Part shown: positions 1-64,000 of the stretch, in pieces
How positions within the stretch are numbered: position 1 is the stretch's first letter
Layout of the letters: each line of letters opens with the position of its first letter
Origin: an uncultured Mycoplasmatota bacterium
GTDB lineage: Bacteria; Bacillota_I; Bacilli_A; RF39; UBA660
DNA length: 64,000 nucleotides
Direction of reading: 5' to 3'
NCBI GenBank assembly: GCA_948467605.1
Contig: CAOKET010000003.1
Location: 9,230-73,229, forward strand
The notes under the pieces: generated by a model
What the model saw: the letters and a program-made list of their open reading frames with translations, nothing else
What the model was told of the DNA's origin: nothing
Databases searched by the model: none
Program-made: the position numbers and the translations under genes

Positions 1-743
1 AAAAGGCACTAGAGAAAATCTCTCTAGATGAAATTAAACCATCTACTAGAAAATATCCTTATATAAATTTTGATTTTGAAAAATACTTAGGAAAAGAGGC
101 AATTTCCATACTTGGAGTATCAAAAGTAGTTGATGGTAAAGAGGTATTAAAAAATGTACGTTTTACAATAAATCCAGGCGATAAAATTGCATTTGTTGGT
201 AACAATGAAATCGCAAAAACTACTCTTTTTAAAATTATAGCTGGGGAGTTAGAACCAGACTCTGGATTTGTAAAAGTAGGTACAACAGTAAATATGTCAT
301 ACTTTGCTAAAAACCATGATGAATATTTTACGAGTGATTTAAACTTAATTGATTGGTTAAGACAATACTCAGAAGACAAAACTGAAACATTCGTAAGAGG
401 ATTTTTAGGTAGAATGTTATTTTCTGGAGAAGAAGTATTTAAGAAGGTAAATGTACTATCAGGTGGAGAAAAGGTTAGATGTATGTTATCTAAACTTATG
501 TTACAAAAGGGTAATGTTTTAATACTTGATGAACCAACAAACCATTTAGATATGGAGTCTATTACTTCTCTTGACACAGGTATGCAAAATTTTAAGGGTG
601 TAATTTTATTTGCGACTCATGATCATCAAATGTGCGAGAATGTTGCTAATCGTATTATAGAAATAAAAGATGATGGAAAGATAATAGATAAATGGATGAG
701 TTATGATGAATACCTAGAACTAAAACAAAATGGTAATATATAG
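1..743 (+). CDS. ABC-F family ATP-binding cassette protein, C-terminal part (5' end lies outside the window)
   Basis: The frame is open from position 3 and reads as the second ABC domain: Walker A-like ...INPGDKIAFVGNNEIAKTT..., signature LSGGEKVRCMLSKL, Walker B ILILDEP. The ORF-track Met at 294 is internal. Confidence 0.8.
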   Translation, partial: KALEKISLDEIKPSTRKYPYINFDFEKYLGKEAISILGVSKVVDGKEVLKNVRFTINPGDKIAFVGNNEIAKTTLFKIIAGELEPDSGFVKVGTTVNMSYFAKNHDEYFTSDLNLIDWLRQYSEDKTETFVRGFLGRMLFSGEEVFKKVNVLSGGEKVRCMLSKLMLQKGNVLILDEPTNHLDMESITSLDTGMQNFKGVILFATHDHQMCENVANRIIEIKDDGKIIDKWMSYDEYLELKQNGNI

Positions 744-750
744 GTGAACT

Positions 751-1581
751 ATGATAAGAATTAAAGATGTATATAATTTTAATTTACATGATACAGTAAC
801 TTGTGGTCAAATATTTAGATTTAAAGAAGAAGAAGATAATAGTTATACAATAGTAATTCATGATAGAGTAATAAATATTAAACAAGAAGGTACTAATTTA
901 ATAGTAAAATCTAATAATGAAGATAATCTAGAAAACATTGTGAAAACATACTTTGATTTAGATAGAGATTATGATGAAATAAATAACGAATTAATATGTT
1001 TAAACAAAGATATAAAGGATACAATAGATAAATGTAGTGGTTTAAAAATGATAAACCAAGATTATTTTGAAACATTGATTGCATATATTATATCCGCTAA
1101 TAACAGAGTATTAATGATAACAAGATGTTTAAATAATATTGCAGAAAAATATGGTAAAAAAATTACATTTGAAGGAAAAAACTATTATTTATTTCCTAAT
1201 TCCTTAGAACTATCTACATGCACAAAAGAAGAACTTAGAAATTTGAAAACAGGTTTTAGAGATGAATATATAGTAGATGTAGTAAAAAGGGTAAATAATG
1301 GTGAATTAAACCTTGAAGATATAGCAGATATGCCTACTGATAAAGCAATGGAAACTTTAATGCAAAATAAGGGTATAGGAGAAAAAGTCGCTTCTTGTAT
1401 CCTTTTATTCGCATACTTTAAAACAGATGTATTTCCTATAGATACATGGGTTAAAAAGTATATGTTGGATAATTATAATGTAACAGGTGTTAAGAACATA
1501 AGAGAGTTCGCATCAAAAAATTATGGTAAATATTGTGGAATTGCAATACAATATATGTTTCATGCTAGAAGAAATAAATAG
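751..1581 (+). CDS. ogg: 8-oxoguanine DNA glycosylase/AP lyase (Ogg1-type, HhH-GPD)
   Basis: The N-terminus has the OGG_N-like segment ...TVTCGQIFRFKE.... The HhH-GPD region reads ...LMQNKGIGEKVASCILLFAY...FPIDTW.... Length is 276 aa, like the clostridial Ogg. Confidence 0.7.
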   Translation: MIRIKDVYNFNLHDTVTCGQIFRFKEEEDNSYTIVIHDRVINIKQEGTNLIVKSNNEDNLENIVKTYFDLDRDYDEINNELICLNKDIKDTIDKCSGLKMINQDYFETLIAYIISANNRVLMITRCLNNIAEKYGKKITFEGKNYYLFPNSLELSTCTKEELRNLKTGFRDEYIVDVVKRVNNGELNLEDIADMPTDKAMETLMQNKGIGEKVASCILLFAYFKTDVFPIDTWVKKYMLDNYNVTGVKNIREFASKNYGKYCGIAIQYMFHARRNK

Positions 1582-1589
1582 GAGAAGTT

Positions 1590-2756
1590 ATGAAGAAGTC
1601 ATTTGTAATAGTATTAGTGATATTATTGATATTTATAATTTGTATAGAAAGTACTTTATTATTAAATAATAAGCAAGATGATAAAGTTTATTCATGTGCT
1701 AATGTTATAAGTAATTTAAAAGTAGAAGATTATAAATTATCATTAATTGCAGTAGGTGATGCCCTAATTCATAGAGGAATTTATTACGATGCTGCTACTA
1801 ATCAAACAGATGATTCTGGTTATACAAAATATGATTTTACAGATATGTTTTCATATATAAGAGATATTATAAAGCCATACGATTTAAAATTTTATAACCA
1901 AGAAACTATAATAGGTGGTAAAAATTTAGGATTATCTAATTACCCATTATTTAATTCACCAGATGAGATAGGATTAAATCTTATAGATGCTGGATTTAAT
2001 TTAGTTAATTTAGCAACTAATCATTCAATTGATAAAGGAAAAGAAGGAGCAACTTATTCTGCTAACTTCTGGCAGAGTAAGAATGAAATATATGCAGTTG
2101 GAAGTTATAGATCATTTGATGAGAGAAATAAGGTAAGAATTGAAGAAAAAAATGGTATTAAATATTCACTTCTTGGTTATACGACTCATACAAATGGTTT
2201 AAAGGTACCTAGTGGGTATGAATATTTAGTTAATGTATATAATCCTGATCAAGTAAAAAAAGATATAGAAGACGTAAGGAGTAAAGTAGATGTATTAATT
2301 GTATCTATGCACTGGGGAGAAGAATATACTAACACTCCTACAAATGAACAAAGACAAATCGCAGAGTACTTATCAAATCTTGGTGTAGATATAATTATTG
2401 GTCATCATCCTCATGTAGTTGAATCAATTGAATATGTAAATAATACTTTAGTAATATATTCATTAGGTAATTTTATATCAGCACAAGATGGTATAAATAA
2501 AAGAACTGGTTTAATTGCTGCTTTAACTATAAATAAACATGTTGTTGAGGGTAAATCTACTATTAGTATAACTGATGTAAAAGGTGATTTGATTTGGACT
2601 CACCAAGTAGGATATAAAAACTTCAAAGTAATACCATATGCATATTTAACAGATGATAACTTAAAAAATCACGATAGTATATATGAGCAATATAAAAAAT
2701 ATATAAATCCAAAAAATGATAGTAGAATACAAGTAGGTTTTATAACTAAGGAGTAA
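1590..2756 (+). CDS. CapA/PgsA-family metallophosphatase (poly-gamma-glutamate capsule synthesis-like), with an N-terminal TM anchor
   Basis: Motifs IAVGDALIHRG, ...SMHWGEEYT..., ...IIGHHPHVVE... mark the CapA family. A hydrophobic N-terminus is present. Confidence 0.75.
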   Translation: MKKSFVIVLVILLIFIICIESTLLLNNKQDDKVYSCANVISNLKVEDYKLSLIAVGDALIHRGIYYDAATNQTDDSGYTKYDFTDMFSYIRDIIKPYDLKFYNQETIIGGKNLGLSNYPLFNSPDEIGLNLIDAGFNLVNLATNHSIDKGKEGATYSANFWQSKNEIYAVGSYRSFDERNKVRIEEKNGIKYSLLGYTTHTNGLKVPSGYEYLVNVYNPDQVKKDIEDVRSKVDVLIVSMHWGEEYTNTPTNEQRQIAEYLSNLGVDIIIGHHPHVVESIEYVNNTLVIYSLGNFISAQDGINKRTGLIAALTINKHVVEGKSTISITDVKGDLIWTHQVGYKNFKVIPYAYLTDDNLKNHDSIYEQYKKYINPKNDSRIQVGFITKE

Positions 2757-2759
2757 TTT

Positions 2760-3995
2760 ATGGAATATATAGTTGACATATTAAGAGAAAATGATGAAGG
2801 ATTAGGAATTGCTAAAATAGATAATATTACAGTATTTGTAAGTGATGCGATTAAGGGTGAAAGAGTAAAAATAGAAGTTATAGATAAGAAAAAAAATTAC
2901 TTACTAGCAAAACAAAAAGAAATATTAAAAAAATCCTCTGATAGAGTAGATACTCCATGTAAGTATTACTCTATATGTGGTGGATGCGATATAATGCATA
3001 TGAGTCATGATAAACAACTTGATTTTAAATTAAATAGAGTTAGACACATATTTAAAAAATTATATGATAAGGAAGTAAACATAGAAAAAATAGAATCGTT
3101 AAATAGTTTTAATTATAGAAATAAAGTAGTACTTAGAGTAGATAATGATATATTAGGATTTTATAAGCATGGAACAAATGAATTATTTGATTGTAATAAG
3201 TGTATTGTATCTAGTGATAATATAAATAAAACAATAGAAATATTACATAATTTTATAAATAATAATAAAAATCATAATATAAAAGAAGTAATGATAAGAC
3301 AAAACAATGACACTATTGGTAAAGTAATGGTATGTATAGATGATATTAACAAATGTTGGCAAGAAAAATTTATAAAAGAATTATCTAGTTATAAATTTAT
3401 TGAAAGCATTTATATAAATGAAAAATTAGTATATGGAAAAAATAATCTTTTAATAAATATGTTTGACTTGACATTTGAAGTGTCACCTAAATCCTTTTTT
3501 CAAATTAATGAATTGATGACTAAATGCTTATATAGTTATGTACTTGATAATATTGACAATGGTAGTAATGCCCTTGATTTATATTGTGGAACGGGTACTA
3601 TTACATCTATAATATCTAAAAAGTGCAATAAAGTAATAGGAATAGAAGTAATTAAAGATGCAATTTATAATGCTAATAAAAATATATTAAGAAATAATAT
3701 AAAAACAGTAGGATTTATGTGTGGTAAAGTAGAAGATTTAATTGATGATATAAATATTAAAAAACTAGATGTAATAGTAATGGATCCTCCTAGAAGTGGT
3801 AGTGATAAAAAAACATTAAATACTATTTGTAATATACTTCCTAAAAAGATAATTTATATTTCTTGTAATCCAGTTACCTTAGTAAGAGATTTAAAACAAT
3901 TAGATGATTATTATGATATTAAAAATATAAGATTGTTTGATATGTTTCCACAAACTCATCACGTTGAATGTGTATGCGTGTTAAATAAAAGGTAA
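2760..3995 (+). CDS. rlmD: 23S rRNA (uracil-C5)-methyltransferase RlmD/RumA with a TRAM domain and an Fe-S Cys cluster
   Basis: N-terminal TRAM-like domain, then CGGCDIMHM Cys cluster, SAM motif LDLYCGTGTI, and catalytic DPPRSG...FPQTHHVECV at the C-terminus. Confidence 0.85.
   Translation: MEYIVDILRENDEGLGIAKIDNITVFVSDAIKGERVKIEVIDKKKNYLLAKQKEILKKSSDRVDTPCKYYSICGGCDIMHMSHDKQLDFKLNRVRHIFKKLYDKEVNIEKIESLNSFNYRNKVVLRVDNDILGFYKHGTNELFDCNKCIVSSDNINKTIEILHNFINNNKNHNIKEVMIRQNNDTIGKVMVCIDDINKCWQEKFIKELSSYKFIESIYINEKLVYGKNNLLINMFDLTFEVSPKSFFQINELMTKCLYSYVLDNIDNGSNALDLYCGTGTITSIISKKCNKVIGIEVIKDAIYNANKNILRNNIKTVGFMCGKVEDLIDDINIKKLDVIVMDPPRSGSDKKTLNTICNILPKKIIYISCNPVTLVRDLKQLDDYYDIKNIRLFDMFPQTHHVECVCVLNKR
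3960..3992 (+). repeat. Direct repeat, copy 1 (actual 3' end of rlmD): tcatcacgttgaatgtgtatgcgtgttaaat
   Basis: It repeats at 5190-5222 with few mismatches. Copy 2 is in frame as H-V-E-Y-V-C-V-L-N-V-stop, i.e. a displaced rlmD C-terminus. Confidence 0.7.
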
Positions 3996-4139
3996 AACCT
4001 TATAGATAAAGGAAAAGCGGGCTATTCAGTTGAGAACAAAAAATGGTAAAAAACGAGTAAATTATTGATATTTTTCCTGATTTTTGAAAAAAATATTGTG
4101 GAGGTTGTCTGTGGAGAATATGTTCCCTAAAACCACTAT

Positions 4140-4170
4140 AACTGGTATGAGTGTATAATTAAAATTATAA
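4140..4170 (+). promoter_or_regulatory. Candidate sigma-A promoter with extended -10 (tgtgtataat) in front of the first ORF6N gene
   Basis: gagTGtgTATAATt sits about 25 nt upstream of the RBS GGAGG and the ATG at 4187. Confidence 0.4.
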
Positions 4171-4186
4171 ATGGAGGTTTTAGGTT

Positions 4187-5062
4187 ATGAATGAATTATT
4201 AGTAAAAGAAAATATAAAAATTGAAGATATGATTTTTGAAATAAGAGGAAAGCAAGTTATTTTCTCATCAGATGTTGCAAAGTTATATAAAACAGAAACA
4301 AGAATTATAAATCAAACGATTAAAAGAAATATTATGAGATTTCCTGAAACATTTTGTTTTCAACTAACTATGGAAGAGGTAATAAACTTGAGATCACAAT
4401 CTGTGACCTCAAGTTTAAGGAATGAAATAGTACATGGTGGAATAAGATATTTACCGTATGTTTTAACTGAACAAGGAATAATGATGTTATCTGGGCTTCT
4501 TAAAAGTGATGTTGCTGCCAAAGTAAATGTTCAAATTATTGACGCTTTTGTTGCTATGAGAAAATTTATTTCAAGTACAATGGTAAATCAAAGTTTTATA
4601 AATAATTTAGTTTATAAGCATGATGAAGAAATCAAGTTACTAAAAGATTCTTTTGATAAATTACAAGAAAAGGAAAAAAACAATGCAATATTCTTTGATG
4701 GACAAATTTATGATGCTTATTCATTACTATTAGATATTTTAAATAGTGCAACAAAAGAAATAATTATTATTGATAATTATGCTGGTAAAGAATTATTAGA
4801 TATTTTAAAAGAAATAAATGTTAATATAATAATTTATTCTGTAAATATGAATGAAACATTAATCAAAAAATATAAAAGCCAATACAATAATGTTGAATTA
4901 GTATTTAATAATAGATTTCATGATAGATTTATTATTATAGACAACAAATATATATATCACTGTGGTAGTAGTTTTAAAGATTTAGGAAAGAAGTGTTTTG
5001 CCATTAATAAAATAGAAAGCAACAAAATTTTAAATGGTGTTTTAGATGAAATTAGAAAGTAG
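4187..5062 (+). CDS. ORF6N (KilA-N-related) DNA-binding domain protein fused to a conserved C-terminal domain of unknown function (paralog 1)
   Basis: The N-terminus reads FEIRGKQV...SDVAKLY...NQTIKRNIMRFPETFCFQLTMEE...LPYVLTEQGIMMLSG, the ORF6N signature as I recall it. The C-terminal half carries IIIIDNYAGKELLD...FHDRFIIID...GSSFKDLGKKCFAIN, shared by all three paralogs. Confidence 0.75.
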   Translation: MNELLVKENIKIEDMIFEIRGKQVIFSSDVAKLYKTETRIINQTIKRNIMRFPETFCFQLTMEEVINLRSQSVTSSLRNEIVHGGIRYLPYVLTEQGIMMLSGLLKSDVAAKVNVQIIDAFVAMRKFISSTMVNQSFINNLVYKHDEEIKLLKDSFDKLQEKEKNNAIFFDGQIYDAYSLLLDILNSATKEIIIIDNYAGKELLDILKEINVNIIIYSVNMNETLIKKYKSQYNNVELVFNNRFHDRFIIIDNKYIYHCGSSFKDLGKKCFAINKIESNKILNGVLDEIRK

Positions 5063-5189
5063 TATATACTATAATTAATAACTACTATATATTCATAATA
5101 AACATTATATTTATATTGTTTGTGTATTACGACATAGTCAGTTGTAAACAAACATATAAAAGTCAACTATTAATAATACACAAACTTAT

Positions 5190-5222
5190 CATGTGGAATA
5201 TGTATGCGTGTTAAATGTGTGA
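5190..5222 (+). repeat. Direct repeat, copy 2: displaced remnant of the rlmD 3' end (candidate att scar)
   Basis: catgtggaatatgtatgcgtgttaaatgtgtga matches 3960-3992. Confidence 0.7.
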
Positions 5223-5278
5223 TAAAACTTTATATGATAGGAACAGAGAAACTGTTGTATAATATAGATTAATATTTA

Positions 5279-5731
5279 ATGGAGGATAATATGGAAGATT
5301 TAAAAATAAGTATTGAAAAAGAAAATAATGATTTTTTTAGAAAATGGATTATAGAAGAATGGAAACACCATAATACAGTTGATTCGATATATCAACTAAA
5401 AATAATAAAACCAGAAGACTTAACTTTTCAAAAAAATGAAGAATATTATAAAATTATATGCAATGATGAAATGGTTGGATTTTTTGGAATAAAAAATTAT
5501 GAAAAAGAACTATATCTATATAGATTTTTTATTGATGAAAAATATCGAAATAAAGGAATTGGAACAATAGTATTAGGAAAGATTATTGATATAGCAAAAG
5601 AACAAAATAAGGATATGACATTAGAAGTAATTGGAGAGAATATTGCAAGGGATTTGTATGAAAGATTAGGATTTAAAACTCATTATAGAAAGATGGTATT
5701 AAAAATCAATGACAATATATATGAAAATTAG
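5279..5731 (+). CDS. GNAT family N-acetyltransferase
   Basis: Motif A reads ...DEKYRNKGIGTIVLGKIIDIAKE..., followed by ...YERLGFK.... Length is 150 aa. Confidence 0.75.
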   Translation: MEDNMEDLKISIEKENNDFFRKWIIEEWKHHNTVDSIYQLKIIKPEDLTFQKNEEYYKIICNDEMVGFFGIKNYEKELYLYRFFIDEKYRNKGIGTIVLGKIIDIAKEQNKDMTLEVIGENIARDLYERLGFKTHYRKMVLKINDNIYEN

Positions 5732-5775
5732 TAAAAATATGTATGATATAGCCAGTTTGATTGTAATATAAAATA

Positions 5776-6294
5776 ATGAATATGAGGAGAAAGTTTATGA
5801 ATATTAGAAGGAAAAAAATAACAGACTGTGAGGTATGGGTTGACATTAATATTAAAAGTTGGAATGATAATTTAAAAGGAATTGTATCTGATAGAGTATT
5901 AAAAATAATTTCAGATAATAGAGATTCTAGGATTGAAAGAGATATTAACAATTTTAAAATAGATGATTGGAATTATGTTTTAGAAGAAAATGATAATGTT
6001 GTTGGGATACTAAAAATAAAACAATCAGACAGAAAAGATTATGAAAATTGTGCTGAAGTGCAAGTTTTATATTTATATACTAATCAAAAAGGAAAGGGAT
6101 ATGGTAAGTGCTTGATTAATAAAGCGTTTGAAGTCTTAAAAGATAAAGGATATAAAAAGGTTGTTATTGGTTGTCTTGAAGGTAATCCTTCTAATGAGTT
6201 CTATAAACATATTGGAGGCAAATTTATAAGGCAAGAACCTTGGGATATTTTTGGCGAGCATTATGTAGAGAATATATATGAATACAATATATAA
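5776..6294 (+). CDS. GNAT family N-acetyltransferase (the start could be the downstream Met at 5797)
   Basis: ...YTNQKGKGYGKCLINKAFEVLKDKGYKKVVIGCLEGNPSNEFYKHIGG... is a typical GNAT motif A/B. Confidence 0.65.
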   Translation: MNMRRKFMNIRRKKITDCEVWVDINIKSWNDNLKGIVSDRVLKIISDNRDSRIERDINNFKIDDWNYVLEENDNVVGILKIKQSDRKDYENCAEVQVLYLYTNQKGKGYGKCLINKAFEVLKDKGYKKVVIGCLEGNPSNEFYKHIGGKFIRQEPWDIFGEHYVENIYEYNI

Positions 6295-6375
6295 TAGTTA
6301 TAATTTATAAAAAGTATTTATAAGAAAAAAACATATGTTAAGATATATATGAGATAAATATATAATAAGAATTTA

Positions 6376-6560
6376 AAACTAATTGAAATAGAATCTCCTA
6401 TTTGATAAAATAAAGAAGTATTAATTAACTTGCCATGTATTGATACTTTTACAATTTAGACGATAATTTATATTTTTAGGCAAGGAAAATATATCTATTC
6501 GGGATATACCTATATATTAAGGGTATATCTTTTTTTATTTAGTGGAGGGATGATAATAAT
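6376..6560 (+). repeat. ~185 bp leader repeat, copy A (upstream of ORF6N paralog 2), containing a hairpin plus T-run
   Basis: By eye about 90-95% identical to 7461-7633. It contains GATATACC-N11-GGTATATC followed by TTTTTTT, about 20 nt before the RBS. Confidence 0.75.
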
Positions 6561-7454
6561 ATGAATGAAATTGTTGTAAATGAAAAAGAAAATATTAGTA
6601 ATAAGATTTATGAAATAAGGGGAATTCATGTAATATTAGATAGTGATTTAGCAATTCTTTATAAGTGCAATAACGGAACAAAAGATATAAATAAGGCGGT
6701 AAAAAGAAATATTAATAGATTTCCTGATGATTTTTATTTTGAATTGACTAAAGAAGAAGTAAAAATGTTAACTTCAAGGTTCCATTTTGGAACCATGAAC
6801 AAATCAAATAATTTACGTGGATATAATTTAAAATATTTACCCCATGCATTTACAGAGCAAGGAGTTGCTATGCTTGCATCAGTATTACATACAAGTATAG
6901 CAGAAGAAGTAAGTATAAATATAATGAGAACATTTGTAGCAATGAGAAAATATATATCAAATGATTTATATAAAAACAATAATATACTAATAAATCATGA
7001 GAATAGATTATTAAAATTAGAGGAAACATTTGATAAGATGCAAGTAAATAAAAAAATAAGTACAATATTTTACAATGGTCAAATATATGATGCCTATTCG
7101 ATATTAATGAGCATATTAAATAGTGCAAAAGAGGAAATTATTATAATAGATAATTATGCGGGAAAAGAACTTTTAGATGTATTAAAGAATATTGATAAAA
7201 AGATATTAATAATATCAAAAAATATAGATGATATATTAATAAAAAAGTATAAAGAACAATATAGCAATGTAGAATTTAAAAAACTTGATATTTTTCATGA
7301 TAGGTTTATAATAATAGATAGAAAAGTGTTATATAATTTTGGTACATCTTTAAAAGATTTAGGTAAAAAGTGTTTTGCGATAAATGAAATGGAGTCTTGT
7401 GAAATATTAGATGTTTTATTGAAAAAAATATTAGATAGAGATGGCCGCTTTTAA
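6561..7454 (+). CDS. ORF6N domain fusion protein (paralog 2)
   Basis: The N-terminus reads ...YEIRGIHVILDSDLAILYK...NKAVKRNINRFPDDFYFELTKEE...LPHAFTEQGVAMLAS.... The 3' ~455 bp (6941-7394) is nearly identical to 8017-8468. Confidence 0.75.
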   Translation: MNEIVVNEKENISNKIYEIRGIHVILDSDLAILYKCNNGTKDINKAVKRNINRFPDDFYFELTKEEVKMLTSRFHFGTMNKSNNLRGYNLKYLPHAFTEQGVAMLASVLHTSIAEEVSINIMRTFVAMRKYISNDLYKNNNILINHENRLLKLEETFDKMQVNKKISTIFYNGQIYDAYSILMSILNSAKEEIIIIDNYAGKELLDVLKNIDKKILIISKNIDDILIKKYKEQYSNVEFKKLDIFHDRFIIIDRKVLYNFGTSLKDLGKKCFAINEMESCEILDVLLKKILDRDGRF

Positions 7455-7460
7455 CAAAAA

Positions 7461-7633
7461 AAACTAATTGAAATAGAATCTCTTTTTTGATAAAATAAAG
7501 AAGTATTAATTAACTTGCCATGTGTTGATACTTTTACAATTTAGACGATAATTTATATTTTTAGGCAGGAAAAATATATCTATTCGGGGTATACCTATAT
7601 ATTAAAGGTATATCTTTTTTTATTTAAGGAAGG
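7461..7633 (+). repeat. Leader repeat, copy B (upstream of ORF6N paralog 3)
   Basis: Near-identical to 6376-6560, with the same hairpin (GGTATACC...GGTATATC) and T-run. Confidence 0.75.
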
Positions 7634-7642
7634 ATGATGAAA

Positions 7643-8515
7643 ATGAATGCAATTATTATAGATGAAAAAGAAAATATTAGTAGTAGAATTTATCAAATAA
7701 GAGGAGTACAAGTGATGTTATCTTCTGATATTGCTAAGTTATACGAAGTTGAAACAAAAGTATTAAATCAAACAATAAAAAGAAATATTAATAGATTTCC
7801 TGAAACATTTTGTTTTCAGTTAACAAAAGAAGAGATAATCAATCTATCTTTAAGGTCACAATTTGTGACCTTAAACAGTAAAGATAATATGAAAGGCCAA
7901 CATTATAAATATTTACCTTATGTTTTAACTGAACAGGGTATAATGATGTTATCTGGATTATTAAAAAGTGAAATTGCAGCTAAAGTTAATATTCAAATTA
8001 TTGAAGCATTTGTAACAATGAGAAAATATATATCAAATGATTTATATAAAAATAATAATATACTAATAAATCATGAGAATAGATTATTAAAACTAGAGGA
8101 AACATTTGATAAGATGCAAGTAAATAAAAAAATAAGTACAATATTCTATAATGGTCAAATATATGATGCATATTCAATATTAATAAGTATCTTAAATAAT
8201 GCAAAAAAAGAAATAATTATAATAGACAACTATGCGGGAAAAGAACTTTTAGATGTATTAAAGAATATTGATAAAAAGATATTAATAATATCAAAAAATA
8301 TAGATGATATATTAATAAAAAAGTATAAAGAACAATATAGCAATGTAGAATTTAAAAAACTTGATATTTTTCATGATAGGTTTATAATAATAGATAGAAA
8401 AGTGTTATATAATTTTGGTACATCTTTAAAAGATTTAGGTAAAAAGTGTTTTGCAATAAATGAAATGGAATGTGATAGTATATTAATCAGCATATTAGAA
8501 AAATTAGATGATTAG
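7643..8515 (+). CDS. ORF6N domain fusion protein (paralog 3; the ORF track starts at 7634, but the ATG at 7643 has proper RBS spacing)
   Basis: The N-terminal module resembles paralog 1 (...RFPETFCFQLTKEE...LPYVLTEQGIMMLSGLLKS...). The C-terminal half is nearly identical to paralog 2 at the DNA level, so the gene is mosaic. Confidence 0.75.
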   Translation: MNAIIIDEKENISSRIYQIRGVQVMLSSDIAKLYEVETKVLNQTIKRNINRFPETFCFQLTKEEIINLSLRSQFVTLNSKDNMKGQHYKYLPYVLTEQGIMMLSGLLKSEIAAKVNIQIIEAFVTMRKYISNDLYKNNNILINHENRLLKLEETFDKMQVNKKISTIFYNGQIYDAYSILISILNNAKKEIIIIDNYAGKELLDVLKNIDKKILIISKNIDDILIKKYKEQYSNVEFKKLDIFHDRFIIIDRKVLYNFGTSLKDLGKKCFAINEMECDSILISILEKLDD

Positions 8516-8545
8516 GTTATAAAAAACTTGTAAGGTGGATTTGTT

Positions 8546-9223
8546 ATGAAAGATATTAAAAAGGTAACAGCAATAATTTTGGCTTCAGGAAATAGTACAA
8601 GATTTGGGAAAAATAGGAATAAAAACTTTGAAATAATAGATGGGAAAAGTGTATTAGTATATAGTTTAAATGAATTTGATAAGAATAAATATATAGATAA
8701 TATAGTAATTGCATGTAAACAATCAGAAATTAAAGAAGTTAAAAACATAATAGGAAATGAGAAACTCTCCAAGCACATAAATATAGTTGTAGGAGGTAAT
8801 TCCAGAAAAGAATCGGTATATAATTGCTTAAAAAATACAAACTCTGATATTGTAGTTATACATGATGGTGCAAGGCCTTTAATTAAACAAGAATATATTA
8901 ATAAATGTGTTGAAAATATTAGTGAAATTAAAGGGGTTACTATTGGTGTAAAATCAAAAGATACAATAAAAATAACCGATGAAAATAACATTGTTATTGG
9001 AACAACTAATAGAAGTAATACATGGATAATTCAAACACCACAGGCATTTGATAGAAAAATTTTGTTACAAGCACACGAGAAATATAAAGGTGATGTAACG
9101 GATGACTGTATGTTGCTTGAAGAATATGGTCATAAAGTTAAAATACTTGAAGGAGATTATACTAACGTAAAAATTACTACATATGAGGATTTAGAAATTA
9201 TAAGAGAATATTTAAAAAAATAG
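8546..9223 (+). CDS. ispD: 2-C-methyl-D-erythritol 4-phosphate cytidylyltransferase
   Basis: The N-terminus VTAIILASGNSTRFG is the IspD signature. Length 225 aa. Confidence 0.85.
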   Translation: MKDIKKVTAIILASGNSTRFGKNRNKNFEIIDGKSVLVYSLNEFDKNKYIDNIVIACKQSEIKEVKNIIGNEKLSKHINIVVGGNSRKESVYNCLKNTNSDIVVIHDGARPLIKQEYINKCVENISEIKGVTIGVKSKDTIKITDENNIVIGTTNRSNTWIIQTPQAFDRKILLQAHEKYKGDVTDDCMLLEEYGHKVKILEGDYTNVKITTYEDLEIIREYLKK

Positions 9224-9337
9224 TAGTAATTGATAGTATACATATTTGTTTGTAAATAATTTGATAAAGAAAATTAAAGGATTTTATAGATGAATAATAC
9301 TAAAACAAATATATTTTTATTTTAGAAAGGAATAATT

Positions 9338-10138
9338 ATGAGTAAATTAAAATTGTGTATATTTTCAGATATACATTATATAGATAAAAAACCAAATTGG
9401 ACTGTTAACCAAAAACTTACCGAATATTCTACTATACTTTTAGATAAGATTATAGATAAAGTTAATAATGAGATAAAACCAGATGTTTGTATATGCTTAG
9501 GAGATATGATACAGGCCTCTAAAAGTAAAGAAGATGATATAAATAATATAAAATATATATGGAATAAACTAAAAACAATCAATGTCCCATTTTTTTCATT
9601 AATAGGTAATCATGAGTTAAAGATGATGGAAAATAGTAAAGAGGTTTTAGAATTAATGGGATATGAAAGAAGTTGTTTTTCAACTGATATAGATAAATAT
9701 CATTTGATTTTTTTAGGAACAGAAATAAATGATAAAGATAAGTTGTATAGAACACAGTATTTATCTTCTGATGATTTAAAATGGATTAAAGAGGATTTAG
9801 GTTTAAATAAAGATAAGAAAATATTTATATTTTCACATTTTGGGATTGCAGAAGATGATATGAAAGGAAATTTTTGGTGTGAAAAGGATCCAGAAACAGC
9901 ATTGTTTAGAAATAGAGATGAGTTAAAAGGGTTATTATTAAAACAAAAAAATATAGTTGCAGTTTTTAGTGGACATCAACATTGGACAAAAAAACTTCAA
10001 GAAAATGGAATTTCTTATTATATTGTTGGTTCATTAATTGAAAATATAAATTCAGATGGAATTCCTGATGGAGTTTATTTTGAAGTTGAAGTAGATGATT
10101 GTAACTTAACAGTAAAAGAAAAACATTTGAGTATATAA
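9338..10138 (+). CDS. Calcineurin-like metallophosphoesterase
   Basis: Motifs CIFSDIHY, GDMIQ, GNHE and SGHQH are present. Confidence 0.7.
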   Translation: MSKLKLCIFSDIHYIDKKPNWTVNQKLTEYSTILLDKIIDKVNNEIKPDVCICLGDMIQASKSKEDDINNIKYIWNKLKTINVPFFSLIGNHELKMMENSKEVLELMGYERSCFSTDIDKYHLIFLGTEINDKDKLYRTQYLSSDDLKWIKEDLGLNKDKKIFIFSHFGIAEDDMKGNFWCEKDPETALFRNRDELKGLLLKQKNIVAVFSGHQHWTKKLQENGISYYIVGSLIENINSDGIPDGVYFEVEVDDCNLTVKEKHLSI

Positions 10139-10166
10139 TATATTTATTAAATAGTGTATAATATTT

Positions 10167-10625
10167 ATGAAAGAAAGTGAAATAAAAATGGAACTAATAG
10201 TAGGCGGTATAATAGAAAAAGATGGTAAGGTATTACTTGTACAAGAATCTAAACCAAAATGTTATGGAAAGTGGAATATTCCAGCAGGTCATTTAGAACC
10301 TAATGAAACTATAATGGAAGGTGCCATAAGAGAAATAAAGGAAGAAACGGGATGTGATGTTTGTATAACAGGGGTCTTAAGTATTGAGAATCTTTTATAT
10401 GATAGTAATACACTTATTTGTATAATATTTAGCACTAAATTATTAAGTGAATATCAACCATATAAGAGTGATGAAATACTAGATACTAAATGGTTTGAGA
10501 TAGATGATATTATTAATAATATGGATGATAAATTAAGAGATGTAGATATTATTAAACATCCAATAATAAATTATAAAAATGGTAACATATGTAATTTAGA
10601 TATTATTAATGATGTGCGTAAATAG
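10167..10625 (+). CDS. NUDIX hydrolase
   Basis: Nudix box GHLEPNETIMEGAIREIKEETG fits GX5EX7REUXEEXGU. Confidence 0.8.
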   Translation: MKESEIKMELIVGGIIEKDGKVLLVQESKPKCYGKWNIPAGHLEPNETIMEGAIREIKEETGCDVCITGVLSIENLLYDSNTLICIIFSTKLLSEYQPYKSDEILDTKWFEIDDIINNMDDKLRDVDIIKHPIINYKNGNICNLDIINDVRK

Positions 10626-10661
10626 AGGTATTATATACTTAAAGTAAAGAGGGATTGTGTA

Positions 10662-12521
10662 ATGAAGAAAGTATGTAAATATATTGTTTTATTAATTAGT
10701 ATTTATTTTGTTTTTATTACAAAATCTTTTGCAAAAGTTATTGATAGTGAATATGATTATTTAAATATTACTGAAATAAGTGAACTTTCAAATATAAAGG
10801 CAGAACATATATTACTTTATAATTTAAATGATAATAAGATACTATATAAAAAAGGTATAGATGATAAAATATCTATGGCCAGTTTAACTAAAATAATGAC
10901 TGCGATAGTTGCAATAGAAAATATTGATAATTTAGATGATAAAGTGACACTTAACTCTTTAGCATTTTCTAATATATTAGGATATGCAAAAGCGGGGTTT
11001 AAAATAGGGGATGTTGTTACTTATAGAGATCTTTTATATAGTATTATGCTTCCTAGTGGAGTAGAAGCAGCCCAGGGATTAGCAATAAGTATTTCTAGTG
11101 ATATAGATAGTTTTGTAGATTTAATGAATGAAAAAGCAAAAAAGTTAGGAATGAATAATACTCGTTATAGCAATCCAGTAGGAAGAGATGACGTTAATAA
11201 TTACTCTACACTAAGTGATTTAGCAAAACTTTTACTTTATGCACTAGATAATGAAGTATTTTATGAAATATATACAACAAGAAAGTATATTACTACAAAT
11301 AATTTAGAATTTTCAAGTACTTTAGAGTTTCCTGCTAAAAGATATGGAATAAATGTTGATGATATTATTGGTTCTAAATCTGGATACACTCATGATGCTG
11401 GTCTTTGTTTATCAAGTATTGCTGAATTTAATGGTGTTAAATATTTACTTATTATTACTAATTCATTATATGATAATGGATATCCTAATCATGTTATAGA
11501 TAGTTTAAATATTTATAATTACTATAAAGAAAACTATGGTTATCATAATATACTTAACAAAAATCAAGAATTATTAAATATAGATGTAGAAGATGGATTC
11601 ATAGATAAATATAATGTAATAAGTGATAAGGATGTATCACTATATTTAAAAAATGATATGGTTGATAAAATAGAATACAAATATAATGGATTAGATACAT
11701 TAAATTATAAAGTAAAAGATAATGAAAAATTAGGAAGTCTAGACGTAATTTATGAAGATAAAATTCTTTATACATATGATATTTATCTTCATGATAAGAT
11801 TAAATATAAACATACTAAATTAGTTATTTTATCTATTTTATTAATAATTATTATTACATTAATAATTATCTTAATTAAAAGAAGGAAGAAAAAAACTGTA
11901 ATTAATCTTAATAAAGAAGACATGAGTTTAGAAGAAATAACCGTTAAAGAATTTAAAAAATATTTTTATAGGGATTATAATAAACTTTTCCCAGGAATAG
12001 AAAAAAATACATATCATGAATTAAAAAGAAAGGAAAAAATTGGTATAACTCGCTTTTTCAGTATAAAAGTAAGTAATAATTATATTGGCTTTATGATAAT
12101 TAATTCATTAAATGAAAATCTTATAGTACTTGATTATTTTGCAATATTGCCTAGATATCAATCTAATGGATATGGTACTAAAAGTATAGAGTTATTAAGC
12201 GAAAAATTTAGTGGTTGTACTATATGTATAGAAGTAGAAAAAGATGGATTTGGTAAAGATGAGCAAGAAAATAATACAAGGAAAAGAAGAATTAACTTTT
12301 ATGAAAATTGTGGTTTTAAATGTATGGATTTCTATATTTATTACTATCACGTTTATTATTCTATTTATTGTTTAAATTTAAATATGGATAGTAATAGTGT
12401 TTTAGAAAACATGAGAAATATATATGTATCTATGTGGGGAGAAGAAGAAATATCAAAGAACTTAGAAATTTTATATGAAAGTGATAATAAAGAGGCAGAA
12501 GATGAAGGAAAAGATAAGTAA
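10662..12521 (+). CDS. D-alanyl-D-alanine carboxypeptidase (S11, PBP5-like) fused through a TM helix to a C-terminal GNAT-like domain
   Basis: Signal peptide, then the SxxK motif (SMASLTKIM), an S11 core, a TM segment (LVILSILLIIIITLIIILI followed by KRRKKK), then ...LDYFAILPRYQSNGYGTKSIELL..., a GNAT-like motif A. Confidence 0.65.
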   Translation: MKKVCKYIVLLISIYFVFITKSFAKVIDSEYDYLNITEISELSNIKAEHILLYNLNDNKILYKKGIDDKISMASLTKIMTAIVAIENIDNLDDKVTLNSLAFSNILGYAKAGFKIGDVVTYRDLLYSIMLPSGVEAAQGLAISISSDIDSFVDLMNEKAKKLGMNNTRYSNPVGRDDVNNYSTLSDLAKLLLYALDNEVFYEIYTTRKYITTNNLEFSSTLEFPAKRYGINVDDIIGSKSGYTHDAGLCLSSIAEFNGVKYLLIITNSLYDNGYPNHVIDSLNIYNYYKENYGYHNILNKNQELLNIDVEDGFIDKYNVISDKDVSLYLKNDMVDKIEYKYNGLDTLNYKVKDNEKLGSLDVIYEDKILYTYDIYLHDKIKYKHTKLVILSILLIIIITLIIILIKRRKKKTVINLNKEDMSLEEITVKEFKKYFYRDYNKLFPGIEKNTYHELKRKEKIGITRFFSIKVSNNYIGFMIINSLNENLIVLDYFAILPRYQSNGYGTKSIELLSEKFSGCTICIEVEKDGFGKDEQENNTRKRRINFYENCGFKCMDFYIYYYHVYYSIYCLNLNMDSNSVLENMRNIYVSMWGEEEISKNLEILYESDNKEAEDEGKDK

Positions 12522-12732
12522 TATTTTTAATATAATGTGTGATATAGAATATGGTTTTAAAGACAGTATGGGCAAAAATATTATTGATGATCCTAATGTG
12601 TTTGATGATAACAGATAACGATAATTGTCCTCTTAAATATTTAGAAAAAGTGTAAAGAGATAATATTAATATATTAATAATCATATTTTTATGTTATTAT
12701 ATATGTTAGTTTTTTAAGAAAAGTGGTGATAT

Positions 12733-13758
12733 ATGAAAACAGATGATTTTGATTATGAACTTCCTTTAGAACTAATCGCACAAACACCTCTTAGTAAAAG
12801 AGATGATTCTAAGTTATTAGTATTAAATAAAAGTAATGGAGATATTACGCATAAGAAATTTAGTGATATATGTGATTATTTAACTAGTAATGATGTATTA
12901 GTATTAAATGATACTAAAGTTATACCTGCAAGATTAATAGGGATTAAGGAAAGTACAGGTGCAGTTATTGAAATACTTATTTTAAAAGAAATGGAAAATA
13001 ATCATTTTGAATGTTTAGCAAAACCTGCTAAAAGAATACATGTTGGTGATATAGTATCTTTTGGAGATGGCATATTAAAGGCAAAATGTATATCTATTGG
13101 CGAAGAAGGTATAAGAATTTTTGAGTTTTTATATTCGGGTATATTAGTAGAAATATTAGATCAACTTGGTGAGATGCCACTACCACCTTATATCCATGAA
13201 AAACTTGAAAATAAGGATAGGTATCAAACTGTATATGCGGCTAACTTAGGTTCTGCAGCAGCACCTACCGCAGGACTTCATTTTACTAAAGAACTAATAG
13301 AAAAAATAAAGAATAAGGGTGTAGAAATATTATATGTAACTTTACATGTTGGTCTTGGAACATTTAGGCCAGTTAGTGTTGATGATGTTACTAAACATAA
13401 AATGCATACAGAAGAATATTATATGTCATCTGATGTTGCATCTAAATTGAATGCTGCTAAAGTTAAGGGTAAAAGAATAGTGAGTGTTGGTACAACAACA
13501 GTAAGAGTTTTAGAAACTATATATTCTAAATACGGATGCTTTAAGCCATGTCACGATGAAACAAATATATTTATATATCCTGGTTATTGCTTTAAAGCAG
13601 TTAATGCCCTTATTACAAATTTCCATTTGCCAAAATCAACTTTATTAATGTTAGTAAGTGCATTTAGTAGTAAAGAAATAATAATAAATGCATATAAGGA
13701 AGCAATAAAAAATAATTACAGATTCTTCTCATTTGGAGATAGTATGTTTATTTGTTAA
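12733..13758 (+). CDS. queA: S-adenosylmethionine:tRNA ribosyltransferase-isomerase
   Basis: The N-terminus [20 protein letters not shown] is the canonical QueA start. Length 341 aa. Confidence 0.9.
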
Positions 13759-13827
13759 AAAATTTAAAAAAAATGTTGTGTAAATATAAAAAAAAGTATA
13801 TAATTGTCGATAAGGAGTGGGTGATGA

Positions 13828-14613
13828 TTGATGTCTGGATTTAATAGAATAACAAAAGAAAGATATTTAGAAATAAAAGAAGAGGCAAAAGAATTAGCAT
13901 TAGAGAATCCTGAAAGAGAGGAAAAAGCAGCATTAGTTGAAGAACGTCGTAAGGATTTTTCATCTGAAGATGAAAGAATAGTATTTATTGGTAACCTATA
14001 TTTTAGGGATGATGATGAATTTTTAAAAGATTATAATATGTATAATAGAAATATTAAATTAATGGCAGATAATTATGATATTGATACATATATAGTTAGA
14101 TGTAAGGTATTAGAAATGGCTATGTTTAAAGAAGTAAAAAATATTTCTAATGAAATTATTCAAATGCCTATTATTAGTGAAAAAGAATCAGAAGAAGATG
14201 AAGTTTCTAGTGAAGAAGAAGTAAAAGATGATGGAGTACCATCTGATTTTGATGAAGTTATGGATTCATTCTTAGATGATTCATCAACAAAAGTTACTGA
14301 AATAAACGAAAGAAATGTAGAAATAGAAACTCTACAAAAATCTTTAATTGAATCTATAAGAGTTGCAAAGGTAAGTGTAAGTAGAAAAAATAAAGAACTT
14401 GCTCGCGAACGTAAAGAACTTGATAAAGAAAAAGAAGAGTTTGAAGCATATAAACGTGAAGAGATGGAAAACTTATCAAATGAAAGAGTACATCTAGACG
14501 AAGAAGAAGAAAGATTACTTGCTTTGAAAGATAAGATTATGGAAACAATTAAGAGTTTTGAAGAGGCTAAAGCAAATTTAGCAAGTATGTTTAATAATAC
14601 TAATAATGAATAA
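13828..14613 (+). CDS. Acidic, E/K-rich coiled-coil hypothetical protein
   Basis: The composition is low-complexity (EEDEVSSEEEVKDD..., KELARERKELDKEKEEFEAYKREEMENL). An RBS GGAGTGGGTG sits upstream. It lies between queA and tgt. Confidence 0.5.
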   Translation: MMSGFNRITKERYLEIKEEAKELALENPEREEKAALVEERRKDFSSEDERIVFIGNLYFRDDDEFLKDYNMYNRNIKLMADNYDIDTYIVRCKVLEMAMFKEVKNISNEIIQMPIISEKESEEDEVSSEEEVKDDGVPSDFDEVMDSFLDDSSTKVTEINERNVEIETLQKSLIESIRVAKVSVSRKNKELARERKELDKEKEEFEAYKREEMENLSNERVHLDEEEERLLALKDKIMETIKSFEEAKANLASMFNNTNNE

Positions 14614-15769
<1,156 letters not shown>

Positions 15770-15771
<2 letters not shown>

Positions 15772-15791
15772 TAATAATTACTATTTTTTTT
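15770..15791 (+). terminator. Rho-independent terminator after tgt
   Basis: Hairpin AGTAATAATTACT followed by a T8 run. Confidence 0.55.
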
Positions 15792-15833
15792 CATATAGTT
15801 TATTAGAAATTTAGAAAAGAGGGTACGATATAA

Positions 15834-16331
15834 ATGAATAAGCAAAGTTTATGGTTTATTACGTTGTTCAGTTTAATTTTAGTACTTAGTGTATATTATA
15901 TAACTATGCCAAGTGAAATTTTGGTAAGTAATAATGGAGATTTTACTAATACTAATAAATTACAAGCACAAGCAAAAGTAGAAGAAAGTGACATTTTAGT
16001 AGCACTTAGAGTAGCAAAAGAGGAACAAGTTATGTCACAAAGAGAGGACTTAGAATCAGTATTAACTAGTGTAGAAGCAACAGTTGATGAAAAAAATAAT
16101 GCATATGAACAACTAAAAGCACTTACATTAAATCAAGGTACTGAAGAAAAATTAGAGTCAAAAATATCTGAGAAATTTGGCAAAAATTGCTATGTAAAAA
16201 TAGATAACAATCAAATTAGAGTTGTAGTTGCTAGCGAAGAGCATTCTAAAGAACTTGCTAATGAAATAATGAGAAGTATCCAAGAAGAATTTACTGATAA
16301 AATGTATATTTCAGTAAAATTCCAAAGTTAG
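15834..16331 (+). CDS. Hypothetical membrane-anchored protein with an N-terminal TM
   Basis: A hydrophobic N-terminus is followed by a charged C-terminal domain. A good terminator follows at 16330-16349. Confidence 0.5.
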   Translation: MNKQSLWFITLFSLILVLSVYYITMPSEILVSNNGDFTNTNKLQAQAKVEESDILVALRVAKEEQVMSQREDLESVLTSVEATVDEKNNAYEQLKALTLNQGTEEKLESKISEKFGKNCYVKIDNNQIRVVVASEEHSKELANEIMRSIQEEFTDKMYISVKFQS

Positions 16332-16402
16332 AGCAATAGCTCTTTTTTAGTTGACTATTTTAAAAAAAAGTAATATAATATAAATCCAAATTGGGGTGGA
16401 TT

Positions 16403-17515
16403 ATGAAAAATATACAAAAAAAATTAGAAGAAGAAAGATTAAAAGAAAGAATAAAAAATAAAATTGTAGAATATACAATAGAAGCAATGCACAAAACAGC
16501 ACTAGGTGAGTATTTTACTGATGATATGGTTAAGATGAGAATATGTGCTAATATTGAATATATAGACTTTAGAAAAGTTTTAAATTGTGAATCACCAATT
16601 ATAAAGGATGGAATATTAAGCATAGATAAGTCTATATTAAATATGGATTCTCAATATGTAAAAGAAATACTGACATCTTTTGGTATTTACTCTGTAATTA
16701 GTGATTGTAAAAAGTTTAATGTTACTAATGATATGTTAGCAACTTACTTCTCATCACTAGCAGTAAATGGGGATAATTATAGATATATAGATGAATTAAA
16801 ATGCAATAGTTTTTTAAGACATAATTTGACATATAGTAATCAAATATCTATTTTCCATGAGTTAATAGGTGAAGAAGCAATGGCCGTTCTATGTTCTAAA
16901 ATTGATAAAAAACATTCATTCTACGATAATTTATATATATTAATTGATTATATGAAAATTCCTAACTCACTTGATAAAAAAAGTTTAAAGAGAATAGAAA
17001 AGTTAATGAATAGTATGTATAATGCAACTAATAATACTTTAGGAACAAGAAGAATATACGATTTAGTTAAAAACACATATTTTGGTAAATTCAAAATAAT
17101 AATAGACAAATTTTCAACTAAATATTCATTTGTAAAATTTTTTAAATTTTTTGATATGTTTAAAAAGAATAAATATAGTATAAGATATATAGAAAAAGAA
17201 TATGATATTAGTTTAGATAATATTAGACTATCATCTGAAGAAAAAATGGGATTATCAAAAATTTTAGACATACTATGTAATGCTGACCTTAGTATTAATA
17301 GTTATTCTGATATAGATTCAAGATGTAAAGAATTTTTAGAATTACAAGGTAAAAAGATAGTAAGTTCAAGAGAAGAAATTGTTAAAATAGAAGATTTAAT
17401 TGATATGTTACTTGTCACAAAATTTGTATCACCACTTATACAAAAATATGGCCTAGATGATAAAGATTCTAAAAGCATGCAAAAGATATTCCCATATATT
17501 TTAAAGAAAAAATAA
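16403..17515 (+). CDS. Hypothetical protein
   Basis: A long ORF with an RBS GGGGTGG. I recognise no motifs. The ORF track starts at 16391 on a TTG. Confidence 0.45.
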   Translation: MKNIQKKLEEERLKERIKNKIVEYTIEAMHKTALGEYFTDDMVKMRICANIEYIDFRKVLNCESPIIKDGILSIDKSILNMDSQYVKEILTSFGIYSVISDCKKFNVTNDMLATYFSSLAVNGDNYRYIDELKCNSFLRHNLTYSNQISIFHELIGEEAMAVLCSKIDKKHSFYDNLYILIDYMKIPNSLDKKSLKRIEKLMNSMYNATNNTLGTRRIYDLVKNTYFGKFKIIIDKFSTKYSFVKFFKFFDMFKKNKYSIRYIEKEYDISLDNIRLSSEEKMGLSKILDILCNADLSINSYSDIDSRCKEFLELQGKKIVSSREEIVKIEDLIDMLLVTKFVSPLIQKYGLDDKDSKSMQKIFPYILKKK

Positions 17516-17581
17516 AAGTTAATAGTCATCCTTGATTATTAACTTTTTTTTACACACTTATAATATAGTGGAGGTGATATT

Positions 17582-17995
17582 ATGAATTTTAAATGCATTT
17601 GTTCAACACTATTTATAACTCTTACCCTTACCTTAATCATATCTTTAATCCTTATGTTACTTGGAATTGATACTATACCATTAATTTCTCCAAATATAAT
17701 AGGTTTAATATTATTTGAAATAGGCTTAATTAATTTAGTAATATCGTTTGTAGCATTATTATATAGAAGTTGTGGTTGTAAATGTTATATAAAATGTTTT
17801 TCTAATAAATTATTTCTCTTATTTTTGTTTTCTTTATTCCTAGTAATATTTTCTATTATTGGCTTTATTATCTTTTTTAATACTACTATTAATATTTTAA
17901 TATTTTCTATAGGTATATTTTTAGTTTTAGGAATATTACTTACAGAAATAAGTATATTATTCCCACTATTAGGCAGAAATAATATTTTAGGATAA
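17582..17995 (+). CDS. Small polytopic membrane protein
   Basis: RBS GGAGGTG. Four or more hydrophobic helices. An accessory-like gene. Confidence 0.45.
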   Translation: MNFKCICSTLFITLTLTLIISLILMLLGIDTIPLISPNIIGLILFEIGLINLVISFVALLYRSCGCKCYIKCFSNKLFLLFLFSLFLVIFSIIGFIIFFNTTINILIFSIGIFLVLGILLTEISILFPLLGRNNILG

Positions 17996-18124
17996 CCATA
18001 ATTATAAGATATAATAATGTAACTTTTAAAATGGTAAAAATAATGTTTAAATTTAGTATATTAATATTAACTAAATTTATTGACAAATATTTTGTTTTGG
18101 AGGTATACTAAATTAGTATAAAAC

Positions 18125-18350
18125 ATTGATTGAGAGAAGTAATAATAATACTTACTTAAAGCGAGTTAGATATGGTGAAAGCTAACAGTAAAAGGTTATT
18201 ATGAATAACACTCATGAGTGCTTAAAGAAATAATAGTAGACTAAGCCGGTAAATCCGTTATCTTTATAGAGAGACTATATTTTTATAGTAAATTGGGTGG
18301 TACCGCGAAGACAACATTCGTCCCTTTGTAAGGATAATGTTGTTTTTTTA
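18125..18350 (+). ncRNA. T-box riboswitch leader of the gatCAB-aspS operon (probable Asn AAC specifier)
   Basis: Stem I AGAGA at 18133. The T-box sequence AATTGGGTGGTACCGCG is at 18291-18307. The terminator ACAACATT...AATGTTGT plus T7 is at 18312-18350. A candidate specifier is the AAC-A in gaataacactc. Confidence 0.8.
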
Positions 18351-18369
18351 TCTAAGAAAGGGTGATAAA

Positions 18370-18684
18370 ATGGCAAAATTTACACGTGATATGGTAATAG
18401 ATTATGCAGATAAACTATTAATTGGACTAACAGATGAAGAAGTACAGATGGTATTAGATGAGTTTGAGGTAATTGATAAAAATATTGATTTGATAAATGA
18501 AATACCTAATATAAGTGATGTTACTCCTATGACTCATTGTTTAGATAACTTTGAGTTTGAGTTAAGGGAAGATGTAGTAGAAGAGTCAACTGATATTGAT
18601 GATTTATTGCAAAATTGCGACTCTACTTTAGATAGAGAAGTAAAAGTACCAAAGGTGGTGGAAGATAATGGAATACATGAATAA
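18370..18684 (+). CDS. gatC: Asp-tRNA(Asn)/Glu-tRNA(Gln) amidotransferase subunit C
   Basis: MAKFTRDMVIDYADKLLIGLTDEEVQ...LDNFEFELREDVV is GatC-like. An RBS AAAGGGTGA precedes it. The ORF-track start at 18337 is upstream of the RBS. Confidence 0.8.
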   Translation: MAKFTRDMVIDYADKLLIGLTDEEVQMVLDEFEVIDKNIDLINEIPNISDVTPMTHCLDNFEFELREDVVEESTDIDDLLQNCDSTLDREVKVPKVVEDNGIHE

Positions 18685-20125
18685 AACTATTGAAGAATTA
18701 CATGAATTATTGAAAAGTGGTAAGGTTACATCAAAGGAATTAATTAATGAATCGTTAGAGAGATCTCATGAAATACAGGAAAAATGTAATGCCTTTGTAA
18801 CTATTATGGATGATGCGAAAGAAACTAATGTAACAGATAACTTATTATCTGGTATTCCTTATGGTATTAAGGATAATTATAGTACAAAAGGTATTTTAAG
18901 TACTGGTTCATCAAATACTTTAAAAGATTATATACCATTCTTTAATGCAACAGCAATTGAAAACTTAGATAAATCTGGTGCAGTGCCAGTAAATAAAACA
19001 GTAATGGATGAATTTGGAATGGGTGGTACAGGAACTACAGGACATACAGGTATTGTTAGAAATCCTTGGGATTTATCTCGCATGTGTGCTGGGTCTTCGG
19101 CTGGTTCTGCCTGTGCCGTTGCTGCTGGAGTTTATCCATATGCGACTGGTTCTGATACAGGTGACTCAATACGTAAACCTGCCGCATATTGTGGAATAGT
19201 AGGTTATAAACCAACATATGGAATGATTTCTCGTTATGGCTTATTTGCGTTTGCTAGTAGTTTAGATCATTGTGGAGTTTTAACTAGAAGTGTTAAAGAT
19301 GCTGCTATAGTAGTAGATAACATGAAAGGTATAGATAAAAATGATATGACTACTTGGGATTCAAGTAATATGCATTTATATGACTCAATAGATGGAAAAG
19401 TAACTGGTAAAAAATTATGTTATATAAAAGAATTATGTGATATCAATATGTATCCAAATGCTTCAAATGAATTAAAAGAACATTTAAGTAACTTTAATAA
19501 AGCATTAGATAAATGTAAGAGTTTAGGTATGGAAGTGTGCGAGGTAAGTATTGATAAAACACTACTTAATGCTTTGGCTTCTGTTTACGTTGTTATTTCT
19601 TGTGCTGAGGCAACATCGAACATGTCTAATTTAACAGGATTTATATTTGGACCAAGAGGAGAGGGTAATAACTATATTGACATGATGAAAGATTATAGAA
19701 CTCGTGGTTTTTCACCTTTAATTAAAAGAAGATTTATAATTGGTTCTTATGTATTACAAGCACAAAATAAAGATAGATATTTCCACAATGCTCAAAGAGT
19801 TAGAAGATTACTTGTTGATGAATGGAATAAGTTATTTGAAGAGTTTGATGCTGTAATACTTCCAGTTGGTTCTGGTCCTGCTAAACACTTAGACGGTTCA
19901 CTTGACATACTTGATTCAAATACTACTGCTCTAGAAGAACATTTACAAGTTGGAAACTTTGGTGGATTCCCATCAATTACAATACCAGATGGATTTGTAG
20001 ATAATCTTCCTGTTGCACTTAATATTACAGGTAAATGTTATGATGATATAAATGTGTTAAATATTGCCTATGCTCTTGAAGAAGCAATGGACTATAAGAA
20101 CAAAATAGCAAAGGAGGTAAAATAA
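18668..20125 (+). CDS. gatA: Glutamyl/aspartyl-tRNA amidotransferase subunit A (amidase signature)
   Basis: The amidase signature GGSSAGSACAVAAG...GSDTGDSIRKPAAYCG is present. Length 485 aa. Confidence 0.9.
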   Translation: MEYMNKTIEELHELLKSGKVTSKELINESLERSHEIQEKCNAFVTIMDDAKETNVTDNLLSGIPYGIKDNYSTKGILSTGSSNTLKDYIPFFNATAIENLDKSGAVPVNKTVMDEFGMGGTGTTGHTGIVRNPWDLSRMCAGSSAGSACAVAAGVYPYATGSDTGDSIRKPAAYCGIVGYKPTYGMISRYGLFAFASSLDHCGVLTRSVKDAAIVVDNMKGIDKNDMTTWDSSNMHLYDSIDGKVTGKKLCYIKELCDINMYPNASNELKEHLSNFNKALDKCKSLGMEVCEVSIDKTLLNALASVYVVISCAEATSNMSNLTGFIFGPRGEGNNYIDMMKDYRTRGFSPLIKRRFIIGSYVLQAQNKDRYFHNAQRVRRLLVDEWNKLFEEFDAVILPVGSGPAKHLDGSLDILDSNTTALEEHLQVGNFGGFPSITIPDGFVDNLPVALNITGKCYDDINVLNIAYALEEAMDYKNKIAKEVK

Positions 20126-21582
20126 TGGATAAATATAAAGTATTAATTGGTCTTGAAATGCACTGCGAAATAAGTGAAACTAATACTAAAGTTTTCTCCT
20201 CTGCTGCAAATACATATACAGATATACCAAACTCAAATATAAGACCAGTAGATATGGGGTTTCCAGGAACTTTACCTGTTGTTAACAAAATGGCAGTTGA
20301 AAAAGCATTAATGGCAAGTATTGCATTAAACTGTAAACAACCTGAGTATATTTATTTTGAAAGAAAAAACTATTATTATCCTGATCTTCCTAAAGGGTTC
20401 CAAATAACACAAGAAACAAAACCAGCACCTGTTGGAATATATGGAGAGTTAAAATATGAAGTAAATAGTGAAATAAAGAAAGTAAGAATTAATAATATAC
20501 ATCTTGAAGAAGATGCAGCATCTTCTGATCACTATTCAAAATACTCAACAATTAACTATAATAGAGCAGGTGTACCTTTACTTGAACTTGTAACTTATCC
20601 AGATTTCAGAAATGCAGATGAAGCAGTAGCATTTCTAGAAGCAATGCGTTCCATTTACCAATATGCTGGTATTAGTGAAGCAGATAGTAGAAAAGGTCAA
20701 ATAAGATGTGATGTCAATGTATCAATAATGGACTCTTCATTAGATGAGGCAAAAGAGGAAAACTGGGGAACTAAAGTAGAAATTAAAAATGTTAACTCTT
20801 TTGGTGGAGTAAGAGATGCGATTAATTATGAAATAGAACGTCAAATTGAATTAAAAAGAACAGGTCAGTATGATTCTATGGAACAACAAACAAGACGTTG
20901 GGATGAAGAATCTATGAGTACAATATATATGAGAAGTAAAGTAGACGCCATTGATTATAAATATTTTGTTGAACCAAATATTCCAAAATTTAAAATTTCA
21001 AGTGAATGGATTGAAAAAATTAAATCTATGATTCCAGTATTTGCACTAGAGAGAAAAGAAAAATATATTAATGAATATGGTCTATCTAATTATGATGCGA
21101 CTATATTAGTTAAAGAAAAATCAATATCTGACTTTTATGATGAAACTATTTTTCTAGGTGCTGATCCTAAATTATCATCTAACTGGATGACTACTATGGT
21201 ATTAGGTTATTTAAATAAACATGAACTAAATATATCTGACATATATTTAACTCCTAAAATGTTAGTTGATATTATAAAAATGATAGAAGAAGGTAAAATA
21301 TCAAGCAAACAAAGTAAAGACGTATTCTATAAAGTTATAGAAGATGAAAAAGAACCATCTAAGGTTGTTTCTGAATCTGGAATGAAGCAAATAGGTGATG
21401 AAGATACTATTAGAAAAATAGTAGTTGAAGTAATAGAAGCACATCTTGAGTTAATAGAAGATTATAGAAAAGGTAAAAATGTATTTGACTTCTTTGTAGG
21501 TCAAGTAATGAAAGCAACTCGTGGTCAAGCAAATCCAGGAATAACTGCACGTATTATTAAAGAAGAAATAGATAAAAGATAA
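20125..21582 (+). CDS. gatB: Glutamyl/aspartyl-tRNA amidotransferase subunit B
   Basis: The N-terminus VLIGLEMHCEISETNTKVFS... is GatB-like. Length 485 aa. It overlaps the gatA stop. Confidence 0.9.
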   Translation: MDKYKVLIGLEMHCEISETNTKVFSSAANTYTDIPNSNIRPVDMGFPGTLPVVNKMAVEKALMASIALNCKQPEYIYFERKNYYYPDLPKGFQITQETKPAPVGIYGELKYEVNSEIKKVRINNIHLEEDAASSDHYSKYSTINYNRAGVPLLELVTYPDFRNADEAVAFLEAMRSIYQYAGISEADSRKGQIRCDVNVSIMDSSLDEAKEENWGTKVEIKNVNSFGGVRDAINYEIERQIELKRTGQYDSMEQQTRRWDEESMSTIYMRSKVDAIDYKYFVEPNIPKFKISSEWIEKIKSMIPVFALERKEKYINEYGLSNYDATILVKEKSISDFYDETIFLGADPKLSSNWMTTMVLGYLNKHELNISDIYLTPKMLVDIIKMIEEGKISSKQSKDVFYKVIEDEKEPSKVVSESGMKQIGDEDTIRKIVVEVIEAHLELIEDYRKGKNVFDFFVGQVMKATRGQANPGITARIIKEEIDKR

Positions 21583-21591
21583 GGTGAATAT

Positions 21592-23340
21592 ATGAAACTA
21601 GAAAATAAATATAGAAATAAATATTGTGGTAAAGTTACTAAAGAAGATATAGGTAAAGAAATTAGAATAGCTGGTTGGGTTGAAAATATAAGAGATCATG
21701 GCGGAGTAATATTTGTAGATGTTAGAGATGAATCAGGTACTATTCAAACTGTAAGTAATGATGAAGAAATGTTTAAATCTTTAACACGTGAATCAGCAAT
21801 TACTATGTTAGGTACAGTAAGATTAAGAGATGAGGAAACTATAAATGTTAAACTTGCAACTGGAGAAATAGAAGTTTTAGTAACGAAATTAGAAGTTTTA
21901 GGTAAAGCAAAAAATGAACTTCCATTTGAAGTAATGACATCTCATGAAGTATCAGAAGAAGTAAGATTAAAATATAGATATTTAGACCTTAGAAATAAAA
22001 AAGTACATGATAATATTGTCTTAAGAAGTAAAGTATTAAGTTTTTTAAGAAACAAAATGGAAACTTTAGGTTTTACTGAGGTACAAACTCCTATAATAAC
22101 AGCATCTTCTCCAGAAGGAGCAAGAGATTTTGTTATTCCATCTAGAAAATTTCAGGGTAAGTTCTATGCACTTCCACAAGCACCACAAATATTTAAACAA
22201 CTACTTATGACAAGTGGTTTTGATAGATATTACCAAATAGCGCCTTGTTTTAGAGATGAGGATACAAGAGCAGATAGAACTTTAGAATTTTATCAATTAG
22301 ATTTTGAAATGTCTTTTGCAACAGAAGAAGATGTGTTTGAAATAGGTGAAGAAATATTCTATGATACTTTTTCTAACTTTAGTGATAAAGAAATATCACC
22401 TAGACCGTTTACTAGAATTTCATATAAAGATTCTATGTTAAAATATGGTACAGATAAACCAGATTTAAGAAATCCACTTACTATTATTGATATAAGTGAA
22501 ATATTTGAAACATCAGAATTTAAACCATTTAGAGGTGTAACTGTAAGAGGAATAAAAGTAGATAATATTGCAGATAAATCTAACTCTTGGTTTAATGAAG
22601 TAGTAGATTATGCTAAAGATATTGGAATGCCTGGAATTGGTTATATAACTGTTATGGATGATATGACATTTAAAGGACCAATAGATAAATTCCTAACTAG
22701 CGATGATAAAGAAAATTTAATAAAACAAGCAGATTTAAAGGTAGGCAGTGTATTATTCTTTATTGCAGATAAACAAGAAGAAAAGTGTGCTAAACAAGCA
22801 GGACTTATTAGAGATTATCTAGGTGAAAAGTTAGAATTAATAGATAAAAATAAATATGTATTCTGTATTATTACCGATTTCCCAATGTATGAATTTGATA
22901 GTGATGAAGATAAATATATATTTACACATAATCCATTTAATATGCCAAAAGGTGGTATGGAGGCATTAAATAATGAAAGATTAGAGAATATTACTGCAAT
23001 TCAATATGATTTTGTATGTAATGGTAACGAAATGGCATCAGGTGCAGTACGTAATCATGATATAGAAATTATGAAAAAAGTTTTTGAATTAGCAGGATAT
23101 TCTGAGGAAGATGTAAAGGAAAAATTTAAGTCATTATATACTGCATTTCAGTATGGTGCTCCACCTCATGCTGGTATGGCTCCTGGTATTGATAGAATAA
23201 TAATGCTTCTTAAGGATGAACCAAATTTAAGAGAAGTTCAAGCATTCCCAATATCTCCATCAGGTGAGGATAAAATGATGGGATGCCCTAGTAACCTTAC
23301 AGAACAACAATTAAGAGAGGTACATATAAAAATAAGATAA
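21592..23340 (+). CDS. aspS: Aspartyl-tRNA synthetase (in a gat operon, so plausibly non-discriminating)
   Basis: The class II motifs FRDEDTRADR and GMAPGIDRIIMLL are present. Length 582 aa. Confidence 0.9.
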   Translation: MKLENKYRNKYCGKVTKEDIGKEIRIAGWVENIRDHGGVIFVDVRDESGTIQTVSNDEEMFKSLTRESAITMLGTVRLRDEETINVKLATGEIEVLVTKLEVLGKAKNELPFEVMTSHEVSEEVRLKYRYLDLRNKKVHDNIVLRSKVLSFLRNKMETLGFTEVQTPIITASSPEGARDFVIPSRKFQGKFYALPQAPQIFKQLLMTSGFDRYYQIAPCFRDEDTRADRTLEFYQLDFEMSFATEEDVFEIGEEIFYDTFSNFSDKEISPRPFTRISYKDSMLKYGTDKPDLRNPLTIIDISEIFETSEFKPFRGVTVRGIKVDNIADKSNSWFNEVVDYAKDIGMPGIGYITVMDDMTFKGPIDKFLTSDDKENLIKQADLKVGSVLFFIADKQEEKCAKQAGLIRDYLGEKLELIDKNKYVFCIITDFPMYEFDSDEDKYIFTHNPFNMPKGGMEALNNERLENITAIQYDFVCNGNEMASGAVRNHDIEIMKKVFELAGYSEEDVKEKFKSLYTAFQYGAPPHAGMAPGIDRIIMLLKDEPNLREVQAFPISPSGEDKMMGCPSNLTEQQLREVHIKIR

Positions 23341-23367
23341 AATTAATCATTGATTAATTTTTTTTAA
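23341..23367 (+). terminator. Rho-independent terminator after aspS
   Basis: AATTAATCAttGATTAATT followed by T9. Confidence 0.55.
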
Positions 23368-23435
23368 TATAAAGTTAAATTGACTAAGAAAATTTTAAAT
23401 GTTATAATGTAAATATAATAGCGGAGGAATAGAAA

Positions 23436-23888
23436 ATGAAGAAATTTTTATTAATGAGTTTAGCAGTATTAGTATGTTTTGGGGCAGTTTGTGGTTGTGG
23501 TAAAAAAGATAAGGAAGATGATAAAGCAGGTGAAAAGGACAAAACTGAAGAAAAGGTTGGATTGGGACCATTTGAACTAAAAGCAGGAGATATAAAAGAA
23601 CAAATGATTACAAAAAGTATAAAATTAACAAACACAAAATTTAATGTAGATGATACAGGAACTTCATATGTAACAGATATTACAAATACATCAAAAGAAG
23701 ATGTAAAAGTTTATGAATTACATATTATAATTAAAAACCAAGATGGTATAGAAATGGTTAGGTTTAGAGCAAATCTAAATGATTTAAAAGCAGGAGAAAT
23801 GAAATCCATTAAAACAGGTATGGACTTTAAATTAGAAGGATTTAAAACAGTACAATACGAAATTATAGAATCAAAACCAGCCGAATAA
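23436..23888 (+). CDS. Hypothetical lipoprotein
   Basis: A signal peptide with a lipobox-like ...AVCGCG.... Length 150 aa. Confidence 0.5.
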   Translation: MKKFLLMSLAVLVCFGAVCGCGKKDKEDDKAGEKDKTEEKVGLGPFELKAGDIKEQMITKSIKLTNTKFNVDDTGTSYVTDITNTSKEDVKVYELHIIIKNQDGIEMVRFRANLNDLKAGEMKSIKTGMDFKLEGFKTVQYEIIESKPAE

Positions 23889-23898
23889 GAGAATAAGC

Positions 23899-25035
23899 CT
23901 ATTTTTGTATAGGCTTATTTTTATACTCTAATTCACTTAATGAAGAATCATTTACAATAAGTGAGTAAATATCAGTAACCCTTTTTTCAAAGTTTAACAT
24001 ATCATTATTTGTATAATTAGTTACTAATGGAAGTTCTAATTTTCTTTTTATTTTATTTAAGTATATTCTACCATTATTAGAAAAACCAAGTATCCTAATA
24101 TAAGATATATCTCTAAATCTTTTAGCATCTTCCTTAGTAAAACCAACTAATATATGAGTAAACATTCTTTTAAGTTTATTATATGTATATCTTTTAGATT
24201 TAACACTATTAATTAATTCCTCTAAACTAAAACATTTTTCAATATTTTTTAATATTTTATTTTCAATACCTTCATCTACAGATTGAAATATAGATAAATC
24301 ATGTTCACTAACTATTTTGTATTTTAATAAATTAAAATAATTGTTTTCAATGTCTTTTAAATCATATATTAAATTAATAACTCCATTAGGAACATAGTTA
24401 TCAATTCCATTATCCTTTTTTAAACACTCTCTAATACTTGATGCACTACTTATTTCACCAGTTACTTTAGTAGAGTTGTAATTATTTGTTCTTTGTATAG
24501 AGTGCGCCGTGATATTATAATTATTACTTAATATTTCTTTTATATAACATAATCCTAATGTATCATTAGGTGTATTTATATTAAAGTTAGTTAATTCTTT
24601 AGTAGCAAGAGCACATGAAGTAGGGTAGTTATTTCCTTCATTCATGTATTTATTAACTAATAAATCATACTCTTTATTATTAATAGTTTTACGTGCTATT
24701 TCATACAATTTAGAGATATCATTTAATTCACTGCCAAATACTATTTTATTAACTCCTAGTTCATTTAATATCCTAATTGCTCCCTTAGAAAAAATATCGG
24801 CAGATTGGGAAGAAAAACTATATGGGAGTTCAATTACAATATCAACAGAGTTATCAAGTATAATACTAGTTTTATCCCATTTATTGATAATACATACATC
24901 TCCTCTTTCAGTAAAGCAAGAAGATGTTACACATATTATTAATGAATCATTATAGAGTTCTTTTATCTTATTTATGTGATACAAATGGCCATTATGAAAT
25001 GGATTATATTCTGCAATTATACCTATTACTTCCAT
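23899..25035 (-). CDS. tmcAL: tRNA(Met) cytidine acetate ligase (YlbM/UPF0348 nucleotidyltransferase)
   Basis: The N-terminus MEVIGIIAEYNPFHNGHLYHI is the HxGH nucleotidyltransferase motif characteristic of TmcAL. Confidence 0.75.
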   Translation of the reverse strand: MEVIGIIAEYNPFHNGHLYHINKIKELYNDSLIICVTSSCFTERGDVCIINKWDKTSIILDNSVDIVIELPYSFSSQSADIFSKGAIRILNELGVNKIVFGSELNDISKLYEIARKTINNKEYDLLVNKYMNEGNNYPTSCALATKELTNFNINTPNDTLGLCYIKEILSNNYNITAHSIQRTNNYNSTKVTGEISSASSIRECLKKDNGIDNYVPNGVINLIYDLKDIENNYFNLLKYKIVSEHDLSIFQSVDEGIENKILKNIEKCFSLEELINSVKSKRYTYNKLKRMFTHILVGFTKEDAKRFRDISYIRILGFSNNGRIYLNKIKRKLELPLVTNYTNNDMLNFEKRVTDIYSLIVNDSSLSELEYKNKPIQK

Positions 25036-25122
25036 ATAAACACTTCCTTTATATATATTCTATCAAAATTATTTGCATTTTTCCATTAAATAATGTATAA
25101 TGATAGAGCGTGGAGGCAAAAG

Positions 25123-25569
25123 ATGAATATAGATATTACTGAGTTAATTAATGGAAGTAAAAATAAAATAGAGGTTAATGATGTAATTAGTTTTGATAAG
25201 GAAATATTTAAAAATACAGATATAATAAAACTAGATAATATATCCTTAAATGGTAGTATTCATGTTGATAATGCCAATATATATCATATAGATATAGATG
25301 TTAATGGAATAATGGTGCTTCCTTGTTCAATTACTTTAAAACCTGTTGATTATAAATTTTCGTGTAAAGTTGAAGAAGAATACGATGAAACAGAGTTAAG
25401 TAATATGAAAAATAATAAAAATTTAAAAAACAGTATTGATATTCTTCCAATTATATGGGAAAATATTATATTGGAAATCCCTCTAAAAGTATTATCAAGT
25501 GATGCTTATAATACAAAATTAGAAGGTGATGGCTGGAAATTAATTACAGATCAAGAAGGAGAGGAGTGA
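25123..25569 (+). CDS. yceD: YceD/DUF177 family protein (large-ribosomal-subunit accumulation protein)
   Basis: It sits directly upstream of rpmF. Cys-containing DUF177-like sequence. An RBS GGAGG lies 8 nt before the ATG at 25123. Confidence 0.7.
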   Translation: MNIDITELINGSKNKIEVNDVISFDKEIFKNTDIIKLDNISLNGSIHVDNANIYHIDIDVNGIMVLPCSITLKPVDYKFSCKVEEEYDETELSNMKNNKNLKNSIDILPIIWENIILEIPLKVLSSDAYNTKLEGDGWKLITDQEGEE

Positions 25570-25573
25570 TAGA

Positions 25574-25759
25574 ATGGCTGTACCATTTAGAAAGGTTAGT
25601 AAAACTAGCAAACGTACAAGAAGAGCACATGATGCGCTTAAAAATCCAACAACTACAAAATGTACAAATTGTGGTGAAGTAATAAAACCTCATAGAGTTT
25701 GTGATAAATGTGGTTACTACAAGGGAAAAGATGTAGTAAATAAAGAAGAGGCTGCTTAA
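25574..25759 (+). CDS. rpmF: 50S ribosomal protein L32
   Basis: MAVPFRKVSKTSKRTRRAH...CxxCG...CDKCG. Length 61 aa. Confidence 0.9.
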   Translation: MAVPFRKVSKTSKRTRRAHDALKNPTTTKCTNCGEVIKPHRVCDKCGYYKGKDVVNKEEAA

Positions 25760-25775
25760 TAAGCAGTTTTTATTT
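25751..25775 (+). terminator. Terminator after rpmF
   Basis: CTGCTTAaTAAGCAG followed by T5. Confidence 0.5.
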
Positions 25776-25867
25776 TCTGATAAGGGAAAAAATGCTAAGC
25801 AAGTATAGAGGTAAAAAATTATATTATAATTATAAAAGAGTCAAAAATATGACTCTATTTTTAATAT

Positions 25868-26185
25868 CTAATTATTTAATTCTTGCATAGATTGTTCTAA
25901 TTTATTAATTGATTGTGTAATTTTTTGTTCTTCTGCTTTTTCTAAGCAATACCAACCATTTCTAAACATAAGTTCAAATAAATCTCTTTGACTTTGTTTT
26001 ACACTTTCATATATATCTTTTATTTTATTATATAATGCTTCATTACTTGCCTCATTAAGTGCGATAGTTAAATTGACACTCATATTTTTTTCGGTTTCAA
26101 GTAAATCATTCAAATAATCTCTTTCATTCATGTTCTTAGTTTCTGGTACTTCGGTTTTAGGGTTTGATATTTTTTGATTATTCAT
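25868..26185 (-). CDS. Coat F domain (spore coat protein F-like) protein
   Basis: ...ERDYLNDLLETEKNMSVNLTIALNEASNEALYNKIKDIYESVKQSQRDLFELMFRNGWY fits the CotF-family pattern. RBS GGAGAAG. Confidence 0.55.
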   Translation of the reverse strand: MNNQKISNPKTEVPETKNMNERDYLNDLLETEKNMSVNLTIALNEASNEALYNKIKDIYESVKQSQRDLFELMFRNGWYCLEKAEEQKITQSINKLEQSMQELNN

Positions 26186-26195
26186 CTTCTTCTCC

Positions 26196-26393
26196 TTATC
26201 TTAATATATTAATAATTTGTTCACATATATTTTTGTGCATTTCATATATATTGTTTAATTCTTGCTTTATCTCTTCATTGTTTATTTCGTTGTAGTAGTG
26301 AAGAGATTTTTTACAAGCATTAAAGTTCCACTGGAACATATCTTCCAAATAAGATAAATCTTTTGTTGAAATCATTTCTGGTACATTTTGCAT
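26196..26393 (-). CDS. Small hypothetical protein, possibly spore coat-associated and partnered with the CotF-like gene
   Basis: An RBS GGAGG lies 9 nt upstream of the ATG at 26393. The ORF-track N-terminal extension to 26426 has no RBS. Confidence 0.4.
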   Translation of the reverse strand: MQNVPEMISTKDLSYLEDMFQWNFNACKKSLHYYNEINNEEIKQELNNIYEMHKNICEQIINILR

Positions 26394-26469
26394 ATTATCA
26401 TTCCTCCTTGAGTATATAATGTACAAACTTAAAAATTTTTAATCAAAAAAAATAAGATTTTTTAAAATC

Positions 26470-26907
26470 TTACTTATAAAATGCAAATTTACCTATTACT
26501 GGTAATGGTTCATCTTTACCATTATTAGCATTCATAATTCCAATAATCATTAATACTAATGTTCCAATGCTAACAGCAAAATATAAAATTCCAAAGAAAG
26601 CACTAACTAATATAGATAATACATATACATCAATTAATGCAACAAAAATTGAAATAATTACATTTAATATACCAATTACTATATTAAGACCAATTCCTGC
26701 AATAGTTAAAACTATTCCTTGACCAACATGAAATTTAACACTTTTATTGTCCTTAACATCTGGTACTATTAATCCTACTAACCAAAGTATTCCAATATAA
26801 GATAATATTTTATATAGTTTAGTATTAGAATCATTTTGTACATTAGTTGTTTGACTATTATTTTCTACTTTTACTTCTTCAGTAGGTACATTTTGATTAT
26901 TTTCCAT
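26470..26907 (-). CDS. DUF4870-like small membrane protein
   Basis: A polar N-terminus is followed by 3 TM helices. The C-terminal ...GKDEPLPVIGKFA is a typical motif of this family. Confidence 0.5.
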   Translation of the reverse strand: MENNQNVPTEEVKVENNSQTTNVQNDSNTKLYKILSYIGILWLVGLIVPDVKDNKSVKFHVGQGIVLTIAGIGLNIVIGILNVIISIFVALIDVYVLSILVSAFFGILYFAVSIGTLVLMIIGIMNANNGKDEPLPVIGKFAFYK

Positions 26908-27022
26908 TAATATAAATCCTCCTTATTAATATTTATGTATTAATAATATCATTATTTCTTAATATTAACAATATTTTGTCGTACTTTTTGTGTAAATAGT
27001 TGATAAAATTTCGTAAATTATA

Positions 27023-27051
27023 TTTACAATATGTATTAATTATAGTACAAT
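27023..27051 (+). promoter_or_regulatory. Candidate sigma-A promoter of the mraZ operon (TTTACA-17-TACAAT)
   Basis: It lies immediately upstream of the MraZ repeat array. Confidence 0.5.
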
Positions 27052-27052
27052 T

Positions 27053-27090
27053 ATGGTGAACAGTGGTTAATAGTGGTAAAAAGTGGGGTG
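27053..27090 (+). promoter_or_regulatory. MraZ operator: four GTGG(T/G) direct repeats at 10-bp spacing
   Basis: tGGTGaacaGTGGTtaataGTGGTaaaaaGTGGGgtg. MraZ-binding GTGGG-type repeat arrays in front of mraZ are established in other bacteria. Confidence 0.7.
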
Positions 27091-27097
27091 AAGGAAT

Positions 27098-27535
27098 ATG
27101 CTAATGGGTGAGTTTCATCATAATATTGATGATAAAGGTAGATTAATCATTCCTGCAAAGTTTAGAGCAGATTTAGGTGAACAGTTTATAGTAACTAGAG
27201 GAATTGATTCATGTTTGTTTGTATATCCACTAGCAGAATGGAATAATGTAACCTCAAAATTAAGAGAGATATCTTTTACTAAAAAAGATGCCCGTAACTT
27301 TGGAAGATTCTTTTTATCTGGTGCCACTGAGTGCGAATTTGACAAACAAGGTAGAATTGTAATACCATCCCCACTTATAAATTACGCATCATTACTAAAA
27401 GAATGTGTAATTATTGGAGTAAACGATAGATTAGAAATTTGGGATAAATCTAAATGGGATGAATTTATGAATACCAATAGTGATAACATGTCAGATATTG
27501 CAGAAAACCTATTTGAAACTAATTTAAATATTTAG
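27098..27535 (+). CDS. mraZ: Transcriptional regulator MraZ
   Basis: [23 protein letters not shown]... Confidence 0.9.
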
Positions 27536-27544
27536 AGGTGTAAC

Positions 27545-28462
27545 ATGCATAAGAGTGTATTATTAAATGAGTCAATAGAATATTTAAATATTAGTTCATC
27601 GGGTATATATGTAGACGCTACACTTGGATATGCTGGGCATAGTAGCGAAATATTAAAAAGAATAAAAAGTGGGTTTCTATTCGCCTTTGACCAAGATAAC
27701 GATGCAAGAACTGCAAGCGATAGTAAACTCAGCAAGATTAGTGATAGATATGAAATAATAGCAACTAATTTTGTAAATTTAAAGAGGGAACTTAGCAAAA
27801 GAGGAGTACAAGAAGTTAATGGGGTTTTGTTTGATTTAGGAGTTTCATCTCCACAACTAGATCAGGCTAGTAGGGGATTTAGTTATAAACAGGATGCTAC
27901 TTTAGATATGAGAATGGATATGGATAAAGATTTTTCTGCTTATGATGTGGTCAATAAATATTCATATGAGAATTTAGTTGATATATTTTATAAATATGGA
28001 GAAGAATCATATGCAAGACCAATTGCAAGAAAAATAGTGGAAACAAGAAACATAAAAAATATAGAAACTACCTTTGAACTTGTAGATATAATAAAAAGCG
28101 TATATCCAGCAAAAAAAATGAGAGATAAACATCCTGCAAAAAAAGTATTTCAAGCAATAAGAATAGAAGTTAATAAAGAATTTGAAGTATTTGAAACAGC
28201 ATTAGAAGATGCCATCAAAATGCTATCTAAAAATGGAAGAATATGTGTTATAACATTCCATTCATTAGAAGATAAAATATGTAAAAATATATTTAATAAA
28301 TATACAAAAGTAGATGATAAATTAAAACATTTGCCAATAATACCAGATGAATTAAAACCAAAATATAAAATAGTAGCAAATAATATAAAACCAACAGAGG
28401 AAGAACTAACTAATAATAATAGATCAAGAAGTGCAAAACTTAGAGTAATAGAAAGAATATAA
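27545..28462 (+). CDS. rsmH: 16S rRNA (cytosine1402-N4)-methyltransferase
   Basis: ...VDATLGYAGHS..., FDLGVSSPQLD. Confidence 0.9.
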   Translation: MHKSVLLNESIEYLNISSSGIYVDATLGYAGHSSEILKRIKSGFLFAFDQDNDARTASDSKLSKISDRYEIIATNFVNLKRELSKRGVQEVNGVLFDLGVSSPQLDQASRGFSYKQDATLDMRMDMDKDFSAYDVVNKYSYENLVDIFYKYGEESYARPIARKIVETRNIKNIETTFELVDIIKSVYPAKKMRDKHPAKKVFQAIRIEVNKEFEVFETALEDAIKMLSKNGRICVITFHSLEDKICKNIFNKYTKVDDKLKHLPIIPDELKPKYKIVANNIKPTEEELTNNNRSRSAKLRVIERI

Positions 28463-28473
28463 AGGGTGATAAT

Positions 28474-28764
28474 ATGAAAAAGAAAAGTAGTAGCGTATTT
28501 GAGAAAATCTGCAATTTTTTAACTTTTTTAACAGTTATTGTTTTAGTGTTGTTGCCAATAGTTGCTGTTGGTGGACAAGCATATGTTGCAAAATATAATA
28601 CTGAAGTTGAAAAACTTAAAAGTGATGTAAATAAACAATTAAAAAAGAATCAAAGTTTAGGTATGAAAATAAATGAACTAGCATCCCTAGATAGTTTAGA
28701 ATCAGTTGCAAAATCTATGGGATTGGCTTATAATAATGATAATATTAAAAATATAGGTGACTAG
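28474..28764 (+). CDS. ftsL: FtsL-like cell division protein
   Basis: A small bitopic protein with a TM and a coiled coil, at the conserved dcw position. Confidence 0.55.
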   Translation: MKKKSSSVFEKICNFLTFLTVIVLVLLPIVAVGGQAYVAKYNTEVEKLKSDVNKQLKKNQSLGMKINELASLDSLESVAKSMGLAYNNDNIKNIGD

Positions 28765-28772
28765 GTGATAAT

Positions 28773-30905
28773 ATGAAGAAGAAAGATAATACTAAAAGAA
28801 TTAAAATTAATTTATTAGTATTAATATTTTCTTCTTTTTTATTGCTATTAATAATTATACAAGGAGCAAGAATATCACTAGTTGATGAAATAGATGGTAC
28901 AAATATAAAAAAGTTTGCTATGGGAAGAAATATAAAAGAAACAACACTTACTGCTAATCGTGGTTCTATACTAGATGTAAATGGTAATGTACTAGCAGAA
29001 ACCGTATTTTCATATACAGTAACTGCATATTTAAAAGAAAAACCAGGTGAAAAAGAAAGTAATCCTAAGCATGTAATCGATAAACAAAAAACTGCTGAAC
29101 AGTTATCTCCAATAATAAATATGAGTGTTGAAGATATACTTAAACTTCTAAATAAGGATGTAACACAAGTAGAACTTGGACCAGGTGGTAGAGGTATAAC
29201 AGAATTAGTAAAAGAACAAATTGAAGCCCTAAAATTACCTGGAATAGATTTTATACAAACTAGAAAGAGATTTTATCCAAATGGAGATTTTTTGCCATAT
29301 GTAATAGGATATGCTAAAAGTAATGATGATGGAAGTATAGTTGGAGAGATGGGAATTGAATCTTACTATAATGATAAACTTAGTGGAGTAGATGGATATT
29401 ATAAATACGTAAAAGATAAAGATGGAATAAGAATACCAAATACACCATCAGATACTAAAGAACCACTAGATGGTTATGATATATATTTAACTATTGATAA
29501 TAATATACAGTTTTTTGCAGAACAAGCAAGTAAGGAAGCATATTCTACTTACAATCCAGAATGGGTATCTATAACTGTTGCAAATGCTAAAACAGGTGCA
29601 ATACTTGCAACAACTACAACTCCCGGATTTGATCCAAATACTAGAAATATGACTAGTTACTTAAATTCTTTAGTATCTTATGCTTTTGAACCTGGTTCAA
29701 CAATGAAAACATATACATATATGGCTGCTATGGAAAAGGGTGTTTATAATGGAAGCGATACATTTCAATCTGGAAGCATAGAAATAGGAAAAGATGTTGT
29801 AAGAGACTGGAATGGTGGTAAAGGTTGGGGTGTTATAACTTACGATGTAGGTTATGCTCAATCAGCAAATACAGCAGTATCTACTATGATGAAGAACTCA
29901 CTACTAACAGGAGATGAACTAAAATCATTTTTACTAAGATTAGGTTTTGGTGAAAAAACAGGTATTACTTTATCAAACGAATTATCAGGTAAAGTAGCCT
30001 TTAAATATCCAATAGAAATAGCCAATGCGTCTTTTGGACAAGGTATAACAACAACGCCAATACAGCATATAAAAGCACTAACTTCAATATCAAATGGTGG
30101 TGTATTATTAAATCCATATATAATATCTAAAATAGTTGATCCAAATACTAATAAAGTAATATATGAAGGAAGTAAATCTGAAGTTGGTAGAGTTATAAGT
30201 ATAGAAACTGTAAATAAAATGAAACAATTAATGTATAATGTCGTACATGGTGAACAAGGTCAAACTGCTGGTGGACAATATAATGTAGAGGGTATTAGTT
30301 TAATAGGTAAAACGGGAACTGCCCAAATTGCAGATTTAAAAAACGGTGGTTATTTAACTGGAGTAAATGATTATATACGTTCATTTGAAGGAATGTTTCC
30401 ATATGAAGACCCAGAAATAATAATATATGTTGCTATAAAAGGTACAAGTGCAAATGCAACAATATCAGTAGTAAAATCCCTTACAACTAATATATCTAAA
30501 TATTTAAAACTATCAGAAGAAAAAATAAATACAGATATGGTAAGTTATGAAATGCCATCATTTATTAATAAAAATACAAACGATGCAAAAAAAGAATTAG
30601 AATCAAAATTAATAACACCTATAATATTAGGTAACGGAGATAAAATAATAAAACAATATCCTAATCCAAATATAAATGTAATGAGTTATGAAAAAGTATT
30701 TTTACTTACTAATGATTATAATGTAAAAATGCCAGATATAACAGGATATTCATTAAAAGAAGTAATATCTCTATCAAATATATTAAATCTTAAATATAAG
30801 TTTAATGGGAATGGATTTGTAACACAAAGTAGTATTGCTCCTGAAAGTGAAATAAATAAAGAAACAGTATTAGAATTTACTTTAGAAGAAAAAAAGAGTA
30901 ATTAA
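28773..30905 (+). CDS. Class B penicillin-binding protein (FtsI/SpoVD/PBP2B family) with a C-terminal PASTA domain
   Basis: Transpeptidase motifs ...FEPGSTMKT..., ...KTGTAQ... and a PASTA-like C-terminus. Length 710 aa. Confidence 0.85.
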   Translation: MKKKDNTKRIKINLLVLIFSSFLLLLIIIQGARISLVDEIDGTNIKKFAMGRNIKETTLTANRGSILDVNGNVLAETVFSYTVTAYLKEKPGEKESNPKHVIDKQKTAEQLSPIINMSVEDILKLLNKDVTQVELGPGGRGITELVKEQIEALKLPGIDFIQTRKRFYPNGDFLPYVIGYAKSNDDGSIVGEMGIESYYNDKLSGVDGYYKYVKDKDGIRIPNTPSDTKEPLDGYDIYLTIDNNIQFFAEQASKEAYSTYNPEWVSITVANAKTGAILATTTTPGFDPNTRNMTSYLNSLVSYAFEPGSTMKTYTYMAAMEKGVYNGSDTFQSGSIEIGKDVVRDWNGGKGWGVITYDVGYAQSANTAVSTMMKNSLLTGDELKSFLLRLGFGEKTGITLSNELSGKVAFKYPIEIANASFGQGITTTPIQHIKALTSISNGGVLLNPYIISKIVDPNTNKVIYEGSKSEVGRVISIETVNKMKQLMYNVVHGEQGQTAGGQYNVEGISLIGKTGTAQIADLKNGGYLTGVNDYIRSFEGMFPYEDPEIIIYVAIKGTSANATISVVKSLTTNISKYLKLSEEKINTDMVSYEMPSFINKNTNDAKKELESKLITPIILGNGDKIIKQYPNPNINVMSYEKVFLLTNDYNVKMPDITGYSLKEVISLSNILNLKYKFNGNGFVTQSSIAPESEINKETVLEFTLEEKKSN

Positions 30906-30950
30906 TAATACTAACTGTGTAATTTTTTCGATATACATGATATAATTATA

Positions 30951-31760
30951 TTGGGTGAAGTTATGTTAAAAAGAGTAATAAGTGCAGTTATTATGGCTGT
31001 AATAGGAATACCAGCAGTAATTATTGGAGGTAATGTATTTTTTATATTTGCATTTTTAATGAGTATACTTGCTTTATATGAAATTATTGATACTAAAGAA
31101 ACAAAAAAAACACTTCCAGTATTTATAAAAGTAGTATCGTATTTAATGCTTACAGTAATGTTTGTAATGTCTAGTACTGGTAAGATATTTAGTGTAGATT
31201 ATAGAGTTATTAGCAGTCTTATGACATCTATGTTATTGCCATTAATATTTTATAAAAGAGAATCATATAGTATTAATGACGCAATGTATTTAGTAGGATT
31301 TATATTTTTAATTTCTTCATTTTTCAACTTAGTTGTGTATATAAGAAATATGGATGAAGGTATTAAATATTTAGTGTATATATTATTAATTGCTATTTCT
31401 AGTGATACTTTCGCATATATTTCAGGTAATTTAATTGGAACACATAAACTTATACCTAGTGTTTCACCTAACAAAAGTATTGAAGGAACAATTTTTGGAG
31501 TTATATTTGGAACATTAATTCCATGTACATACTATTATGTGACAATAAGTGACAGTACTAATATACTATACTTAATTGTAGGAACAATGTTTTTAAGCAT
31601 ATTAGGACAATTAGGAGATTTAGTTTTTAGTGCTATAAAAAGATATTTCAATAAAAAAGATTACTCTAATTTAATTCCAGGACATGGTGGAATATTAGAT
31701 AGAGTTGATAGTTTATTATTTATAACATATGGCTTTATTTTGTTACTTGGAGTATTGTAA
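30951..31760 (+). CDS. cdsA: Phosphatidate cytidylyltransferase
   Basis: The CdsA signature ...IKRYFNKKDYSNLIPGHGGILDRVDS... is present. Confidence 0.85.
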   Translation: MGEVMLKRVISAVIMAVIGIPAVIIGGNVFFIFAFLMSILALYEIIDTKETKKTLPVFIKVVSYLMLTVMFVMSSTGKIFSVDYRVISSLMTSMLLPLIFYKRESYSINDAMYLVGFIFLISSFFNLVVYIRNMDEGIKYLVYILLIAISSDTFAYISGNLIGTHKLIPSVSPNKSIEGTIFGVIFGTLIPCTYYYVTISDSTNILYLIVGTMFLSILGQLGDLVFSAIKRYFNKKDYSNLIPGHGGILDRVDSLLFITYGFILLLGVL

Positions 31761-31771
31761 GGAGGTACTTT

Positions 31772-32821
31772 ATGACAGTAGTTTTAAATATATTGCTTTT
31801 TTGCTTTATATTAGGTTTATTAGTAACCGTTCATGAATTTGGACATTTTATATTTGCAAAAAAAGCAGGGATTTATGTTTATGAATTTTCAATAGGAATG
31901 GGTCCAAAATTATTTGGATTTAAAAGAAAAAATGATGAAACTGCATATTCTATTAGATTATTACCAATAGGAGGGTATGTTCATATAGCAGGAGAAGATG
32001 TTGAAGAAGATAGTGATGTTCCACAAGATAAACGATTAAACAACAAAACATTTACTCAACGTTTCTTAGTTATGATAGCAGGTGCGATGAACAACTTCAT
32101 ACTAGCAATAATTTTATTATTAGTATCTGGTTTTATTTTTGGAACACCAGGGACAAAACCTATAATAAATGAACTTGTTAAAGGATATCCTGCATATGGA
32201 GTTTTAGAAAAAGGAGATCAAATACTTGAAATAAATGGCAAGAAGACTTCTACATGGGATGATGTTCTTTTAGATCTTCAACTAATAAAATCAAATAAAG
32301 ATGTTAAAGTAAAAGTAAAAGATAATCAAGGAGATGTAAAAACATTTACATTAAAACCAAAGGAAATAGAAGTAGATGGTCAAAAATACTATAAATTAGG
32401 AATTGCAAACACACAAGAAAATGAAAGAGGATTTATTTCAACATTAAAATATACAGCAATTAAATTCTACTCATCTATTAAGACAATGTTTAGAGTATTA
32501 GGAAACTTATTTGTTGGAAATATTGGTCTTAATTCTATGTCAGGACCAGTTGGTATATATAATGTAGTAGGAGAACAGGCACAATATGGAATAAGTAAAA
32601 TAATTGATTTAATTATACTTCTTAGCATAAATGTTGGTTTTATAAACTTAATACCATTTCCAGCATTTGATGGGGGAAAAGTATTATTCCTTATAATTGA
32701 AAAAATAAGGAGAAAACCAGTTAGTTCAAGAGTAGAAAATACTATTCATAATATTGGGTTTGTACTTCTAATGGGATTGATGCTTATTATAACAGTAAAC
32801 GATATATTTAGAATATTTTAG
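31772..32821 (+). CDS. rseP: RIP site-2 zinc metalloprotease RseP with a PDZ domain
   Basis: HEFGHF (HExxH), a PDZ domain, and a C-terminal ...FDGG... motif. Confidence 0.85.
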   Translation: MTVVLNILLFCFILGLLVTVHEFGHFIFAKKAGIYVYEFSIGMGPKLFGFKRKNDETAYSIRLLPIGGYVHIAGEDVEEDSDVPQDKRLNNKTFTQRFLVMIAGAMNNFILAIILLLVSGFIFGTPGTKPIINELVKGYPAYGVLEKGDQILEINGKKTSTWDDVLLDLQLIKSNKDVKVKVKDNQGDVKTFTLKPKEIEVDGQKYYKLGIANTQENERGFISTLKYTAIKFYSSIKTMFRVLGNLFVGNIGLNSMSGPVGIYNVVGEQAQYGISKIIDLIILLSINVGFINLIPFPAFDGGKVLFLIIEKIRRKPVSSRVENTIHNIGFVLLMGLMLIITVNDIFRIF

Positions 32822-32829
32822 GAGGACTT

Positions 32830-33147
32830 ATGAATAAAACAATACTTGATTGTTGTATTAATTTTGATAATATAGTTAATTTTGTTTTTGATGAAGATGA
32901 TTTATATTCTAAACAATTAGTACAATATTACAAAAGTATTGTTTTAGAAGCAAACATTACAAACGAATCAAAACTAAAAAAAATAAAAGAATTTGATTCA
33001 ATTATGTATAGATATATATATGATTATAAATTTAGGAAATCATTAAAAAATGAAATAACTAGATTTAAAGTAGAAAAAATAATAGATTTCTCAGAAAAAT
33101 ATTATGAAAATTCAATAAAAAGTTTTGAAAGTACAATATGGATTTAA
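32830..33147 (+). CDS. Small hypothetical protein
   Basis: An ORF with an RBS GGAGGA. I recognise no motifs. Confidence 0.35.
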   Translation: MNKTILDCCINFDNIVNFVFDEDDLYSKQLVQYYKSIVLEANITNESKLKKIKEFDSIMYRYIYDYKFRKSLKNEITRFKVEKIIDFSEKYYENSIKSFESTIWI

Positions 33148-33199
33148 TATTGTACTTTTTATATTTTATTATTTGTTATATAATTATATTGGTGATATC

Positions 33200-35377
33200 A
33201 TGATAATTAAAGTATTAGTAGAAAATTATATTAAAACAACAGATAGTATTCTTAGTTATCATGTTCCATTTAATCTTGAGGGTGATATTGCTATTGGTAA
33301 AAGAGTAGTCGTACCACTAAACAAAAACGAAGTAGAAGGATTTATATTAGAAATTAGTAAGGAAACTCCTAATTTTGAAGTAAAAGATATAATATCTATT
33401 GTAGATGATGAACCAGTATTAAATAAAGAATTACTAAGTTTAGGAGAATATATAAAATCTATTACTTTATGTAGTTTAATAAGTGCTTACCAAGTAATGT
33501 TACCGAGTGCTCTAAAAGCAAAAAGAAATGTCAATATTAAAAGTAAATATAAAACATTTATTAAATTAAATAAAAGTATAGAATTTATTAATGATTATAT
33601 TGATAAAAATAAAAGAAATAAAAGTGAAATAGCACTCTTAAATGAACTTATAAATAATAGTATAGTAGAAAAAAATTCATTTAATAGTAGAGTTGCAAAT
33701 AAATTAAAGGATAAAGATTTAATAATATATAGTGATAAACAAATATATAGAACAGTTAGTGATGAAACTTATAAATATGATAAATTAATCTTAAATAAAG
33801 AACAAGAACATGCAGTTAACACTGTTGTTTCTGCTTTAGGTATACCTAAGGTTTTCTTACTTCATGGAGTAACTGGCAGTGGTAAAACAGAAACCTATTT
33901 ACAAATAATAGAACATGTTTTAAAAACAGGAAAAAATGTTATTGTCTTAGTTCCAGAAATATCACTTACACCACAGATGACTGAAAGATTCAAAGGAAGA
34001 TTTGGGCCTAATGTTGCAGTTATGCACTCATCATTATCTAGTGGTGAAAAGTATGATGAATGGCTTCGTTTAAAAAGAGGAGAAGCACACATAGTAGTAG
34101 GTGCTAGAAGTGCAATTTTTGCACCTCTTTCTAATATTGGACTAATAGTAATAGATGAAGAACATGAAACGACATATAAACAAGATTCTTCCCCAAGATA
34201 CCATGCTCTAGATATTGCAAAATATAGAAGTAAGTACCATAATTGTCCAATTATATTAGGAAGTGCTACTCCTTCCTTAGAAAGTTATGCTAGAGCAAAA
34301 AGAGGTGTATATGAATTATTAGAACTAAAATCACGTGCTAATGGCAAAAAGTTACCAGAAGTTAAAATAGTAGACATGTGTAGTGAAGTAAAGAAGAAAA
34401 ACTATTTAATCTCATCTATTTTAAAGGATAAAATAAATGAAAAACTATCTAAAAATGAACAAATAATACTTCTTTTAAATAGAAGGGGATACTCATCATT
34501 TATAACCTGTCACGATTGCGGTTATGTAGCAAAATGTCCAAATTGTGATATATCATTAACATTCCATAAAACTAATAATATGCTTAGATGTCATTACTGT
34601 GGATATGCTACTAAAATGTATGATACTTGTCCAGAATGTAGTGGTGAAATAAAAAATTTTGGTACAGGAACAGAGAAAGTATTAGAAGCACTAGAGAATA
34701 TGTTTGATGCAAAAATTGTTAGAATGGATTTAGATACTACATCTAAAAAGGGAAGTCATGAGAAAATTATTAAGGACTTTGAAACCCATAAATATGATAT
34801 ATTATTAGGAACTCAAATGATAGCAAAGGGATTAGATTTTAGTAATGTTACACTAGTAGGAGTAATAAATGCTGATACATCACTTAATATTCCTGATTTT
34901 AGAAGTGGCGAGGTAACATTTGAGTTACTATCTCAAGTATCAGGTAGAGCAGGACGTGATAAACTTACTGGAGAAGTCATAATACAGACATATAATAAAG
35001 ATAATTATAGTATAATATGTGCTGCTAATCACGATTATTTCTCATTTTATGACAAAGAGATGGAAATAAGAAGAGCATTAAAATACCCACCATATTACTA
35101 TTTAGTTAATATAAAAATAATGGGTAAAATTTATGATGATGTACTTAATACAGCATTAAAAATAAAAAACTATTTAAAAGATTCACTATCTAGTGATACA
35201 ATAGTCCTAGGACCAACAACTGCAAATATGTTTAAGGTTAATAATATATATAGATTTCAAATTATAATTAAATATAAAAAAGATGATAAATTATATAGTT
35301 CTCTAATCTTATTACAAGAACTTTACTTAAATAATAAAATAAACATAGATATAACTTTTAATCCATTGATATTATAG
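33200..35377 (+). CDS. priA: Primosomal protein N' (replication restart helicase PriA)
   Basis: Walker A HGVTGSGKTE, DEEH box, Cys4 zinc fingers CHDCGYVAKCPNCD...CHYCG...CPEC. The start was chosen at ATG 33200; the ORF-track start at 33125 adds a hydrophobic extension without an RBS. Confidence 0.9.
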   Translation: MIIKVLVENYIKTTDSILSYHVPFNLEGDIAIGKRVVVPLNKNEVEGFILEISKETPNFEVKDIISIVDDEPVLNKELLSLGEYIKSITLCSLISAYQVMLPSALKAKRNVNIKSKYKTFIKLNKSIEFINDYIDKNKRNKSEIALLNELINNSIVEKNSFNSRVANKLKDKDLIIYSDKQIYRTVSDETYKYDKLILNKEQEHAVNTVVSALGIPKVFLLHGVTGSGKTETYLQIIEHVLKTGKNVIVLVPEISLTPQMTERFKGRFGPNVAVMHSSLSSGEKYDEWLRLKRGEAHIVVGARSAIFAPLSNIGLIVIDEEHETTYKQDSSPRYHALDIAKYRSKYHNCPIILGSATPSLESYARAKRGVYELLELKSRANGKKLPEVKIVDMCSEVKKKNYLISSILKDKINEKLSKNEQIILLLNRRGYSSFITCHDCGYVAKCPNCDISLTFHKTNNMLRCHYCGYATKMYDTCPECSGEIKNFGTGTEKVLEALENMFDAKIVRMDLDTTSKKGSHEKIIKDFETHKYDILLGTQMIAKGLDFSNVTLVGVINADTSLNIPDFRSGEVTFELLSQVSGRAGRDKLTGEVIIQTYNKDNYSIICAANHDYFSFYDKEMEIRRALKYPPYYYLVNIKIMGKIYDDVLNTALKIKNYLKDSLSSDTIVLGPTTANMFKVNNIYRFQIIIKYKKDDKLYSSLILLQELYLNNKINIDITFNPLIL

Positions 35378-35386
35378 GAGGAACTT

Positions 35387-38300
35387 ATGAACTTAGAAGA
35401 AAAATTACATGAATTAAAATTAAATATACAAGAAAAAGCATTATTATCTGGAGATAGTAGAAAACCTATTGTATGTGATGATGAAGTAATAGAGTTACTT
35501 GCTTACTATAAGCCAACTTCTACTCATGAATTATCTAATATAAGTGGAATAGGAGAAACATTTATAGAAAAATATGGTTCTTCTTTTGTAGATTTAATCA
35601 AAGAAGAAACTAGTAAAAGAGAAAGTAGTAAATTGACAGATGAAGAGTTAGAAATTATAAAAAAATTAGAAAATAGGTTAGTAAATATAAATAAAAGAAA
35701 TACTATGCTTTATGCTGGAAAACTAAATACCAGAAAAAACTTTGATCTATATAATATTGGTACAGATAATACATTATTTAAAAACCTTATAATGGATCAA
35801 CAAAATAAAAAAATATCATTGTGTAAAACAGAAAGCATGTATTATAAACAGTTATTAAAACTCCAAAGAGAAGTATCTAGAATACAAATGGAAACAGGAA
35901 GTAATGAATTATATATTGGTTATCCATTTGTTCAAGGATTGATGGGAATTGATAAATTTACTATAAAAGCACCTCTAGTACTATTTCCATGTATATTAAC
36001 TAATGAACAAGGTGGATTTAATTTGAGTTTTGATACATCTAGAGATATACTTTACAATAATACACTTATACTAGCAAATAATAAGTTTAGAGGTAAAAAT
36101 ATAGTTTTACCAGATAATGTAGTTGAAGAGTTAAATAAAGAAAATTTTGTAAGTGAAATAATGTCATTTTACAATAATAATGGTATGTATATATCTAAAT
36201 ATAACGATGGATTTACTAAATTTCTAGAAAATACTGCAGATGAATTTCCAAAATATCCATCAGATGAATTAGAAATATTTGAATATATGGTTTTAGGAAT
36301 ATATCCATCATTTTCAACATCAATGCAAAGAGATTTTGAGACTATAAAAACTAAAAAAGAAGTAAATACTATTATTAAAGATTTAATATGGGGTATGGGA
36401 GATTCTAAAGTAGATGAAGAAAAAGAAGATGACAGTAAAGATTCTTGTTTTAATGAAGGAGATATAACATATATAAATGAGTTAAATTACTCCCAGGAAA
36501 AAGTTCTTGCAATGTTTGAAAATAGTACTTCTTTAGTAGTAGAAGGCCCACCTGGAACTGGTAAGTCACAAATGATTACTAGTTTAATCGCACAAGAAGT
36601 AAAAAAAGGCAAAAAGATTTTAATGGTATCTGAGAAGAAACAAGCACTTGATGTTATTAATTCTAGATTAGGGGAACTATCTAATTATTCAATAATAATA
36701 GATGCGATAAATAATAAAGAAGAGTTTTATAATCAAATTAGAAAAATATTATCAAATGAATTAACAGGTACACATTACTCACTAACAGAAATAGAATTCT
36801 TAGTAAAAAAAATGGATGCTAATATAAATAAACTAAAACAACTACAAACAGTTATGTTTGATGATGATTCATTTGGTATAAATATGCAAAGCATTTATGC
36901 AAAATGTAAAAACTATGATTTTAATAACTTAGAAGTATTAAAGTTTTATAATTATTTAAAAAACAACGTAGATAAAAGAATACTTGATATGAACTATGAA
37001 GATTTAAGAAATCTAAAAAGAAAATTCTCAGATAAAAATAATAATAAAAATCTATGGGGATATTTAGAGGTTAAAAATAAGTTTAACATACAAAAATATA
37101 TAAAACTAGATATAACAGATTTTGAATACAATAATTTTATAAACTATTTAAAAAACTATTCAACAATACAAGATGAGATAAATAATGCAAATATATTTAA
37201 AAGAATATCCCTAAAAAATAAACATAAAAAAGAATTTTTAAATATATTACAAACTGTATGTGTTAAAGGTGAAGCAACATCTTTATATAAAGAGACAAAA
37301 GACAATATAAATACTTTAATAGAATTCTTTAATGTATATGAAGATTTTAAAATAAATAAATTAAAATATCTTGAATTAAATGAATCTGAGCTTATATGGT
37401 TTGATAATTTATGTAAAATATTAGAAGAAAAGAACAGTACATTAGATGTAGTAAATATCGATTTATATAATTATCTTTTATATTTACAAATTGAAAAGTT
37501 TGAAAGAGAAAATTATATGACATTAAATAGTATTAATTCATACTTTGATATTACAAAAGAATTAAATAATTGTATTACACAAAGAAGTAAATTAGAAAAA
37601 ATTATAGTAAAAAATAAATTACTAGATAGTTTAAAAAAACTAGATAAAAATAATAGTCGCAAAGAAATAGAAAGACGTAGTAATCAAACTAGAAAGATGT
37701 CTATAAATAAATTTATAAGTAAACATAAATTTGAATTATTTGATTCTATAAATATTTGGATGATGACACCTAATGTTGTATCAGACATACTTCCAATGCA
37801 AGAAGAATTATTCGATATTGTAATATTTGATGAGGCATCACAACTATTTATAGAGCGGGCAATACCATCTATATATAGGGCTAAAAAAATACTTGTTGCA
37901 GGAGACTCTAAACAATTAAAACCATCATGTCTAGGATTAGGTAGAACAAGTGATGAAGAAGAGGAACAAGAGGCAATTATGGAAAGTGAGAGTTTACTTG
38001 ATTTAGCAGTATATAAATTCCCTAAAACATTATTAAATTATCACTATAGAGCAAAATATGAAGAATTAATCGCATTCTCAAACTATGGCTTTTATAACTC
38101 AAATCTTTATGTTTCACCAAATATAGAACACGATGTAATAAAACCAATAGAAAGAATAAAAATACAAAATGGACTATTTATTAATAGAGAAAATAAAAAT
38201 GAGGCATTAGAAGTAGTTAGATTATTAAAAAAAGTATTAAATGAAAAGAAAGAAGAACAAACACTTGGAATTATAACTTTTAATAGTGCTCAAAGAGATT

Positions 38301-39070
38301 TAATTTTAGATTTAATAGAGGACGAAAAAGGTAAAGATAGCGAATTTGCATTAAAAATAGAACATGAGTTTAATAGAAAAGATAATGGTGAAAATTTAAG
38401 TTTATTTGTTAAAAATATAGAAAATGTACAAGGTGATGAAAGAGATATTATTATATTTTCAACACTTTATGCTAAAGGTGAAGATGGGAAAGTTTCAATG
38501 AACTTTGGATGGTTAAACGATTTAGCAGGTGAAAATCGTCTTAATGTTGCAATATCTCGTGCTAAAGAAAAAATATATGTTGTAACTTCAATCGAACCAG
38601 ATGATCTAAATGTAGATGGTTCTAAAAATAGAGGACCAAAACTATTTAAAAAATACCTAGAATATGTAAAAGCAGTATCCGATTCCAACTATGAACTAGT
38701 TCAAGAAATACTTACATCATTACTTGAAGTACCTAAGAGTGAAGTTATTGCAAATGACACTATAGAAATGACAGAACAAGTATATAACTTCTTATTAGAA
38801 AAAAATATAAAGGTAAAGAAAAATATAGGTGTTGGTGGGTATGTAATAGATCTTGCTTTATTAGATGAAAACGATAACTATGTTCTAGCAATCGAACCAG
38901 ATGGAAAATTATATGAATACTCAAAAATAGTTAGAGAAAGAGACTATCATAGAAAAAAATACTTAGAAGTAAGAGGATGGAATATATATAGATTATGGAG
39001 TTATAACTGGTTTAAAAACAAAGAAAAAGAATTAAATAAAATTATAGATGTATTTAATAAATTAAAGTAA
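35387..39070 (+). CDS. Large SF1 (Upf1/DNA2-like) helicase with an N-terminal HRDC/HhH-like module and a C-terminal Vsr/DUF559-like restriction-endonuclease-fold domain; it resembles the single-gene Hhe defence protein (DUF4011-AAA_11-AAA_12-Vsr)
   Basis: Walker A VVEGPPGTGKSQMI, Walker B IFDEASQ, helicase C-terminal motifs (...GDSKQLKP..., ...VAISRAKEKIYVV...). The terminal ~110 aa read GVGGYVIDLAL...AIEPDG..YHR.KYLEVRGWNIYRLW, which is Vsr/DUF559-like. Length 1227 aa. Confidence 0.65.
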   Translation: MNLEEKLHELKLNIQEKALLSGDSRKPIVCDDEVIELLAYYKPTSTHELSNISGIGETFIEKYGSSFVDLIKEETSKRESSKLTDEELEIIKKLENRLVNINKRNTMLYAGKLNTRKNFDLYNIGTDNTLFKNLIMDQQNKKISLCKTESMYYKQLLKLQREVSRIQMETGSNELYIGYPFVQGLMGIDKFTIKAPLVLFPCILTNEQGGFNLSFDTSRDILYNNTLILANNKFRGKNIVLPDNVVEELNKENFVSEIMSFYNNNGMYISKYNDGFTKFLENTADEFPKYPSDELEIFEYMVLGIYPSFSTSMQRDFETIKTKKEVNTIIKDLIWGMGDSKVDEEKEDDSKDSCFNEGDITYINELNYSQEKVLAMFENSTSLVVEGPPGTGKSQMITSLIAQEVKKGKKILMVSEKKQALDVINSRLGELSNYSIIIDAINNKEEFYNQIRKILSNELTGTHYSLTEIEFLVKKMDANINKLKQLQTVMFDDDSFGINMQSIYAKCKNYDFNNLEVLKFYNYLKNNVDKRILDMNYEDLRNLKRKFSDKNNNKNLWGYLEVKNKFNIQKYIKLDITDFEYNNFINYLKNYSTIQDEINNANIFKRISLKNKHKKEFLNILQTVCVKGEATSLYKETKDNINTLIEFFNVYEDFKINKLKYLELNESELIWFDNLCKILEEKNSTLDVVNIDLYNYLLYLQIEKFERENYMTLNSINSYFDITKELNNCITQRSKLEKIIVKNKLLDSLKKLDKNNSRKEIERRSNQTRKMSINKFISKHKFELFDSINIWMMTPNVVSDILPMQEELFDIVIFDEASQLFIERAIPSIYRAKKILVAGDSKQLKPSCLGLGRTSDEEEEQEAIMESESLLDLAVYKFPKTLLNYHYRAKYEELIAFSNYGFYNSNLYVSPNIEHDVIKPIERIKIQNGLFINRENKNEALEVVRLLKKVLNEKKEEQTLGIITFNSAQRDLILDLIEDEKGKDSEFALKIEHEFNRKDNGENLSLFVKNIENVQGDERDIIIFSTLYAKGEDGKVSMNFGWLNDLAGENRLNVAISRAKEKIYVVTSIEPDDLNVDGSKNRGPKLFKKYLEYVKAVSDSNYELVQEILTSLLEVPKSEVIANDTIEMTEQVYNFLLEKNIKVKKNIGVGGYVIDLALLDENDNYVLAIEPDGKLYEYSKIVRERDYHRKKYLEVRGWNIYRLWSYNWFKNKEKELNKIIDVFNKLK

Positions 39071-39084
39071 TGTAACATATATAT

Positions 39085-39127
39085 AAAATGATAATAAAAT
39101 ATAGTATATTTTATATCATTTTTTTTA
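39085..39127 (+). terminator. Terminator after the helicase gene
   Basis: AAAATGATA...TATCATTTT followed by a T run. Confidence 0.5.
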
Positions 39128-39172
39128 AAAATGTGATAATATATTATATGTAATATGGACGGTGTTTGAAGT

Positions 39173-39748
39173 ATGAAGAAGTTTTTTAAGAATAATTTAA
39201 TTATTATAATAATTGTTGCAGTGTTTTTATTAGCAGCGGGAATTGGAATATTTTTTGTAGTAAGAGGAATGACAAAACAACAAGAAGATATAGAAAAACA
39301 AGTAAAAAATATAGATGAAAAATATAAACAATTTTCTGATGCCTCATCAGCAATATCAGAAAAACGTACTAAAATTTATAATGAAGTTTTTAACAATGTT
39401 TATTATGTTGACTTTAGTTCAAAAGATGAATCATGGAAAACAAATTTTAATGAATACTATGAACTTATCAATAATGTCCATAACGATTATAAAGATACCA
39501 TTACAATATGTAAAAAATATAATTTTATTTATGAAAGCACTAAACAGAAATGCGAATCAATATTAAAATATTATGAAATATTAATTAATAATTATGTAAC
39601 AGATTATAAACTATATAATGAAAATATAAAGAAATATAATGAATGGACTAATAGTAATACTAACTATCAAAAATTAGATGAATTTATATCAAAAGAATAT
39701 ACCGAGTATGTAGATTATAATGGTAATGGTGAAATTGAACATTATTAG
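39173..39748 (+). CDS. Hypothetical membrane-anchored protein
   Basis: An N-terminal TM, then Tyr/Asn-rich sequence. Confidence 0.45.
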   Translation: MKKFFKNNLIIIIIVAVFLLAAGIGIFFVVRGMTKQQEDIEKQVKNIDEKYKQFSDASSAISEKRTKIYNEVFNNVYYVDFSSKDESWKTNFNEYYELINNVHNDYKDTITICKKYNFIYESTKQKCESILKYYEILINNYVTDYKLYNENIKKYNEWTNSNTNYQKLDEFISKEYTEYVDYNGNGEIEHY

Positions 39749-39765
39749 TAGTAGGAGTGAAGAAG

Positions 39766-40920
39766 ATGGAAGATAAAAATATAGATAAAATAATAGAGGA
39801 CATAAAAAATGATGAATTTATGAACACTTCAGATGAAGTTAAAAAAGATATAACTGAACTAAAAGAAGAAAAATCTAAAAATAAAAAAGAAAGAAAAAAA
39901 ATGGGTAAGTTAAAAAAAGTTTTACTAGCATTTTTAATAGTAATATTATTTGGAGTAGGGAGTAGTTTATTCTTACTTTATGGACCTTGGCCATGGTTTA
40001 GAGAAACACTAATAACAACTGCTATGACAACTATGAATCATCAATATTTAGCAACTTGGTTTTATGATGATGAAACGATTCAAAAAGTATTAAACAATCA
40101 TGCAGTTATAGAATCAGGAGAAGAAACTGATACTAGTCAAATAGTTATAAGTGATGTACCTAATAATATAACTGTATATGAATCAATATATGAAGAACAA
40201 ATATTAAAAAAAGATCCAGATAACGACTTATATAAAATAGTAGAAATACACGAAGCAAAATATAAGGGATATTTAGTTGTAATATACGACCCATCCAAAG
40301 TAAAGATTGCAACAGCAAGTAGTATGGGTAACTCAGGACAATACATCACAAAAATAGCATCTGACAACAATGCGGTTATTGCAATTAACGCATCTGGCTT
40401 TGAAGATCCAAACTGGAATAGTAATGGCGCAAAACCACATGGAATGGTTATAAAAGATGGTAAATTAGTATGGAACAATGTAAGAGCACAAGTTGGTGGG
40501 GGTCTTGTTGGATTTACAAAAGACAATAAACTTATTTTAGGAAGAATGAGTGCACAAGAAGCATTAAACAAAGGTGTAAGAGATGGTATAGAGTTTGGTC
40601 CATACTTAATAGTAAATGGAAAGCCATCATTTATAAAAGGTAATGGTGGATGGGGAATCGCACCAAGAACGGCAATAGGACAAAGACAAGATGGAATAGT
40701 ACTATTCCTAATAATTGATGGAAGGACAACTGCCAGTGTAGGTGCAGATATGGTAGATCTAACTGAAATAATGCAAAGATATAAGGCCTATAATGCCGCT
40801 AACATGGATGGTGGATCATCTACTGCATTAATAGTAAAAAATCAAATACATAATAAACCAGTAGCAAAAGGTAAAAACGGTTTAAGAGGAATACCAACTG
40901 CATGGATAGTGGTAGAATAG
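39766..40920 (+). CDS. Phosphodiester glycosidase family protein (DUF2233/NAGPA-like), membrane anchored
   Basis: The C-terminal ...NAANMDGGSSTALIV... is characteristic. The ORF track starts at the GTG at 39757; the ATG at 39766 has proper spacing from the RBS AGGAG. Confidence 0.6.
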   Translation: MEDKNIDKIIEDIKNDEFMNTSDEVKKDITELKEEKSKNKKERKKMGKLKKVLLAFLIVILFGVGSSLFLLYGPWPWFRETLITTAMTTMNHQYLATWFYDDETIQKVLNNHAVIESGEETDTSQIVISDVPNNITVYESIYEEQILKKDPDNDLYKIVEIHEAKYKGYLVVIYDPSKVKIATASSMGNSGQYITKIASDNNAVIAINASGFEDPNWNSNGAKPHGMVIKDGKLVWNNVRAQVGGGLVGFTKDNKLILGRMSAQEALNKGVRDGIEFGPYLIVNGKPSFIKGNGGWGIAPRTAIGQRQDGIVLFLIIDGRTTASVGADMVDLTEIMQRYKAYNAANMDGGSSTALIVKNQIHNKPVAKGKNGLRGIPTAWIVVE

Positions 40921-40962
40921 AGAATAAATAATTCTCTTTTTATTTTGAACTAGGATCTAATT

Positions 40963-41481
40963 TTAACACTTTTTAGGTGTACCATGCGAAATACTATATT
41001 CACGAGAACCAATAATGTGCTCTTGTACAAGGGGCACATCTTTTTTTCCAATATTACTTATTGCTGGAACCATAATATATTTGTCCTTCTTAATATATGG
41101 CAATAGTTTATCGTTAAAACCTAATTTATATTTTGTATCATACACATATGATTCTAATAATAATTCACAATTAGTATTTACATTTATATCTCTTAACATT
41201 ATTGATAAGTCAGCCAGTTTGCTAAGTGCTAGGGATTTTTTATTTTGTTTAAAAGGTAGAGTCAAGATTTCAGCCAAGAATGTGTCAATTATAAACCATA
41301 ATGGAATAGTTGACAATAATCCTTTAAAAATATCCTCTCCTCTTGCAGCATTCAAAGAGGTATAAACTGTACTTTGAATACATAAATAAGTAAAAACATA
41401 TTTTGTATATTTTTGTAATGAAAAACCAAGTTCGGCTTCCCTTATTTTTGAAAGTAAATCATAATTAATTCTAATTTTCAT
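40963..41481 (-). CDS. Hypothetical protein
   Basis: An RBS GGGGG lies 8 nt before the ATG. The overlapping + strand ORF 41015..41365 has no RBS. Confidence 0.45.
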   Translation of the reverse strand: MKIRINYDLLSKIREAELGFSLQKYTKYVFTYLCIQSTVYTSLNAARGEDIFKGLLSTIPLWFIIDTFLAEILTLPFKQNKKSLALSKLADLSIMLRDINVNTNCELLLESYVYDTKYKLGFNDKLLPYIKKDKYIMVPAISNIGKKDVPLVQEHIIGSREYSISHGTPKKC

Positions 41482-41645
41482 AATATCAACCCCCGTAATT
41501 TAAATACATATTATCACTAATGTTTTAAATTACATTATAATAATACCTATTTAGATAAATGTCAAATATTTTTTTAGTTAACACTTTACAAACTTAATTT
41601 TCTATGTTATTATAACTCTCACAAAAAAGAAAGGGGAATATAAAT

Positions 41646-41876
41646 ATGTTAAAATCTGAGGATTTATATCTTTTAAAACAAGCACTAAATAATTATTCAA
41701 AATCACTAGATAAAAATAATAGGACTAATCGTATTCTAGCAATTGCCAACTTAATAACAGCAGGGGTACTAACACATGAACAAGCACTTAATGATAAGGA
41801 ATATAGAGAGTTTATTGAATCTATGACAAATGTTAAAGATAATAGTGAGCCAATTAAAGCAACTATAAGAAGATAA
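41646..41876 (+). CDS. Small hypothetical protein
   Basis: An RBS AAAGGGGAA, and a terminator at 41876-41897. Confidence 0.4.
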   Translation: MLKSEDLYLLKQALNNYSKSLDKNNRTNRILAIANLITAGVLTHEQALNDKEYREFIESMTNVKDNSEPIKATIRR

Positions 41877-41936
41877 AATGCACTAGCATTTTTTTTCTTT
41901 AGTAGAATATAATACTAAAGAAGTTAGGCGGTTATT

Positions 41937-43124
41937 TTGAAAAACTTTAATGTATTATTTACCTTAAAAATACTAAAAAATATACTTTGGAACTTTTTAG
42001 ATAGTTTCTTTATACTTTATTTTTTAGAAATTTCATATAATAATATTTTTACATTAGGTATATATAAATTAATATATATAACTGTATTATATATTGTTAT
42101 ATTTATATTTAGAAATATATCTAAAAGTAAAAAAAGAATATATTTACTTAAAATAGGTATAATATTTAAATTTATATATTTTTTATTAATATTATTATTA
42201 AAAGAACAAATAGTTAAATATATAATTATTTTAGGAATTATATATGGAGTAGCAGAGGGACTATATTTTTCTATTTATGATGTATTTGAATCAGAAGGAA
42301 TAAATAATAAAGATAGAAATAAATTTTCTGGTTATTATGTTTTTATAAAATCTATTATTTCAATGATATTTCCATTAATATTTGGAGCATTAATAAGTAA
42401 AGAGGGGTTTAATACTTGTATTTTATTAGTACTTACTATTGTAATACTAATGATAATTATGTCATTTTTATATAAAGATGTATTTTTTTATAATGATAAA
42501 AAAACTAATTTAAAACAATACATTAAATTAATAAATAATAATCCATTAATTAAAAGAGTATATAAAATATATATATTTTATGGACTTACATATTCATCAG
42601 GGGCATTATCTAGTATAGTAACACTTTTTATATTAAAAATATTTAATAATAGTTTTAAACTAGGAATATTTACATCAATATTTAGTATTATTACTTGTAT
42701 AATAGGAATACTATTTTCAAAGAAAATAAATAAATACAAATACAATAAATATATTGGTATATCAATGAGTTTTAACATTGTAACATTTTTATTAATGGTA
42801 TTTACATGTAATTATATAACAGTTATATTATTTTACCTTTTTCAAACTATATCAAAAACTTTACTAGGACTTATAAATGATAACACAGTAGCAAACATAT
42901 CTAACATGAAAATAATAAAAGAAAATTATAAAATAGAGTATTTTCTCGGTTGTGAAACTGCATTATTTACTGGTAGATTTATTAGTTATTGTATTTTTAT
43001 AACTATGTCATTTTTTAAAGATTATATAATGTTCTTCGTTATATTATTTATATCATTTTTAATTATACTAACTATTCAGTCAATAAAATTGGTAAAAGAA
43101 TTTAATTATATTGACATTGATTAA
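41937..43124 (+). CDS. Polytopic membrane protein, putative MFS-type transporter
   Basis: About 12 hydrophobic segments. Length 395 aa. Confidence 0.45.
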   Translation: MKNFNVLFTLKILKNILWNFLDSFFILYFLEISYNNIFTLGIYKLIYITVLYIVIFIFRNISKSKKRIYLLKIGIIFKFIYFLLILLLKEQIVKYIIILGIIYGVAEGLYFSIYDVFESEGINNKDRNKFSGYYVFIKSIISMIFPLIFGALISKEGFNTCILLVLTIVILMIIMSFLYKDVFFYNDKKTNLKQYIKLINNNPLIKRVYKIYIFYGLTYSSGALSSIVTLFILKIFNNSFKLGIFTSIFSIITCIIGILFSKKINKYKYNKYIGISMSFNIVTFLLMVFTCNYITVILFYLFQTISKTLLGLINDNTVANISNMKIIKENYKIEYFLGCETALFTGRFISYCIFITMSFFKDYIMFFVILFISFLIILTIQSIKLVKEFNYIDID

Positions 43125-43364
43125 TAACAGATTTTAGTATGAATTGATAGTTACTATAAGGATAAGTGAGTAATAACTATTATTATAGGTATTGCTAAAT
43201 TATTAAAAAGTTTAATATATTAATATATATATTTTTAAAAATATTAATAAAAAATAAGTTTATAAATGAAAAAAACTATGACGAATTCTTTTAGTCATAG
43301 GTCTTATATACTAAATTTATAACAGTTACATACGTACTGTGAAACTTATTTTAAATATATGAAT

Positions 43365-43688
43365 TTATATTTTAAAGTAAGAACCATAATTTCTTTCTGC
43401 TTCACTTTGTAAGGATTCTGCATCATCTTTAATTGCTTGAACAATTCTTTCTTTAGTCCAAATATTTTTTTCGCTTAAGAGTTCTTTTCCACTAACGTAT
43501 ATATTTATCAACGGTACTTTTAAAGAATTCAATGTCATAACAATAAATTTTTGCATTTCTGTTGTTTGTTCCGCTCTAACAAAAAAATCAAAACCAAGAT
43601 AATGAGGACCACTACAACGAATATCTACTGGATCATTATTAACACAATCAACACATATCTTTGAACATTCTATTAATTTATCACTCAT
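43365..43688 (-). CDS. Small Cys-containing hypothetical protein
   Basis: A CxxC-containing N-terminus (CSKICVDCVNNDP). It faintly resembles YuzD-like DUF1462 proteins. Low confidence. Confidence 0.35.
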   Translation of the reverse strand: MSDKLIECSKICVDCVNNDPVDIRCSGPHYLGFDFFVRAEQTTEMQKFIVMTLNSLKVPLINIYVSGKELLSEKNIWTKERIVQAIKDDAESLQSEAERNYGSYFKI

Positions 43689-44398
43689 ACATGAAAACCT
43701 TCCCTTAAAATTTGTATGAAGTTTATTATATATTAATTTTTAATTTTGTCAATTATCTTTTTAACTTTAATGTTAGTATTTAAAAATAGTATAAAAAGTG
43801 CGTTATTAAATATTAAAAATAAAATATTATTTAAAATATAGATTTTAAAATAATTTCTGTAAATTAATGCATTATAGGCAATTATAATTTAAAAAATTTA
43901 GAGGAGAATTATTATTTTAGAAATTACAATTAGTGAAAGTGAGAAAAAATTACTAGAAAACAGTAGTTTAGAAAATGTATTTTTATTTTACATTTCATTA
44001 AGTTATGAAAATATCAAAAGTTCATTAACTTATAATAAGGTAGTTGGAGATGTAACTGTATCTATTAATGAACAAATAAAAAGTTAGAAGATAAGAATTT
44101 TAAAGAGATATGTATATATTATTCATATTCAGATAATGAATATATGTGTAATTTACATTTTTTGATTTTATGATAAAAATATTGATTCCTAATTGTAGAA
44201 TGTACGTTGAAAAGGTTTTGTGGTTTTTATTTAGAATTCTTGCATAGATATTTTAATTAAACAAAATATTATTGAAATATGTAAAATAAAATGGGAAAAA
44301 ATATGCTAGGTGAGGTTAAAGAACAAAAATATATAAGAATCATTAAAGTATAAAATATTATACATGATATAATAGTTTTATAGGAAGGTGATTAATAC

Positions 44399-45010
44399 AT
44401 GAGAATTAAACATCATAAACAAATTGTAGATATGTTGTATAAAGAATGGGACTTAGGTAAAAAATCATCAAAGGCAAAAGGGAAAACATGTGCATGGATA
44501 TATTGGTTTGAAATACTAAATGAAGTAGAAGAAGTAATTACAGAAAAAAAAGATAATAATATTATAGGTATATGTGCTTATTCTAAATGTGGTTCTAAAA
44601 AACATATTATTAGAAAAAAGATATACGAATTGTTAAAAAATCTATTAATTTCTAGTTTTCTTGTGAAGAATAAAGAAAACTTATATAAATATAATAATGA
44701 CTATGATTATTTGCCAAAAGAATTAGAAAACTATTTTGATGGTGAAATAACAATCCTTATTGTAGATAAGCAATATAGAGGTAAACAAATAGGTAAAAAA
44801 CTTTTAAATAAAACATTTGAAATTGCAAAGAATGATAATATTAATAATCTCCAAATATCAACTGATGAATCATGTAATTATAAATTCTATGAAAGTTTAG
44901 GTTGCACAAAAATATATGAAAAAACAATTCCAAATAGAGAAGTAGATAAATGTGGCAATAAAACAACAGAAGAGGGATATATATATGAGAAAAAATTAAG
45001 AAATATATAA
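44399..45010 (+). CDS. GNAT family N-acetyltransferase
   Basis: ...VDKQYRGKQIGKKLLNKTFEIAK... Confidence 0.65.
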   Translation: MRIKHHKQIVDMLYKEWDLGKKSSKAKGKTCAWIYWFEILNEVEEVITEKKDNNIIGICAYSKCGSKKHIIRKKIYELLKNLLISSFLVKNKENLYKYNNDYDYLPKELENYFDGEITILIVDKQYRGKQIGKKLLNKTFEIAKNDNINNLQISTDESCNYKFYESLGCTKIYEKTIPNREVDKCGNKTTEEGYIYEKKLRNI

Positions 45011-45083
45011 AATATGTAAGTTATAAATTGACTTACTATATAAATAAATGATATACTAAACCAACTAAAGGAGAGGACAAGAG

Positions 45084-45746
45084 TTGAGTTTAATAGAAAA
45101 TATTCCGTATAAAAAAAGTTTTATAGTAAAAGATGATTTATCATTATTAGGCAAAAGTCAAACAATATCTATATCAAAATATTTATGTGGAGATATTTAT
45201 GACCGTTATTATTTAAGAGTAAATACAAAAGACGATAATAATAATCCTTTAGATCAAGGGTATCTTTATTTTTATCTAGACTTTGAAAAAAGAAAAAGCG
45301 AATTTATTGGAGTAAAAATATCTCAAGAATATCGAAATTGTGGACTTGCATCTTTACTTATTTCTGTTTGGATACAATTTTGTTTAGATGAAGGATTTTT
45401 AAATTTACAAACAATTTCTAAACAAAGAAAACCATTTGTATTATATCTTTTAAAAAAGTATGAATTTGAGTTAAGAAATTTAACTACTTATCGAACATCA
45501 ACAAGAACAGTTCATATATGTAAAAAAGAAAATGAAGATAGAAAATGTATTATGTTTGAAAATAAACAAGAAGAGAATCGTTTTAGAAATAGCAATATTA
45601 TGAAAACTGATAATTATAGAATTATTGGAAAAGAAGAACAAAATATTAGTATTTTAGATAGTGTTGTTCTATATACGCCATATTTTTTACAAGATCAAGA
45701 AAAAGCATATCAAAAATCTTTACAGTTTTATAATAGTAAAAGATAA
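45084..45746 (+). CDS. GNAT-like acetyltransferase (TTG start)
   Basis: ...ISQEYRNCGLASLLISVWIQFCLDEGF... Confidence 0.45.
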   Translation: MSLIENIPYKKSFIVKDDLSLLGKSQTISISKYLCGDIYDRYYLRVNTKDDNNNPLDQGYLYFYLDFEKRKSEFIGVKISQEYRNCGLASLLISVWIQFCLDEGFLNLQTISKQRKPFVLYLLKKYEFELRNLTTYRTSTRTVHICKKENEDRKCIMFENKQEENRFRNSNIMKTDNYRIIGKEEQNISILDSVVLYTPYFLQDQEKAYQKSLQFYNSKR

Positions 45747-45817
45747 AACATTTATTAAAAAATATATGTTATACTTATAGTGTATTTGTATAAAAAAACT
45801 AAAAATGAGGTAAGTAT

Positions 45818-46606
45818 ATGTATAATATTTATGATGAATTAAATAAAATGATAGATTATATAGAAGAACATATATTAGAAAATATTGATATAAAAGTATT
45901 AACAAAAATCACTGGTTTAAATATAAATACTTTAAAAAGTGTTTTTAGTTGTCTAACTGGTATAAGTATAACAGATTACATAAGATTAAGAAGATTGACT
46001 CTTTCAGTAAGTGATATATTAAAAGGAAAAAGTATTACTGAAGTATCATATAAATACTTATATAATTCACCATCTAGTTATAATAGAGCATTTAAAAAAT
46101 ACGAAGGAATAACACCAAAAGAAATAAAGAGTAATACTAGTAAATTAAAACTATTTAATAAGATTATTTTTAAAGAAAATATAAAAAATTATAATATAGA
46201 TTATAAAATATACAAAAATAAAGAGTTTAATTTATATGGTATTTCAAAAAAAATAGATTTTGAAAGTAGAACTAAAGATATACCAGAGTTTTGGAAAGAA
46301 GTAAAAAATAAATATGAGGAATTTAATTCTAATAAACGATATGGCTTTTTGGATGAATCAAATAATAATGAAATATTATATTTTTGCTTGCTTGAAAAAA
46401 AATTTAAAAGTTCTAAAAAAATAAACATACCAAAATGTAATTATTTTGCTATTAAAATAGATGATTTTAAATCACAAAGTATAATTAATAATATAAATAA
46501 ATGCTTAGATGAATATATAAAGTCCCTTAATTATAAAATATTAGATATGGCTAATATTGAAATATATTATGATAATTATATTGAAATCTTAATACCCATT
46601 ACTTGA
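45818..46606 (+). CDS. AraC-family HTH regulator with a C-terminal GyrI-like effector-binding domain (Rob/BmrR-like)
   Basis: AraC HTH ...ITDYIRLRRLTL...SYNRAFKKYEGITPKEIK, then a ~150 aa GyrI-like C-terminus. Confidence 0.65.
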   Translation: MYNIYDELNKMIDYIEEHILENIDIKVLTKITGLNINTLKSVFSCLTGISITDYIRLRRLTLSVSDILKGKSITEVSYKYLYNSPSSYNRAFKKYEGITPKEIKSNTSKLKLFNKIIFKENIKNYNIDYKIYKNKEFNLYGISKKIDFESRTKDIPEFWKEVKNKYEEFNSNKRYGFLDESNNNEILYFCLLEKKFKSSKKINIPKCNYFAIKIDDFKSQSIINNINKCLDEYIKSLNYKILDMANIEIYYDNYIEILIPIT

Positions 46607-46639
46607 TATTTTTTAATGTAATAATATCAAGTTTTTTTA
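46601..46639 (+). terminator. Terminator after the AraC-like gene
   Basis: ACTTGATATT...AATATCAAGT followed by T7. Confidence 0.5.
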
Positions 46640-46666
46640 TACATTCTTTGGGATAATTATTTAGGG

Positions 46667-48322
46667 ATGTATATGATTAAAGAGTATATAAATATATTTA
46701 AAAATTATTATAAGTTAATTAGTGATGATAAAAGAAAACTTATTCCATATTATATAGGATATTTTCTAGAAGAAATAATTGAATTAATAATACCTATATA
46801 TATTGCAAAAATAACTGAAGATTTAACTAATTCATTATTTATTTCAAGCTTAATTAGTATTGCAATGTATTTCTTTTTAAAAAATGTTAATATTTTAATA
46901 TCATATTTTATTAAAAATACATACACAAACTTCTTTAAAAATAATTATGTTACATTATATAAAAAAATAGTAAAAGAAATATATAACTTTGATGAAGAGT
47001 ATAAGAAGAAGTTTTCAACTGGTAGAATGCTTAACAGTTTGACAAGTGATATTATTAATGTTGGAGAAATGGCTGATGATATATTAACAGTTATTTTGAA
47101 TATTTTAAAAAGCATAATAGTTATAATTTACTTTTTTAAAATTAATATATATCTTTTAATATTTATAATTTTAATTGATATTATTTATATTAAAAGAAGT
47201 AACTATTTAAATAATATGACAATAAAATATTTAAAAAAACAAGTAAATGAAAATGATAAATTAATTGGATTAATTAGTCAAACCATAACTGGCTTAAAAG
47301 ATATTCAAACATTAGGAATATCAAATACAATTAATGATAAATACAATACAATTTATAGATTGTGGAAAAATATGTATAGTAGTAAAAGAAAATACCAAGT
47401 ACATAAACAAACAGTATTAAAATGCCTGTTAATACTAGTTAAAACATCAATATATTTTTTACTAGCATATTTAGTTATGAATAAAGAAATGACTATAGGA
47501 GTAATGTTAATTATAATCTCATATTTTGATTCACTATTTCAATCAAGTGAAAATATTATGCAATCACTAGAAAACATTAAAGAACAAAATGTTTCAGTAA
47601 ATAGAATAAAAGAAATACTAGAATATAATACAGTTAAAGAATATGAAATAAAAAGTTTAAAAAATATAAATGGATTAATAAATTTTAATAACGTAAGTTT
47701 TTCATACAATGATGAAAGATTCTTAGAAAATTTAGAGTTTGTTATTAAACCAAATAAAATAACTGTAATAATAGGTGCAAATGGTACAGGAAAAACTACA
47801 ATAACTAACTTAATATTGCGTTTGTACCAACCAACTAGTGGAGAAATACTACTAGATGGAATAGATATTAATAGTATTGATAAAAAAACATATTTAAAAG
47901 AAATATCAATATTAAACCAAGAAACTTATCTTTTTAACTTAAGTATTAGACAAAACTTTAATTTAATTAATAAAGATATAAATAAACAACAAGAAATATG
48001 TAAGTTTGTTGGAATAGATAAATTTATAAAAAAGTTACCTAAGGGTTATGATACGGTAATAGGCGAGAATTGTAATAATATATCAGGTGGTCAAAAAAAA
48101 TTAATTTCACTAGCAAGAACTTTATTAAAAGGTTCCAAAATATTAATACTAGATGAAGCAACATCTTCTCTTGATACTAATATGACAAAAAATTTTATAA
48201 GTATTTTAAAAAAATTAAAGAAAAATCATACTGTTATTGTAATAACACATAAAAATGCAATTATTGATATAGCAGATGAAATTATAGCAATTGACAAAAG
48301 TAAAAGTAATGTGATTAAATAA
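46667..48322 (+). CDS. ABC exporter (fused permease and ATPase, half-transporter)
   Basis: Six N-terminal TM segments, Walker A GANGTGKTT, signature ISGGQKKLISLAR, Walker B ILILDEATS. Confidence 0.8.
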   Translation: MYMIKEYINIFKNYYKLISDDKRKLIPYYIGYFLEEIIELIIPIYIAKITEDLTNSLFISSLISIAMYFFLKNVNILISYFIKNTYTNFFKNNYVTLYKKIVKEIYNFDEEYKKKFSTGRMLNSLTSDIINVGEMADDILTVILNILKSIIVIIYFFKINIYLLIFIILIDIIYIKRSNYLNNMTIKYLKKQVNENDKLIGLISQTITGLKDIQTLGISNTINDKYNTIYRLWKNMYSSKRKYQVHKQTVLKCLLILVKTSIYFLLAYLVMNKEMTIGVMLIIISYFDSLFQSSENIMQSLENIKEQNVSVNRIKEILEYNTVKEYEIKSLKNINGLINFNNVSFSYNDERFLENLEFVIKPNKITVIIGANGTGKTTITNLILRLYQPTSGEILLDGIDINSIDKKTYLKEISILNQETYLFNLSIRQNFNLINKDINKQQEICKFVGIDKFIKKLPKGYDTVIGENCNNISGGQKKLISLARTLLKGSKILILDEATSSLDTNMTKNFISILKKLKKNHTVIVITHKNAIIDIADEIIAIDKSKSNVIK

Positions 48323-48355
48323 TATTATAAAATATTTGATTTAGGTGGAATAGAA

Positions 48356-49036
48356 ATGATTAGTACAAGCAGTTATAATAATTGGAAAAGTGACAGATAT
48401 ATAACTTATTCTATATCTGGTGATTGTGGAAAAAAAGCAGGATATATTGGAAGAAACTTTAAACAATTAGCACCTAAATTATCATTTTGGCAAGTATGGC
48501 ATGATAATATTGGTGTTATTGAAGAAGAAGAAAATAATAGATATTATATAGAACAGTATTATGAACAAGTATTATCTAAACTTGATCCAGAAGATATTTA
48601 TAGAAAGTTAGATGGTTCTATACTTTTATGTTATGAAGATAACACAGAATTTTGCCATAGACATATAGTTGCAGGATGGTTAGAAATTTTATTAAATATA
48701 GAAGTTCCAGAAAAAATAGCATACGGCTATAATGTAGAAACAGTTGAAAGACCAGATTATATTAAAGAATATTTAGAAAGTGCAATGAGAAAAAATCGTA
48801 ATATGAGGGGATTTAACTCATTAAGAGCATTATATCTATTTGAAAAAGGAGAAAAACTAGAAGAAGAGGCAGCAAGACTAAAGGAATCAAATAATGTAGA
48901 TACTTTTACTGATATAGATACAGGTGAAATAATAGTAACAGCAAGAGAATATATGCAAGAAGCATGCTATTTAAGATGTCGTGCTGATGATGCAGAAGAG
49001 GAATATAATAAAAGACGAGTTAAAGTAAAAGAATAA
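48356..49036 (+). CDS. DUF488-like protein with a C-terminal extension
   Basis: ...LLCYEDNTEFCHRHIVAGWLE... matches the conserved DUF488 core. Confidence 0.5.
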   Translation: MISTSSYNNWKSDRYITYSISGDCGKKAGYIGRNFKQLAPKLSFWQVWHDNIGVIEEEENNRYYIEQYYEQVLSKLDPEDIYRKLDGSILLCYEDNTEFCHRHIVAGWLEILLNIEVPEKIAYGYNVETVERPDYIKEYLESAMRKNRNMRGFNSLRALYLFEKGEKLEEEAARLKESNNVDTFTDIDTGEIIVTAREYMQEACYLRCRADDAEEEYNKRRVKVKE

Positions 49037-49053
49037 TATTGTAATAAGGAAAC

Positions 49054-49082
49054 TTGATAAAATAGTACTAATATGATAAAAT
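49054..49082 (+). promoter_or_regulatory. Candidate promoter TTGATA-17-TAAAAT for a ~110-nt + strand sRNA ending at the terminator at 49160-49199
   Basis: The promoter-to-terminator unit overlaps the 3' end of the minus-strand small ORF transcript. Confidence 0.35.
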
Positions 49083-49111
49083 GTATATGTATGAAGGAAA
49101 CTTCATAAAAT

Positions 49112-49151
49112 AAAAAAGGATACATTTGATTGCTAGAATCAGATGTTATCC
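49112..49151 (-). terminator. Rho-independent terminator of the minus-strand small ORF transcript
   Basis: On the minus strand, GGATAACAT...ATGTATCC followed by T6. Confidence 0.45.
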
Positions 49152-49159
49152 CTTATGGA

Positions 49160-49199
49160 TGGCATCTGAAATCAACTAATGTTGAAATCAGATGTTTTT
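49160..49199 (+). terminator. + strand terminator (CATCTGA...TCAGATG then T5) of the DUF488 3'UTR or candidate sRNA
   Basis: A 7-bp stem, an 18-nt loop, then TTTTTATT. Confidence 0.4.
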
Positions 49200-49200
49200 A

Positions 49201-49278
49201 TTATTTAAATAGTAATGTTATTACTACAAAGAATAATAGTAGAATTATAATAAATTGAGAAGCTTCTCTTTTAGTCAT
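49201..49278 (-). CDS. 25-aa hydrophobic peptide MTKREASQFIIILLLFFVVITLLFK (candidate type I toxin or small membrane peptide)
   Basis: A strong RBS AAAGGTGGTGG lies 7 nt upstream of the ATG. A single TM helix. An extended -10 tgcTACAAT promoter sits at about 49352-49360 on the minus strand. It has its own terminator. Confidence 0.35.
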   Translation of the reverse strand: MTKREASQFIIILLLFFVVITLLFK

Positions 49279-49435
49279 AATTACCACCACCTTTCTTTTA
49301 TCATTAGATAAATAGAAAGGGAAAGCATCTGATATATTTCAAATGTATCCAAATAATATTGTAGCAAACATCCGTTCACAAAACAATAGTTTTAAAATAA
49401 TATAATCAAAATTAAAACATTAAGGGGGAAAAAAT

Positions 49436-50308
49436 ATGTATATAGTAGTACAATTTGATATTAAACTAAGAAAAGAAGATAATTTTTCTCCGCTATTAGG
49501 AATTCAATTTATTCCAAATAAAAAAAATAAATTATTTTCTTTATTAATACAAGAGTATGGAATAATATGGTCTGAAAAGTATAAATGTTATATATTACCA
49601 GATATTGCCTATTTTAATCCAAATATATTAAAAGAATATAAAAATATAATAGATTTAACACTAAATAAAATAAAAGATAAACAAATAGATCAAAAAATAA
49701 TAGAAAGAGAACTTAACCAAAGTTATTACACAAAACCACATTTGGCTAACTTTCTATCAGATTATATTAATAATACAAGTGATGAAAATTCTATCTTATT
49801 AGATCCATCTTGTGGAACTGGAAATCTTACAGATAATGTTAATATACCTAAAAAAAATATATATTTAGTTGAACCAGATAAAACATGCATTAATATTTTA
49901 AGAGAAAAAGGATACTCTAATATAATTACATCAACGTTCCAAGAATTTTTAACCAAAGGTAATTATCCAGAGTTTACTCATGTAATAATGAATCCACCAT
50001 TTAAAAATAGACAAGATTTATACTTCTTTAATGAATGTTTTAAATTATTAAAAGATGGTTGTATAATTGCAGCAGTAATATCAGAAAATTCAATTTATGA
50101 AGAATTACAACCATTAGGATATACATTTAATACAGATTTACCAAATAGTAATAAATATAATAACTTTGACAACATATCAGAATTATTACAAGAATTTATA
50201 AATAATATTAGAAATATAACACAGTGTTTTATGGATATAACAGATTCATTTTACAATACAAGTGCAAGAAGTTATTATTTACTAGCAAAAAAATGTAAAA
50301 CAAAATAA
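49436..50308 (+). CDS. Class I SAM-dependent methyltransferase with an NPPF motif (N6-adenine/N2-guanine type); orphan
   Basis: Motif I LLDPSCGTGNLT and motif IV VIMNPPF. RBS AAGGGGGAA. Confidence 0.6.
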   Translation: MYIVVQFDIKLRKEDNFSPLLGIQFIPNKKNKLFSLLIQEYGIIWSEKYKCYILPDIAYFNPNILKEYKNIIDLTLNKIKDKQIDQKIIERELNQSYYTKPHLANFLSDYINNTSDENSILLDPSCGTGNLTDNVNIPKKNIYLVEPDKTCINILREKGYSNIITSTFQEFLTKGNYPEFTHVIMNPPFKNRQDLYFFNECFKLLKDGCIIAAVISENSIYEELQPLGYTFNTDLPNSNKYNNFDNISELLQEFINNIRNITQCFMDITDSFYNTSARSYYLLAKKCKTK

Positions 50309-50705
50309 ATAAAGAAATATATTTAGTTTCATTTTTAAACAATAATATAATTGATGAAAATTTTGACTATTATTGTAATATAGAATTAAAAATTTATAGT
50401 TTTTTAAATGATAAAGGAGAGTTTCCATTTTTAGATGAAGTTTAATAATAAATATTTTGTTATAGAGGTAAATTTATGTCAGAAACATGTTATGATAATT
50501 AGGAATATCCAAGGATGAACAGAAGAATAAATAAAAGAAGCATATAGAAAAACTGTATAAATGATTTATATGGCATTTCTTTTAGTAAAAATAATGATAC
50601 AGAAAAGAAAATGATGTAATCTGGTTAATTAATATTAAAACCAGATTTTTTTGCTACAAATTATTACAAATATTAGAAGTACAATTATAAATAGAGGGTG
50701 ATACT

Positions 50706-51962
50706 ATGGTAAAAAAATATACCATTATTTTAATACTTTTTATAAATATAATTTTAATAACAGGATGTAATAATATTAAAGATAAAAAAATAAAAGAAAA
50801 AGAAGTAGTTGAAGATGAATATATAGAAATAATACCAGATAATGCAATAAAATTCATTGAAAATCTTGATAATAGTATTATTTTAAGTACAGATGAAATT
50901 AAAGAATATAATAAAAAGATCAAAGAAAAAACTACTTTTATTTTTGATTTAAATAGTATCACTAATTTAACTAAAGAAGATGTCCTAAATTATATAAATT
51001 CATATACTATCCCAAAATTGCCTAAATATAATGGTAATAACAAAGTAACTCAAAATGATATAAAAGTTATACTAGATAATAGAAATATCGAAGGAATAAA
51101 GAATAATATAGAAATAAAAAAAGGTATTATAGTAAAAAGAAGTAATCTAAAATCTTTTCCAACAGACATTAATTTTTTTAGTCGTAAAGGTATTAATAAT
51201 TTTGATAGTTTACAAGAAACAGAATTAACAATAAATACCCCTATATTAATAGTACATGAAAGTAAAGATAAAATGTGGAATTTTGTTATATCTCCTATAT
51301 ATGTTGGATGGGTAAAAAATGATACAATAGCACTTGCTACTGATGATGATATTAATTATTTTATAAATAATACTTCATTTGGTGTAATAACAGAAGCAAG
51401 TTTAAAAATTGATGATTTAATCTTAGATATGGGTGTAAAACTGCCATATATAGGTGTATCAAAGAATAATTATCAGTTTGTAATCCCTGTTAAAGGTGAT
51501 AATAATTATGCCAAAAAGAAAGTAATTAGTATACCAAGAACTAAAGCACATATTGGGTATTTGCCATATACTAAAAGAAATGTCATAATACAAGCATTTA
51601 AATATGAAGGTATGGATTATAGTTGGGCTGGTATGAATGAAAGTGTTGATTGTTCAAGTTATATATTAAATGTTTATAAGACATTTGGTTTTACATTTCC
51701 TAGAAATACTGTAAATCAAAGGGATAGTGTAGGTAATATTACATGGCTAAATGGAAAAACAAATACTGAAAAATTAAGTATAATTTCTGATAAAAAAGTA
51801 TCTCTTATTTATCAGATAGGACATGTTATGCTATATCTAGGTACTAAAGAAGATAAACATTACATAATACATGCATCAGGTGATGATATGAAGATTGTAG
51901 TAACTGATTTAAACTCAAGAACATATCTATCTAAAATAGATAGAGTAATTACAATACCCTAA
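50706..51962 (+). CDS. NlpC/P60 (C40) cell-wall peptidase lipoprotein
   Basis: Lipobox ...LITGCNN.... The C-terminal catalytic Cys DCSSYILNVY and His GHVMLYLG...HIIHASG are present. Confidence 0.65.
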   Translation: MVKKYTIILILFINIILITGCNNIKDKKIKEKEVVEDEYIEIIPDNAIKFIENLDNSIILSTDEIKEYNKKIKEKTTFIFDLNSITNLTKEDVLNYINSYTIPKLPKYNGNNKVTQNDIKVILDNRNIEGIKNNIEIKKGIIVKRSNLKSFPTDINFFSRKGINNFDSLQETELTINTPILIVHESKDKMWNFVISPIYVGWVKNDTIALATDDDINYFINNTSFGVITEASLKIDDLILDMGVKLPYIGVSKNNYQFVIPVKGDNNYAKKKVISIPRTKAHIGYLPYTKRNVIIQAFKYEGMDYSWAGMNESVDCSSYILNVYKTFGFTFPRNTVNQRDSVGNITWLNGKTNTEKLSIISDKKVSLIYQIGHVMLYLGTKEDKHYIIHASGDDMKIVVTDLNSRTYLSKIDRVITIP

Positions 51963-51982
51963 ACTATTTTAAAATTTTAATA

Positions 51983-52012
51983 TTGACAAGCGTAAAAAAT
52001 ACGCGTATATTA
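51983..52012 (+). promoter_or_regulatory. Promoter TTGACA-17-TATATT with a 15-bp perfect palindrome GCGTAAAAAATACGC (51990-52004) in the spacer (candidate NrtR operator 1)
   Basis: A perfect -35. The inverted repeat is embedded between -35 and -10 of the NrtR-like gene. Confidence 0.6.
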
Positions 52013-52028
52013 TAATTGTGGTGATAAT

Positions 52029-52703
52029 ATGACAGTAGATAATCCACTATATAAAAACCAAGGTATTCACATTATTACATCAATATTCACTGTTGAATCG
52101 GGAATTACTAAAGTTCTACTTATAAAAAGAAAGAATGAACCATATAAAGATATGTGGGCTTTAGTAGGAGGAGCATTATATAATAATGAAGATCTTATGG
52201 ATGGAGTATATAGAGAAATATATGAAAAAACAGGTATAAAAGATATTGATATATATTTTTCTAATGTATTTGGTAAAAAGGATAGATCCCCAGTAATGAG
52301 AATGGTGGCCACGTCTTTTATTGGAGTTATTGATAGCAAAAAAGCATCAATATTAAAGGAAACCTTAAAAACATCTGATGCCTCTTGGTTTAAGTTAGAT
52401 GAAATTCCACCACTAGCATATGATCATAATGAAATTTTAACAGATGGAATAAATTGTTTAAAAGAAAGTATTTTAAGTACAAATATATTAAAATCATTAT
52501 TTCCAGATGGATTTACAATTTCAGAAATACAAAAAACATACGAAATAATATTGAATACAAAATTTGACAGAAGAAATTTTAGAAAAAAATTGCTGAATAC
52601 AAATTTAATATTTGATACAAATAAAACAAAGATATTTGAAGGTACTAAACCATCAAAAATATATAAATTTAATAAAAATTGTGATTTAAAAGATGTATTC
52701 TAA
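52029..52703 (+). CDS. nrtR: NrtR-family regulator (Nudix domain plus C-terminal winged HTH); putative ADP-ribose-responsive repressor
   Basis: A slightly degenerate Nudix box GGALYNNEDLMDGVYREIYEKTG. The C-terminal ...FTISEIQKTYEIILNTKFDRRNFRKKLL... resembles the NrtR DNA-binding domain. Confidence 0.65.
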   Translation: MTVDNPLYKNQGIHIITSIFTVESGITKVLLIKRKNEPYKDMWALVGGALYNNEDLMDGVYREIYEKTGIKDIDIYFSNVFGKKDRSPVMRMVATSFIGVIDSKKASILKETLKTSDASWFKLDEIPPLAYDHNEILTDGINCLKESILSTNILKSLFPDGFTISEIQKTYEIILNTKFDRRNFRKKLLNTNLIFDTNKTKIFEGTKPSKIYKFNKNCDLKDVF

Positions 52704-52725
52704 TACATTTTTTCTAAAAAATTAC

Positions 52726-52746
52726 CAAGTGTAAAAAATACGCTTG
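52726..52746 (+). promoter_or_regulatory. Candidate NrtR operator 2: 21-bp near-perfect palindrome CAAGTGTAAAAAATACGCTTG
   Basis: The same half-sites as operator 1. It lies 15 nt upstream of the kinase gene start. Confidence 0.55.
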
Positions 52747-52760
52747 TATAGGAGGAATTT

Positions 52761-53582
52761 ATGATAAAAAGTAATACTATATTTAGTGAAAAACAAAAAT
52801 CAGATAATGCATCTTATGACGAATATTTAAATCAAATATTTGAATCTCATCCAGAATTATTAACAAGATTAATGGAATTAAACAGAAAAAAAGAAGAAAT
52901 ACAAGAATTAAAATATAAATATGGAAACTTGCCATATCCAGTTGTAATTACAGTAAGTGGAACTCCTAGATCGGGAAAAACAACATGTATAGATAATTTG
53001 TTTGAGTTTTTTAAAAAGTGTAATTTAAGAACAACATGTTTAGAAGAACCAGCTGGGTTAATATATCAAACCCTAAAAACAAAAGAAGAAAAAAAACAAT
53101 TATTAAAGGACAGAATTGGCTTTGTAGAAAGACAATTTGAACTTGGAAATAAACACATAAATAGAAATTTAAATGAAAATGATATTATTATTTGCGATAG
53201 GGGAATAATTGATACATTTATTTGGTATGACATGTATTATAAGTTAAATATGATGGATAAGGCAAGATATAATAACTATTTTAAAAAATTAGATGAAGTA
53301 AGACAATATTGTAACTATTTCTTTGCATTATTCTCATCAAGCAATGAAGCTATTACAAGAGATTATATTAATTCATTATCTATTGAACCAAGGACTACAA
53401 TGAGCAAAGATAATATCGAAAACTATAATAACTCTTTAATGAATTGTTTATCGATTCTTTCATCAAATGTAGATTATTTACAATTTATAGATACTACAAA
53501 ATGTGATAGAATGGAAGCATCGATACTAGCGGCAAGTAGTATATCTGAAGAGATAAAAAAAATATATTTAAAAAGGAGATAA
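52761..53582 (+). CDS. P-loop kinase, nicotinamide riboside kinase-like (uridine kinase/NRK superfamily)
   Basis: The P-loop VVITVSGTPRSGKTT parallels GISGVTNSGKTT of the NRK/Udk family. It lies downstream of the NrtR-type operator. Confidence 0.5.
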   Translation: MIKSNTIFSEKQKSDNASYDEYLNQIFESHPELLTRLMELNRKKEEIQELKYKYGNLPYPVVITVSGTPRSGKTTCIDNLFEFFKKCNLRTTCLEEPAGLIYQTLKTKEEKKQLLKDRIGFVERQFELGNKHINRNLNENDIIICDRGIIDTFIWYDMYYKLNMMDKARYNNYFKKLDEVRQYCNYFFALFSSSNEAITRDYINSLSIEPRTTMSKDNIENYNNSLMNCLSILSSNVDYLQFIDTTKCDRMEASILAASSISEEIKKIYLKRR

Positions 53583-53583
53583 T

Positions 53584-54054
53584 ATGTATTTTATAGATAA
53601 AATAAAACAAGAATTTAAAAATGATAAACTATGTATATTTGCCGATATGGATGGTGTAATTACAGATTATAACTTTGGAAAACCTTTTAATTTTAAATTA
53701 AAAAGACCAATATTAACAAATATTAATACAATAAAACAATTATCTGAAATGAATAATGTAGAACTATACATACTGTCTATTTGTAAGAAAGATTACCAAA
53801 TAAGTGAAAAAAACGAATGGTTAGATAAGTATGCACCATTTTTTAATAAGAATATGAGAATTATTATTTCAAAAGAATCTAACCCTAATCTTACTAGTAA
53901 AGAACTAAAATGTAATTTTCTAAAAGGATTTATAATAGAAAATAAAGACAGTAAAGTAATACTAATAGATGATGATAATGATATACTAAAATATTTATTA
54001 GATAATATTGGAAATGAAATAACATTGTACCAAGATTCATCAATAATTGATTGA
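53584..54054 (+). CDS. HAD-superfamily 5'(3')-nucleotidase (NT5C-like)
   Basis: HAD motif I CIFADMDGVITDY. About 156 aa, as in the NT5C family. Confidence 0.6.
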   Translation: MYFIDKIKQEFKNDKLCIFADMDGVITDYNFGKPFNFKLKRPILTNINTIKQLSEMNNVELYILSICKKDYQISEKNEWLDKYAPFFNKNMRIIISKESNPNLTSKELKCNFLKGFIIENKDSKVILIDDDNDILKYLLDNIGNEITLYQDSSIID

Positions 54055-54111
54055 TATTATTATAAAATAACATTATAATTAATAATAGTTAATGTAATCT
54101 AAGGAGTATTT

Positions 54112-55869
54112 ATGAGAACAGAGTGGAATTTAAAATGCTTATATGAAGATGAAAAAAGTTGGGAAAAAGATTATAATTTTTGTGAAAAAATGATACAAAA
54201 ATTAGATTTATTAAAAAATGAATTTATAGATAATATAAAAAAATTTAGAGAATTTATAACCTTAAAAATATCGATTATTGTTTTAATAGAAAAATTATAT
54301 TGTTATTCTAGAAGACATTTAGATATTGATAGTACATTACAAGAATATAGTAAGTTATAAAAAAAAGCACTAGATTTATATAATAGTATGCAACTTATAA
54401 ATAATTATTTTGAATAGATGATAGTAAATAATACTGATAAAGTATATGAGTATTTACAAGATAATACTTTAAACAAATATAAAAGATATATAAGTTTAAT
54501 TATAAGAAGAAAAGAACATATTATAGATACTATATATGCAAAAGACATTTATCCTAATTATAAAAAGAATATGGAAACTTTAAAAACTGAATATCAGGAT
54601 TTATTTACTAATAAAATTAGTTTTAATGATGTTAAGTTAAATGGAACTAAGGTAAATGTAAATAGAGAAAACTATAATGATTTAATTATAGACAAAAATC
54701 AAAATACAAGAAAATCAGTATATGATATATATACATTTGCATTTGCAAATATAAGTGATATATTAGGTGATATGTATATTAAAAAGTTAGAATTAGACTT
54801 AATGGTTTCTAAGAAAGAAAAATATAATTCTTTATTATCTAAAAAATTATTTGAATTAGAATTACCAGATGAAATACTAGATAAATTAATAAGTACTATT
54901 AATAAAAATTTACATGTAATGCATGAATATACAGATTTAAGAAAACAATTATCAGGATTAAAAGAGTTCCACGTGTATGATTCATCTATTTCACTATGTA
55001 AAATACCAAAGATAGAATATGAATTAATAGATGCCATAAATATTATAAAATCAAGTTTATCTATATTAGGCAATGATTACATATCGATAATAGATAAAAT
55101 GTTTGATGAAGGTTGGGTTGATGTATATAGTAAAGTTAATAAAAGAACTATGTCATTTACTTGTATTTCATATGTAGGAGTACCCTATATATTAATAAAT
55201 TATAACAAATCTATAAACTCTGTAAGAACATTGGCACATGAAATAGGTCATGCAATACATGTCTATTATTCAAAAAATAACAACGATTTTGAATACTTTG
55301 AATTTAGTTATTTTTTAACAGAAATAGCATCTAAAGTAAATGAAACATTATTTAATGAATACATGATAAAAAATTGTAGTGATATAGAAGAGAAAAAATA
55401 TATTTTGAATAATATAATAAGTAGTATTGGAAACTCAATATTTGGTCAAACTATGCTTACTGAGTTTGAGCATACTGTTATAAAACGTTTAGAAAAGGAA
55501 GAAAAAGTTGATACTAATTATCTAAATGATTTATATTTAGAAATAAATAAAAAATATAATGGTAAATCATTAACAATTGATGATAATATAAAATATGGTT
55601 GGTCAAAAATTCCTCACTTTATAATGCAAGATACTTACTATATATATCAATACTCTATAGGTACATCTATTGCAGTATATATAGCATATAAAATATTAAA
55701 TAATGAAAATAATATGAAAGAAAAATATCTTAAATTTTTAAAACTAGGAAACAGTGTAAGTATAGAAGATGCCCTAAAAGTAATAGATGTAGATCTAAGA
55801 GATGGAAAATATATAGAGGATGCAATTAAAGTATTAAGTGAAAAAATAAAAGAAATGAAAAACTTGTAA
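54112..55869 (+). pseudogene. pepF: Oligoendopeptidase F (M3B, PepF-like) interrupted by two in-frame stop codons (TAA 54358-54360 and TAG 54415-54417)
   Basis: The ORFs at 54112..54360 and 54418..55869 are in the same frame. The N-terminal piece has PepF-like ...EWNLKCLYEDEKSWEKD.... The C-terminal piece has the HExxH motif HEIGHAIH. Confidence 0.55.
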
Positions 55870-55891
55870 ATAAAATCTACAAGTTTTTTTA
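55861..55891. terminator. Bidirectional terminator between pepF and the convergent minus-strand gene
   Basis: CTTGTA...TACAAG followed by T7. Confidence 0.5.
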
Positions 55892-56815
55892 CATATGATA
55901 ACTTAATGGTCTTTTTTGTATTCCTAGTGTTTCAATTGATTCATGATTTATTTGATTATCTTGACCATTAATAAAGTTTAAATAATCAATATAAGTATAA
56001 TTAGTAGTATATTTATTATCTTTATTTTGCTCATAATATAGCCCATTTCTATAAGATAAAGCAAATCCATCAAAATAATTTTTTATATTTTCTTGATTAA
56101 ATTCTATGCAACCATTTTGTAGTAATTGATATGCAAGTTGCATTCTAGAATTATTCATAATCATAAATGTACCAGGATTACAACTAACAAGACCAACAAT
56201 TCCAATTCTTTGTAGAATATTTTGACTTAAATTAAAGAACTGCGAATAGGTACAATCTATTAAATACTCCTTATTATTAATTGTTACTATAACAAAATAA
56301 TGATACCCATGCCCATCTAATAGATTAGCCTCTTCACTAAATCCAGGACTTATTTTCACTAATCTAGATTTAATACCTAAACTGTTGCATAAGTTATTTA
56401 TAAAAGTACTTACAATCTTACAATTGTTTGTTAAATCAATATCATTTATATTACAATAAGAATTACTATCAACAATAAATTTTCTAGCAATATATACAAT
56501 TTTATCTAGAATCTCTTTAACTGAAGAACATGTATCAAAAGAATCATCTAAATCAAAATTAGAATCCAATTTAATATTTGTTAGTGGAAACTTTCTAAGT
56601 AGGCTTTCACATAATATAAGTTCATTTATTAAAAATTGATATGAACTATCTATTTTACCATTAACAAAAAAATATGGACAAATGCCTTTTATAAACTCAT
56701 ATATTTCAATCATATTTGAACTTAAAATACTACTTTGATTTTGATATCTTTCAAAATTCATTTTAAGTCTACTAAATTTTTCTAAACAAACTTCAATATA
56801 GTTATATGGTTCCAT
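55889..56815 (-). CDS. Transglutaminase-like cysteine protease superfamily protein
   Basis: A putative Cys-His-Asp triad: ...INNLCNSLGIKSRLV..., ...GHGYHYF..., ...YLIDCT.... Confidence 0.5.
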   Translation of the reverse strand: MEPYNYIEVCLEKFSRLKMNFERYQNQSSILSSNMIEIYEFIKGICPYFFVNGKIDSSYQFLINELILCESLLRKFPLTNIKLDSNFDLDDSFDTCSSVKEILDKIVYIARKFIVDSNSYCNINDIDLTNNCKIVSTFINNLCNSLGIKSRLVKISPGFSEEANLLDGHGYHYFVIVTINNKEYLIDCTYSQFFNLSQNILQRIGIVGLVSCNPGTFMIMNNSRMQLAYQLLQNGCIEFNQENIKNYFDGFALSYRNGLYYEQNKDNKYTTNYTYIDYLNFINGQDNQINHESIETLGIQKRPLSYHM

Positions 56816-56988
56816 AGTAAACCCTCCAAATAATTTTATCTTATAATATTATATATTCTAATAAAAATCAATATATTAGATATTAATGATTTTATGAATA
56901 ATATATATATAATATGAATAAATGTTATTATTTTTTTAAATTTGTGATATAATACAATACATATATTTTTTTAGGGGTGAAAATAATT

Positions 56989-58407
56989 ATGTATAATGAT
57001 AAAAAACTATGTGTATTTTATAAAAAGCTTGACGATACATATGACGATATTATTAATTTAGGTGAAATTAGTACAAAAATATATAGATGGATATATGACA
57101 ATTTATATAGATTTTATCTTATTAAAGGTGAAAATAAAAAGGCACAATTTATATTAAATTTTTATGAAAACCAGTTAGAAAGAAGAAAACAAGAAAAAGA
57201 GAGTCACTTTCTTGATAGATTACAAGAAATATATCAATATTATATGAAAACAAATATAATACCTATACATGATAAAGATGCTTACTTTTCTGATGGAGTA
57301 AGTATGAAAGGTTGGTTAAATAGGCATTTATTTGAATTAGAAAAATTAAGTAAGTGTAACCAAATTGCAAAACTAATTATAGATAGTAATAAAGTTACTG
57401 AAGAGGTAAAAAATTTAAATTTAAATAGTAGAATAGATGAACTTTATGCCTACTTTAATAGTAAAACAAGTGGAAATCAAATAGATGTAAAAGATTCATT
57501 TAGTGATAATATAAATATAATTAATTGGTTAGATAAAAATATTTCAAGATTATATGAATTAAGTAATGCAGACCTAAAAATGATAATTGTTATTAATTTT
57601 TATATTAATACTAAAAGGAAGAAAAATATACTTGATAAAGATACAATAAAGAAGTTGAGTGAACTGTATTTATATGTATTAAAAAATGAACTTTTACCAA
57701 AATGTGATTCAGAAGAAAAGTTTAGTGATGGAAGTAATATTAGAAAATGGTTTGATAGTAATTTAGATATTTTAAATAGTGTTAAATGTAATAATTTATA
57801 TGCTAATGCTATATTAGCGGTGTATAGAATAGAAAATAAAAAAAATAATTTTTTTAAAATTAATCTATCAAAAATAGATGAGGTTTATAATATATGTAAA
57901 AATAAACCAATATATTATATTTTTAAAAATAATATCAAGTTTGAAGATGGAACAGATATGAGTTCATGGATTAAAACAAATATTGGACTATTAGAAGAAT
58001 TAAAAGAAAAAAACAAAAAAGCAAGAAAAATATTAGATAGTATAAATGAATATAATATTCTTAATAAAAAACTAGAACAAATAGAATGTCTTAAAAAGAG
58101 TTTAGAATTTAATAAAAAAATATTAGGAATTTATAACTATTGTGTTTCAAAAAAAAGTTTGCCTACTAGATATAGTGATTGTAAACTAAATAACGGATAT
58201 AGTATGGGATGTTGGTTAAATAATAATAAATTTAAAATATGGGATGAAAGATTTAGAAATCCATATTGTTTAAAACTAATCAAAGAGATACTAGAAATAA
58301 ATCCTGAATTTTTTACAAAAACAAATAGTTGTGATAATACTAAAACAACATATAATAAAATTTCTACTAAAAGAATAAAATTATTAATAAATAGTAGAAA
58401 ATTATAA
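56989..58407 (+). CDS. Tandem-repeat protein with ~60-aa repeats (FSDG..M..WL motif), possibly helicase-associated (HA) domain-like; paralog A
   Basis: Five repeats of the form ...Y.YY.K...LP......FSDGS/T.M..WL..N...L.....N. The ORF track starts at the GTG at 56977; the ATG at 56989 has proper RBS spacing. Confidence 0.5.
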   Translation: MYNDKKLCVFYKKLDDTYDDIINLGEISTKIYRWIYDNLYRFYLIKGENKKAQFILNFYENQLERRKQEKESHFLDRLQEIYQYYMKTNIIPIHDKDAYFSDGVSMKGWLNRHLFELEKLSKCNQIAKLIIDSNKVTEEVKNLNLNSRIDELYAYFNSKTSGNQIDVKDSFSDNINIINWLDKNISRLYELSNADLKMIIVINFYINTKRKKNILDKDTIKKLSELYLYVLKNELLPKCDSEEKFSDGSNIRKWFDSNLDILNSVKCNNLYANAILAVYRIENKKNNFFKINLSKIDEVYNICKNKPIYYIFKNNIKFEDGTDMSSWIKTNIGLLEELKEKNKKARKILDSINEYNILNKKLEQIECLKKSLEFNKKILGIYNYCVSKKSLPTRYSDCKLNNGYSMGCWLNNNKFKIWDERFRNPYCLKLIKEILEINPEFFTKTNSCDNTKTTYNKISTKRIKLLINSRKL

Positions 58408-58416
58408 GGTGTATAT

Positions 58417-59583
58417 ATGGATGATAATTTTAGAAAACCTCAAAAATATTCAATAAAATTTTATTTAAAACTAGATTATTTATATGAAATGCTTAAAAAT
58501 GATAAAAATTATCTAGAAGATGTAGATACTAAGCGTTTTTATGATGGTACTAAAATTTCTAATTGGTTAAAAGATAATTTATATAAATTAGAAAGACTTA
58601 AAGACGAAAATATAAAAGCAAAGTATATATTAGATATTATAAACAATAAAAAAAATGATGGAAAACCACAAAAATTTTATAAAAAATTAGAAGAAGTATA
58701 TAAGTATTATTTAAAAACAGGTACACTTCCAACTTTTAGTGAAAAAATTTTGTTTGAAGATAAAACTAATATGTATAATTGGTTAATAAGTTATATGATT
58801 AAATTAGAATTAATAAGAGACGAAAATAAAATGGCAAATGCTATATTAACGGAATATAGAAAAAGTGACATGCGAGAAAATAATTTTAATGAAAAATTAA
58901 AACAGGTATATGAGAGTTTTAAAAATAATGATGGTTTAAACTCCAATCAAGTTATGTTATTTAGTGATGGAACCAGTATTAATAACTGGATAAAAACATA
59001 TAGTAATAGAATGCGTGAAATAAAAGATGAAAACGAAATGGCCTATGCTATATTAAGTATTATAGATGAAAGGAATAAGGAACAACAACATAAAGCTTTT
59101 AATGAAAAAGCAGAAGAAATATATGAGTATTATCTAAGAACTGATGATTTATTAATGGAAGGAAAAAGTGCAAAATTTAAAAATGAAATGAGATATAAAA
59201 ATTGGCTTATTAATATGTGGAATTTAAAAACATTAAAGAACATGAATAAAAGGGTATATAAATTAGCACTAGCACAACTTCTTAATAAAAGTTTATTGTA
59301 TGATAAAAAACTACTTGAAACATATAAATATTGCATAACTACAGGTAGAATACCAAATGAATATACTAAAAGTAAATTTACTAATGGACATGATATGGGA
59401 ACATGGTTAAGAAATAATAAGTATTTTATTTGGGTAAAAAAGAAAAATAATCCATATTGTATGTTGTTGGTTAAAGCAATATTAGAAATAAAACCTAAAT
59501 ATTTTAATTGTTATATTAGTGATAAAGAAGATAAATTAACAACAAGTAAACAAAATAAAGTATTATTTAAAATAAGAAAATGA
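58417..59583 (+). CDS. Tandem-repeat protein, paralog B
   Basis: The same repeat architecture. The C-terminus (...RNPYCMLLVKAILEIKPKYF) parallels paralog A. Confidence 0.5.
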   Translation: MDDNFRKPQKYSIKFYLKLDYLYEMLKNDKNYLEDVDTKRFYDGTKISNWLKDNLYKLERLKDENIKAKYILDIINNKKNDGKPQKFYKKLEEVYKYYLKTGTLPTFSEKILFEDKTNMYNWLISYMIKLELIRDENKMANAILTEYRKSDMRENNFNEKLKQVYESFKNNDGLNSNQVMLFSDGTSINNWIKTYSNRMREIKDENEMAYAILSIIDERNKEQQHKAFNEKAEEIYEYYLRTDDLLMEGKSAKFKNEMRYKNWLINMWNLKTLKNMNKRVYKLALAQLLNKSLLYDKKLLETYKYCITTGRIPNEYTKSKFTNGHDMGTWLRNNKYFIWVKKKNNPYCMLLVKAILEIKPKYFNCYISDKEDKLTTSKQNKVLFKIRK

Positions 59584-59619
59584 TATTGATATGTGATATA
59601 ATTTTAAATGGAGGAAATT

Positions 59620-60042
59620 ATGAAAAAAAATAAAATAATAGAAAAAGGGACAAGCACATTTAAAGAATTTAAACAATTTATCTCAAAAGGAAATGTAATT
59701 GATTTAGCAGTTGGGGTAATTATAGGACAAGCATTCGGTAAAATAGTAACATCTTTAGTAAATGATATATTAATGCCTTTAATTGGTATTGTAAGTGGTG
59801 GACTTGACTTTTCAGGCCTTAGTTATAAAATAAAAGATGTACCTATTATGTATGGAACATTTATACAAAATATAGTTGACTTTCTAATAGTATCTGCTTG
59901 TATATTTATATTTGTTAAATTAATTTCTAAACTAAATAAAAAAGAAGAAAAAAAAGAAGAGAAGAAAAAAGATGAGCAAGTAGTATTATTAGAAGAAATT
60001 AGAGATTTACTTAAGAAAAAATCTAATGTAAAGTCTAAATAG
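59620..60042 (+). CDS. mscL: Large-conductance mechanosensitive channel
   Basis: ...[43 protein letters not shown].... The start was taken at ATG 59620 after the RBS GGAGG; the ORF-track start at 59608 overlaps the RBS. Confidence 0.85.
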
Positions 60043-60094
60043 TAATATTTACTTGTATAAAAAAATATGTTATTATAGCAATATAAAAGCAATT

Positions 60095-60295
60095 ATGAAA
60101 GAGTAGTAATCTAATTTAATTTTATTAAAGAGAAAAAAACCTTGGCTGGAAGTTTTTATAAAATGTTAGATGAATTCACTTTCTAGTTCTATAGACAAAA
60201 TCTATAGCGGTTATCTTACGTTATAAAGATTAAAGTTAAAAGAAAGGTGGTACCGCGATTAATCTCGCCCTTTTAGTACCATCTTTTTTTGTATA
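60095..60295 (+). ncRNA. T-box riboswitch leader of pheST (Phe UUC specifier)
   Basis: The T-box AAAGAAAGGTGGTACCGCG is at 60238-60257. The terminator GGTGGTAC...GTACCATC plus T7 runs to about 60290. A specifier candidate is the UUC-A in gatgaattcac. Confidence 0.8.
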
Positions 60296-60308
60296 TAGGA
60301 GGATAAAA

Positions 60309-61355
60309 ATGATAGAGAAAATGAATGAACTTAAAAGTAAATTGAATGAAGAAATAAAAAATATTTCATCAACTCGTGAATTAGAAGATTTAAGAGTCAA
60401 ATATTTTGGCAAAAAAGGTTATGTTACTGAAATATCATCACATATGAAAGATCTTTCTAATGATGAAAAACGTGAATTTGGAATGCAGTTAAATTCATTA
60501 AGAAATGATTTAGAAGTATTATTCTATGAAAAGAAAAATATTTTAATAGATAAAGAATTAAGAGAAACTCTAGAAAAAGAAAAAATAGATATAACTTTAC
60601 CAGCAGATAATAATGATGTTGGGACTCTTCATCCACTAACACGTATTACAAATGAAATAGAAGAGTTATTTGTATCTATGGGATATGATGTAGTATCAGG
60701 CCCTGAAATTGAAAGAGATTTATATAACTTTGAGTTACTTAATCTACCTAAGGGACATCCAGCAAGAGATGCTCAGGACAGTTTCTATATAACAGAAGAA
60801 ATGCTACTTAGAACACATACATCACCAGTACAAGCAAGAACTATGATTGCAAATCAAGAAAAAACACCAATTAGAATAATATGCCCAGGAGCAGTTTATA
60901 GAAGGGATGAAGATGATAGAACCCATTCACATAAATTCCACCAAATAGAAGGTTTAGTAATAGATGAAAATATATCAATGTCTGATTTAAAAGGTACACT
61001 AGAACTTGCTATGAAACATTTATTTGGCGAAGAAAGAGAACTTAGATTTCGCCCATCATTTTTCCCATTTACAGAACCATCTGTAGAAGTAGATGTATCT
61101 TGTTTTAAATGTGGTGGAGAAGGATGCGCAATATGTAAAGGTACAGGATGGATTGAAATATTAGGTAGTGGATTAGTTCATCCTAACGTATTAAAAAACT
61201 GTGGTTATGATCCAAAAAAATATTCTGGCTTTGCATTCGGATTTGGACCAGAGAGAATAGCAATGTTAAAATATGGAATTTCTGATATAAGAAGTTTTTA
61301 TACTAACGATTTAAGATTCTTAAATACTTTTAATAGAATGGATGGTGAAAATTAA
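60309..61355 (+). CDS. pheS: Phenylalanyl-tRNA synthetase alpha subunit
   Basis: Class II motifs ...[12 protein letters not shown]... and ...[14 protein letters not shown].... Length 348 aa. Confidence 0.95.
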
Positions 61356-63724
61356 TGAGAGTAAGTACAAAATTTTTATCTGATTATATAGATGTATCAG
61401 ATATTGATTATAATGATTTAGCAAATAGATTAGCACTAATTGGTAATGAAGTCGAAAGCGTAGAGAAAATAACTACTGCAACATCTTTAGTAGTAGGTAA
61501 AGTATTAGAATGTAAACCAATACCAGATAGTGATCATTTACATGTATGTAAAGTAGATATTGGTAGTGAGACAAAACAAATAGTATGTGGCGCTCCAAAT
61601 GTAAAAGAAGGAATAAACGTAATAGTAGCAAAAGTAGGTGCTACACTTCCAGGTGGTACAATTAAAGAAACTACAATTAGAGGAATTGAATCAAGTGGAA
61701 TGTTATGTTCACTAGAAGAATTAGGGATAGAATCAAAATATGTACCAGAACGTTCTAAAGGTGGAATACATATATTAGAAAGCGATGCAAAAGTAGGAGA
61801 AGATGTAGTTAAATACTTAGAATATGATGATACAGTTATTGACTTAGAACTTACATCAAATAGAAGTGATTTATTAAATATAATAGGTGTTGCATATGAA
61901 GTAGGTGCAATGTTAGATAAAAAAATAAAGTTAGTTGACCAAACTATAAAACTAGATGGAACCGAGATAAATGATAATCTAGAACTTATTGTAGATACAC
62001 ATAACTGCTCTTTATTTCTAGCAGGAATGGTAAAAAATGTAAGCATTAAAGAAAGTCCAAATTTTATTAAAGCAAGATTAATGGCATCAGGTATAAGACC
62101 AATAAATAATGTAGTTGATATTAGCAATTATGTCATGATTGAATATGGTCAGCCACTACATTTTTACGACTATAAAAAATTAGGTGGAAAAATACAGGTA
62201 AGAATGGCTACAGATAACGAAAAACTTACTACATTAGATGGAATAGATAGAACATTAAAAGAAACTGATATAGTTATAACAAATGGAGTTAATGCAGTAG
62301 GACTTGCTGGTGTTATGGGTGGGTTATCTACAGAAGTTGATGATGATACTTGTGATATAGTTATAGAAGCAGCAATATTTAATCCAATGTCAATAAGAAA
62401 TACATCAAAAAATATACTAAAAAGTGAAGCAAGTACTAGATTTGAAAGAGGACTAGATCCAAATAGAACTTACATGGCAATATCAAGAGCACTTGAATTA
62501 CTTAAAAAGTATGCTTATGGAACAATAGTTGATGGAATATTAGTTCACGATAACAGCATAAAAGAACCAAAAGTAATAAATATTACAAAGACAAAAATAT
62601 GTACATCTTTAGGAATAGAATTAACTAATGAAGATATATTAGATGTATTTAGAAGATTAGAATTTAAAGTTACTAAAGAAGAAGATACATTTACAGTAAC
62701 TGTACCAACAAGAAGAATGGATATATCAATTGAAGAAGATTTAATTGAAGAAGTAGGGCGTATTTATGGATATGAAAAAATGAATGGAACCCTAGCAACT
62801 GGAGTTATAAAACCAGGAAAATACGATTCAATGTATAAATATATTAAAAACTTAAAAACAAGATTAACATCAATTGGATTATCAGAAGTAATTACATATT
62901 CACTAGTAAATAAAAATACTATATCTATGTTTACTAATGATAAAAAAGATTTAATTACTATACTAGATCCAATGAGTGAAGAACATACAACAATGAGATA
63001 TAGTATACTTCCATCTTTATTAGAAGTAGTTGATTATAATCTAGCACGTAATAATAAAAATATAAATATATTTGAAATTGGAAAAAGATACTATAAAGAA
63101 GATAGTAACTACAAAGAAGAATATTTATTAAGTGTAGCAATGCTAGGTAGTAATGATATAAGTAATATAAAAAATCAAAGATTAAATATAGATTTTTATA
63201 CAATAAAAGGCAAATTAGAAAATATATTGAACTACTTAGGATTTAATGGAAGATATTCTTATGATACTAATGAAATACCTAAAGAATTTCATCCATATCA
63301 AAGTGCAAGAATACTTGTAGATAATAATTTTATAGGATACATAGGTTTAATTAACCCAAGTATAAATAAAAACAAAATATATATGTTTGAAATCAATCTT
63401 GAGGTATTAAAATCACTTAAAGTAAGAGGAATTAAAGCAAAAGAAGTATCTAAATATCCATCAATAAGTAAAGATATGGCATTTATATTAGACAAAAATG
63501 TACCAGCAGGAGACATTATTAAAGAAATTAAAAAACAAGGCGGAAAAAATGTAAGCGCATCAGTATTTGATTTATATGATATGGGAGATAAAAAATCACT
63601 AGCATTTAACCTTATATTCCAAGATGATACAAAAACATTATTAGAAGAAGATGTAATGATTACATTTAATAAAATAATAGATACTGTTGTAAATAAGTTT
63701 AACGCAGAACTTAGAAATAAATAA
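61355..63724 (+). CDS. pheT: Phenylalanyl-tRNA synthetase beta subunit
   Basis: 789 aa, with tRNA-binding, B3/4, B5 and FDX-ACB domains. It overlaps the pheS stop. Confidence 0.95.
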   Translation: MRVSTKFLSDYIDVSDIDYNDLANRLALIGNEVESVEKITTATSLVVGKVLECKPIPDSDHLHVCKVDIGSETKQIVCGAPNVKEGINVIVAKVGATLPGGTIKETTIRGIESSGMLCSLEELGIESKYVPERSKGGIHILESDAKVGEDVVKYLEYDDTVIDLELTSNRSDLLNIIGVAYEVGAMLDKKIKLVDQTIKLDGTEINDNLELIVDTHNCSLFLAGMVKNVSIKESPNFIKARLMASGIRPINNVVDISNYVMIEYGQPLHFYDYKKLGGKIQVRMATDNEKLTTLDGIDRTLKETDIVITNGVNAVGLAGVMGGLSTEVDDDTCDIVIEAAIFNPMSIRNTSKNILKSEASTRFERGLDPNRTYMAISRALELLKKYAYGTIVDGILVHDNSIKEPKVINITKTKICTSLGIELTNEDILDVFRRLEFKVTKEEDTFTVTVPTRRMDISIEEDLIEEVGRIYGYEKMNGTLATGVIKPGKYDSMYKYIKNLKTRLTSIGLSEVITYSLVNKNTISMFTNDKKDLITILDPMSEEHTTMRYSILPSLLEVVDYNLARNNKNINIFEIGKRYYKEDSNYKEEYLLSVAMLGSNDISNIKNQRLNIDFYTIKGKLENILNYLGFNGRYSYDTNEIPKEFHPYQSARILVDNNFIGYIGLINPSINKNKIYMFEINLEVLKSLKVRGIKAKEVSKYPSISKDMAFILDKNVPAGDIIKEIKKQGGKNVSASVFDLYDMGDKKSLAFNLIFQDDTKTLLEEDVMITFNKIIDTVVNKFNAELRNK

Positions 63725-63732
63725 GTGTTAAG

Positions 63733-63766
63733 AGATACAAAATAATTGATTTGTATCTTTTTTTTA
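63733..63766 (+). terminator. Rho-independent terminator after pheT
   Basis: AGATACAAA...TTTGTATCT followed by T8. Confidence 0.6.
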
Positions 63767-63814
63767 AAGGAAAAAAGAAAAATACTCCGAATAATAATAA
63801 TGGAGGTGTTTTAA

Positions 63815-64000
63815 ATTATAAAGGAAAAAACTGAACTAATACCAGGAACATATGATTTTATGTTTAAAGCGATAATGTTAGATAATGCTAATAAAGATTA
63901 TCTAATAGGAATAATATCAAATGTAACGGGTATTAAAAAAGAAGATTTAAATGATATTAAAGTACAAAATGTAGAACATATAGTAGATAATAAAAAAGAT
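63815..64000 (+). CDS. Rpn/YhgA-like PD-(D/E)xK nuclease family putative transposase (5' partial at the window edge); non-ATG start (ATT or ATA) implied
   Basis: The frame opens right after a TAA at 63812-14, 6 nt downstream of the RBS GGAGGTG. The translation ...KEKTELIPGTYDFMFKAIMLDNANKDYLIGIISNVTGIK... matches the N-terminus of clostridial Rpn-family proteins. The first ATG is 16 codons downstream. Confidence 0.4.
   Translation, partial: MIKEKTELIPGTYDFMFKAIMLDNANKDYLIGIISNVTGIKKEDLNDIKVQNVEHIVDNKKD

Follow-up and report, generated by a model that had tools for sequence, protein, structure and literature searches.

A previously undescribed candidate type I toxin–antitoxin-like family in uncultured, very AT-rich gut Bacilli

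Main finding

The 400-base intergenic gap at 49037-49435 of the 64-kb window (the whole stretch of DNA analysed here) probably contains a single copy of a type I toxin–antitoxin (TA)-like family that has not been described before and is carried by uncultured, very AT-rich gut Bacilli, a reading to which we assign a probability of roughly 0.7 on comparative sequence evidence. The region consists of a minus-strand peptide gene and a convergent plus-strand sRNA gene, and its predicted layout combines a 3' overlap of the two RNAs with a hok-like fold-back of the peptide mRNA. More than 120 metagenome loci show the same arrangement, which is not a product of chance. An initial annotation had already read the region as a candidate type I TA-like module; all of the features it described are present, several of them at coordinates shifted by 2-6 nt, and every structural element of that reading is now backed by comparative data.

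Organisation of the locus

The upstream neighbour of the module is a DUF488-like gene (48356-49036, stop at 49036). The features of the two predicted transcription units are collected in Table 1. With their ends inferred as given there, the two RNAs are convergent and their 3' ends overlap by ~100 nt. The 3' half of the sRNA had been described as antisense to the peptide mRNA; the antisense relationship holds, but its extent was understated, as nearly the whole sRNA faces the mRNA 3'UTR, the exception being the 5' hairpin, which takes up ~18 nt at the sRNA start. By virtue of the overlap, the sRNA is a perfect complement of the mRNA 3'UTR over ~100 nt, reaching as far as the stop codon. The U-tract of the sRNA ends at ~49206, so that of the ORF only the stop codon and the last codon are covered.

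Table 1. Predicted features of the module, in window coordinates
Feature	Position	Strand	Basis or remark
sRNA promoter: -35 TTGATA 49054-49059, 17-nt spacer, TG-extended -10 TGaTAAAAT 49074-49082	49054-49082	+	promoter scan
Antisense sRNA, ~115-118 nt, putative antitoxin	49089-49206	+	fold z = -6.25
sRNA 5' hairpin H1, ATGAAG-GAAA-CTTCAT	49091-49106	+	fold
sRNA A-rich linker	49107-49117	+	
sRNA hairpin H2	49118-49151	+	fold, covariation
sRNA terminator hairpin H3 (arms 49163-49176 / 49181-49194), then T-run/U-tract 49195-49206	49163-49194	+	fold, covariation
mRNA promoter: -35 TTGTTT 49386-49381, 17-nt spacer, TGC-TACAAT 49366-49358	49358-49386	-	read from sequence
Peptide mRNA, ~244 nt: 5'UTR, sORF, structured 3'UTR ending in its own terminator	49107-49350	-	inferred ends
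mRNA 5' element a, GGAUACAUUUGA	49339-49350	-	pairs with a' UCAAAUGUAUCC, plus-strand 49118-49129
5'UTR element b, AUCAGAUG	49326-49333	-	pairs with 3'UTR CAUCUGAU, plus-strand 49138-49145
Anti-SD element CCCUUUCU	49314-49321	-	complementary to SD region; mimics 16S rRNA 3' tail
Shine-Dalgarno (SD) region AAAGGUGGUGG (AAAGGTGGTGG as DNA)	49284-49294	-	read from sequence
sORF, 25 codons + stop, putative membrane toxin	49278->49204, stop 49203-49201	-	encodes MTKREASQFIIILLLFFVVITLLFK
mRNA intrinsic terminator, hairpin GGAUAACAUCUGAUU-CUAGC-AAUCAAAUGUAUCC 49153->49120, U-tract 49119->49107	49107-49153	-	fold

A regex scan for an SD followed by an ATG and a short hydrophobic ORF returned a single instance in the whole 64 kb, and no further copies of the module were found within the window by blastn, tblastn or a covariance model of the sRNA (R1). 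Eight metagenome contigs of the same species, each covering part or all of the intergenic region, were identical to it over the covered part and therefore offer no within-species variation to be read. The position of the module is syntenic in the two closest relatives, L011 and L023. When the intergenic region and the peptide were searched against 31 related genome loci with blastn and tblastn, these two relatives alone gave a match, and a short one; the homologous module in them was recognised only by a search for SD-preceded hydrophobic sORFs.

The antisense RNA

The plus-strand promoter proposed at TTGATA-17-TAAAAT was recovered by the promoter scan, with a TG extension besides. Across the family, 88 of 93 unique upstream sequences contain a -35/-10 pair; 76 of these pairs have the 17-nt spacing and 75 the TG extension, and the -10 is mostly TATTAT. 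As judged from their sequences, the sRNA promoter is strong and TG-extended and the mRNA promoter is weak to moderate. The RNA of ~110 nt that had been drawn from promoter to terminator is likewise supported at the sequence level, at ~115 nt, and its terminator, placed earlier at 49160-49199, corresponds to H3 and the following T-run. The consensus terminator scan detected no terminators on either strand because its rule demands at least 3 G-C pairs, and the AT-rich terminator hairpins were instead read from folds and repeats.

The covariance model R1 scored 64.4 bits on the plus strand at 49088-49203, compared with 25.7 bits on the opposite strand. In H2 and H3 taken together, 96.6% of cells were paired, as opposed to 87.7% in shuffles and 29-46% in slid controls, with compensatory changes in 10 of 16 pairs. 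The covariation score of the sRNA was 0.433 versus 0.256, and none of 500 shuffles scored as high. The G·U pairs also favour the sRNA strand, where they number 62, compared with 8 on the mRNA strand.

The peptide gene and its product

The minus-strand SD and 25-codon hydrophobic ORF of the initial annotation are present, conserved and under purifying selection. The 25-aa peptide has a 16-residue hydrophobic core with basic residues at both ends, and its C-terminus is K/KK and carries neither an acidic nor a charged tail. Translation from an in-frame GTG at 49290 would extend it to 29 aa, and the GTG-extended ORF of L011 is 43 aa long; the relatives keep the ATG start. Within the SD region, AGAAAGG is the best complement of the 16S tail. 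The SD of the window is imperfect (GGUGG) and lies ~11 nt from the ATG, and relatives have a conserved purine-rich SD (GAAAGGAGG) in the equivalent position.

Conservation of the small ORF in related genomes had been proposed as a check, and homologous sORFs were indeed found. Intact homologues of the window type occur in L147 (MTKREKTLFIIILLLFFIVITLLYK) and L196 (MTQRENKLYKIIFLLLIIIIVLLYK), and the comparison of the window sORF with that of L147 gave pN 0.11 and pS 0.38. In the 30-aa subfamily, pN/pS was 0.41 in frame versus 1.03 and 1.12 in the shifted frames, the intact-ORF filter pushing the ratio slightly downward; this indicates purifying selection. Codon-position entropy of the sORF was 0.58 / 0.39 / 0.83. 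The SD, ATG, length (25-31 aa) and stop position are all kept across subfamilies whose DNA has otherwise diverged. Hydrophobic pseudo-ORFs are abundant in AT-rich DNA in general.

An exhaustive search of protein representatives returned a single representative cluster (P0001), and the family is therefore essentially invisible in protein databases.

Predicted closure of the peptide mRNA

The extended -10 element tgcTACAAT had been noted correctly, but it lies at the position given in Table 1 and not at 49352-49360. Transcription would start at ~49350, and the relatives share both the arrangement TTGTTT-17-TAnAAT (TATAAT) and a start at the GGAACAUUUGA element. The minus-strand terminator, claimed at 49112-49151, was found as the hairpin and U-tract listed in Table 1. 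The predicted fold of the whole mRNA has an MFE of -78.1 kcal/mol (z = -10.0), and in it the 5' end is paired with the 3' end.

The first ~30 nt of the mRNA are predicted to pair with its own terminator region and thereby to close the molecule. Element a is complementary at 12 of 12 positions to a', which is located in the 3' arm of the mRNA terminator. Across the family this helix was 94.2% paired, compared with 34-50% in slid controls, and 6 of its 13 pairs showed compensatory changes; in the 13-bp helix, 36 cells had changed on both sides where 11.4 were expected. An a/a' duplex of at least 11 nt was present in 52 of 67 unique modules, and MFE folds predicted the 5'-3' closure in 55 of 57 unique family mRNAs as well as in the window. 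The predicted dominant conserved pairing is thus an intramolecular one, between the 5' end of the mRNA and its own terminator region.

A second element of the 5'UTR, b, pairs with the 3'UTR and has a further complementary site in the 5' arm of the sRNA terminator (49163-49169). It is the inverted one of three copies of the ATCAGATG motif, all of which were located (49138-49145, 49187-49194 and, inverted, 49326-49333), along with a fourth, partial copy (CATCTGA, 49163-49169). The suggestion that the motif offers additional pairing sites is borne out by covariation of the 5'UTR copy with the hairpin arm in three intact modules of the window type, in which b reads AUCAGAUG (window), AUCAGGUG (L147) and AUCAAGUG (L196). 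A same-sense copy of the sRNA hairpin H2 lies in the 5'UTR, which can pair with the sRNA only via the self-complementarity of the hairpin arms; RNAduplex gave ~-30 kcal/mol for the sRNA against the toxin 5'UTR at a median z of -2, a modest and indecisive signal. A direct repeat reported as 19 nt long is in fact 25 nt long at 88% identity (49040-49064 / 49088-49112), and it is not conserved in the closest relative L147. A 12-nt repeat at 49032/49352, which falls within the promoter, could have arisen by chance.

The SD of the folded mRNA is predicted to be largely occluded, with an unpaired probability of 0.17 versus 0.44 for 30 ordinary genes of the window (p = 3e-9), and it was at least 70% paired in the predicted folds of 53 of 57 family mRNAs. 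The anti-SD element adjoins the 5'-3' closing helix, and in the 30-aa subfamily its place is taken by a CCUCC that pairs with GGAGG. A switch in which sRNA binding or 3' trimming would free the SD was considered and rejected, since the thermodynamic predictions put its unpaired probability at 0.17, 0.16 and 0.17. As the predicted SD accessibility was unchanged when the 3'UTR was blocked or removed, an action of the sRNA beyond the promotion of decay is unsupported; the predicted occlusion is independent of the 3' end, and activation by 3' processing is therefore not supported either.

Distribution of the family and alternative explanations

At least 120 metagenome stretches matched a 29-position DNA pattern that included the 3' arm of the mRNA terminator and its U-tract, with 0 viral matches, and 140 modules were obtained in total once the earlier loci were added. 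A first pattern, AATGT-N-TTTTTTATTTTATG, was discarded as too loose (41 of 41 viral matches were unrelated). A strict rule recognised 84 sORFs and a relaxed rule ~12 more, giving 46 distinct family peptides of 25-31 aa. The hosts are uncultured, very AT-rich gut Bacilli whose MAGs are labelled Erysipelotrichaceae, Bacilli or Tenericutes, from the guts of humans and animals. No match to the family was found in PLSDB or INPHARED, and the copies are not on prophages.

The best surviving alternative, albeit an unlikely one, is that the gene encodes a conserved small membrane protein that is not toxic, for instance a modulator of a transporter or sensor, and that is tightly regulated by a cis-antisense RNA outside any TA system. 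In its favour, regulatory roles are common among the small transmembrane proteins of bacteria, and the evidence for a real sORF and a real sRNA speaks to their existence and not to toxicity. The distribution of the modules argues against this explanation. They occur in at least 54 flank contexts with no fixed gene neighbourhood, and 10 loci hold multiple copies, including tandem arrays of diverged paralogues with a period of 340-385 nt. Presence and absence differ among close species, 29 of 31 DUF488 loci being without the module. In ~20 copies, among them L142 and L198 of the window type, the toxin start is lost or the toxin is truncated or frameshifted while the sRNA side is intact, and L047 and L050 show the reverse loss; the search pattern lay on the sRNA/terminator side, so that only copies keeping that side could be found and the excess of toxin-less copies is partly a matter of ascertainment. 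Together with the strong occlusion of the SD, this is the behaviour of a selfish or addictive module and not of a housekeeping partner. Tandem duplication and short transmembrane peptides are recognised hallmarks of type I TA systems (Fozo et al. 2010, PMC2887945).

A non-coding intergenic repeat or bidirectional terminator cassette, spread for example behind tRNA operons and carrying the sORF as a by-product of AT-rich sequence, is highly improbable. Such a cassette would account for the two back-to-back terminators of the region, for the 22 of 121 modules (18%) that directly follow tRNA genes lying in the same orientation as the sRNA, and, given the plentiful pseudo-ORFs of AT-rich DNA, for a hydrophobic reading frame; it leaves unexplained why the same bases evolve under constraint in the sORF frame and at ~1.0-1.1 in the others, why SD, ATG, peptide length and stop position persist across diverged subfamilies, and why each strand has a dedicated conserved promoter.

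It is similarly improbable that the plus-strand RNA of the window is merely the 3'UTR and terminator of the DUF488-like gene, with no independent sRNA. No terminator lies between the stop at 49036 and the hairpin at 49163-49206, and read-through from the DUF488-like gene would therefore cover the region. Against this, the TG-extended promoter is conserved, at unchanged spacing to the 5' hairpin, in modules whose upstream genes are unrelated, and that hairpin, at the predicted start, covaries (ATGAAG/CTTCAT versus GCAAG/CTTGC), as judged by inspection only because the MAFFT alignment offsets the two H1 variants by one column.

Least probable of all is a MITE-like mobile element, with the 5'/3' complementarity as terminal inverted repeats instead of RNA pairing: despite the many contexts and copies and the inverted repeats ~210 nt apart, these repeats are internal, both conserved promoters lying outside them, there was no sign of a conserved target-site duplication (the 12-nt repeat, compatible with chance, was rejected as one), and where complementarity is imperfect the mRNA strand mostly reads G·U (36 G·U cells versus 27 unpaired, the latter nearly all in the two end pairs), which indicates selection on RNA.

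Comparison with known families

The TA-like module resembles several known families in layout and none in sequence. Thirteen diverse family peptides gave no match in Pfam or NCBIfam at E <= 10 apart from noise, and these searches found no Fst_toxin, Ldr or Hok_Gef similarity. A scan of the window at Rfam 15 gathering thresholds returned only a T-box, nothing relevant came from permissive Rfam scans covering the locus together with L011, L023 and L049, and no RNAII match was found in Rfam. No description of the module family was found in the literature.

The toxins of the 3'-overlap systems of Bacillus subtilis measure 38-59 aa; the module peptides are shorter, at 25-31 aa. The txpA/RatA, bsrG/SR4, bsrE/SR5 and yonT/SR6 systems of this species are like the module in their convergent RNAs with a ~100-nt 3' overlap, their small hydrophobic peptide, their partly sequestered SD and the duplex-triggered decay that would be expected. 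The txpA/RatA- and bsrG/SR4-type arrangement noted at first stands, but it does not extend to homology, as there is no similarity of peptide or sRNA sequence to any of the four. An asRNA overlapping on the 3' side is the Gram-positive layout, and in the TxpA/RatA- and BsrG/SR4-type families the asRNA overlaps the toxin ORF too (the T1TAdb paper, PMC8594479). There the overlap covers the 3' part of the ORF, whereas that of the module ends at the stop codon. The module also differs from these systems in the long predicted 5'-3' helix that closes its mRNA, in its uncultured gut hosts and in the location of its copies off prophages.

The fst/RNAII (par of pAD1) and SprA1/SprA1as systems share with the module a toxin of ~30 aa, an overlap confined to the 3'UTR/terminator, repeats common to the sRNA and the toxin 5'UTR, and intramolecular occlusion of the SD. 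However, fst/RNAII has one shared bidirectional terminator and the module a separate terminator for each RNA, and Fst has a charged C-terminal tail that the module peptide lacks. The 5'UTR repeat of the module, being in the same sense as the sRNA hairpin, is predicted to pair primarily with its own 3'UTR and not, as in fst/RNAII, with the sRNA.

With hok/Sok and aapA1/IsoA1 the module has in common a lock between the extreme 5' end and the 3' end of the mRNA (the tac-fbi of hok) and an occluded SD. Those systems are Gram-negative and their antisense RNA lies over the 5' leader or ORF, in contrast to the 3' side occupied by the module sRNA, and the predicted fold-back is an analogue of hok tac-fbi and not a homologue.

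Proposed mechanism

In Bacillus subtilis, RatA, SR4 and SR5 form long duplexes with their toxin mRNAs, which leads to RNase III-type and exonucleolytic decay. Should the TA-like reading be correct, the full-length mRNA of the module would be stable yet poorly translated. Abundant sRNA would form a long duplex with the mRNA 3'UTR, open the 5'-3' closure and leave the mRNA accessible to decay by exonucleases and by double-strand-specific (RNase III-type) activity. A drop in sRNA level would then let the peptide accumulate and damage the membrane.

The first ~30 nt of the mRNA amount to a loop-less copy of the sRNA hairpin H2 and occupy exactly the 3'UTR target site of the sRNA. It is conceivable, although quite unlikely, that the toxin mRNA carries a built-in mimic of its own antitoxin, the intramolecular helix competing with the sRNA acting in trans. 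The helix would then protect both ends of the mRNA and keep the anti-SD in place, and once the sRNA had displaced it, the 5' end would become accessible to RNase J-type decay. Equally speculatively, given the 18% of modules behind co-oriented tRNA genes, the supply of sRNA might be coupled to read-through of tRNA operons. To our knowledge, regulation of this kind has not been reported for any type I TA system.

Significance

Gene callers overlook both partners of type I TA systems, which makes such systems difficult to find, and nearly all of the families known so far stem from cultured Proteobacteria, Bacillus, Staphylococcus, Enterococcus, Clostridioides and Helicobacter. If the present reading is true, the module represents a new type I TA family that is abundant among uncultured Bacilli with reduced genomes in the guts of humans and animals. 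Its invisibility in protein databases illustrates the scale of the unannotated small-gene and sRNA content of gut MAGs. Experiments could be designed directly from the comparative data, given the detail in which these define promoters, transcript ends, the peptide and the RNA structures, and the peptides of 25-31 aa would be candidate membrane-active agents. The combination of a Gram-positive 3' overlap with a hok-like closure, together with the bias towards tRNA sites, poses testable questions on how such modules may be regulated and how they spread.

Layout of the module in the window

The initial annotation had proposed, from the sequence alone, a type I toxin–antitoxin-like module consisting of a minus-strand mRNA for a small hydrophobic peptide and a convergent plus-strand sRNA that overlaps it at the 3' ends. 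The small open reading frame (sORF), its SD, both promoters and both terminators were all found, with coordinates shifted by a few bases (see the table). The terminator rule of our signal scan called no terminators in the region, missing them because their stems are G+C-poor; folding and repeat analysis identified a hairpin and T-run terminator for each RNA, which bears out the claim of one on each strand. The surrounding DNA is chromosomal and has ∼24% G+C; its genes are almost all plus-strand. It holds a single copy of the module, with an imperfect SD, and a regex scan of all 64 kb returned this as the sole instance of an SD and ATG followed by a short hydrophobic ORF.

Features of the module and its surroundings (window positions)
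Feature	Position	Strand	Details
DUF488-like gene, one flank of gap	48356-49036		
Intergenic gap holding the module	49037-49435		399 nt
Small-methyltransferase-like gene, other flank of gap	49436-50308		
sORF	49278->49204, stop 49203-49201	minus	25 aa
SD region of sORF	complement of 49284-49294	minus	
mRNA promoter	TGC-TACAAT 49366-49358	minus	TTGTTT 17 nt upstream
mRNA, inferred ends	49350->49107	minus	-78.1 kcal/mol, z = -10.0
sRNA promoter	49054-49082	plus	TTGATA-17-TGaTAAAAT
sRNA, inferred ends	49089-49206	plus	fold z = -6.25
25-nt direct repeat	49040-49064 / 49088-49112		88% identity
12-nt direct repeat	49032-49043 / 49352-49363		exact, AATAATATTGTA
TTG-start ORF	49130-49258	plus	42 aa
T-box leader	18117-18328	plus	Rfam RF00230, 134 bits

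A direct repeat claimed within the sRNA region was also recovered, at greater length (25 nt). Through it, the -35 region of the sRNA promoter carries a second version of the 5' hairpin and A-rich start of the sRNA; the repeat is not conserved in L147, the locus with the closest window-type relative. Of the 12-nt repeat, the first copy runs across the stop codon of DUF488 and the second shares bases with the toxin -10 box. Chance alone would give an estimated ∼0.2 repeats of this kind per 600 nt at 24% G+C, so a target-site duplication is improbable here. The 42-aa ORF on the sRNA strand, which shares sequence with both the 3' half of the sRNA and the toxin ORF and for which no SD was noticed, is probably spurious. 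Elsewhere in the window, the T-box leader lies upstream of genes starting at 18668.

Relatives of the module

Contigs from the same species were identical over the covered part of the region and thus uninformative. Synteny was compared across 31 species-level loci carrying a DUF488 homologue, a protein found in MAGs labelled uncultured Erysipelotrichaceae, Bacilli, Tenericutes, Ca. Faecisoma or Ca. Caccenecus. A module of matching position and orientation is present in just the two closest, L011 (69% protein identity) and L023 (73%), and absent from the other 29. Both strands of these two modules have the window's promoter geometry, the terminator adjoins the stop codon and the 5'UTR repeat is present, while the peptide has 30 aa (MKKRTFIIKVLRLIAIILLLLTLLVIAIKI and a variant). 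The slot downstream of DUF488 is occupied by a 25-aa type in the window and by a 30-aa type in L011 (4700-5130) and L023 (1820-2260), with the sRNA 5' part conserved and the toxin and terminator hairpin differing. Such a pattern suggests that paralogous modules exchanged parts by recombination, or that divergence was very rapid. L011 also carries a tmRNA gene (RF00023, 114 bits; 945-1305, plus strand) ∼3 kb upstream of its DUF488 gene.

With the extended ORF of L011 as protein query, six called proteins with a common 30-aa core were found, and their contigs carry the module in unrelated neighbourhoods. A DNA pattern of 29 positions, covering the 3' arm and U-tract of the mRNA terminator as well as the stretch complementary to the 5' hairpin of the sRNA, matched at least 120 metagenomic stretches, the majority of them from the gut of humans and animals, and no viral contigs. 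A looser pattern gave chance matches only and was discarded. No plasmid or phage record matched the module.

The peptide gene

Among the matches listed, 125 modules had enough upstream sequence, and 84 of these carry an intact SD, ATG and hydrophobic sORF under a strict rule; about 12 further sORFs were accepted under a relaxed one. They encode at least 46 distinct peptides of 25–31 aa in three subfamilies, the 25-aa subfamily including the peptides of the window (MTKREASQFIIILLLFFVVITLLFK), L147 (MTKREKTLFIIILLLFFIVITLLYK) and L196 (MTQRENKLYKIIFLLLIIIIVLLYK). Homologous small ORFs in relatives, a check proposed beforehand, are thus present and, in these modules, intact. Pooled pN/pS for 48 unique 30-codon ORFs was 0.41, low values being slightly favoured by the intact-ORF filter, against 1.03 and 1.12 for the same bases in shifted frames, and the third codon position was the most variable. 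Between the window and L147, pS was 0.38 and pN 0.11. Judged from these codon comparisons, the peptide gene is real. The peptides matched no Pfam or NCBIfam family, and only one cluster came back when 1.84 billion representative proteins were searched exhaustively, so that the family has essentially no annotation.

The antisense sRNA

A -35/-10 pair is present in 88 of the 93 unique sequences upstream of the sRNA among the matches listed, with 17-nt spacing in 76 of these 88 and a TG extension in 75. When 42 diverse sRNAs were aligned, both a central hairpin and the terminator were supported, with compensatory changes at 10 of 16 tested pairs. Cells were paired in 96.6% of cases, compared with 87.7% in shuffles and 29–46% with slid partners; the covariation score was 0.433 against 0.256, with 0/500 shuffles as high, although these controls leave some phylogenetic signal. 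G·U pairs numbered 62 when read on the sRNA strand and 8 on the mRNA strand, and a covariance model scored the sRNA strand far above its opposite. The arms of the 5' hairpin are either ATGAAG/CTTCAT or GCAAG/CTTGC, a compensating exchange. Two stretches were excluded as evidence because the search pattern itself dictated them: ACATT, which lies in the central hairpin's 5' arm, and the innermost 3 bp of the 5' hairpin. The sRNA had no match in Rfam; judged from these sequence comparisons, it is real in both gene and structure.

Closure of the mRNA

From the mRNA promoter (TTGTTT-17-TATAAT), transcription would begin at a conserved element, GGAACAUUUGA (GGAUACAUUUGA in the window), whose sequence complements that of the 3' arm in the terminator of the same mRNA. 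Among the matches listed, 52 of 67 unique modules have a contiguous 5'-3' duplex of at least 11 nt, compared with mostly 6–8 nt in shuffled controls. A 13-bp helix was 94.2% paired across 36 distinct sequences (34–50% in slid controls) and is rich in G·U pairs when read on the mRNA strand; six of its pairs, in 36 cells, changed on both sides, with some phylogenetic signal left by the controls. The helix extends through ATCAGATG, a repeated element that the initial annotation had offered as a pairing site, and which does covary with its partner among three intact window-type modules. An anti-SD element, which reads CCCUUUCU in the window and CCUCC in modules of the 30-aa type, adjoins the helix.

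Of 57 mRNAs folded to minimum free energy, 55 had the 5' end closed onto the 3' end and 53 had the SD paired. The predicted probability of an unpaired SD was 0.17, compared with 0.44 for 30 ordinary window genes (p = 3e-9). A translational switch triggered by the sRNA or by processing found no support, as predicted SD accessibility was unchanged on blocking or deleting the 3'UTR.

Copies, contexts and decay

Modules occur in at least 54 distinct flank contexts. At least 10 loci have two or three copies, with tandem arrays at a 340–385-nt period that include diverged paralogues. Approximately 20 copies among the matches listed, including window-type L142 and L198 and the second copy in L042, have lost the start codon or are 5'-truncated or frameshifted in the toxin while keeping the sRNA side; this excess is partly ascertainment, because the search pattern lies on the sRNA side. 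The opposite loss was seen in L047 (3001-3159) and L050 (597-761), where the toxin 5'UTR and 30-aa core are kept, the stop codon and sRNA side are replaced, and the peptides are C-terminally extended to 52–54 aa. Such variants may have decayed, or they may have taken on a new function.

In 22 of 121 modules among the matches listed, the first 250 nt past the sRNA promoter contain the start of a tRNA gene (Leu, Met, Thr, Lys, Arg or Gln), always co-oriented with the sRNA; on the toxin-promoter side, a tRNA is present in only 1 of 113. Examples are L127, L042 (5270-5300) and L049 (170-200); the window copy is not among them. At some loci, the sRNA -35 box lies within an apparent tRNA-operon terminator hairpin.

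Relation to known toxin–antitoxin systems

Sequence and comparative data show both genes, their signals and their RNA structures, and are consistent with a type I toxin–antitoxin module in the 3'-overlap layout of Gram-positive systems (PMC8594479). The recognised marks of such modules are tandem repetition, short peptides that span the membrane, and overlooked ORFs (PMC2887945). A literature search retrieved no paper linking type I systems to the host taxa, and no text containing the peptide motif. The layout matches that of txpA/RatA and bsrG/SR4, as the initial annotation had put it, and the mRNA closure resembles that of hok; however, sequence-membership tests place the module with none of these, and it is therefore filed as a putative new family within type I. 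In such a family, the sRNA would form a duplex with the mRNA 3'UTR, which would open the 5'-3' closure and trigger decay of an mRNA encoding a putatively membrane-toxic peptide.

Follow-up and report, generated by a model that had tools for sequence, protein, structure and literature searches.

A Nudix regulator of the NrtR type (probably a repressor), an AAA_28-type kinase, and a small HAD phosphatase, encoded one after another in a 64-kb stretch of DNA (the window), are best explained as a self-contained regulatory cassette with a two-enzyme cargo. The cassette probably places a (deoxy)nucleoside or nucleotide kinase and a nucleotidase under the control of an NrtR-family regulator that also controls its own gene, and related genomes indicate that the switch is connected to thymidine and deoxynucleotide enzymes rather than to vitamin-B3 (NAD) salvage. 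The initial annotation of the locus had headlined a switch for NR/NMN salvage; the kinase fold, the alignment with NadR, the domain fusions of kinase homologues, and the cargo of the regulator clade all point elsewhere. Regulon content of this kind has no match in the searchable literature. The source bacterium is an uncultured, low-GC inhabitant of the gut. The elements first described are all present at their positions, with small corrections to spacing, promoter, and the wording of the palindrome, and the locus comprises the following features:

51983 to 52011, forward strand: nrtR promoter, with -35 TTGACA at 51983-51988, a 17-nt spacer, and -10 TATATT at 52006-52011
51987 to 52004, unstranded: operator O1, CAAGCGTAAAAAATACGC, with core GCGTA-N5-TACGC at 51990-52004, filling the nrtR promoter spacer
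52029 to 52703, forward strand: nrtR-like gene, 224 aa, with an N-terminal Nudix-like domain and a C-terminal NrtR-type winged helix
52688 to 52713, forward strand: hairpin spanning the nrtR stop codon, AAAAGAUGUA-UUCUAA-UACAUUUUUU, then an A-run
52726 to 52746, unstranded: operator O2, CAAGTGTAAAAAATACGCTTG, with core at 52729-52743, immediately before the kinase ribosome-binding site
52750 to 52755, forward strand: kinase ribosome-binding site AGGAGG, as read from the sequence
52761 to 53582, forward strand: P-loop kinase gene, 273 aa; its AAA_28 subfamily is uncharacterised and its fold dNK/TMPK-like
53584 to 54054, forward strand: small HAD phosphatase gene, 156 aa, apparently capless, beginning 1 nt after the kinase stop

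Both domains of the regulator score above their Pfam cut-offs (NrtR_WHD: 2.3e-17, 63 bits against a cut-off of 27; NUDIX: 4.8e-12), and the protein aligns over its full length with its closest solved relatives, AraR of B. thetaiotaomicron (5bs6; 1.9e-27) and NrtR of Shewanella (3gz5; 1.3e-16), which bears out its earlier description as an NrtR-like Nudix-wHTH protein. Orthologues of the regulator share 62-77% identity, and the FDRRNFRKK motif is invariant in 12 of them. The Nudix box, REIYEKTGI, has a lysine in place of the second glutamate of the EE pair; the pattern REIxEKxGI is invariant among the orthologues, and the substitution says nothing decisive as to the ligand. The score against the NrtR equivalog model of NCBIfam (NF050029) is 124.5 bits, below the cut-off of 400, and the protein is a member of the NrtR family rather than the characterised orthologue. 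This membership stands despite a non-NAD regulon because non-NAD regulons are already known in the family (AraR).

NrtR operators are palindromes of about 21 bp with the core GT-N7-AC (Rodionov et al. 2008, PMC2330246), and GYGTAAAAAATACRC in the window conforms to this core. An 18-mer common to both sites, CAAGYGTAAAAAATACGC, starts at 51987, within the spacer of the nrtR promoter, and again at 52726, and occurs in the 64 kb at only those two places even when three mismatches are allowed (chance expectation 0.11; at least two occurrences in 0 of 100 shuffles). The upstream site had been presented as a 15-bp perfect palindrome in the promoter spacer; site and place are correct, but GCGTAAAAAATACGC (51990-52004) is an interrupted inverted repeat, GCGTA-AAAAA-TACGC, and is not palindromic through its centre. 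The surrounding promoter, TTGACA-N17-TATATT, is the best promoter-like match in the region and agrees with 11 of 12 consensus positions; therefore, it is not the “perfect-consensus” promoter that had been claimed. The second near-perfect site of 21 bp is likewise present upstream of the kinase gene; its arms are 8 bp long and contain a single T/G mismatch, but it ends 14 nt, not 15 nt, before the ATG at 52761.

Both sites are supported by sequence conservation as behaving like genuine, evolutionarily conserved operators with a GT-N7-AC core. Forty-four distinct sites upstream of nrtR and 27 downstream yield the consensus AWGYGTA-N5-TACRCWT (19-21 bp). Operators of the O1 type lie upstream of nrtR at 55 of 83 loci, and the layout TTGACA-operator-TATAAT recurs at 52 of 83 orthologous loci. 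An O2 equivalent is found between nrtR and the first cargo gene at 30 of 74 orthologous loci, mostly ending 14-20 nt before the start of that gene and present whatever the cargo; at loci that lack a second operator, the gaps between nrtR and cargo are mostly below 50 nt (i.e., simple operons). The initial annotation had made much depend on the palindrome at orthologous loci, and the motif is clearly conserved in dozens of them. G-T-A and T-A-C are invariant in the upstream sites, and the Y and R positions of the half-sites vary independently, as expected of a protein-binding DNA site. O2 could instead work chiefly at the RNA level, as a hairpin in the leader of the kinase gene that governs stability or translation, since it folds as an 8-bp stem (one G-U pair included) immediately before the ribosome-binding site, and the region 52680-52765 is predicted to adopt a two-hairpin fold (-18.3 kcal/mol, z -3.4). 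This is quite improbable: orthologues do not conserve pairing past the 5-bp core, the Y and R positions occur in all four combinations (including the non-pairing C/A, at 7 of 71 distinct sites), and what is conserved is sequence rather than covarying structure, identical to that of the untranscribed site in the promoter spacer.

The hairpin over the nrtR stop codon is itself conserved and is apparently terminator- or attenuator-like. Ten pairs are predicted in 12 loci, four of them with compensatory changes, and the hairpin is retained at two loci (L010 and L015) although the protein there ends earlier. It is too AT-rich for a simple terminator scan.

The kinase had been likened to nicotinamide riboside and uridine kinases. 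Its P-loop, SGTPRSGKTT, is present in the gene at 52761-53582, but the likeness to those families is not borne out by the structural or profile comparisons described below. Further motifs are EEPAG, CDRGIID, and RDY...R; 24 residues are invariant, and residues 4-54 form an N-terminal helical hairpin. The arginine within the P-loop (GTPRxGKT) presumably resembles that of type I thymidylate kinases. AAA_28 is the sole Pfam family above threshold (1.5e-12); Thymidylate_kin (PF02223) reaches 19.2 bits against a cut-off of 27, no match to dNK (PF01712) is reported, and the kinase/HAD pair gives weak matches to KTI12 and HAD_PNKP. The best Foldseek match of the kinase AF2 model (pLDDT 91) is the deoxyadenosine kinase of M. 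mycoides (2jat; 1.3e-6), and the further top matches include Giardia dAK, TMPKs, Dm-dNK, and dCK (probability 1.00, E about 1e-6, target-normalised TM 0.6-0.74, identity 12-19%); as judged from the model, the similarity to these structures is modest. In a viral structure library the model matches dNK and dTMP kinases, and the PHROG matches of the kinase are “thymidylate kinase” families.

AAA_28 is the family that holds the ribosylnicotinamide-kinase (RNK) domain of NadR in Pfam/InterPro, and its standing as the only above-threshold family makes NR kinase activity conceivable. For most characterised members of the NrtR family, the targets are NAD genes and the effector is ADP-ribose (PMC2330246), and the Nudix box of this regulator is almost intact; on that reading, the kinase would be an NR kinase, the HAD protein an NMN 5'-nucleotidase, and NrtR a sensor of ADP-ribose or NAD status. 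Such NR/NMN salvage is very improbable. The hhalign alignment of the kinase profile with E. coli NadR covers 23 columns, confined to the P-loop, at a probability of 6%, whereas that with E. coli Tmk covers 83 columns, including the P-loop, EP, and DR motifs, at 51%. The top 50 Foldseek matches include nothing labelled as NRK1, NadR, or uridine kinase. Searches by tblastn with six E. coli proteins (NadR, PnuC, NadA, PncB, NadD, and NadE) find no homologue, either in the window or in the 1.09 Mb surrounding 111 related loci, in agreement with the earlier remark that nadR and pnuC are lacking from the window; conversion of NMN to NAD needs an adenylyltransferase, and NadR and NadD are the only two that were queried. 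Assignment to the nicotinamide riboside kinases is not supported: similarity to E. coli NadR stops at the P-loop, the AAA_28 match is at family level only, and no surveyed locus has a homologue of PnuC, NadR, or NadD.

Homologues of the kinase carry a fused CYTH domain, or an N-terminal SAMHD1/EF1143-like HD domain together with CYTH. The fused HD domain matches EF1143 (2o6i; 1.1e-17) and SAMHD1 (about 1e-12), and the fused CYTH domain matches BH2851 (2gfg; 4.5e-6) and YgiF (8.9e-4). Remoter relatives are fused to Nudix or to HD_4 (the Pfam HD family of the RelA/SpoT hydrolase type), or show weak Pfam dNK matches (7.9e-9). The SAMHD1-like HD and CYTH fusions and the operon partners TK, Tmk, ThyX, and dCTP deaminase argue against NR/NMN salvage and for deoxynucleotides. 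Judged by this context (TK, Tmk, ThyX, Dcd, and SAMHD1-like HD), the window kinase most likely phosphorylates deoxynucleosides or dNMPs.

The 1-nt gap between the kinase and HAD genes is consistent with translational coupling, and in the cargo survey the HAD gene follows the kinase at each of the 12 loci that have the kinase. A counterargument to a shared substrate is that a kinase and a phosphatase expressed together would run a futile cycle on it if their specificities did not differ. The HAD protein had been described as a 5'-nucleotidase of the NT5C type. Its DMDGV motif belongs to a complete HAD set (D21-M-D23-G-V, S65, K97/K109, and D129-D130-D131 (DDDN)) that is invariant in 37 sequences, but the match to Pfam NT5C (PF06941) is below threshold (E 0.01, 16.1 bits, cut-off 24.8), and the AF2 model (pLDDT 94), in which motif I is followed by no more than a short insert, appears to lack the NT5C helical cap. 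Several HAD homologues carry a precomputed PF06941 match. The best Foldseek E-values are to the human mitochondrial and cytosolic 5'(3')-deoxyribonucleotidases, led by the mitochondrial enzyme (1q92; 1.6e-4) with low TM-scores of 0.48/0.39.

By TM-score, the HAD protein is nearer to the T4 Pnkp 3'-phosphatase (5uj0; 0.64/0.69) than to the NT5C enzymes, Pnkp1 (4xru/4xrp) gives 0.65 by query length, and a PHROG “polynucleotide kinase” family is matched at 5.3e-6. These matches, the weak HAD_PNKP and KTI12 signals, and the adjoining kinase and phosphatase genes would suit an end-healing pair like T4 Pnkp, with the kinase acting on 5'-OH ends, the HAD protein on 3'-phosphates of RNA or DNA, and CYTH, where fused, serving as an RNA triphosphatase. 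That function is highly improbable, given that the kinase model has no polynucleotide kinase in its top 50 matches, that ligase, Hen1, and RtcB partners are not seen among the annotated neighbour genes, that the HD domain of the fusions belongs with the SAMHD1/EF1143 dNTPases, and that TK, Tmk, ThyX, and Dcd are free-nucleotide enzymes.

Across 84 loci with regulator orthologues, one promoter/operator cassette is combined with interchangeable cargo, and the thymidine and deoxynucleotide character of the regulon extends across the regulator clade. Thymidine kinase is the commonest cargo (31 loci; Pfam TK about 1e-25), and other cargo includes AAA_28 kinases, His-phosphatase or HAD phosphatases, HD-CYTH proteins, Tmk, and ThyX, as well as pairs of dCTP deaminases and sets of His_Phos and AAA_28 kinase, some with TK. 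The window kinase aligns, at an hhalign probability of 94.8%, with the AAA_28 kinase found alongside His_Phos and TK at other loci, and at one locus (L051) the gene order is CYTH-TK-Tmk. The trio of NrtR, kinase, and HAD is kept in about 13 divergent MAG loci; TK adjoins the HAD gene in L005 and L006 and lies about 1.1 kb downstream in L021, and ThyX adjoins it in L020. Cargo of the window type was found at 0 of 80 loci chosen by regulator similarity alone, and the kinase and HAD pair is therefore a minority variant. The 64-kb window has no TK, HD, or CYTH genes, and the connection to thymidine is therefore drawn from other genomes. The evidence favours what had been offered at first as an alternative: a deoxynucleoside kinase paired with a deoxynucleotidase in dNTP pool control.

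The regulator is highly conserved (60-84% identity among the closest homologues and surveyed loci) while its cargo is variable and its neighbourhoods are unrelated, a pattern that also suits an antiviral or conflict module. Here the NrtR cassette would sense infection and switch on interchangeable nucleotide-pool effectors, namely a dNTP triphosphohydrolase with a triphosphatase, dCTP deaminases, a viperin-like radical-SAM protein, and the window kinase with its HAD partner; we regard this as rather unlikely. Cargo HD proteins match two dGTPase models, that of PADLOC (5e-11) and the anti-phage one of NCBIfam. Tandem dCTP deaminases occur in the cargo but score above the housekeeping TIGR02274 cut-off, and a radical-SAM cargo protein matches PADLOC pVip, “Viperins associated with kinases” (5.9e-12), but its similarity to MoaA is about equal to that to viperin, and both fall far short of the cut-offs. 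HAD homologues that stand alone adjoin Abi_2, SMODS/SLATT, and SLFN-like genes, and the fusions of kinase relatives to Nudix, HD, HD_4, and CYTH recall conflict systems centred on nucleotides. However, the window kinase and HAD protein match no PADLOC-DB v2 model, the kinase family is not found in IMG/VR viral contigs, and the commonest cargo is an ordinary TK, which together with canonical Tmk and ThyX looks like housekeeping salvage.

In the preferred reading, an autoregulated deoxynucleotide cassette, the NrtR-family repressor would bind as a dimer to the two AWGYGTA-N5-TACRCWT operators. Occupancy of O1 would repress nrtR and everything transcribed from its promoter; O2 would reinforce the repression, acting as a roadblock or masking a weak internal start, and the AT-rich hairpin over the nrtR stop codon would attenuate read-through, so that the levels of regulator and cargo would be uncoupled. 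A small-molecule effector, possibly nucleotide-like, would release the repressor by acting at the Nudix-like domain. The kinase and HAD protein would phosphorylate and dephosphorylate, most likely, a deoxynucleoside or deoxynucleotide, probably in the thymidine/pyrimidine branch, and this kinase/nucleotidase substrate cycle would set the deoxynucleotide pool.

Among known systems, NrtR of Shewanella oneidensis and Synechocystis shares with the window the combination of Nudix and NrtR_WHD domains, the operator core, a site before the first target, and autoregulation; the last two arrangements are listed for several lineages (PMC2330246). In contrast, the regulon of the present clade has no detectable NAD gene homologues and includes TK, Tmk, AAA_28 kinases, phosphatases, HD-CYTH proteins, and dCTP deaminases, a conserved hairpin lies between regulator and cargo, and the NF050029 score is 124 against 400 bits. 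Known effectors in the family are ADP-ribose for NrtR (PMC2330246) and L-arabinose for Bacteroides AraR (PMC4666351). The AraR of B. thetaiotaomicron (5bs6, PMC4666351), the closest solved relative, is thus a precedent for a non-NAD pathway and a non-ADPR effector, although its targets are those of arabinose utilisation in Bacteroidota, whereas those here are nucleotide enzymes in a Bacilli/Mollicutes-like lineage.

The kinase shares the order of P-loop, E-P, and D-R motifs with dNK/TMPK enzymes (2jat, Dm-dNK, dCK, and TMPKs) but differs in its extra N-terminal helical hairpin, its AAA_28 profile, and its low identity (12-19%). With the RNK domain of NadR it shares the Pfam family, at family level only, and it has neither an NMNAT domain nor a pnuC neighbour, the alignment being restricted to the P-loop. 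Domains of SAMHD1/EF1143 dNTPases and of CYTH enzymes (e.g., E. coli YgiF) occur on kinase homologues, and neither occurs on the window protein; a dNTPase frees inorganic triphosphate, which CYTH enzymes can hydrolyse. Plant TTM1/TTM2 also fuse a P-loop kinase to CYTH (PMC9582702), in a domain order that differs from that of the window-kinase homologues. The systems of PADLOC-DB v2 match only the HD domain of fused homologues (dGTPase) and a radical-SAM protein elsewhere (pVip), and in the comparison with T4 Pnkp the HAD protein reaches TM 0.64/0.69 to 5uj0 and the kinase has no polynucleotide kinase in its top 50. In the mammalian TK1-cdN and TK2-mdN cycles, dNTP pools are set by a kinase together with an NT5C-like HAD nucleotidase, and the two work on deoxypyrimidine nucleotides. 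The window pair differs from these in being co-transcribed under one probable repressor and in a HAD protein modelled without the NT5C helical cap, and resembles them in the pairing of kinase with HAD and in the best HAD E-values, which are to mdN and cdN.

Three co-directional genes at 52029-54054 probably encode a regulated deoxynucleotide kinase/nucleotidase cycle under an NrtR-family repressor, a reading in which the substrates are assigned from fold, domain fusions and regulon content. The elements of the locus are as follows.

51990-52004: first putative operator (O1), GCGTAAAAAATACGC, in the spacer of the nrtR promoter
52029-52703: nrtR-like gene, Nudix plus winged-helix protein (224 aa)
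52688-52713: hairpin spanning the nrtR stop codon
52729-52743: second putative operator (O2), GTGTAAAAAATACGC, before the kinase ribosome-binding site
52761-53582: P-loop kinase (273 aa)
53584-54054: HAD phosphatase (156 aa), its start 1 nt past the kinase stop codon

The locus lies in a chromosomal segment of 24% GC with housekeeping genes (pheST, ispD and a D-Ala-D-Ala carboxypeptidase gene). The same locus is found on four ENA metagenome contigs, with kinase and HAD proteins 100% identical, and relatives are restricted to uncultured Bacilli or "Tenericutes"-type MAGs of gut and rumen. In one metagenome variant of the locus (L003, 5226-5940) nrtR is disrupted (a 193-aa call, with a homology break between residues 172 and 198), yet the kinase and HAD remain 100% identical to those of the window; this may be a natural regulator-null, derepressed variant. 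No conserved flanking genes occur outside the promoter-nrtR-hairpin-O2 cassette and the genes behind it (the cargo), and the neighbours vary from locus to locus. Further regions of the window were noted.

9338-10625, forward strand: stand-alone Nudix hydrolase (152 aa, NUDIX 1.2e-20) directly after a calcineurin-like metallophosphoesterase, with no NrtR-type operator nearby
48356-49036, forward strand: 226-aa protein weakly matching DUF488-N3a and the C-terminal domain of an ABC-3C system, upstream of the methyltransferase and NlpC/P60 gene that flank the operon
54112-55869, forward strand: oligoendopeptidase F (Peptidase_M3) gene with two in-frame stops (TAA 54358 and TAG 54415)
55889-56815, reverse strand: 308-aa protein that weakly matches a papain-like toxin profile (Tox-PLDMTX, 7e-4)
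56977-59583, forward strand: two paralogous proteins (476 and 388 aa) without a Pfam match, following the 308-aa protein

The stretch between the two stops of the oligoendopeptidase F gene is coding-like. The gene is split into 82-aa and 483/494-aa parts in three of four independent metagenome contigs (L001-L003), and the break differs in the remaining one (L004; 38 aa and 483 aa). It is either a pseudogene or a recoding site.

The regulator is NrtR-like, as the initial annotation proposed: it matches Pfam NrtR_WHD (2.3e-17) and NUDIX (4.8e-12), aligns end to end with Bacteroides thetaiotaomicron AraR (1.9e-27) and Shewanella NrtR (1.3e-16), and keeps the Nudix box as REIxEKxGI. Both operator motifs reported by that annotation were located, and the longer word that they share, CAAGYGTAAAAAATACGC, occurs at these two sites only in 64 kb, even at three mismatches (chance expectation 0.11; none of 100 shuffles reached two). 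The repeat is real, but what had been called a palindrome is an interrupted inverted repeat of 5-bp arms flanking AAAAA. At the second site the arms extend to 8 bp with one T/G mismatch, and the site ends 14 nt, not 15 nt, before the ATG; the supposedly perfect-consensus promoter, TTGACA-17-TATATT, agrees at 11 of 12 positions. In the paper that first described the family (PMC2330246), most NrtR sites are palindromes of 21 bp that conserve a GT-N7-AC core, and GTAAAAAATAC fits this core exactly. No further regulon sites were found within the window, where a two-mismatch match at 8826 is at chance level.

In the 15 genome loci reached via the kinase, the motif is again present at both positions. 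Another 80 loci were gathered by the regulator alone, and 84 non-redundant loci were analysed. The motif lies upstream of nrtR in 55 of 83 loci (in 52 of those 55 within a TTGACA...TATAAT spacer), and a second copy lies between nrtR and the next gene in 30 of 74, usually ending 14-20 nt before the start of that gene. Most loci lacking the second copy have a gap of less than 50 nt after nrtR and are plain operons behind an autoregulated promoter. Absence of the palindrome from orthologous loci had been named as grounds for abandoning the proposal; the palindrome is present in many of them, and the reading of both palindromes as operators, judged from sequence conservation, stands.

A different role for O2, mainly as an RNA hairpin, is improbable: covariation is absent, the G-T-A and T-A-C positions are invariant across sites, and the flanking Y/R positions occur in all four combinations, including the non-pairing C/A, which argues for two half-sites of a protein dimer rather than an RNA stem. 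Across 12 loci the element spanning the nrtR stop codon (AAAAAUGUA...UACAUUUUU) is kept as a hairpin, and 4 of its 10 pairs show compensatory changes. Coding alone is not a sufficient explanation, since the hairpin persists in loci whose protein stops sooner. In appearance it is a weak, AT-rich terminator or attenuator, which would set expression of the cargo apart from that of the regulator. No Rfam element matched across 51800-54300. A search for a separate kinase promoter between hairpin and O2 gave weak AT-rich matches only, no better than background; O2 may thus stop read-through transcripts as a roadblock, or it may mask a weak start site.

Close orthologues of the regulator far outnumber the kinase (2141 matches at E up to 1e-20, the best 120 of which are all at least 65% identical), and the same cassette stands before differing cargo.

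Cargo behind the cassette in the surveyed loci
Thymidine kinase (TK): 31 loci; Pfam TK about 1e-25
His_Phos_1 phosphatase: 28 loci
AAA_28 kinases: 27 loci, including a 365-389-aa type that is a clear homologue of the window kinase (hhalign 94.8%)
HAD: 12 loci, always alongside a window-type kinase
HD-CYTH or HD-CYTH-kinase proteins: 9 loci
Two tandem dCTP deaminases with a viperin/MoaA-like radical-SAM protein: 3 loci
Several recurrent proteins: no Pfam match

The tandem dCTP deaminases score above the TIGR02274 cut-off. Gene orders include NrtR-CYTH-TK-Tmk (L051, with a canonical Tmk 30% identical to that of E. coli), NrtR-unknown-kinase-HAD-TK-AAA_28 (L005) and HAD followed by ThyX (L020). 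This content, together with the lack of homologues of six E. coli NAD proteins in the surveyed loci, shows that the regulon is centred on thymidine and deoxynucleotide enzymes, with a recurring theme of kinase plus phosphatase (HAD or His-phosphatase), sometimes with TK.

In L042 (5735-10305), L064 and L079 the radical-SAM protein has 559 aa and matches the PADLOC pVip profile "associated with kinases" (5.9e-12) and MoaA (7.7e-11); these loci also carry the two tandem dCTP deaminases, a His-phosphatase and two unknown proteins, and L064 additionally has an AAA_28 kinase. Three recurrent families under the operator (about 175-196, 191-232 and 199 aa) have no Pfam match (L102 6728-7255, L104 2858-3517, L110 2342-2941, L046 1787-3572), and one of them also lies between nrtR and the kinase in L005 (5325-5900) and between the TK and HD genes in L120. 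In L056, L080, L105 and L107, rplS (L19) and signal peptidase genes come immediately after the NrtR orthologue, with no recognisable cargo and no strict upstream operator; these may be cargo-less or divergent cassettes.

The initial annotation described the kinase as NRK-like and the locus as a possible switch for NR/NMN salvage. An NAD role is usual in the NrtR family, and the sole profile above threshold for the kinase is AAA_28 (1.5e-12), the family that includes the NR-kinase domain of NadR. Sub-threshold matches are to Thymidylate_kin (19 bits), KTI12 and the NCBIfam dTMP kinase. Profile-profile alignment with E. coli Tmk covers 83 columns, including the P-loop, E-P and D-R motifs (51%), whereas that with E. 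coli NadR covers only a 23-column P-loop (6%). For the AlphaFold model of the kinase (pLDDT 91, 27 homologues as input), the best PDB matches are the deoxyadenosine kinases of Mycoplasma mycoides and Giardia, thymidylate kinases from bacteria, yeast and Plasmodium, Drosophila dNK and human dCK; the first 50 matches include nothing described as NRK1, NadR or uridine kinase. A viral structure library returns the same families as the PDB, and PHROGs gives "thymidylate kinase". Finally, tblastn found no homologues of E. coli NadR, NadA, PnuC, PncB, NadD or NadE in 1.09 Mb (all loci plus the window). An NR kinase was thus rejected as the main reading by Pfam, hhalign, fold search and gene context, and an NR/NMN switch is now very unlikely.

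With 61 clusters at the 90% identity level, the kinase family is small. Its three architectures are the kinase by itself, a CYTH-kinase fusion of about 462 aa and an HD-CYTH-kinase fusion of about 870 aa. The HD domain belongs to the SAMHD1/EF1143 type of dNTP triphosphohydrolases (2o6i, 1.1e-17; SAMHD1, about 1e-12). The middle domain bears an ExExK signature and has no Pfam match; its CYTH identity was recovered only through a profile search of the PDB (CYTH protein BH2851, 4.5e-6; E. coli inorganic triphosphatase YgiF, 8.9e-4) and the clear CYTH protein in L051. An exhaustive profile search added 905 more distant cluster representatives (E up to 0.001), some with weak matches to Pfam dNK and many duplicated or fused to a C-terminal Nudix-like domain or to HD_4, the HD domain of the RelA/SpoT hydrolase type. 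Every domain attached to the kinase is a nucleotide phosphohydrolase. Among these distant relatives (P0225, P0232, P0242, P0281, P0200, P0207, P0216) are a large group of fusions of about 460 aa with a C-terminal Nudix-like domain (RELxEELG box), HD_4-kinase and HD-HD_4-kinase fusions, and tandem double kinases.

The HAD phosphatase retains all four HAD motifs as invariant, and its model (pLDDT 94) is small and essentially capless. By E-value it is closest to the mitochondrial and cytosolic 5'(3')-deoxyribonucleotidases of humans; its highest TM-scores are to T4 Pnkp 3'-phosphatase, Pnkp1 and HisB-N. It scores 16 bits against NT5C (cut-off 24.8), and the NT5C label is therefore suggestive, not established. 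The HAD fold is the sole support for a Pnkp-like end-healing pair, which is highly improbable. This 150-aa family is far wider than the kinase family (585 matches, none named beyond "hypothetical protein") and also occurs as a stand-alone gene; no operator precedes stand-alone homologues in other Firmicutes. Those in L023 (6001-12418) and L024 (6001-10361), 53-59% identical and without the operator, adjoin defence- or mobile-type genes: SLFN_AlbA_2 with HATPase_c_4, Abi_2, SMODS with SLATT, KilA-N and a Cas12f/TnpB-like gene.

An antiviral module acting on nucleotide pools is unlikely, if less so than the other alternatives. It would account for a conserved sensor with variable cargo, for dGTPase-like, dCTP-deaminase and viperin-like cargo, and for fusion partners typical of conflict systems; however, ordinary TK is the dominant cargo, PADLOC has no match for the window kinase or HAD, and the kinase family is absent from IMG/VR viral contigs. 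The PADLOC result also led to rejection of a known defence system, and a phage origin was rejected on the IMG/VR result, in which the HAD relatives are distant ones only (24-32% identity).

The known roles of NrtR-family regulators lie in NAD homeostasis and, on side branches, in pentose use and PRPP. The family and such operators are already known; what is new is the thymidine/deoxynucleotide content of the regulon, the cassette with swappable cargo, and the uncharacterised kinase and HAD families. No paper that treats NrtR together with thymidine kinase was found in the searchable literature. A large clade in control of TK, Tmk, dCTP deaminase, dNTPase-like proteins and uncharacterised kinase/phosphatase pairs would bring deoxynucleotide metabolism into the family's range and imply a Nudix-fold sensor for a new ligand. 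More tentatively, and with doubt outweighing belief, the cassette could be a conserved "plug-in" sensor of uncultured gut and rumen Bacilli that has captured at least six nucleotide-pool cargoes: TK; AAA_28 kinase with His-phosphatase; AAA_28 kinase with HAD; SAMHD1-like HD with CYTH triphosphatase; the Dcd pair with radical-SAM protein; and the families without a Pfam match. Should the ligand of its Nudix domain prove to be a deoxynucleotide or a metabolite linked to infection (e.g., ADP-ribose), the regulon would be of a new dNTP-pool or antiviral type, and the window kinase and HAD would be a new enzyme pair for remodelling deoxynucleotide pools when needed. The locus offers a genomic handle on an uncharacterised AAA_28 kinase family with recurrent fusions to hydrolase domains (Nudix, HD, HD_4 and CYTH), on a widespread capless HAD family, and on dNTP-pool balancing, or depletion against phages, in small-genome gut Bacilli that probably depend on salvage.

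The analysis thus shows an NrtR-family protein with two conserved cognate sites, of which one fills its promoter spacer and the other precedes the ribosome-binding site of the cargo; a conserved hairpin lies between the two. In the favoured reading, a deoxynucleotide cycle under NrtR control, the unliganded regulator would repress, as in the characterised NrtR and AraR, and a small molecule bound to its Nudix-like domain would release it. From fold, fusions and regulon, the kinase would phosphorylate a deoxynucleoside or dNMP and the HAD would act on a dNMP. Together they would form a regulated kinase/nucleotidase cycle, similar to the TK/dNK-5'(3')-deoxynucleotidase cycles of animal cells.
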